Origin: a bacterium | Lineage (GTDB): Bacteria > Acidobacteriota > Blastocatellia > HR10 | DNA length: 18,501 nucleotides | Assembly (NCBI GenBank): GCA_041640655.1 | Contig: JBEPZV010000043.1 | Coordinates: 1 to 18,501, forward strand | Direction of reading: 5' to 3' | Part shown: piece by piece, positions 1 to 18,501 of the stretch | How positions within the stretch are numbered: position 1 is the stretch's first letter | Layout: the number at the start of each line of letters is the position of its first letter | Translations under genes and position numbers: made by a program | Notes under the pieces: model-generated | Database searches by the model: none | Seen by the model: only the letters and a program-made list of their open reading frames with translations | What the model was told of the DNA's origin: nothing

Positions 1-1032
1 CATGGGGCCGTGGTCGTCGCGCGCTGTCTCGAATCGGCGGGGGCCGATTGGTTCGGCGTCGCGACGGTGGAGGAGGGAGCGGCTTTGCGCGAGGCGGGCA
101 TCGCCCGACCGATCTTGTGCTTCGGTGTCGCGCCAGGGCAAGCGGATCTTGTGCTGGAATACGGGCTGACGCCGGTCGTCTTCGAGCTCACCCTTCTGGA
201 GCAACTGGAGGCTCGGGCGCGCGCGGCGCAGACGGTCCTTGCTGTCCATTTGGAGGTGGACACGGGCATGGGGCGCGTCGGTGTGCCGTTGCGGGAATTG
301 ACCGATGTCCTTCGCGCGCTCGGGCGGTTCTCCCACGTGCGTTTGGACGGGCTCATGACGCATCTGGCGGCCGCCGATGATCCGGCTCAAGCGGAATTCA
401 CGCGGGAGCAGATCGCGCGCTTTCGCCAGGCGCTGCAGATGGTCGAGGCCCTGGGATTTCATCCGCGGTATCGACATCTGGCCAATAGCGCGGGTGTGCG
501 CGCGTACCCGGAAGCGTGGGGGAACATGGTGCGTCCAGGAGGGTTGCTCTACGGGCTCTGGAGCGGTCCGCGCGCGTCGGCCCATCCGGAGATCGCGCTG
601 GAGACTCCGGCGGGAAGGCGCGCCCTGCGACCCGTCCTCTCGCTCCACACGCGTATCGTCTTCCTCAAGGAGGTGGACGCGGGGACGCCGCTCGGATACG
701 GAAGCGCCTTCATCACGTCGCGCCCCAGCCGCATCGCGACGTTGCCCATCGGGTATCATGACGGCTATCGGCGGGCGCTCTCCAACTGCGGGCGCGTCCT
801 CGTGCGCGGACGATTCGCTCCGGTCGTCGGACGCGTGAGCATGGATTGGACGCTCGTGGATGTGACCGACATCCCCGAGGCGCGCGTGGGGGATGAGGTG
901 ATCCTGATCGGACGTGCCGACGGACGGCAGATCACGGCCGAGGAGCTGGCCGAATGGTGCGGGACGATCTCTTACGAGATCACTTCTGGCATCAGCGCGC
1001 GCGTCCCCCGCGTGATCGTTCCCGCTGCATGA
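1..1032 (+). CDS. alr: Alanine racemase (5'-truncated by window edge)
   Basis: Frame is open from base 1 (HGAVVVAR, tail of the AYGHG motif). Motifs: FGVATVEEG, VHLEVDTGMGRVG, GLMTHLAAAD, HLANSAG, MVRPG, PIGYHDG, VGRVSMD, GTISYEI. Confidence 0.97.
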   Translation, partial: HGAVVVARCLESAGADWFGVATVEEGAALREAGIARPILCFGVAPGQADLVLEYGLTPVVFELTLLEQLEARARAAQTVLAVHLEVDTGMGRVGVPLRELTDVLRALGRFSHVRLDGLMTHLAAADDPAQAEFTREQIARFRQALQMVEALGFHPRYRHLANSAGVRAYPEAWGNMVRPGGLLYGLWSGPRASAHPEIALETPAGRRALRPVLSLHTRIVFLKEVDAGTPLGYGSAFITSRPSRIATLPIGYHDGYRRALSNCGRVLVRGRFAPVVGRVSMDWTLVDVTDIPEARVGDEVILIGRADGRQITAEELAEWCGTISYEITSGISARVPRVIVPAA

Positions 1033-1064
1033 TCTGACCGAGAGCGTTCGGGAGGAGGTCAGAC

Positions 1065-1712
1065 GTGAGATCCGCGCGCGGACATCTCTGGATGGAGATC
1101 CTCCTCGGACTGCTCCCCGTCGTGATCATCATGTGGGTGACGCCGCTGCTCATCGAAGATCGCACGACGCTGCTGCGGGCGAATTTTTATCTCTCGCTTT
1201 TGGCGTTCTCCGTCGCCTTCCTGTCGAACGTCACGCATGGCGATGGGCTGCGGGAGATCGGCCTGCGCGTGGATAATCTCGGGCGCGCGCTCCGATTGCT
1301 CGCTCTTCCAACGGGAGCTGCGGCCCTGGCGATCCTCGCCCTGGGTCTCGCTTTCGGGAGCCTGAATCTCGGCGATCGGTTTCTCTTCCATCTGAAGACG
1401 TTGCCCGTGTGGGCGCTCGTGCAGCAGTATGCGCTTCAGGGGTTCATTCATCGGCGATTGCAGGATCTGTGGGGGATGGGGCGGCGGACCGTGTTCGGCG
1501 TCGCGACGCTCTTCGCCGTCCTGCATCTGCCGAACCCGGTGCTCGTCGTGGGGACGTTTCTCGGCGGGTACGTCTGGGCATGGGTCTTCCAACGGGAGCC
1601 GAACCTCTTCGCGTTGGCGGCCTCGCACACGCTCTTGAGCGCCGTGCTCGCGAATTCTCTGCCGGCATCCCTCTTGCCGAACATGAAGGTCGGCTGGGGA
1701 TATTGGGGGTGA
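1065..1712 (+). CDS. CPBP (CAAX/Abi) family intramembrane protein, divergent QQ variant
   Basis: SD GGAGGAGGT at 1051-1059 before GTG. Multiple hydrophobic helices. Family-like motifs ALVQQYALQGF (EExxxR position), LFAVLHLPN and ASH. Confidence 0.8.
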   Translation: MRSARGHLWMEILLGLLPVVIIMWVTPLLIEDRTTLLRANFYLSLLAFSVAFLSNVTHGDGLREIGLRVDNLGRALRLLALPTGAAALAILALGLAFGSLNLGDRFLFHLKTLPVWALVQQYALQGFIHRRLQDLWGMGRRTVFGVATLFAVLHLPNPVLVVGTFLGGYVWAWVFQREPNLFALAASHTLLSAVLANSLPASLLPNMKVGWGYWG

Positions 1713-1714
1713 AC

Positions 1715-2539
1715 ATGATGTGGCCATTTCGTCGTCGCCGAAAGAAGAACCGCGTCGCCGTCGTCTCCATTGAGGGGATCATCACGGACACGAGCTTCGG
1801 GGCCTCGCGGGAGCACATCCTGCAGGCTCTGGAGCGCGTCGAGGAGATGAAGGCGCGCGCTCTGGTCGTGCGCATCAACAGTCCCGGGGGGACCGTGGGC
1901 GCCTGTCAGGAGATTCACCAGGCGATCCGCCGCCTGCGTCAAAACCGGAGGATCCCGGTCGTCGCCTCTCTCGGCGATGTCGCCGCATCGGGAGGGCTCT
2001 ACGTCGCCGTCGCGTGCCAGAAGATCGTCGCCAATCCGGGGACGATCACCGGCTCGATCGGCGTCGTGTTGAAGGCCAACAACCTGCGCGGCCTCTATCA
2101 GAAGCTCGGCGTCGAATCCGAGGTCATCAAATCCGGCCCGTACAAGGATGTGCTTTCGACCTTTCGTCCGTTGACCGAGGAGGAGCGGGCCCTGCTTCAA
2201 GAGGTCATTGACGACACCTATGCGCAGTTCGTGGATGCGGTCGCCGACGGACGCGGATTGTCTTCGGAATCCGTGCGAACGGTCGCCGATGGGCGCATCT
2301 TCACCGGGCAGCAGGCGAAGGCGTACGGCTTGGTGGATGAGCTGGGGAACGTGCAGCGCGCCGTTGAGCTGGCGGCGGAGATGGCGGGGATCGTCGGCAA
2401 GCCCGTCGTCGTCGAGGCGATGCCCAAGAAGAAGAGGGGGCTATTGGCGCGGCTCTTCACCCGATGGCGAACCTTTCCAGAGGATGCCCTTCTCCCGAGC
2501 GCGTTGCGCGGCCTTCCGCTCTGGCTCATGCCGATATAA
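1715..2539 (+). CDS. sppA: Signal peptide peptidase SppA, short (36K-type) S49 peptidase
   Basis: Motifs RINSPGGTV, DVAASGGLY (catalytic Ser), ANPGTITGSIGV, KSGPYKD and DGRIFTG. Start re-assigned to ATG 1715 (or 1718), just after the upstream stop; the ORF track's 1409 start overlaps the previous gene. Confidence 0.93.
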   Translation: MMWPFRRRRKKNRVAVVSIEGIITDTSFGASREHILQALERVEEMKARALVVRINSPGGTVGACQEIHQAIRRLRQNRRIPVVASLGDVAASGGLYVAVACQKIVANPGTITGSIGVVLKANNLRGLYQKLGVESEVIKSGPYKDVLSTFRPLTEEERALLQEVIDDTYAQFVDAVADGRGLSSESVRTVADGRIFTGQQAKAYGLVDELGNVQRAVELAAEMAGIVGKPVVVEAMPKKKRGLLARLFTRWRTFPEDALLPSALRGLPLWLMPI

Positions 2540-2546
2540 GCGGCGC

Positions 2547-3065
2547 TCACGGCGCAGCGCGTTGAATGCGCGCGACATTACTCTGGGCGGCGGAGAGGAG
2601 GAATTCCGCGTCTGCGAGATCACGCCGCTGCAGGGCGAGGCGCGCGCGAGAGAGATCCCACGCCAATTGCACGCTCGCCTGTCGGATCTCCGCAAGCCGC
2701 GCCCGCAGATCGCTCAGCTCCAGCTCCAGGGCCGAGCGCAGCGGATCAGGCCACCTCTCTTCCCGCGCGGATCGGGCGTGAAGCTCTCCCGAGGGCGAGG
2801 CGCTCATCGTCAGCATGAGCTGAAGGATCCACCGATCGAGTCGGTCGAGCTCCTCCTCGGAGAGTTTCGCCAGGCCGCAGGCTTCGACATCCTCTTGGCT
2901 CATGAGGCCGAGCACCAGCCGCGAGCCTGTCGTCGTCGAGGTTCCCGGCGCTGCCGGACGGCTCCTCTCCGATTCCATCTTTCGTCCCGATTGTCCGAGC
3001 GCGCGTTCGAACATCATCCCTCCGAAGAGGAGGGGGAGGAGCATCAGCGGGAGAATCTTGATCAT
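2547..3065 (-). CDS. Exported hypothetical protein with C-terminal coiled coil
   Basis: ATG 3065 overlaps the nusB stop (ATGA) with SD GAGGAGG. Signal-peptide-like N-terminus MIKILPLMLLPLLFGG. Helical segment MSQEDVEACGLAKLSEEELDRLDRWI. Heptad-like C-terminus. Confidence 0.7.
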   Translation of the reverse strand: MIKILPLMLLPLLFGGMMFERALGQSGRKMESERSRPAAPGTSTTTGSRLVLGLMSQEDVEACGLAKLSEEELDRLDRWILQLMLTMSASPSGELHARSAREERWPDPLRSALELELSDLRARLAEIRQASVQLAWDLSRARLALQRRDLADAEFLLSAAQSNVARIQRAAP

Positions 3066-3565
3066 GGTTCCTCCTCGTCCCACTGCCAGGATGAAGCGCC
3101 CGTGGTTTTGAGGGAAGAAGCGGAGGGACTCGGCATCGAGCTGGAGGGCGATTCCGCCTCCAGTTGCTTCCGGATCGCATCGAGCAGTCCGTTGATGAAT
3201 TGCGTCGCTTCGTAAGTCGAGTACCGACGGGCGATCTCAATGGCTTCGTTGATGATGACGACCTTCGGCGTCTCCGTCTCGTAAAGTAACTCGTACACGG
3301 CGAGCCGCAAGATATTCCGATCCACGGTCGCCATGCGCTCCACGCGCCAGTGTTCGGCGCGGCTGGCCAGCAGCCGATCTATGGTCTCCAGATGCGCGAT
3401 CGTCCCCACCACCAGGGACGTCGCGAAGCGTCGCACGTCCTCATCCACATTGGGGCGCAGCTCGCTCCAGTAGGTCTCCAGAAGCTCATCAATCGGCGGA
3501 CGGGCGACGTCGTATTGATAGAGCATCTGCATGGCGGATTCCCGCGCTTTGCGTCTGGACCCCAT
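3062..3565 (-). CDS. nusB: Transcription antitermination factor NusB
   Basis: RRKARESAMQMLYQ, VDRNILRLAVYEL, VIINEAIEIARRY, FINGLLD. Canonical position downstream of ribH. Confidence 0.96.
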   Translation of the reverse strand: MGSRRKARESAMQMLYQYDVARPPIDELLETYWSELRPNVDEDVRRFATSLVVGTIAHLETIDRLLASRAEHWRVERMATVDRNILRLAVYELLYETETPKVVIINEAIEIARRYSTYEATQFINGLLDAIRKQLEAESPSSSMPSPSASSLKTTGASSWQWDEEEP

Positions 3566-3613
3566 AGATCGTCCGCGCTGTCAAACAGCGTCCCGGCAGG
3601 TCTCGCCAAGAGG

Positions 3614-4081
3614 TCAGAGTTCTCGATAAAGATTCGCCAGTTCGACGGCCGTCATGGCGGCTTCGAATCCCTTGTTCCCACTTTTCGCGCCGGCGCGATC
3701 CATGGCCTGTTCGAGCGTATCGGCCGTGATCACGCCGAAGACGATGGGCACGCCAGTCTCCAGGGCGACCGTCGCGATGCCCTTGGCGGCTTCGGCGGCG
3801 ACGTACTCGAAATGCGGCGTCTCGCCGCGAATGATCGTCCCCAGACAGATGATCGCATCCCACCGACCGCTGGTGGCGAGCCGCTTGGCCATCAGCGGCA
3901 GCTCGAACGAACCCGGCACCTTGTAGACGACGACATTCTTCTCCTCGGCTCCCAATCGCTCCAGGGCGTCGAGCGCTCCCGCGAGCAGCCGGTTCGTCAC
4001 GAAGTCGTTGAAACGGCTCACGACGAGGGCGAATCGAAGACCTTCAGCTCGCAGCGCGCCTTGCACGATGCGCGGTTCCAT
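3614..4081 (-). CDS. ribH: 6,7-dimethyl-8-ribityllumazine synthase
   Basis: [56 protein letters not shown]. Start ATG 4081 with SD GAGAGGAG. Confidence 0.97.
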
Positions 4082-4107
4082 AGCTCGCTCCTCTCGATCC
4101 GAGTCGA

Positions 4108-4136
4108 ATTGTAGTCGCGCCTGGGGAAAGGTGCAA
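4108..4136 (-). promoter_or_regulatory. Sigma70-type promoter for ribH-nusB
   Basis: Minus strand reads TTGCAC-N17-TACAAT, about 27 nt upstream of the ribH ATG. Confidence 0.7.
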
Positions 4137-4198
4137 GGAGCAGGACTTCCGCACATCTTCGCGGCCTGGGGGCAGGAGGTGCTGCGAGGCGAAAGATC

Positions 4199-4234
4199 GA
4201 GCGCGAGGATCACACGATGGGGATCCTCGCGCTC
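4199..4234 (-). terminator. Strong hairpin downstream of the cytochrome gene (probable terminator or stabiliser)
   Basis: Perfect 13-bp stem GAGCGCGAGGATC/GATCCTCGCGCTC, 18 nt past the stop at 4253. Only a weak U-tract follows (GATCTTTC). Confidence 0.55.
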
Positions 4235-4252
4235 ACCAGCTCCAGGAGAGCT

Positions 4253-4768
4253 TCACGGGACCAGACGCGAGAAGACGTAGTCGTTGTCCTTCTGCGCGGC
4301 GTGGCAGTCGAAGCACGCGGACTTCACGTCGGCATTCTTGATGAGCGGTCGGCGCGTTTGCGGATCGAAGGCTTGAAAGCCCCATCCGCCAGTCTCCGGG
4401 AAGCGTCGCCGGTCTTTGACCATGATGGCCTCGACCTTCTTCTTCCCGGCCACATACGCCCCCTGCTCGTTCACGTGCTCGTAGAGCACGAAGACGAGCT
4501 GGCTGCCATCCGGGAAGGGGCCGCCAGTCTCGCTCGCTCGTCGTCCGATGGCGTTCACATAGATGTGGTGAATGCCGCCGAAAGAGGCGAAGAGCGGATG
4601 CTTCTCGTCGAAGATCACCATGCTCTTCACATGGGTCCAGTTTCGATAATTCGGCAGAGTCAGGCTCTCCACGTCGCCGCGGGCTGCCGTTCGCCGCTGA
4701 CCCTGAACGGCGAGGGCGACGCTGGCCACGATCGCGAACAGGAAAACGAATCTCCCAATACGCATCAT
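4253..4768 (-). CDS. Cytochrome P460-family periplasmic c-type cytochrome, probably cytochrome c'-beta type
   Basis: Signal peptide; P460-fold motifs YRNW, HHIYVN, FPDGSQLV and MVKD...TGGWGF; C-terminal heme motif CFDCH followed by DYVFS. SD TAAGGAGG at 4778-4785. Confidence 0.88.
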   Translation of the reverse strand: MMRIGRFVFLFAIVASVALAVQGQRRTAARGDVESLTLPNYRNWTHVKSMVIFDEKHPLFASFGGIHHIYVNAIGRRASETGGPFPDGSQLVFVLYEHVNEQGAYVAGKKKVEAIMVKDRRRFPETGGWGFQAFDPQTRRPLIKNADVKSACFDCHAAQKDNDYVFSRLVP

Positions 4769-4870
4769 CTCGCACGTCCTCCTTATCGAGATCTCGGGCC
4801 CGCCGTGAGCCCGTTTGTCGTCACTTCAAGATGTGCTAGGATAGATGTCGCTCGTCAGCTCGTCAATCGG

Positions 4871-4903
4871 GCACTTTTCGGTGCATTGGTTACGGGAAGG
4901 TGA
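4871..4903. promoter_or_regulatory. Candidate tandem operator in the divergent intergenic region
   Basis: GCAC-N6-GTGC (4871-4884) and imperfect TTAC-N6-GTGA (4890-4903), starts 19 bp apart, directly upstream of the regulator ATG. Confidence 0.45.
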
Positions 4904-4907
4904 GGTC

Positions 4908-5513
4908 ATGAGGTCATTCGAGTCATGGGGAGGGGAATCGGCCTGGAGCGCGTTGCGCTGTAAGTGGACGGTGCTCGTGGTGCGCCGATTGGCGGAGGGG
5001 ATTGTTCGGCCGGGGCAGTTGAAGCGCGCGATTCCCGGACTTTCGACGAAGGTGCTCTATGAGCGATTGCACGCGCTGCAACGCGGCGGATTTGTGAGCG
5101 CGGCGGTCTTCAAGGGGTATCCCCGACGTGCGGAGTATCATCTGACGGATCGGGGGTGGCAGCTCTTTCGTCTCATCTCCGCATGTCAGCAGCAGGGAGT
5201 CTCGCTGCTCGCTCTGACCGAGGTGCTCAAGTGTCGTTGGCTTCGGGATATTCTGAGGATCCTACGAGAAGGGCCACAACGCCCCAGCTCCCTTCAGAGG
5301 CGGCTCAACGGGATCAGCAATAAGGTGTTGGCTGAGAAGCTGGGGAAGTTAGAACAGTTGGGCTTGATCGTGCGCGAAGTCAGCGCGACGCGTCCGGTGG
5401 CCGTTTGGTATCGGCTGCGCGAGGAGGGCGCGCGCTTGAACGCGATCTTGGCGGAGCCTGCGCCATGGCTGGCGCGCGCCGCTGCGGGGAGCTCACCCGG
5501 TTCCCGCATGTGA
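4908..5513 (+). CDS. Tandem double HxlR-family winged-helix transcriptional regulator
   Basis: Two HxlR units: LRCKWTVLVV...IPGLSTKVLYERL...YPRRAEYHLTDRG and LKCRWLRDIL...LNGISNKVLAEKL...RPVAVWYRLREEG. Start ATG 4908 after GGAAGGTGAGG. Confidence 0.88.
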   Translation: MRSFESWGGESAWSALRCKWTVLVVRRLAEGIVRPGQLKRAIPGLSTKVLYERLHALQRGGFVSAAVFKGYPRRAEYHLTDRGWQLFRLISACQQQGVSLLALTEVLKCRWLRDILRILREGPQRPSSLQRRLNGISNKVLAEKLGKLEQLGLIVREVSATRPVAVWYRLREEGARLNAILAEPAPWLARAAAGSSPGSRM

Positions 5514-5532
5514 CTCCGCCGATCGCGCGCGT

Positions 5533-5556
5533 CCTCGCGGGCACCTGCGGGGTTTT
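5533..5556 (+). terminator. Intrinsic terminator after the HxlR gene
   Basis: Stem CCTCGCGG/CTGCGGGG (with G-U pairs), GCAC loop, then TTTT. Confidence 0.6.
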
Positions 5557-5667
5557 CCTCAGGATCGGTTTCCTCCATGCTCGGGGAGCACACCCATCGA
5601 AAATAAGAATTTGCCCAACGTCGGGATTCGTGGTATTGGTCGGCGTCTGACGCGGGGCGAGGTGAAC

Positions 5668-7041
5668 ATGCGCACGTGGCCGATCATGGGATTGATGGCG
5701 CTCTGTGGCGCATTCGTCTTGGGGTGGGCGCAGAGTCCTTCACCTGAAGCGCCATCGGCGGGGGACGTCGAGGCGCTCAAGCGTCGCATCGAAGAATTGG
5801 AGGCGCAGAATCGCGCGATCCTTCGTCGGCTCGAGGAGCTGGAGGCCCAGTTGCAGCGCGAGCGCGAAGCGCCGCGGGCGACGACCGCTGCGACTTCGCC
5901 GCCCTCGCGCGAGCCGGAGCCCGTGCGATGGCGCGATCTGGTGAGTGGAGAGAGCCGCCTTCGATTCTCTGGCTTCTTGCGCCTGGATCTTGTGGCCGAC
6001 GACTCGCGACCGGATAACCCCCAGAGCATCTTCTTCATCCTCTCGGAGGATCCGCGCGTGGGGCGTCCGAATGCGCGCATGTTCACGCTCTATCCACGAC
6101 TGACGCGATTCGGGATCGCCTATACTGGCCCGGCGGTCGAAGCGTTGGGCGAGGCGCGGCTGAGCGGACAACTGGAAGTAGATTTTCAGAACGGCGGGAG
6201 GGAGTCGCGTCCGATCATCCGCATCCGGCATGCGAATCTGAAGGTGATGCGTGGGAACTTCTGGCTTCTCGGCGGACAGACGTGGGACGTCATCTCCCCG
6301 CTGTTTCCGACGGTGAATGGAGACACGCTTATGTGGAATGCGGGGAACATTGGGGATCGGCGTCCGCAGCTCATCGCCGCGTATGAGCCTTCGGGTGAGC
6401 ATGAGCGATTCTCGATCGCGGGGGGGATCGGCCTGACCGGCGCCGTGGATGCGCTCGATCTGGATGGCAATGGTTTTCGAGATGGGGAGGAATCGGCGCG
6501 TCCGAATGTTCAAGTGCGTCTCGGATACGCGCGCGCCTCATGGGTGAAAGGGCAGTGGGCGAGCTTCGGCGTGTGGGGACATCGCGGGTGGTTGCGCACG
6601 ATGCGTTCCGTCGCTGGGCGCACCTCATGGGGAAGTCAATCGCTCGGGTTCGATGGCGTGCTCCCGCTTCATGAACGCGTGGTCCTTCGGGGAGAGGCGT
6701 GGGTGGGGCGCAATTTGAGCGATATGCGCGGGGGGATCGGGCAGGGGGTGAACGCAACGACCGGCGCGGCCATTCGGAGTCGCGGGGGATGGGTGGAAAT
6801 GAGCGTGCGCGTGCACCCGCACCTCACGATCCATCCCGGGTTCTCGACCGATGATCCGCGCGACGAGGACATCCCCGAGGGCGGACGCACGCGCAATCGC
6901 GCGTGGTGGATCGCCCATCGCTTCCCCGTGGGGGGAGGATTTCTGATCGGCGCTGAGTATCTGCGCTGGATCACCGATTACAGGGGACTGCGACGGGGTA
7001 CGGATAATCGGTTCAACCTCTTCCTGCAGTACAGCTTTTGA
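5668..7041 (+). CDS. Outer-membrane beta-barrel, DcaP-like porin with N-terminal coiled coil
   Basis: SD GAGGTGA and a signal peptide. Coiled coil (VEALKRRIEELEAQN...). RFSGFLRLD, TRFG, EVDF, RIRHA, LLGGQTW and RRPQL resemble DcaP-type barrels. C-terminal beta-signal FLQYSF. Confidence 0.8.
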   Translation: MRTWPIMGLMALCGAFVLGWAQSPSPEAPSAGDVEALKRRIEELEAQNRAILRRLEELEAQLQREREAPRATTAATSPPSREPEPVRWRDLVSGESRLRFSGFLRLDLVADDSRPDNPQSIFFILSEDPRVGRPNARMFTLYPRLTRFGIAYTGPAVEALGEARLSGQLEVDFQNGGRESRPIIRIRHANLKVMRGNFWLLGGQTWDVISPLFPTVNGDTLMWNAGNIGDRRPQLIAAYEPSGEHERFSIAGGIGLTGAVDALDLDGNGFRDGEESARPNVQVRLGYARASWVKGQWASFGVWGHRGWLRTMRSVAGRTSWGSQSLGFDGVLPLHERVVLRGEAWVGRNLSDMRGGIGQGVNATTGAAIRSRGGWVEMSVRVHPHLTIHPGFSTDDPRDEDIPEGGRTRNRAWWIAHRFPVGGGFLIGAEYLRWITDYRGLRRGTDNRFNLFLQYSF

Positions 7042-7056
7042 TGGGGAGGAGCACCC

Positions 7057-8040
7057 ATGCAGCGAAAGGTCATCGGAGTTGCCGCGATCACTGTGTGGCT
7101 GTTGCCCTTGGGCAGCGCGGCCCAGAATGTGCGCACGCGCACGTTCGAATTCACGTATGTGGCGGAGGTGCGGGACATCCCGTCCGGCACCCGCACGGTC
7201 TCGATCTGGCTCCCGTATCCGCCCAGCGATGAGAACCAGCAAATCAGCGATGTGCGGATTCACGCTCCGGCGCCCTGGCGCCTGACGCGCGATCCCGAAT
7301 ATGGGAACCAGATCCTCTACATCCGGGTAGAGGCTCCCACCGATCCACTCCTGCGCGTGGAGGTGCGGTTCCGCGTCCAGCGTCGGGAATACATTCGTCG
7401 GCCCGGAGCGGTGCGGACCGCGAGCCTCGTCGAGGACTCCGATCCGCTCCTGACCCGCTGGCTGCAGCCCGATCGGCTGGTCCCTATTGACGGATGGGTG
7501 CGCGAGCGCGCGCTGGAGGTGACGCGCGACGCTCGCACGGATTTGGAGAAAGCGCGAGCCATTTACGAGTGGACGGTCTCTAATATCCGGTACGATAAGA
7601 GCGGGACCGGGTGGGGACGCGGAGACATCTACTACGCGTGCCATGTGAAGCGGGGGAACTGCACAGACTTTCACGCGGCTTTCATCGGCTTCGCGCGCGC
7701 CGTGGGCATCCCGGCGCGATTCGAGATCGGATTCCCGCTGCCCCCCGAGCGCGGTCAGGGGGAGATCAGCGGGTATCACTGCTGGGCGCAGTTCTACCTG
7801 AAGGGCCACGGCTGGGTGCCCGTGGATGCCTCCGAGGCGGGCAAAACTCCCGCCTTGCGCGACTACTTCTTCGGGGCCCATGATGAGAACCGCGTCCTCT
7901 TCACGATCGGGCGCGATATTCGGCTGGAGCCGCCGCAGCAGGGCGAGCCGTTGAACTATTTCATCTATCCCTACGTCGAGGTGGACGGCCGACCCTTCCC
8001 GAACGTGGAGAAGAGGTTCTATTTTCGAGACCTCCCCTGA
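7057..8040 (+). CDS. Exported transglutaminase-like (Cys-His-Asp) domain protein
   Basis: SD GGGGAGGAG; signal peptide ending AAQ; triad motifs GNCTDFH, ARAVGIPAR, YHCWAQF and WVPVDAS. Confidence 0.9.
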   Translation: MQRKVIGVAAITVWLLPLGSAAQNVRTRTFEFTYVAEVRDIPSGTRTVSIWLPYPPSDENQQISDVRIHAPAPWRLTRDPEYGNQILYIRVEAPTDPLLRVEVRFRVQRREYIRRPGAVRTASLVEDSDPLLTRWLQPDRLVPIDGWVRERALEVTRDARTDLEKARAIYEWTVSNIRYDKSGTGWGRGDIYYACHVKRGNCTDFHAAFIGFARAVGIPARFEIGFPLPPERGQGEISGYHCWAQFYLKGHGWVPVDASEAGKTPALRDYFFGAHDENRVLFTIGRDIRLEPPQQGEPLNYFIYPYVEVDGRPFPNVEKRFYFRDLP

Positions 8041-8074
8041 GCGGGCGCGCGCCTCGGAGGCGAGATCCCGCTCA
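8038..8074. terminator. Hairpin between convergent genes (possible bidirectional terminator)
   Basis: Outer stem TGAGCGGG/CCCGCTCA includes both stop codons. Inner stem CGCCT-CGG-AGGCG. No U-tracts. Confidence 0.4.
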
Positions 8075-8467
8075 CGACCGACCAAGGGCCGTGAGCGCTT
8101 TCTCGATGTTGGACACGGCCAAGATCACCGCCGCTTGCGCGTGTCCCGGCAGCGTTGTCGCGTAGGCGTATTTGATGTTGATCTTGGCCTCGGCCAGCTT
8201 CTCGGTGACCTCGGCCAGGGCTCCGGGCCGATGCTCTGCCGAGACAAGAAGCGCCTCCTCTTCGGAGAAGCGGATGCGCGCTGCGCGCAGGGCATCCCGC
8301 GCGCGGTTGAGGTCCTCCACGACAAGTCGCACTTTCCCCTTCCCTTTGACCTCGGGGACGAACACCGCCGTGATGTTGACCTGGGCTTGAGCCAGGGCGG
8401 AGCAGACGCGATGGAGCGTCCCCGGTTTGTTCTCCAAGGTGACGGCGATTTGCGTGACCGTAGCCAT
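8072..8467 (-). CDS. Tandem ACT-domain protein (amino-acid-binding regulatory protein)
   Basis: Two ACT units (QIAVTLENKPGTL...VNI and EHRPGALAEVTEKLAEAKINIKYAY). ATG 8467 with SD AGGAGG. The ORF track's upstream extension to 8968 is spurious. Confidence 0.88.
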   Translation of the reverse strand: MATVTQIAVTLENKPGTLHRVCSALAQAQVNITAVFVPEVKGKGKVRLVVEDLNRARDALRAARIRFSEEEALLVSAEHRPGALAEVTEKLAEAKINIKYAYATTLPGHAQAAVILAVSNIEKALTALGRS

Positions 8468-8509
8468 CGAGTGACCTCCTTGCGATCGAAATCTCGCTGA
8501 GTCCCCTCC

Positions 8510-8539
8510 ATTATACGGCATGCGGCGATTCGCCGCGAA
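8510..8539 (-). promoter_or_regulatory. Promoter for the ACT gene with a palindrome in the spacer
   Basis: Minus-strand TATAAT at 8515-8510, weak -35 (TTCGCG), perfect palindrome GCGGCGA-T-TCGCCGC at 8522-8536. Confidence 0.5.
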
Positions 8540-8550
8540 ATAAATCGTGC

Positions 8551-8580
8551 TTGACATTCGAAGGGCGATCAGATAAAAAT
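8551..8580 (+). promoter_or_regulatory. Candidate sigma70 promoter for the large secreted protein
   Basis: TTGACA (8551-8556) followed 17-18 nt later by TAAAAAT, in an AT-rich patch. Confidence 0.5.
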
Positions 8581-8756
8581 GCCGCTGAACCTTGAACCTG
8601 ATCGGACACGTGCGGAGGGTTGAGCACGGAGAGCGACGACGCGTGGATGTGAGCGATGCCTGATCCGAGCGAGAGAGGCTGATGCCGTGGGCGCAATGAG
8701 GACGGGAATTCTCGGATTCCTGTGGATTATTCCGGTTCGAGAGAAGGGAGGGCGGC

Positions 8757-11700
8757 GTGAAGCGATGGCTCTGGGTGCTCGTGCTCGGTCTCGTGCTTCC
8801 GCTTCGTGGGGATCGGACGCCTCCGAGGGCTGCTGAACCGGCGGGGGGGATTCGATTGGCGGATCGCCTGATCCGCGAGAGCGCACCCCTTCGGGCAAAG
8901 GGGAGAGTCCTTGCTCTGGATGCCGTCCGATCTGAGGTCTGGCGCGATCCCGCGACGACGTTTGGCATCCTCCGTCCGCTCTCTCTGGAGATCGAGGGCG
9001 AGCCGGGGCTTCGGACGCTTTTCGAGCGGCGTGGGCTCGTTCCCCGCTCGCTCGCCGTGGCCGATTTCGATGAGGACGGACGGCCGGATGGCGCAGCGGG
9101 GTTCCTCGCGCCGTGGGGGGGAGCGCTCGTCCTCTCACCTGGCGGCGTCTTGGAGTTCGAGGCAGTCGCGAATCGGGTGAGCGCGCGTGCGTTCGCCGTG
9201 CCGGCGGTGCCGAAAGAGCTTCAGGCGGGCGATCTGGATGGCGACGGGCATGCGGACATCGTCTTCGCCGATGGGATCGAAGCGCGCGCGTTCGTTCTCC
9301 TGGGCGATGGTCGGGGTGGATTTGCTGATCCGCGGGCGATCGCGCTGCCCGTTGCACCCTCCGTCCTGGTCCTGGCGCCTCGGAGTGGTCCGCCCCTCGG
9401 TCTGTTGAATCGGACGATCCTTCGTGTGCCAGTTGATCTGATCGTCGTGGGGGAACGAGAGGGTCGGTGGCACGTCGCTCGCGTGCGGGACGGCAGGGTG
9501 AACGAGGTGGCGCTGCTTCCGGTCCCTCCCGCGTGGCACGCGGTGGCTTCGCTCGTGACGGATTGGGATGGCGATTCTCGGGCTGATCTCCTTATTGCCG
9601 GAGGCGATCGGCTCCTCGTCTTCTCCGATCTCTCGCGAGGGTCGCTCGCGCATCCTGACATCATTCCGCTTGAGCTCTCGGTTCGAGCGCTTGTGGCGGG
9701 CGATTTCGATGGGGATCGGCGCGCGGATCTCGCTCTGTTGGATGAATCCGGACTTCGCGTGGACATTTTGTGGAATGCTTCCTTTGAGCGGACGTCGCTG
9801 AGGCTCTCCCGCGCAGCACATGCACTCGCGTCCGCACACCTGGATGGTGACCGCAAGGCCGATCTCCTCGCGCTCGCTGCGGGGGTGGCGGAGCTCGCCG
9901 TGTGGTCGGGCGACGATCTCCATCGAGCGAAGGGGCCGACGGACGCGCTGGCTCAGGACGTCGAGGCTCGGGCGCATTCGATCGCTTTAACGGCGGGGTG
10001 TCATCCTCTGGCTGCCTTCTCGATCGCGAGGCATGGCGTGGATGATCTCCTCATCGTGAATCGCCAGGAGCCGGGCCAATCGTGTCCGAGCGCGTTTCAT
10101 CGGCTGACGGCGCAGGCGAACGAGATCCTCGTCACGACGACGAGCGATAGCGGTCCCGGCTCGTTGCGACAGGCGCTGCTGGATGCGAACGCGAGCCCAG
10201 GGCCGGATGTGATTCGCTTTCGCATTCCGGCCGGGGACCCAGGCTTTGCGGCCGGCGTCTTCACGATCCGGTTGCAGAGCCCGCTGCCGGAGATTCGCGG
10301 GGGGGGCATCACGATTGATGGGGCGAGCCAAATCGCCTTCACGGGAGCGACGAACGGAGATCGTCCGGTCATTCTCTTGAGCGGCGAGGTCGCGGGGTCC
10401 GCCTCCGGGCTCGTCCTCGCCAGCGATCGCAACGTCGTGCGTCGGCTCATCCTCACGCGCTTCATCGGTGCGGATCAGGCGGCCTTGGTGATCCGCGGGG
10501 GGGCGGAGAACGTCATCGAGGGATGCCTGATCGGGACGAACGCGACCGGGGCTGGCCCGGCGGGGAACACGACGGGCGTGCTCTTGATCGAGGGCGCGCG
10601 GGAGAACCGAATCGGGGGGATGGAGGCCGACGCGCGAAATGTGATCTCGGCCAACACGACGGGCATTCTCCTTCGCGGGGCGACAACGACGGGCAATCTC
10701 ATCCTGGGGAATTTCATTGGGACGACGGCCGATGGCGAGACGGCGCTCTCCAATGTGGACGGCGTGCGCATCGAGAGCCAAGCGAGCGGGAATCGGGTGG
10801 GAGCGCCGGGCGCGGGCAATGTCATCGCCGGGAGCGTGGGCAATGGGATATGGATTCGCGCGCCCGGCAGCTCCGATCGGAATATCGTTCAGGCGAATCG
10901 GATCGGCGTGAGCCCCAGCGGCGCGCCGCTCGGCAATCGCATCTCCGGTGTCACCATCAGTAGCGGCAGCGAGAATCTGATTGGGGGGACGGAACAGGGC
11001 GAAGGGAATCTCATCGCCTATCAGCGTGGCAGCGGCGTTCAGATCACCGGGGCCTCGCGTGGCAATCGCGTTCTGGGCAATGTGATCCGCAACAATGGCG
11101 AATTGGGGATTGATCTGCGCGGCGACGGACCGACTCCCAATGACCCGGGCGACGCCGATACGGGACCGAATGATCTGCAGAACTTCCCAGTGATCGCGAC
11201 CGCTGTGCAGCGACCGGGGCGGCTCGTCCTCATGGGAACGCTCGATACGGGGGCAGGGGATATTCGGGTGGAGTTCTTCGCCAATACGGCGTGCCATGCT
11301 TCGGGGTTCGGAGAAGGGGAGATCCCCATCGGCGCCATCACCGTGCGCGCGACGGGCGATGCGCGGAATCCGGCCGCGTTCACGGTCGAGCTGCCTGTGA
11401 CTGCGCGGGGCCAGGTGATCACGGCGACGGCGACTGATGCCGTCGGGAACACCTCGGAATTCTCCCCTTGCGTGTCGGTGAATGCCGCGCCGATCGCCGA
11501 TGCGGGTCCGGATCAACTCGTGGACGAAGGTACGGAAGTGACGCTGGATGGGACGGCCAGCCGCGATCCCGACGGAGATCCGATCGCCTTCAGTTGGCGA
11601 CAAGTGGCGGGACCAAGAGTCGCCCTCTCGGACGCGACATCGCCGCAGCCGCGCTTCATCGCTCCGGTCGTGGACCCCTCGGTGCCGCCGCCGGTTCGAC

Positions 11701-12632
11701 TCGTTTTCGAATTGATCGTGAGCGATGGGCGCGCGGAGAGCGATCCCGATCTGGTGACCATCACCGTCAATCGGCGCCCGATCGCCAATGCCGGGCCGGA
11801 TCAGAGAGTGGACGAAGGGACGACGGTCACACTCGATGGGACAGCGAGTCGCGATCCGGATGGCGATGTGCTGACCTTCCGCTGGCGGCAAGTGGCGGGG
11901 CCAACGGTGGCGCTCTCGGATCCGACGTCGCCGCGCCCGCAGTTCACGGCTCCGGTCGTCGCGCCAACTATCCCGCCGCCGGTCACGCTGGTGTTCGAAT
12001 TAGTCGTGAGCGATGGGCGGCTCCTGAGTGCACTGGATCAGGTGGTGATCACCGTCAACCGGCGTCCGATCGCCAACGCAGGGCCGGATCAAACTGTGCC
12101 CGATGGTGCGCTCGTCACCCTGGATGGAACGCGCAGTTTCGATCCCGATGGCGACGGGATCACGTTTCGGTGGACGCAAACGGCCGGACCCTCGGTGACG
12201 CTCACGGGCGCGACGACGCCGCGGCCAAGCTTCACGGCGCCGAACCTCGGCGTGACGGAGGCGACGTCGGTGCGCTTGACCTTCTCGCTCGTCGTGAGCG
12301 ATGGGCGGTTGAGCAGCGCTCCGGATACTGTGGATGTCATCGTGCAGAACCTCATTCGTCTGGATGACAGCCGTCGCAGCGGCAATCGGCTCACGCTCAA
12401 TCTGGCGACGAACACGTTCGAGTTTCGCGCGGATCGCCTCAATCGAACCTTCACCGGGACGATCACGGAGATCGCGCGCGGCGTCGGCGATGGCCATCAG
12501 ATACGGATCGTGGGGACAGGACCGGAGGGGATCCGGCTCACCGTGAATATTGACATGCGTCGGAACGTCGCCACGGCCGTCCTCATGACCGCGCGTGAGA
12601 CGCTGACGCTCTTCACCGGTGAGGTGCGCTGA
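8757..12632 (+). CDS. Large secreted multidomain protein: FG-GAP/VCBS repeats, parallel beta-helix, 3 PKD-like domains and an unknown C-terminal domain (adhesin-like)
   Basis: SD GGGAGGG, GTG start, signal peptide. Five or more DxDxDGxxD repeats (DFDEDGRPD, DLDGDGHAD, DWDGDSRAD, DFDGDRRAD, HLDGDRKAD). Beta-helix region: VTTTSDSGPGSLRQA, GNxIG repeats, NDPGDADTGPNDLQNFP, GNTSEFS. Three PIAxAGPDQ...DPDGD...VSDG domains. Confidence 0.9.
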   Translation: MKRWLWVLVLGLVLPLRGDRTPPRAAEPAGGIRLADRLIRESAPLRAKGRVLALDAVRSEVWRDPATTFGILRPLSLEIEGEPGLRTLFERRGLVPRSLAVADFDEDGRPDGAAGFLAPWGGALVLSPGGVLEFEAVANRVSARAFAVPAVPKELQAGDLDGDGHADIVFADGIEARAFVLLGDGRGGFADPRAIALPVAPSVLVLAPRSGPPLGLLNRTILRVPVDLIVVGEREGRWHVARVRDGRVNEVALLPVPPAWHAVASLVTDWDGDSRADLLIAGGDRLLVFSDLSRGSLAHPDIIPLELSVRALVAGDFDGDRRADLALLDESGLRVDILWNASFERTSLRLSRAAHALASAHLDGDRKADLLALAAGVAELAVWSGDDLHRAKGPTDALAQDVEARAHSIALTAGCHPLAAFSIARHGVDDLLIVNRQEPGQSCPSAFHRLTAQANEILVTTTSDSGPGSLRQALLDANASPGPDVIRFRIPAGDPGFAAGVFTIRLQSPLPEIRGGGITIDGASQIAFTGATNGDRPVILLSGEVAGSASGLVLASDRNVVRRLILTRFIGADQAALVIRGGAENVIEGCLIGTNATGAGPAGNTTGVLLIEGARENRIGGMEADARNVISANTTGILLRGATTTGNLILGNFIGTTADGETALSNVDGVRIESQASGNRVGAPGAGNVIAGSVGNGIWIRAPGSSDRNIVQANRIGVSPSGAPLGNRISGVTISSGSENLIGGTEQGEGNLIAYQRGSGVQITGASRGNRVLGNVIRNNGELGIDLRGDGPTPNDPGDADTGPNDLQNFPVIATAVQRPGRLVLMGTLDTGAGDIRVEFFANTACHASGFGEGEIPIGAITVRATGDARNPAAFTVELPVTARGQVITATATDAVGNTSEFSPCVSVNAAPIADAGPDQLVDEGTEVTLDGTASRDPDGDPIAFSWRQVAGPRVALSDATSPQPRFIAPVVDPSVPPPVRLVFELIVSDGRAESDPDLVTITVNRRPIANAGPDQRVDEGTTVTLDGTASRDPDGDVLTFRWRQVAGPTVALSDPTSPRPQFTAPVVAPTIPPPVTLVFELVVSDGRLLSALDQVVITVNRRPIANAGPDQTVPDGALVTLDGTRSFDPDGDGITFRWTQTAGPSVTLTGATTPRPSFTAPNLGVTEATSVRLTFSLVVSDGRLSSAPDTVDVIVQNLIRLDDSRRSGNRLTLNLATNTFEFRADRLNRTFTGTITEIARGVGDGHQIRIVGTGPEGIRLTVNIDMRRNVATAVLMTARETLTLFTGEVR
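11478..12341 (+). repeat. Three tandem 288-bp intragenic repeats encoding 96-aa PKD-like domains
   Basis: Units start at 11478, 11766 and 12054 (exact 288-nt period). Units 1 and 2 are visibly more similar to each other than to unit 3. Confidence 0.92.
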
Positions 12633-12740
12633 CGCGAAGCGGCGCATGTCGGAGAAGGACTTTCGGCATTGTGGGAGCGAAGCCTTCGTGGCGCGATCGC
12701 GGGGCGAGACGGCGATCGGTTCATCTTCGGGGAGGAGGAC

Positions 12741-15368
12741 ATGGCAGTTCGATCTCCCGTGCGGACGCTCGTTCTGGTCGGGCTTCTTCTGGTGAATGGA
12801 CCGTGCCTGTTGGAGGGCTGGGCGCAGGAGCGGCGCGCACCGGTTGAGTCGGCGAATCAAACGGCTGCGACGACGACGGGCGGGACCAGTACAGGCCTCT
12901 TTCTGACGTTCAGTCCGCGGACGCTCCGTCGAGGCGAGTATACGCTGAGCGCCTCCTGGAACAATTTCGATCGCGATCCGGGTGATGTGGACATCAATCA
13001 GATCCCGGTCAGCTTCACCCTGGGACTGACCAATCGGCTGGAGCTGTTTCTGACGGCGAACGTCTTTCAGCAGGTGACCTCGCGGCAGCCTTTCGCACTT
13101 TCGGGCTATCAATTTCACGGCGTGCGCCAGGCCTTTGGTGGCGATCCGTTCGTCGCCTTCGGCGCTCCCGTTGGAGGTCGTGAGACGGCAGCGGCGTTCT
13201 TCCCCGTGAGTGGGGCGCGGTTGGGGGGAATTCTGCCTCCGCCGGGGAGCTTCTTCGGCCCTGCTCTGCTCGCCGATCGCCCGAGCTTCGTCCATGAGTG
13301 GCCTTTCTTCGGTCCGGCGACGTTTCTCTCGCGCGACATGGGCTTTGAGATCGCGCGTTCGGCCAACGGCATGGGAGACGTGACCGTCGGCCTGAAGGCG
13401 GCGCTCACGGAACCAGCGGGCTCATTCCCCCTGGCGCTGGCCGCCGTGTTGCGCCTTCCTTCGGCGCGGCATCTGGAAGCGCTCGCGCGCGGTCGCAGCT
13501 CGGGCGCGACCGATGTGGGCATCGTCCTGATCTCCGGTCAGAATTACCTGGGTCACCGCCTCCGCGTCGTGCAGAACATCGGGTACGTTCGCTCTGGAGA
13601 TCCGAAGCTGAGCGGCGTGAAGCTCCTGGATCGGCGCGATCAATTGCTGCTTCATGCGGGCGTGGAGATCGCTCCCGCTCAATGGCTCGTACTCGTCGCC
13701 GAATGGGCGAACGCGATCGCCGTCTCTTCGGGGACACCCAGTCTGAACGCCATCAATCCATCCGATCTGATTCTCGGCGCGCGTTTCTACGGATATGAGG
13801 GGCGCCTTCAGGTAGGCGGTGGGTGGCGACGGCTCTTGAATCAGTCGGATGGGCGCACGATCCCCGTCTTCCAACCCGGCGTGGGCGTGTCCGTGTTCGA
13901 CCTCGGTTCGCGAGATGCCAACGGCTTCATCGTCAACGTCGCGCTGGCGCGCCGCGCTTCGATCCTGCCTCCGCCTCCGCCGAATCGTGCGCCGAGCGTC
14001 ACGCTCTTTGTGGACCGCGCCGAGGTGCGCGATGGGGAGCGCGTGACTTTCGAGGCTCGCGCCTTCGATCCCGATAACGATGTGCTCACCTACACGTGGG
14101 CGATTGAACCTTCGGTCCCGCGCGAGGCCGTGCAGGCCGTGGGCGTGCCTCCGGGGAATCGCATCGCGCTCGATACGACGGGATTGAATCCGACGGCGGG
14201 AGCCCCACCGCGCACGTTCACCATCACCGTGCGCGTCGAGGATGGGCGTGGGGGGACGGCTTCGGATCGGCGCGCGATCGTGGTGACGTCGCCACCACCG
14301 CCTCCGCCTCCGCCACCACCACCCCCTCCACCGCCGAATCGTCCCCCGGTGATTCAGGAGATCGAGATCGCGCCCGTGGGAGCACCACAAGTCCCCGGAC
14401 AGATCACCGATGGTGATCTCGTGCGCGTTCGCGCCATCGCCCAAGATCCGGATGGCGATGTGCTCGTCTATCGCTGGAGTGCGACCGCCGGGCGATGGGT
14501 TGGCATCGGCAGCGAGATCACGTTCGATACGGCGGGGATCACGGTCGGCCCCGGAGGGCCGCCCGTCACCGTGACCATCACCGTGACGGTGGATGACGGT
14601 CGAGGAGGGACCGAAACGCGCTCGCGCGCGATCACCGTCGTCGCCGTGAAGCGCCCGGAGCCCATCCGGTTGCCCGCGCTCTTCTTCGCGCGTCCGAACG
14701 CGGCGCGCATCACCAATCTGCACAAGGCCATTCTCGATGACGCGGCCGATCGGTTGCGACAAGATCCGCGCGCCACGCTCGTCATTGATGGGCATCAAGA
14801 TCGCGCCGAGCGATCGGGCGTCGCCCGCACGCGAGCGCGCAACGCCGCCGACTATCTGATCCGACAGCGAGGTCTTGATCGCGCTCGCATTCGGATCCGG
14901 GATTTCGGCGCACGACGTCCTCATGAGAGTGGACGGCGGTCGAGGAATCGGCGCGTGGAGCTGTGGATTCTCCCAGCCGGCGCCGAGCTGCCGCCCGATG
15001 AGGCCGGAAGACCGCCAGAGGCTCAGAGGCACCAACGCGAGCCGGAGGCGTCAGCCGTGCGCGCATCGGCCGATCCGATGGACTCGCGTCTTGCTCAGGC
15101 GCTTCCGGTCACGATGGCTTCTTCGGAGCGGCCGGTCGGTGAAGTTCGTCGTCGTCCCCTTCGCGTGACGGCGCCTTCGGCAGCTCAACATCTACCGTCG
15201 GGCATCGCCCCCGATTCGTCCCCCTCTGTGCGAGAACGCCTTGCGGCGGATTCCCGCGCGCGGCTCTCACGGCGAGCGAGCCGCGCGAGGGCCGGTCGTG
15301 TCCGGCGAATCCGGACGGTCACGGTGACGTCTCCTGAGCGACTTCATCTGGCCCGCCGCCTTCGGTGA
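12741..15368 (+). CDS. OmpA-family envelope protein: N-terminal putative beta-barrel, two Ig/PKD-like domains, polyproline linkers, OmpA_C domain, basic tail
   Basis: SD GGAGGAGG, ATG 12741, signal peptide. GGTSTGLF...RTLRRGE and amphipathic strands. Two NRxP...DPDxDVL...V(E/D)DGRGGT domains. OmpA_C motifs IDGHQD, RARNAADYL and NRRVE. Confidence 0.85.
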   Translation: MAVRSPVRTLVLVGLLLVNGPCLLEGWAQERRAPVESANQTAATTTGGTSTGLFLTFSPRTLRRGEYTLSASWNNFDRDPGDVDINQIPVSFTLGLTNRLELFLTANVFQQVTSRQPFALSGYQFHGVRQAFGGDPFVAFGAPVGGRETAAAFFPVSGARLGGILPPPGSFFGPALLADRPSFVHEWPFFGPATFLSRDMGFEIARSANGMGDVTVGLKAALTEPAGSFPLALAAVLRLPSARHLEALARGRSSGATDVGIVLISGQNYLGHRLRVVQNIGYVRSGDPKLSGVKLLDRRDQLLLHAGVEIAPAQWLVLVAEWANAIAVSSGTPSLNAINPSDLILGARFYGYEGRLQVGGGWRRLLNQSDGRTIPVFQPGVGVSVFDLGSRDANGFIVNVALARRASILPPPPPNRAPSVTLFVDRAEVRDGERVTFEARAFDPDNDVLTYTWAIEPSVPREAVQAVGVPPGNRIALDTTGLNPTAGAPPRTFTITVRVEDGRGGTASDRRAIVVTSPPPPPPPPPPPPPPPNRPPVIQEIEIAPVGAPQVPGQITDGDLVRVRAIAQDPDGDVLVYRWSATAGRWVGIGSEITFDTAGITVGPGGPPVTVTITVTVDDGRGGTETRSRAITVVAVKRPEPIRLPALFFARPNAARITNLHKAILDDAADRLRQDPRATLVIDGHQDRAERSGVARTRARNAADYLIRQRGLDRARIRIRDFGARRPHESGRRSRNRRVELWILPAGAELPPDEAGRPPEAQRHQREPEASAVRASADPMDSRLAQALPVTMASSERPVGEVRRRPLRVTAPSAAQHLPSGIAPDSSPSVRERLAADSRARLSRRASRARAGRVRRIRTVTVTSPERLHLARRLR
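14292..14336 (+). repeat. Polyproline tract (15 consecutive Pro codons)
   Basis: CCN x15 between the two Ig-like domains, with mixed synonymous codons. Confidence 0.95.
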
Positions 15369-15370
15369 GG

Positions 15371-15398
15371 GCGCCTGTGGAGGGGCGGGCGTTTTTAT
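15371..15398 (+). terminator. Intrinsic terminator after the OmpA-family gene
   Basis: Stem GCGCCTGT/GCGGGCGT (with G-U pairs) followed by TTTTAT, 2 nt after the stop. Confidence 0.65.
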
Positions 15399-15407
15399 AC
15401 ATTTTCG

Positions 15408-15437
15408 TTGACAAAGTCGCCCTGCGTGGGCTATACT
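15408..15437 (+). promoter_or_regulatory. Near-consensus sigma70 promoter of the sulfite reductase operon
   Basis: TTGACA (15408-15413)-N18-TATACT (15432-15437), with AT-rich sequence upstream. Confidence 0.8.
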
Positions 15438-15447
15438 ACCGCCCGAC

Positions 15448-15615
15448 ATGACGCAGTCGGGAGGGCAGACGATGGCGTGTGGCGAACGGAGGGAGCTGAG
15501 GACGCGGGGTGAGGTGATGGAGCGCCGCGTCATGAGGACTGTAGCCTTCGTCTCCCGAATGCCTTGGGCATCGGAGGCGGGGAGCGCCTTCGCCGACGAC
15601 GTCTGTCGTCGCTGA
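15448..15615 (+). CDS. Putative leader peptide ending ...FADDVCRR (uORF)
   Basis: 55-aa open frame beginning just after the promoter. In-frame ATGs at 15448, 15472 (SD GGGAGGG), 15517 and 15532. Cys codon is third from the stop and lies in a hairpin. Confidence 0.5.
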   Translation: MTQSGGQTMACGERRELRTRGEVMERRVMRTVAFVSRMPWASEAGSAFADDVCRR

Positions 15616-15711
15616 ATCCCCACGTCGGACGATCCCACGATCGTCAGGTGAGTGCCTTCCTGTGGGGGTGTTGTCTCCCTCACCGGCGTGCATTCGGTCT
15701 GTAGTCGGACT

Positions 15712-17415
15712 ATGGACGATCTTCGACCGGGAGAGCAGAAGAGAGAGACGAAAGCCGCGCGGATCGAACGGCTGAAGGCGGCGAAGAACCCGTGGGCGCA
15801 TTTCGAGGAGATCCTGCGGTTCGCCGAGAAGGGGCATGAGGCGATCCCGCGCGAATGGCTGGAGACGTACTTCCGGTGGTGGGGGGTCTACACGCAGGGC
15901 GATGGTCGGGGGGTGTTCGGGCAGGCGACGCCCTATTTCATGGTGCGCATTCGCATCCCGAATGGTCTGCTCGTCTCGCATCAATTGCGGACGATCGCGG
16001 AGGTGGCCGAGCGCTACGCTCGGGGATTCGGGGACATCACCGTGCGGCAAAATATCCAGCTGCATTGGGTGCGCATCGAGGACATGCCCGACCTCCTCTT
16101 TCGTCTCTCTCGGGTCGGGCTGACGACGATGGGGGCTTGCGGCGATGACACGCGCAACATCACGGGTTGTCCGCTGGCGGGGATTGATCGCGATGAGATC
16201 TGCGATGCCTCACCTCTTGTCCTGCACGCGACGCGGATGTTGGTGGGGAACGAGGCCTTTTACAATCTGCCGCGCAAGTTCAAGATCTGCATCACGGGCT
16301 GTCGCGTGTGGTGCTCCTATCCGGAGATCAACGACATCGGGTTGACGGCCGTCGAGCGCATGGGACCCGGGGGGGAGCGGGAAGTTGGCTTCTCGGTGCG
16401 CGTGGGAGGGGGGCTCTCGACGGCCCCGCATTTCGGCGTGCGTCTGAACGCATTCGTTCGGTGGTCGCAGGTCTTGCCCGTCGTGCGGGGGATCGCCGAG
16501 ATCTTCCGCGATAGCGACGTCTTGCGCCAGGACCGGGCGAAGGCGCGCTTGAAATTCCTCTTCCTCGAACACGGGTGGACGGCCGAGCGCTTTCAAGAGG
16601 AGCTGGAGCGGCGCCTCGGCGTCCGACTTGATCCCGCCGTGGATGAGGAGGTGCCGGAGAACGTCTATCGGGATCATGTCGGCCTCCATCCGCAGAAGCA
16701 GGCGGGGTATTACTATGCGGGCTTCGCGATCTTGCGTGGGCGGATCACGGCCGAGCAAATGCGTCGCGCAGCCGATCTGGCGGATCGGTACGGCGATGGG
16801 CAATTGCGGACGACGAACATGCAGAATCTCGTCGTGCTCAACATTCCGGAGGCGCGCTTGGGCGCTTTTCTGCGGGAGGTCGAGGAGACGGATCTTCGGT
16901 TGGAGGCCTCTCCGTTCTGGCGTGGGGTGATCGCCTGCACGGGGACGGAGTTTTGCAAGCTGGCGATCGCTGAGACGAAGGCTTTTGCGCGGTGGGTGGT
17001 GGAGGAACTGGAGCGACGGCTGCCCGGATTCGACGAGCCGCTTAAGATCAACGTCAACGGGTGCCCGAATTCCTGCGGGCAGCATTGGATCGCCGATATC
17101 GGGCTTCAGGGGTGCAAGATGAAAGTCGGTGGGGAGCAGGTGGATGCTTTCGACATCCTCCTGGGAGGAGCCGTTGGTCGGGAGGCGACGTTCACGCGGC
17201 GCGTGGGCCTGAAGGTCCCGGCGCGTGAGATCCCGGACGTCCTGGAGCGGTTGCTGCGTGAGTACCTCCGGCGTCGGAGTCCGGGCGAGCGGTTTCATCA
17301 ATTCTGCCGGCGTCATAGCGAGGCGGAGCTGCGGGCCATGCTCGCTGGGGAAGCGGTTGAACCCGCGGTCGCTCCGCCGTGGCCGGGTCCACCGCCGCAC
17401 GGCGTGGAGGGATGA
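15712..17415 (+). CDS. Ferredoxin-dependent siroheme sulfite/nitrite reductase, SirA-like
   Basis: FRWWGVYTQ, TVRQNIQLH, GACGDDTRN, NLPRKFK, and siroheme/4Fe-4S ligand motifs ACTGTEFC and GCPNSCGQ. Start at ATG 15712 is inferred; it has no clear SD. Confidence 0.93.
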   Translation: MDDLRPGEQKRETKAARIERLKAAKNPWAHFEEILRFAEKGHEAIPREWLETYFRWWGVYTQGDGRGVFGQATPYFMVRIRIPNGLLVSHQLRTIAEVAERYARGFGDITVRQNIQLHWVRIEDMPDLLFRLSRVGLTTMGACGDDTRNITGCPLAGIDRDEICDASPLVLHATRMLVGNEAFYNLPRKFKICITGCRVWCSYPEINDIGLTAVERMGPGGEREVGFSVRVGGGLSTAPHFGVRLNAFVRWSQVLPVVRGIAEIFRDSDVLRQDRAKARLKFLFLEHGWTAERFQEELERRLGVRLDPAVDEEVPENVYRDHVGLHPQKQAGYYYAGFAILRGRITAEQMRRAADLADRYGDGQLRTTNMQNLVVLNIPEARLGAFLREVEETDLRLEASPFWRGVIACTGTEFCKLAIAETKAFARWVVEELERRLPGFDEPLKINVNGCPNSCGQHWIADIGLQGCKMKVGGEQVDAFDILLGGAVGREATFTRRVGLKVPAREIPDVLERLLREYLRRRSPGERFHQFCRRHSEAELRAMLAGEAVEPAVAPPWPGPPPHGVEG

Positions 17416-17419
17416 AGGC

Positions 17420-17713
17420 ATGAGGCGACGGGGTATCGTCTTGTTCGGCTCGCTCGCAAAGGCGCGGGACGGGAGATGGTCGTGTCCTCGCATGTGCATG
17501 TGTCGGGGCGCGCCAGCAGCGGGCCTCCGTGGGAGGGAGCGGCGAGGCGAGGATCACGGCGAGGCCCGCTCTCGGGAATTCCCGAAGCGGGCCTTTTCAG
17601 TGAGGAGGGAGAGCGATGGAGAACAGGCAGCAGTTGGAACACTTGCTCATCGGCCTGCCCTCGGAGGTGCAGGCGGAGATTCGTCGGTTTGCGGAGGAGA
17701 TCGAGGCCCTTGA
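17420..17713 (+). CDS. Putative Cys/Met-rich leader ORF (MRRRGIVLFGSLAKARDGRWSCPRMCMCRG...)
   Basis: ATG 4 nt after the upstream stop with SD GGAGGG. Cys codons at 17483, 17495 and 17501; Met at 17492 and 17498. The frame continues out of frame into the next gene. Confidence 0.5.
   Translation: MRRRGIVLFGSLAKARDGRWSCPRMCMCRGAPAAGLRGRERRGEDHGEARSREFPKRAFSVRRESDGEQAAVGTLAHRPALGGAGGDSSVCGGDRGP
17518..17597 (+). terminator. Attenuator: antiterminator (17518-17570) versus intrinsic terminator (17561-17597)
   Basis: GAGGCCCGCT (17561-17570) pairs either with upstream AGCGGGCCTC (17518-17527) or with downstream AGCGGGCCTT (17586-17595). The terminator has inner stem TCGGG-AATT-CCCGA and is followed by a short U-tract. 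Confidence 0.75.
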
Positions 17714-18501
17714 GGCCGGACGGCGCGATCCGGAGGATTTCAAGCGCTTCCGACTGGAGAACGGCGTCTATGGCATTCGGGGGGCGCCGGACCGGCACAT
17801 GGTGCGGGTGAAGGTGCGGTTTGGCCGGATCACGCCGGAACAGTTGGAGGCGCTGGCGGACATCGCCGATCGGTTCACGCCGAATCGGCGCGTGCATCTG
17901 ACGACGCGGCAGGACATCCAATTTCACGGCGTGCGGCGCGAGGATGTCCCTGTGGTACTTGCGCACATCGCGCGCGCGGGGCTGACGACGCGCGAGGCGT
18001 GTGGCAACACGGTCCGCAACGTCACGGCCTGCGCGCTGGCGGGCATCTCGCCGACCGAGGTCTTCGATGTGACGCCTTATGCGGATGCCGTCTCGCGCTA
18101 TTTCCTGCGCCACCCCATCGCGCAGAATCTCCCGCGAAAGTTCAAGATCGCTTTCGAGGGGTGTCGTGAGGACCATGCGCGCGTGCGGATTCACGACATC
18201 GGAGCCGTCGCCACCGTGCGCGAGGGGCAACGCGGGTTCCGCTTGTACATCGCCGGAGGATTGGGGGCTCAGCCGCGCGCGGCCGAGGTGCTCGAGGACT
18301 TCACGCCAGCTGATCTCTTGATCCCCACCTGTGAGGCCGTGCTTCGCATCTTCGATCGGCATGGGGAGCGCCGACCCGAGCATACGTTTCGCATGCGGGC
18401 GCGGATGAAGTTCCTGGCGCGGCAGTGGGGGATCGAGCGGTTGCGCGAGGCCATTCTCGCCGAGCGCCGCGTGCTCCTGGCCACGCGGTCGGGACGAACG
18501 C
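17616..18501 (+). CDS. Second siroheme sulfite/nitrite reductase (3'-truncated; absent from ORF track)
   Basis: SD GAGGAGGGAG, ATG 17616. My translation: MENRQQLEH...FKRFRLENGVYGIR...HMVRVK...HLTTRQDIQFH...TREACGNTVRNVTAC...NLPRKFKIAFEGC...GGLG...RARMKFL. Open to the window end. Confidence 0.92.
   Translation, partial: MENRQQLEHLLIGLPSEVQAEIRRFAEEIEALEAGRRDPEDFKRFRLENGVYGIRGAPDRHMVRVKVRFGRITPEQLEALADIADRFTPNRRVHLTTRQDIQFHGVRREDVPVVLAHIARAGLTTREACGNTVRNVTACALAGISPTEVFDVTPYADAVSRYFLRHPIAQNLPRKFKIAFEGCREDHARVRIHDIGAVATVREGQRGFRLYIAGGLGAQPRAAEVLEDFTPADLLIPTCEAVLRIFDRHGERRPEHTFRMRARMKFLARQWGIERLREAILAERRVLLATRSGRT

Follow-up and report, generated by a model that had tools for sequence, protein, structure and literature searches.

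A conserved upstream open reading frame with an invariant cysteine codon, a candidate leader peptide gene of a predicted sulfate assimilation operon in Acidobacteria

INTRODUCTION

In Actinobacteria, ribosomes are known to take part in the sensing of cysteine. For the leaders of actinobacterial cys operons, the 2005 account of Seliverstov et al. (PMC1262725) predicted that Cys codons lie close to the stop codon and that a terminator is lacking, and it proposed a Rho route, with Rho or the ribosome binding site controlled by a ribosome awaiting Cys-tRNA. Control of this kind was shown in 2020 by Canestrari et al. (bioRxiv 10.1101/834739) for mycobacterial polycysteine leaderless small open reading frames (sORFs), whose response to cysteine was demonstrated experimentally; according to that report, two or more consecutive Cys codons were the defining mark of published Cys attenuators. 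In the trpL and hisL attenuators, a short leader ORF in which codons for the regulating amino acid form a run precedes the biosynthetic operon, and an intrinsic terminator competes with an antiterminator. TnaC (PMC8450073, PMC8429421) and SpeFL (10.1101/604074), as these sources outline them, end in a conserved C terminus of tunnel length beside a UGA stop codon and have a free N terminus. A long spacer without an intrinsic terminator separates them from the regulated gene, and Rho is available.

Here we describe a uORF that precedes a sulfite reductase gene in a genus of hot-spring Acidobacteria. Like the actinobacterial Cys leaders, as the two reports present them (PMC1262725, 10.1101/834739), it is a short ORF before cysteine/sulfate assimilation genes, with its Cys codon close to the stop codon and with no intrinsic terminator. 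Unlike those leaders, it has a single Cys codon, is led by a Shine-Dalgarno sequence (SD) rather than being leaderless, is 47 to 49 codons long and occurs in Acidobacteriota; 20 of its C-terminal residues are kept as protein, and no sequestering duplex is conserved. It shares with trpL and hisL its place upstream of the biosynthetic operon for the amino acid concerned but lacks both the codon run (11 of 13 peptides have one Cys codon; the other 2, P0003 and P0007, have two consecutive ones) and the terminator with its competing antiterminator. The tunnel-length C terminus by a UGA stop, the free N terminus, the long spacer lacking an intrinsic terminator and the availability of Rho recall TnaC and SpeFL as their reports outline them, but there is no sequence relationship, and arrest is here only proposed. 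Because the regulated operon is anabolic, unlike those of TnaC and SpeFL, a ligand-induced "ON" state would need a starvation signal and not the end product. Supplements aside, searches of the literature on cysteine leader peptides, polycysteine sORFs, arrest peptides and Rho-dependent leader ORFs found no described equivalent. The uORF takes the place of the known cysteine leaders in an operon of the same kind, but it differs from them in design, with one invariant rare Cys codon near the stop codon within a 20-residue peptide held by selection.

RESULTS

The window, the whole stretch of DNA analyzed, is 18,501 nt long, and all features given below lie on its + strand. Family searches identified the genes upstream of the leader in the window as PKD, FG-GAP and OmpA types; upstream genes vary among the orthologous loci. 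A terminator-like hairpin with a 14-pair stem and a T-run (15365..15398) terminates the preceding gene, which encodes an OmpA/PKD surface protein and has its stop codon at 15368, and the leader is therefore the start of a separate transcription unit. The conserved promoter block (15392..15437) comprises an AT-rich upstream part, a -35 TTGACA (15408-15413) and a -10 TATACT (15432-15437). This TTGACA-18-TATACT promoter (15408-15437) is near-consensus, with 11 of 12 matches, as expected from the first-pass annotation of this DNA, which had placed a strong promoter before the leader. No other such site lies within 12000-18501, for which the mean in shuffled sequences is 0.6. The block is kept in 11 of 11 distinct leaders, at a nucleotide identity of 0.87 versus 0.54 in unrelated DNA further upstream. 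A near-copy of the block precedes a DsrE/TusA operon on contig C3.

The transcription start is predicted at about 15444. A 5′-terminal hairpin (CCCGAC/GTCGGG; 15442-15447 and 15456-15461, element 15442..15465) overlaps the SD of the uORF with its 3′ arm. A comparable stem folds in most of 11 leaders; in L037 and L042 it is either weak or missing. The leader had been expected to be transcribed with the reductase, and RNA-library contigs from two strains do join uORF, spacer and reductase on one contig, DNA carry-over being possible. None of these contigs (contigs only) extends upstream of the promoter. RNA run X2, which gave a single short, poor match, was left out.

The first gene of the operon proper, reductase 1 (15712..17415; 567 aa; NIR_SIR and NIR_SIR_ferr), encodes a predicted SirA/NirA-like siroheme [4Fe-4S] ferredoxin-dependent sulfite/nitrite reductase, whose best solved relative is Mycobacterium tuberculosis NirA (1zj8; 333 bits). 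Reductase 2 (17616..18501; NIR_SIR) is truncated where the contig ends; the genes after it in relatives are SUMT (uroporphyrinogen methylase), sirC/CysG-N and cysH (PAPS/APS reductase). Judged by gene content, the operon headed by reductase 1 is a sulfate assimilation operon, in agreement with its earlier description as a sulfur operon. Since it consists of reductases 1 and 2, SUMT, a sirC-like gene and PAPS/APS reductase, its end product would be cysteine sulfur.

The uORF (15472..15615) encodes 47 aa (MACG...FADDVCRR) and ends in TGA at 15613-15615. Read from ATG 15448 the frame gives 55 aa and from ATG 15472 it gives 47 aa, both as first annotated. The conserved start is ATG 15472, and ATG 15448 is not kept in other species. 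The SD is GGGAGGG (15459-15465). In 13 of 13 orthologous loci, a GGGAGG-like SD, an ATG, 47 to 49 codons and a TGA stop stand immediately downstream of the conserved promoter and upstream of reductase 1. The SD stands 5 to 8 nt before the ATG, the 5′ untranslated region deduced from the predicted transcription start is 16 to 32 nt, and all indels among the loci are multiples of three. The uORF was never found apart from its promoter and reductase, with none elsewhere among 301 genomes from the class. When other NirA-like genes of the class were scanned for a preceding Cys-ended uORF, the L018/L020 pair alone was returned. Several candidates were dropped: seven weak six-frame matches in other genera (no Met start, no stop after the motif), L035 (on the opposite strand of a 483-aa ORF and lacking a stop codon beyond the motif), L044 (inside a long ORF) and the repeat proteins P0013 and P0014.

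The peptide has no match in Pfam, NCBIfam or the ESM Atlas; the relatives found are 12 clusters of the same uORF only, with no homology to a described arrest peptide family. An AF2 model (mean pLDDT 66, pTM 0.34) contains two low-confidence helices and no confident fold. Complex prediction with reductase 1 (21-row alignment) and the peptide (13-row alignment) yielded scores of 0.00 and 0.01, which weigh neither way. Public protein sets already contain the product as a gene call of 48 to 55 aa. On the comparative evidence, the uORF is a real gene, and its family is restricted to one genus of hot-spring Acidobacteria.

Conservation is concentrated in the C-terminal 20 codons (15553..15612; ...SRMPWASEAGSAFADDVCRR), where purifying selection acts on the protein. 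The ratio pN/pS is 0.265 in these last 20 codons, 1.16 in codons -30 to -21 and 0.90 in the first 15 codons. Within the last 22 codons, variable columns number 9, 7 and 16 at the three codon positions, changes falling chiefly at third positions. Nucleotide identity at the uORF 3′ end (0.83) equals the level of the reductase coding sequence and is 0.64 in the 5′ part. The first 27 codons evolve neutrally, yet frame and length (47 to 49 aa) are preserved. The consensus of the conserved chain is PWxSExGxAxADDVCRR. The first-pass annotation had staked its proposal on conservation of a CRR-stop-like ending, and the motif ...ADDVC(R/C)R-stop is kept in 13 of 13 distinct peptides.

The candidate sensor codon within this motif, TGT at 15604-15606, is invariant and lies three codons before the stop. 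All 11 distinct sequences use TGT here, L005 uses it for its extra Cys as well, and TGT is the minor Cys codon in long ORFs of the genome (25%, against 75% for TGC). Two rare codons, TGT and CGT, are fixed near the uORF end. Because the whole C-terminal 20 residues are kept as protein, and not just the Cys codon, the uORF would not be a plain "hungry codon" leader. A conserved C terminus of tunnel length joined to a neutral N terminus marks nascent-chain regulators rather than folded small proteins.

The Cys codon spans the loop and 3′ arm of a terminal hairpin (CGACGAC-GTCT-GTCGTCG; 15594-15611, extended element 15590..15615), also noted at first pass; extra TCG/TGA pairs can lengthen the hairpin and place the stop codon within the stem. 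Of 9 distinct sequences, 8 retain this hairpin, variation being accommodated by G.U wobble. Its stem carries five one-sided substitutions, four giving G.U and one A.C, none of them compensatory, and none of the 20 pairs that RNAalifold predicted for the last 84 nt plus 12 nt showed a compensatory change (covariation term, -1.23). The stability of the hairpin exceeds that of 96% of synonymous recodings in G000 and of 73 to 96% across orthologues. The minimum free energy of the whole leader is -131.4, compared with -125.3 ± 5.3 for shuffled sequences (z = -1.16), and 30 of 200 shuffles were at least as stable. It is the uORF, not the leader fold, that stands above chance. Rfam 15 gave no match in the whole window at the gathering score. 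At E ≤ 10, region 15350-15800 matched just an archaeal snoRNA model (E = 6.5, not credible), and neither 17380-17660 nor the L018 leader gave a credible match.

From the uORF stop to the reductase start, the spacer (15616..15711) measures 96 nt. It opens with ATC-YYC in 8 of 11 sequences; the remainder is not conserved. Spacers range in length between 69 and 108 nt, and their nucleotide identity (0.53, versus 0.54 for unrelated upstream DNA) is background. The first-pass annotation had named three stems here as a lock on the start codon, to be opened by a ribosome stalled at the Cys codon. All three are present: GACGATC-CCAC-GATCGTC (15628-15645), GGTGAG/CTCACC (15647-15652 and 15679-15684) and GTCTGTAGT-CGG-ACTATGGAC (15697-15717), which covers the reductase ATG at 15712. 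They occur in G000 and its two closest relatives and are specific to that lineage, so the lock was not borne out. Nor was its opening: with a ribosome modeled at the Cys codon, at the stop codon or over the whole uORF, accessibility of the reductase start showed no consistent change in 11 leaders.

The expected lack of a U-tract terminator did hold. A scan of the leader for intrinsic terminators found only a weak 5-pair site (15656-15668), and folds of the 11 spacers contained no stem followed by a U-tract. A rut-like C>G skew lay above the 0.86 percentile in 4 of 11 leaders scored and was absent in G000; the genome encodes rho, in two copies. No conserved downstream element coupling a pause to output was found in the 11 leaders. 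Fusion of uORF and reductase by readthrough was ruled out because of an in-frame TGA at 15649-15651.

DISCUSSION

The best explanation, to which we give an even chance, is that the uORF serves as a conserved-peptide leader in cis: ribosomes pausing at its UGU/UGA end would report cysteine supply with the help of the conserved nascent chain. Transcription would begin at the operon's own strong promoter (start, ~15444), and ribosomes would enter at the strong SD and translate the 47 codons. The regulatory event would be a pause at the uORF 3′ end, with UGU (15604-15606) or the UGA three codons on in the A site. During this pause the last ~20 residues (PWxSExGxAxADDVCRR) would occupy the exit tunnel, and the terminal hairpin would be melted by the ribosome. 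Scarce Cys-tRNA(Cys) would lengthen the pause and raise expression of reductase 1; with plentiful cysteine, the ribosome would terminate and leave, and the long untranslated spacer would lie open to Rho or decay. We infer that the uORF acts in cis and that cysteine is the signal, and likewise the direction of the response and the route to an output. For this route, we prefer Rho or mRNA fate to unmasking of the start codon.

The promoter, the uORF, selection on its C-terminal protein sequence, the invariant rare UGU, linkage to a sulfate assimilation operon and the absence of any intrinsic terminator count in favor of a cis leader. Against a cis-acting Cys sensor stand the single Cys codon, the lack of a conserved output element or consistent unmasking, the inconsistent rut-like skew and the absence of compensatory change in the terminal hairpin. 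If the Cys codon alone were important, the conserved 20-residue peptide would be left unexplained. The evidence for a leader mechanism is all comparative and comes from one genus. Of the Cys-dependent attenuation first proposed for this locus, the uORF with a conserved Cys end in a sulfur operon is retained, and burial of the start codon by stems finds no support.

The main rival to the cis leader is a free small protein of 47 to 49 aa, encoded by the first operon gene and acting in trans; through its Cys-bearing acidic/basic tail it might, for instance, partner or regulate the reductases. Selection at the level of protein sequence, a strong SD, constant length and the 48- to 55-aa product listed in public gene sets would all suit such a protein, as would the lack of a cis output element in spacer folds, accessibility modeling and C>G skew. 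However, its first 27 residues are neutral, it has no confident fold or family match, and its gene always accompanies the promoter and reductase (13 of 13 loci; nothing elsewhere in the 301 class genomes). The rare codons fixed at the ORF end and some conservation just 3′ of the stop codon also speak against it, and we consider it somewhat unlikely. Unlikely, too, is a bolder version of the leader, in which the uORF encodes a new ribosome arrest peptide: the PWxSExGxAxADDVCRR chain and the ribosome together would sense sulfur status, and the pause would set Rho access or mRNA fate. The signal might be Cys-tRNA supply, the nascent chain making the response hypersensitive, or else a small sulfur metabolite, with O-acetylserine, sulfide and cysteine as examples.

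A direct lock by the spacer hairpins (15628-15645, 15647-15684 and 15697-15717), which would bury the reductase ATG until a ribosome stalled at Cys opened them, has a precedent in the mechanism proven for the mycobacterial polycysteine sORF, as that report presents it (10.1101/834739), and the stems do exist in G000 and its two closest relatives. We think it improbable all the same: the spacer is conserved neither in sequence (identity 0.53) nor in length (69 to 108 nt), a distance of ~90 nt would separate the stalled ribosome from the ATG, the computed probability that the reductase start is unpaired shifts little and in no consistent direction in the 11 leaders, and the leader is no more stable than shuffled sequences. 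Little probability likewise goes to a constitutive "housekeeping" uORF, whose translation would shield the long 5′ leader from Rho or RNases, or boost downstream translation, without sensing. A strong SD near the 5′ end and the failure of spacer folds and accessibility modeling to reveal a switch structure agree with such a role, but purifying selection on 20 residues, the invariant Cys and the fixed rare TGT and CGT codons would go unexplained. That the locus is an untranslated RNA element, a riboswitch or sRNA whose conservation merely resembles an ORF, is scarcely credible. The 3′-end hairpin, kept in 8 of 9 distinct sequences with G.U wobble where variable, would fit, but substitutions are three-periodic with a pN/pS of 0.27, SD and ATG occur in all 13 loci with indels only in multiples of three, and there is neither an Rfam match nor covariation.

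If the peptide participates in the pause, as in the cis leader that we favor, the nascent-chain sensors of bacteria, of which very few are listed (TnaC, SpeFL and some others), would gain a member from the sulfur pathway, and two different ribosome sensors would stand in series within one operon. A true arrest peptide would be the first case in bacteria of a nascent chain that senses for sulfur assimilation, and it would operate in series with the classical poly-Cys attenuator of the operon. If the product is instead a free microprotein, it would be an uncharacterized partner of siroheme sulfite reductases. Under either reading, leader or small protein, the uORF is a real gene whose product annotation pipelines call just "hypothetical."

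The first-pass annotation had also inferred two different sulfur-sensing leaders in one operon, and a second, internal leader with a poly-Cys uORF and an intrinsic terminator (17420..17597; ATG at 17420) is indeed found just before the SD of reductase 2. Its Cys codons lie at 17483, 17495 and 17501, and its conserved terminator pairs GGCCCGC (17563-17569) with GCGGGCC (17587-17593), followed by TTTT. Leaders of this internal type have 3 to 5 Cys codons and a conserved terminator hairpin, unlike the uORF before reductase 1, with its one Cys codon, no terminator and a conserved peptide. The two share an operon, a presumed signal and a preference for TGT: in the internal leader, 33 of 38 Cys codons are of this kind.

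A conserved short ORF upstream of a sulfur-operon reductase

The window is the entire contig C43 of a metagenome-assembled genome (3.1 Mb, 64% G+C, 89.8% complete; G000). Two large PKD/FG-GAP/OmpA surface-protein genes upstream of the leader end at 15368, and a hairpin with a T-run follows them (15365-15398). The sigma-70-type promoter TTGACA-18-TATACT at 15408-15437 (11/12 matches) is the sole strong site of its type in 12000-18501, where shuffled sequences average 0.6, and the expected transcript start lies near 15444. A small 5′ hairpin (15442-15461) overlaps the Shine-Dalgarno (SD) sequence GGGAGGG of an upstream ORF (uORF) of 47 aa (MACG...FADDVCRR), which runs from ATG 15472 to TGA 15615. 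A spacer of 96 nt separates the uORF from reductase 1 (567 aa, NIR_SIR/NIR_SIR_ferr), which starts at ATG 15712.

The solved structure nearest to reductase 1 is 1zj8, "NirA" of M. tuberculosis (333 bits), which we take to be functionally a sulfite reductase; plant nitrite reductases follow at ~280 bits. Longer contigs of sister genomes carry, in order, reductase 1, reductase 2, tetrapyrrole methylase (SUMT), a sirC/CysG-N-like siroheme synthase part and PAPS/APS reductase, and this gene order bears out the sulfur context assigned in the first-pass annotation. The two reductases (15712-18501) are tandem, diverged NirA/SirA-like proteins of one operon, ~35% identical; reductase 2 lies at the same distance from 1zj8 as from plant nitrite reductases.

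Reductase 1 was used as a query against 41 related genomes, and the DNA upstream of the matches was read. Four further genomes of the genus (G001, G002, G004 and G006) share this promoter and carry a homologous ORF. In G009, which belongs to another family, the reductase orthologue (62% identical) lies directly behind another gene and lacks the uORF. Searches with the peptide profile returned 12 clusters from 5.8 billion proteins, all of 48 to 55 aa, three true loci and one false from 185,579 species genomes, and eight true loci and one false from metagenome contigs. Exhaustive HMM screening of 1.84 billion representatives gave four true ones; two further matches were repeat proteins and were rejected as false. 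When 301 genomes of the class were searched in six frames, strong matches came only from this genus, in five of its seven genomes (G000 included); seven weak matches outside it were noise. The two members lacking the uORF gave no match to the reductase 1 query either. The uORF is confined to one genus. At all 13 loci it lies directly upstream of reductase 1, has 47 to 49 codons and a TGA stop, and is preceded by a GGGAGG-type SD 5 to 8 nt from the ATG. The constant TGA carries no information, since 551 of the genome's 666 long ORFs use this stop. The conservation marks the uORF as a genuine gene.

Contigs from one metatranscriptome run, which show neither transcript start nor strand and may include carried-over DNA, provided a weak argument that leader and reductase share one RNA. 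One (324 nt, 97% identical) spans 15487-15810; the other represents a strain resembling G001 and runs from the end of the uORF across that strain's own spacer of 104 nt into the beginning of the reductase. Neither covers the DNA upstream of the promoter.

Selection acts on the C-terminal end of the predicted peptide

Among 13 distinct peptides, M1, R19, P31, W32, S34, E35, A39, A41, D42, D43, C45 and R47 were invariant. In the 11 distinct nucleotide sequences, pN/pS was 0.265 over the last 20 codons, 1.16 over codons -30 to -21 and 0.90 over the first 15; variable columns in the last 22 codons were distributed 9/7/16 over codon positions 1/2/3. All indels in the uORF were of whole codons, and spacer length ranged from 69 to 108 nt across loci. 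Mean pairwise nucleotide identity among eight lineages was 0.87 for the promoter block, 0.67 for the 5′ UTR, 0.64 for the first 81 nt of the uORF and 0.83 for its last 60 nt plus stop, equal to the reductase coding sequence (0.83 to 0.85). Identity in the spacer was 0.53, equal to that of unrelated upstream DNA (0.54). Protein-level selection, whole-codon indels and the identity profile argue that the frame is translated. On these comparisons, selection on the peptide is confined to its C-terminal 20 residues, roughly an exit-tunnel-length stretch adjoining the stop codon.

An invariant Cys codon lies in a terminal hairpin

All 11 distinct sequences have TGT as the uORF Cys codon, and nine of them have CGT as the Arg codon after it; in long ORFs of the genome, TGT makes up 25% of Cys codons and CGT 10% of Arg codons. 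In the hairpin CGACGAC-GTCT-GTCGTCG, both U's pair with A's, and additional pairs can take in the UGA as well. Nine distinct sequences showed variation at five positions of the stem, each on one side only, four yielding G.U and one (locus L042) A.C. There was no compensatory change in this set, and the covariation term was only -1.23. When synonymous recodings were generated from the genome's codon usage, the native hairpin was among the most stable 4% in G000, within the top 4 to 9% in five others and only at 27% in L042; as the sequences are related, the values lack independence. The data are thus compatible with selection on the hairpin, short of proof.

A poly-Cys leader between the reductases

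The region between the reductases (17416-17615) contains a second, internal uORF (ATG 17420; SCPRMCMC in G000) and, immediately before the reductase 2 SD, a conserved intrinsic terminator (17563-17597). The internal ORF starts 4 to 7 nt past the beginning of the reductase 1 stop codon (in L042, with TTG at +17), and its 3 to 5 Cys codons are clustered (e.g., CSCPCLCMC). Nine of 10 sequences encode 34 to 42 aa, with the terminator ~25 nt behind the ORF end. The G000 ORF, unlike its relatives, has no stop before the terminator and reaches 97 aa; an 11-nt alignment gap may have removed the usual stop in G000-type sequences. TGT accounts for 33 of the 38 Cys codons. This leader indicates that the lineage uses ribosome sensing of cysteine on the reductase operon, with the wobble-read minor Cys codon preferred. 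It suggests a second reason for TGT in the first uORF, besides hairpin pairing, and makes that invariant codon credible as a candidate sensor codon.

Comparison and modelling do not support a conserved RNA switch in the spacer

The first-pass annotation had proposed that a spacer stem buries the reductase ATG. All of its hairpins lie at the coordinates it gave. The stems at 15628-15645, 15647-15684 and 15697-15717 are restricted to G000 and its two closest relatives; spacers of other species are unrelated. In computations on 11 leaders, a ribosome footprint at the Cys codon, at the stop or over the whole uORF changed the accessibility of the reductase start little and inconsistently. Leader stability showed no excess over shuffled sequences (z = -1.16), and the first leader and its spacers contained no intrinsic terminator. 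The leader matched no Rfam family.

Downstream of the stop, a rut-like C>G skew was marked in 4 of 11 scored leaders and absent in G000. Rho is encoded twice in G000; two genes with open frames of 442 and 485 aa carry the Rho RNA-binding domain (C9:8467-8688 and C2:182111-182332). The first six bases behind the uORF stop are ATC-YYC in 8 of 11 sequences; this conservation is weak and falls at roughly the distance reached by a ribosome seated on the stop codon. Spacer length is a multiple of three in six of eight lineages (96, 69, 108, 81, 90 and 84, versus 98 and 76), a pattern that may be chance and depends on the reductase start chosen; in-frame stops rule out a uORF-reductase fusion in G000. 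The 5′-terminal hairpin at 15442-15465, whose 3′ arm overlaps the uORF SD, is kept in most, not all, orthologues and might govern uORF translation or shield the 5′ end.

A putative cis-acting leader peptide

The best reading, to which we give an even chance, has the uORF encode a cis-acting leader peptide: ribosomes pausing at the UGU/UGA end would gauge cysteine supply, the conserved nascent chain would contribute to the pause, and the output would depend on Rho or on the fate of the mRNA and not on a conserved RNA switch. Alternatively, the peptide could be a small protein acting in trans. It had no family match and no Atlas neighbour, and its predicted structure was helical at low confidence (pLDDT 66, pTM 0.34). 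The neutral N-terminal 60% argues for a cis role, as does the strict linkage of the uORF to one promoter, and action in trans is the less likely reading.

As a cis-acting leader, the uORF would work like those actinobacterial Cys leaders whose Cys codons lie close to the stop and which carry no terminator (PMC1262725; 10.1101/834739). It lacks the run of Cys codons and the leaderless start that define those leaders. A conserved C terminus at the stop is an anatomy common to the uORF and to TnaC and SpeFL; there is no homology. We found no description of such an element in the literature.

A promoter block shared with a DsrE/TusA operon

Two genomes of genus g5, of the same taxonomic order as G000, have a NirA-like reductase preceded by a conserved promoter and a short ORF (L018:1100-1510 and L020). 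This leader has no Rfam match and is represented by two closely related sequences; its ORF ends ...YVLLYAR[WR]RREGGCG[LF]-stop with a single Cys, and a strong intrinsic terminator lies just upstream of the reductase SD.

In G000, the 21-nt block ACATTTTCGTTGACAAAGTCG around the -35 element (15399-15419) recurs with two mismatches on contig C3 (C3:117709; L061:710-3312). It may be a shared operator or a UP/-35 module of a sulfur regulon. Its recurrence before a DsrE/TusA-containing operon makes a shared transcription factor possible, which may act on top of the leaders. The C3 operon encodes a Urate_ox_N-like membrane protein, a 119-aa unknown protein, a DsrE-like protein and a TusA-like protein, and its leader has its own 35-aa ORF, unrelated to the window uORF.

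Follow-up and report, generated by a model that had tools for sequence, protein, structure and literature searches.

A candidate cysteine-responsive leader-peptide attenuator ahead of a sulfite-reduction operon in Blastocatellia (Acidobacteriota)

The classical leader-peptide attenuators are those of the enterobacterial amino-acid operons, namely trpL, hisL, leuL, thrL, pheL and ilvL. Attenuation of this type has been treated in modelling work (PMC1183508), and the closest systems described for cysteine are the mycobacterial “Cys ribulon” of polycysteine leaderless short ORFs (Canestrari et al., bioRxiv 10.1101/834739), the uORFC-8-2 motif upstream of cysS in Rhodobacterales (Brewer et al. 2021, PMC8632094), and candidate Cys leader peptides in Actinobacteria, which are reported to lack terminator hairpins in the searches made there (Seliverstov et al. 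2005, PMC1262725). Attenuators have also been predicted in Acidobacteriota, with no function assigned to them (PMC2965389). Our literature search found no published description of a cysteine attenuator such as the one considered here in Acidobacteriota, in line with a first-pass annotation of the DNA under study, which knew of none in this lineage. To our knowledge, the regulation of sulfur assimilation in Acidobacteriota is essentially unknown.

The DNA is an 18,501-nt stretch from a hot-spring acidobacterium (hereafter the window; all features below lie on its + strand), in which the first-pass annotation had proposed a ribosome-mediated terminator/antiterminator switch that uses the Cys codons of a leader to govern transcription into the second of two reductase genes. 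The coordinates and sequence features it gave are all present when read directly in the window, and the comparative evidence set out below supports the proposed switch. We put the probability at roughly 80% that the element is a cysteine-responsive, ribosome-mediated (leader-peptide) transcription attenuator controlling an assimilatory sulfite-reduction operon, and comparison with relatives places it in a family of such elements that spans the class Blastocatellia.

A single sigma70-like site was detected in 12000-18501, at 15395..15437 (T-rich stretch, TTGACA, 18-nt spacer, TATACT; 11 of 12 consensus positions); it is assigned as the operon promoter of this genus and is almost invariant in the related genomes G001 and G006. 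It is followed by a 47-codon ORF of unassigned function (15472..15615), with no Pfam match, whose frame and C-terminus (..PWASEAGSAFADDVCRR*) are kept and which shows synonymous changes in G001 and G006. Next comes reductase 1 (15712..17415, TGA 17413-17415), a NirA/SirA-like siroheme-[4Fe-4S] reductase with Pfam NIR_SIR and NIR_SIR_ferr domains; its longest ORF begins at GTG 15652, and alignment indicates ATG 15712 as the likely start. It scores below every NCBIfam equivalog cut-off, and its best solved relative is 1zj8 (M. tuberculosis NirA, 333 bits). The two genes had both been called sulfite reductases; that name holds for reductase 2, which is sir, whereas gene 1 may be a sulfite or a nitrite reductase. 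Reductase 2 (17602..18500 including its Shine-Dalgarno (SD) sequence GAGGAGGG at 17602-09; ATG 17616), identified by Pfam, is cut by the contig end. Judging by the gene content of G001 and G006, the regulated sir-cobA-cysG(N)-cysH-tauE operon has reductase 2 as its first structural gene; it covers sulfite reductase, siroheme synthesis and APS/PAPS reductase and is made up of cysteine-pathway genes.

Within the 3' end of reductase 1 lies an SD sequence, GGAGGG (17406..17411), 8 nt before the ATG at 17420 that opens the leader ORF (17420..17713); the regulated gene is preceded by an SD-led ORF that is predicted to be translated. The leader SD region, GTGGAGGG, is conserved in all five genomes of the genus, as is an in-frame leader ATG, placed -4 to +4 nt from the reductase 1 stop. 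The control codons (17483..17503) read TGT (17483-85), CCT, CGC, ATG, TGC, ATG and TGT (17501-03), confirming in the frame of ATG 17420 the run C-P-R-M-C-M-C noted earlier, in which five of seven codons specify sulfur amino acids and three specify Cys. The Cys cluster stays in frame in 5/5 genomes of the genus though the first 20 codons diverge, and G006 carries an in-frame 12-nt deletion that still leaves C-S-C-M-C. Cys codon choice across the leaders is 119 TGT to 13 TGC; the TGT fraction in long frames of the window's genome is 0.31, and that genome has one tRNA-Cys(GCA). The ATGA-overlapping mini-ORF M-K-A-stop (ATGAAGGCATGA, 17412-23), previously seen as chaining the leader to the upstream stop, does exist, but it occurs only in the window's genome (G000), in G002 and, as M-I-stop, in G001, and on this comparison it is not a conserved part of the element.

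Downstream of the control codons, the two mutually exclusive pairings described in the first-pass annotation are found in the window. Segment 2, the 5' strand of the antiterminator (17512..17531, core AGCGGGCC at 17518-25), includes AGCGGGCCTCCGTG at 17518-31, with 14 nt between its start and the last Cys codon. Its partner is segment 3 (17555..17576), which is common to the antiterminator and the terminator; the pairing with CACGGCGAGGCCCGCT (17555-70) comprises 10 bp plus 4 bp across a GC bulge, and the fold of 17510-17575 has an energy of -32.5 kcal/mol. Segment 3 alternatively pairs with segment 4 in an intrinsic terminator (17562..17597), a 14-bp hairpin at 17562-17594 of -27.6 to -30.1 kcal/mol followed by TTTT at 17594-97. 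The U-tract is indeed short, as had been remarked, with only 4 T against 7 T in a second attenuator of the same genome (see below).

Considered by itself, the window's element would not stand out. Its 2:3 duplex, with two mismatches, is no better than 40 of 300 dinucleotide shuffles. The genome holds 1964 places with at least 3 Cys codons in 7 (six frames), 25 of which precede a hairpin and TTTT; the remaining 23 of these 25 were not attenuator-like on inspection. On these sequence counts, chance alone does not make the element remarkable, and its significance rests on conservation.

We collected 31 leaders, all upstream of reductase 2 orthologues, five from the genus and 26 from other families. 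Every one has an in-frame cluster of 3-7 Cys codons followed by an intrinsic terminator, with a T-run of 3-8 nt directly after the GC-rich hairpin. A poly-Cys ORF and a terminator are present in 21 of the 23 new upstream regions that could be assessed; in G062 and G034 no Cys leader adjoins the gene, and the flank of G098, only 46 nt, is too short to judge. Spacing is also kept: segment 2 begins 9-18 nt beyond the final Cys codon in 29 of 30 aligned leaders, the stop lies 9-27 nt past segment 2 in 28/30, and the distance from the end of the stop to segment 3 is 21-41 nt in 28/30 (71 nt in G026; no stop in the window). In G007, which is outside this alignment, the stop lies 30 nt before segment 3. 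Leader ORFs in the relatives are 39-45 codons long.

The stems themselves are not shared across the class. Three lineages have three unrelated stem sets (AGCGGGCC/GGCCCGCT, GGCGGTGGGCT/AGCCCACCGCC and GGAACCGG/CCGGTTCC), each of which retains both the 2:3 and the 3:4 pairing. In group B (20 sequences), 90% of antiterminator cells pair and 10 cells have changed on both sides; the count of compensatory changes and the covariation score were each reached by 0/500 shuffles. In group A (10-sequence alignment), 87% of segment 2 cells pair with segment 3, compared to 34-49% with the partner slid, and the 2:3 duplex was matched or beaten by at most 3/300 dinucleotide shuffles in nine of the ten sequences, while the RNAalifold consensus comprises the terminator only, with two compensatory pairs. 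The alignment of homologous regions that had been suggested as a check thus bears out the Cys codons and the stem geometry, along with covariation in group B, but in the window's own subgroup antiterminator covariation is not above shuffles because the stems hardly vary there.

In a wider survey of 56 sir-like loci from genomic contigs, short ORFs in which six codons include at least 3 for Cys were present at nine (L013, L015-L019, L022, L023 and L040), a threshold that misses L014. Sir-like loci from Planctomycetia, Omnitrophota, Nitrospinota and archaea have no Cys short ORF, with the exception of L040. The Terriglobia locus L022 has C-C-G-L-C-C upstream, within a flank of only 287 nt. L021, from a Solibacteraceae-labelled MAG, and L023 have a Cys short ORF and a terminator, but their 2:3 duplexes were matched by 93/300 and 34/300 shuffles, and both were left out of the 31. 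A metagenome pattern scan with GGGCC..GCCCGCTNTCG..GCGGGC matched at least 120 stretches; the 80 loci among the matches listed comprise one family member (L072) and 79 chance matches.

The window's genome contains a second and cleaner attenuator, located before cysM-mec-cysO/moeZ, with the leader M-A-M-M-C-C-C-C. It is conserved in 8/8 genomes of the family, and its 2:3 duplex was matched or beaten by at most 1/300 shuffles. If attenuation holds, the sir and cysM operons would form a small ribosome-read Cys regulon in one genome.

We infer the stalling, the kinetics and the response to cysteine from the anatomy, conservation, covariation and gene context of the element. Under the attenuation reading, a ribosome would translate the short leader behind RNA polymerase and, when Cys-tRNA is scarce, stall on the Cys codons at 17483-17503; the stall codons of the family are mostly UGU and would be wobble-read by the single tRNA-Cys(GCA). 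The stalled ribosome would leave segment 2, which begins 9-14 nt further on, free to pair with segment 3 once this is made, and the 2:3 helix would block the terminator and allow polymerase to enter reductase 2. With cysteine plentiful, the ribosome would cross segment 2 to a stop codon in the spacer, which in the relatives lies at least 21 nt before segment 3; no 2:3 helix would then form, and the 3:4 hairpin and U-tract would end transcription.

Constrained folding, another suggested check, does not demonstrate the switch. When ribosome masks were applied with segment 4 absent, segment 3 paired upstream in nearly all states, “ribosome at stop” among them; once segment 4 was included, the most stable fold was the terminator except in three masked states. 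The “stalled” and “at stop” states were not distinguished by equilibrium folding. As the terminator wins in nearly all masked folds, the switch would have to be kinetic. RNAalifold on group A gave no conserved 1:2 (anti-antiterminator or pause) hairpin; in single-sequence folds segment 2 pairs with 17447-57, and in the g5 leader a hairpin encloses the Cys codons.

In one respect the window departs from its relatives. Its leader has no stop in segment 2 or the spacer, and runs out of frame over the reductase 2 start to TGA 17711-13, an oddity that had been pointed out before. The oddity is real but is no part of the design: the other 30 of the 31 leaders carry a stop that would keep a non-stalled ribosome over segment 2, blocking the 2:3 pairing, and short of the terminator, and the GAG of the window at 17537..17539 corresponds to TAG, the leader stop, in the 94%-identical relative G002. 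This one-base change is unique among the 31. Because non-stalled ribosomes may consequently run into the terminator, the window's copy may be leakier than the switches of its relatives, and the two 94%-identical species, which differ by the leader stop, amount to a natural experiment on what that stop does.

The same change raises the possibility, which we consider unlikely though worth keeping in view, that the family is a cysteine attenuator but the copy in this species no longer senses cysteine. Ribosomes on the stop-less leader would cross segments 3 and 4, and every round of leader translation would suppress termination, with the hairpin left as a weak partial terminator or as an RNA-stabilising element between the reductase genes. 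The GAG codon is identical in contigs of four DNA runs, and both the short U-tract and the 2:3 helix, with its two mismatches relative to G002 and G006 and its rank in the shuffles, are consistent with decay. Yet the Cys codons and segments 2-4 are undamaged and correctly spaced in a sequence so close to the stop-bearing G002, and a ribosome's chance of arriving at segment 3 ahead of hairpin formation would hinge on how tightly transcription and translation are coupled.

Two features of the original proposal, intra-operon placement and joint sensing of Cys and Met, prove to be narrower than the family. In other families the element stands behind its own sigma70-like promoter with sir as the first gene; leaders either follow a gene or begin about 20-90 nt downstream of a promoter, and in G007 the element follows a TauE gene. 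A NirA-like gene upstream of the element is found only in this genus. The intra-operon position is thus true of the window but specific to the genus, and the own promoter seen elsewhere suggests that the element is ancestrally the 5' leader of the sir-cobA-cysG-cysH operon. As regards the signal, comparison across the leaders indicates that cysteine is universal and conserved, with an in-frame Cys cluster in 31/31. A Met codon stands beside the Cys run in 25/31 leaders, mostly without an SD that would make it a start, and Met codons are absent from the cluster in 6/31 (e.g. C-I-C-T-C-P-C in L018); on this comparison Met is at most a possible additional signal.

Since only 0-5 nt separate the stop of the NirA-like gene from the leader start, the leader in this genus is probably translated by ribosomes arriving from that gene. 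A more elaborate reading, which we regard as doubtful, would make the genus attenuator an intra-operon relay that combines this hand-over with dual Cys/Met sensing and with antitermination by any ribosome on a stop-less leader. If the leader were translated only by handed-over ribosomes, read-through would integrate translation of gene 1 with the supply of sulfur amino acids; and if the relay were true in full, the window would hold a device whose terminator is suppressed by every ribosome that translates the leader, whether it stalls or moves on.

Control might instead be exerted on translation, as in mycobacteria, with stalling at the Cys codons exposing the reductase 2 ribosome-binding site rather than acting on transcription. 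Mycobacterial poly-Cys short ORFs are described as working in this way (bioRxiv 10.1101/834739), and a CCTCC in segment 2 of the window and of G002 could pair with an SD. However, CCTCC is not conserved in G001, G004 or G006, the reductase 2 SD lies outside the 3:4 hairpin, and the GC-rich hairpin and T-run present in every family member are the signature of an intrinsic terminator; we therefore judge translational control improbable.

We think it very improbable that the product of the leader is a working Cys-rich micropeptide, such as a metal- or Fe-S-related factor for the reductases, with the hairpin serving simply as a terminator or stabiliser. The frame of the ORF is conserved and it adjoins Fe-S/siroheme enzyme genes, but outside the Cys run the peptide is conserved only over the RNA stems (W-N-R, for instance, is specified by the segment 2 sequence TGGAACCGG), lineages have N-terminal parts with no relation to one another, Cys residues differ in number (3 to 7) and in spacing, and the same design precedes the unrelated cysM operon. 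Least credible of all is an RNA that binds a ligand, a tRNA or a protein (as a riboswitch, T-box or regulator site) and in which the Cys codons are incidental: a conserved structured 5' or intergenic RNA before sulfur-metabolism genes might suggest one, but what the lineages share is an in-frame Cys run and helix geometry rather than an aptamer sequence or fold, and Rfam models (SAM riboswitches, T-box, amino-acid leaders) gave no match at gathering score over the whole window and only chance-level matches (E >= 1.6) in 17300-17750. A REP-like palindromic mobile repeat was also considered and rejected, as a 451-nt query matches only itself in the window's genome and the segment 3 core occurs there once.

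If the attenuator reading is correct, it would extend classical trp-type attenuation to cysteine, for which the literature searched holds only translational (mycobacteria) or tRNA-synthetase (Rhodobacterales) examples, and would provide an annotation rule for dozens of unannotated short ORFs. With the enterobacterial attenuators the element shares a short SD-led ORF in which codons for the end product cluster, a segment 2 close behind the ribosome footprint, exclusive 2:3 and 3:4 helices, an intrinsic terminator ahead of the first structural gene and a stop that ends the leader within the spacer. Unlike them, it is predicted to sense cysteine, is found in Acidobacteriota and has no detected conserved 1:2 hairpin; in this genus, moreover, Met, Pro and Arg codons stand between the control codons and the element lies behind a gene whose stop abuts the leader start, and in the window's species the leader stop is missing.

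Like the mycobacterial Cys ribulon, the family places unannotated Cys-run short ORFs before several cysteine-pathway operons of one genome. The mycobacterial ORFs are reported to be leaderless and to act on translation through sequestration of the ribosome-binding site, with no intrinsic terminator, whereas here the ORFs are SD-led rather than starting at a leaderless AUG, the ribosome-binding site lies outside the regulated hairpin, and a terminator/antiterminator pair is present. The uORFC-8-2 motif is likewise a predicted ribosome-mediated attenuator with conserved uORF Cys codons and a terminator stem with a U-run; it differs in having two tandem Cys codons inside the first stem, in preceding a cysteinyl-tRNA synthetase gene, in belonging to Alphaproteobacteria and in being unrelated in sequence. 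The Actinobacteria candidates (PMC1262725) also have Cys-run short ORFs upstream of cys operons, but in contrast to what is reported for them, the terminator and antiterminator are here the best-conserved parts.

All parts of the attenuator listed by the first-pass annotation (leader ORF, control codons, segments, hairpin and Shine-Dalgarno (SD) sequences) are found at their coordinates in the window, which is an entire 18.5-kb contig from a hot-spring MAG of 89.8% completeness. On the forward strand, reductase 1 ends in a stop at 17413-15, where an ATGA-overlapping M-K-A mini-ORF lies, and the leader, with SD GGAGGG and start ATG 17420, encodes the control codons C-P-R-M-C-M-C (17483-17503); segment 2 (17518-31), segment 3 (17555-70), a 14-bp terminator hairpin (17562-94) followed by TTTT, and the SD and start (ATG 17616) of reductase 2 (sir) lie beyond. 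The predicted folding energy is -32.5 kcal/mol for the 2:3 antiterminator structure without segment 4, and -27.6 to -30.1 kcal/mol for the terminator by itself. This anatomy is not by itself beyond chance, since at least three Cys codons in seven occur in 1964 windows genome-wide (six frames), 25 of which then have a hairpin and TTTT, and since 40 of 300 dinucleotide shuffles yield a 2:3 duplex of equal or greater stability in this GC-rich context. An Rfam search over the window returned no family match. That the hairpin is a copy of a genomic repeat was ruled out, as the genome holds no further copies.

The attenuator feature is real, and the window's copy is a member of a family spanning the class Blastocatellia. 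Within the genus, the homologous intergenic region is present in four of the six other genomes, and it was aligned, a check that the first-pass annotation had proposed. Hardly any change is seen across the five genus sequences in segments 2, 3 and 4 or in the Cys block TCGTGTCC..GCATGTG.ATGTGT, and the leader's first ~20 codons diverge freely. In all five, an ATG lying -4 to +4 nt from the reductase 1 stop begins a reading frame extending into the Cys block. An in-frame 12-nt deletion in the leader of one genus member, G006, leaves C-S-C-M-C, and three (G001, G004 and G006) place the leader stop between segments 2 and 3.

Beyond the genus, a protein search over 151 Blastocatellia genomes located the reductase in 45 and gave 24 new loci: 21 combine a strong terminator with a leader containing 3-7 Cys codons, two are without an adjacent Cys leader, and one was left out as its flank was too short. 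All of the 21 except that of G007, from the window's family, form a group with a third stem set (group B), in which segment 2 is TGGAACCGG, read as W-N-R in the peptide, and segment 3 is CCGGTTCCA. In loci L210-L231 of this group the stop is usually part of a conserved ATTGAGAT motif midway along the 55-64 nt spacer, and this motif may belong to an additional small hairpin. At L207 (genome G062), several copies of a ~40-nt element holding GCACGC..TAGCGTGC-like inverted repeats stand before the reductase gene instead of a Cys leader.

The group B antiterminator (9 bp, 20 sequences) has 90% of cells paired, against 16-66% when the partner is slid. Double-sided changes affect three pairs and 10 cells there, and neither this cell count nor the covariation score is reached by any of 500 shuffles. 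In the window's own stem set (group A, 15 bp, 10 sequences), 87% of cells are paired, against 34-49% with the partner slid; with so little variation in these stems, covariation, which the annotation had proposed to test, does not exceed that of shuffles. One group A position is informative: the nucleotide left bulged in the terminator is paired in the antiterminator (U-A in six sequences, G-C in G006). For nine of the 10 members of group A, no more than 3 of 300 shuffles give a 2:3 duplex as stable or more so; only the window departs from this. The terminator is the RNAalifold consensus, with two compensatory pairs; a conserved 1:2 helix was not found by RNAalifold in group A.

Geometry is likewise conserved across the 30 aligned leaders. 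Segment 2 begins 9-18 nt after the last Cys codon in 29, and the stop starts 9-27 nt past segment 2 in 28, the exceptions being G026, with a stop just before segment 2, and the window's genome, with none; from stop end to segment 3 there are 21-41 nt in 28 and 71 nt in G026. The G007 leader follows the same scheme. Given a bacterial ribosome footprint of roughly 12-15 nt either side of the P site, this geometry suggests the classical attenuator logic of trp and his type: a ribosome stalled at the Cys codons would leave segment 2 free, one running on would cover segment 2 and the spacer during segment 3 synthesis, and the leader stop would hold the running ribosome short of the terminator. Equilibrium folding with ribosome masks did not discriminate between the ribosome states.

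Of the joint Cys/Met signal put forward by the annotation, the cysteine part is the universal one. A Cys cluster occurs in 31/31 leaders; 25 of them place a Met codon between -3 and +1 codons from the run and six have none, counts that are inflated by relatedness. The Met codon is probably not a start codon, because an SD usually does not precede it. Met may thus also be sensed, and cysteine is what all the leaders share. Leader Cys codons are TGT 119 times and TGC 13 times, compared with a TGT fraction of ~0.31 in long frames of the window's genome (64% GC), which has one tRNA-Cys(GCA); the leaders therefore favour the wobble-read codon, a preference that should sharpen the response.

Intra-operon placement, also part of the original claim, applies to the window's genus but not to another family of the order. 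There (G010 and G011) a TTGACA-type promoter has the reductase-2 orthologue as its first gene, and the arrangement is the same at L018, L019 and L072 (Blastocatellia MAGs and one metagenome contig). In all five, a leader encoding A-A-C-M-C-C or A-C-I-C-T-C-P-C, segment 2, a stop and a terminator with 4-7 T precede the reductase. The G007 leader, R-C-M-C-C-C-P-M, sits behind a TauE gene and has different stems (GGCGGTGGGCT and AGCCCACCGCC). Judged from these arrangements, the attenuator predates its present position behind reductase 1. The window's copy is locally peculiar in that it follows a gene, interleaves Cys with Met codons and has lost the stop.

The stopless leader that the annotation had flagged as odd is a one-base difference, as the window has GAG at 17537-39 exactly where G002, 94% identical to it, has TAG. 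Contigs from four DNA runs, three of which may have supplied this DNA while one is from another study, are identical to the window over 17300-17800, so the change is not an error private to its assembly. In run X3, a low-depth contig has 17416-17558 replaced by 139 other letters with both flanks matching; it represents a relative that co-occurs and whose leader region has diverged. Compared with its relatives, the window's copy lacks the leader stop, has two mismatches in the 2:3 helix, and has a U-tract of just four T, as short as first described. Because of these features, non-stalled ribosomes in the window's species may reach the terminator and increase basal read-through, and the copy may be leaky or partly decayed; as a distinct reading, we regard this as rather unlikely.

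A genome-wide Cys-codon/hairpin scan of the window's genome yielded one other convincing case, on contig C13 at about 1684-1950 (locus L189). Its leader follows SD GAGGA and reads M-A-M-M-C-C-C-C-R-T-T-G-G-S-P-A-V-V-Q-T-L-V-S-stop (MAMMCCCCRTTGGSPAVVQTLVS*), its segments 2 and 3 are CTCTCCGGCGGTGG and CCACTGCCGGAGAG, and the terminator carries 7 T. The genes that follow are cysM, a JAMM (Mec-like) gene and a CysO/MoeZ-like fusion, which make up the thiocarboxylate route to cysteine known from M. tuberculosis. This second attenuator is present in 8/8 family genomes (all seven of the genus, and G007) with the same geometry, and no more than 1 of 300 shuffles equals or exceeds its 2:3 duplex. It serves as an internal positive control that this lineage uses Cys-codon attenuation, and the two attenuators define a small regulon.

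Behind reductase 2, G001 and G006 carry a uroporphyrinogen-III methyltransferase, an N-terminal siroheme synthase module and an APS/PAPS reductase, with a TauE-family protein additionally in G001; these genes make up the part of cysteine synthesis that takes sulfite to sulfide. The two reductases, which share 33% identity, are NIR_SIR proteins that fall under every NCBIfam equivalog cut-off. Reductase 1 is the closer of the two to the M. tuberculosis NirA structure 1zj8, an enzyme reported to be a sulfite reductase, at 333 bits against 157 bits for reductase 2; reductase 1 is a candidate sulfite or nitrite reductase. Its longest ORF begins at GTG 15652, and alignment with G001 suggests ATG 15712 as the real start. 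Upstream on the forward strand, a T-rich stretch, TTGACA, an 18-nt spacer and TATACT follow one another at 15395-15437; the region barely varies among three genus genomes and resembles a strong promoter that includes an UP-like element; no other sigma70-like sites were found in 12000-18501. The genus transcript most likely starts here and crosses a 47-codon ORF and reductase 1 to the attenuator. This conserved ORF (15472-15615, forward strand) matches no Pfam family, ends in a GACGAC-GTCT-GTCGTC palindrome, and, through synonymous changes, retains its C-terminus ..PWASEAGSAFADDVCRR* in G001 and G006. Two very large secreted or surface proteins are encoded ahead of the sulfur operon (8757-15368), one with FG-GAP, PKD and Big_9 repeats and the other with PKD, Big_9 and OmpA domains.

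Our full-text literature search turned up no account of a cysteine attenuator, either in Acidobacteriota or before sulfite reductase genes. Cys leader peptides are known from Actinobacteria and reported without terminators (PMC1262725), those of mycobacteria were shown to act on translation (10.1101/834739; cited in PMC13236596), and a Cys-Cys uORF with a terminator is predicted ahead of cysS in Rhodobacterales (PMC8632094). The defining features of the classical trp and his attenuators that we tested, from the control codons to the antiterminator, terminator and leader stop, are found at the level of the Blastocatellia family; the window's copy departs from them in its leader stop codon.
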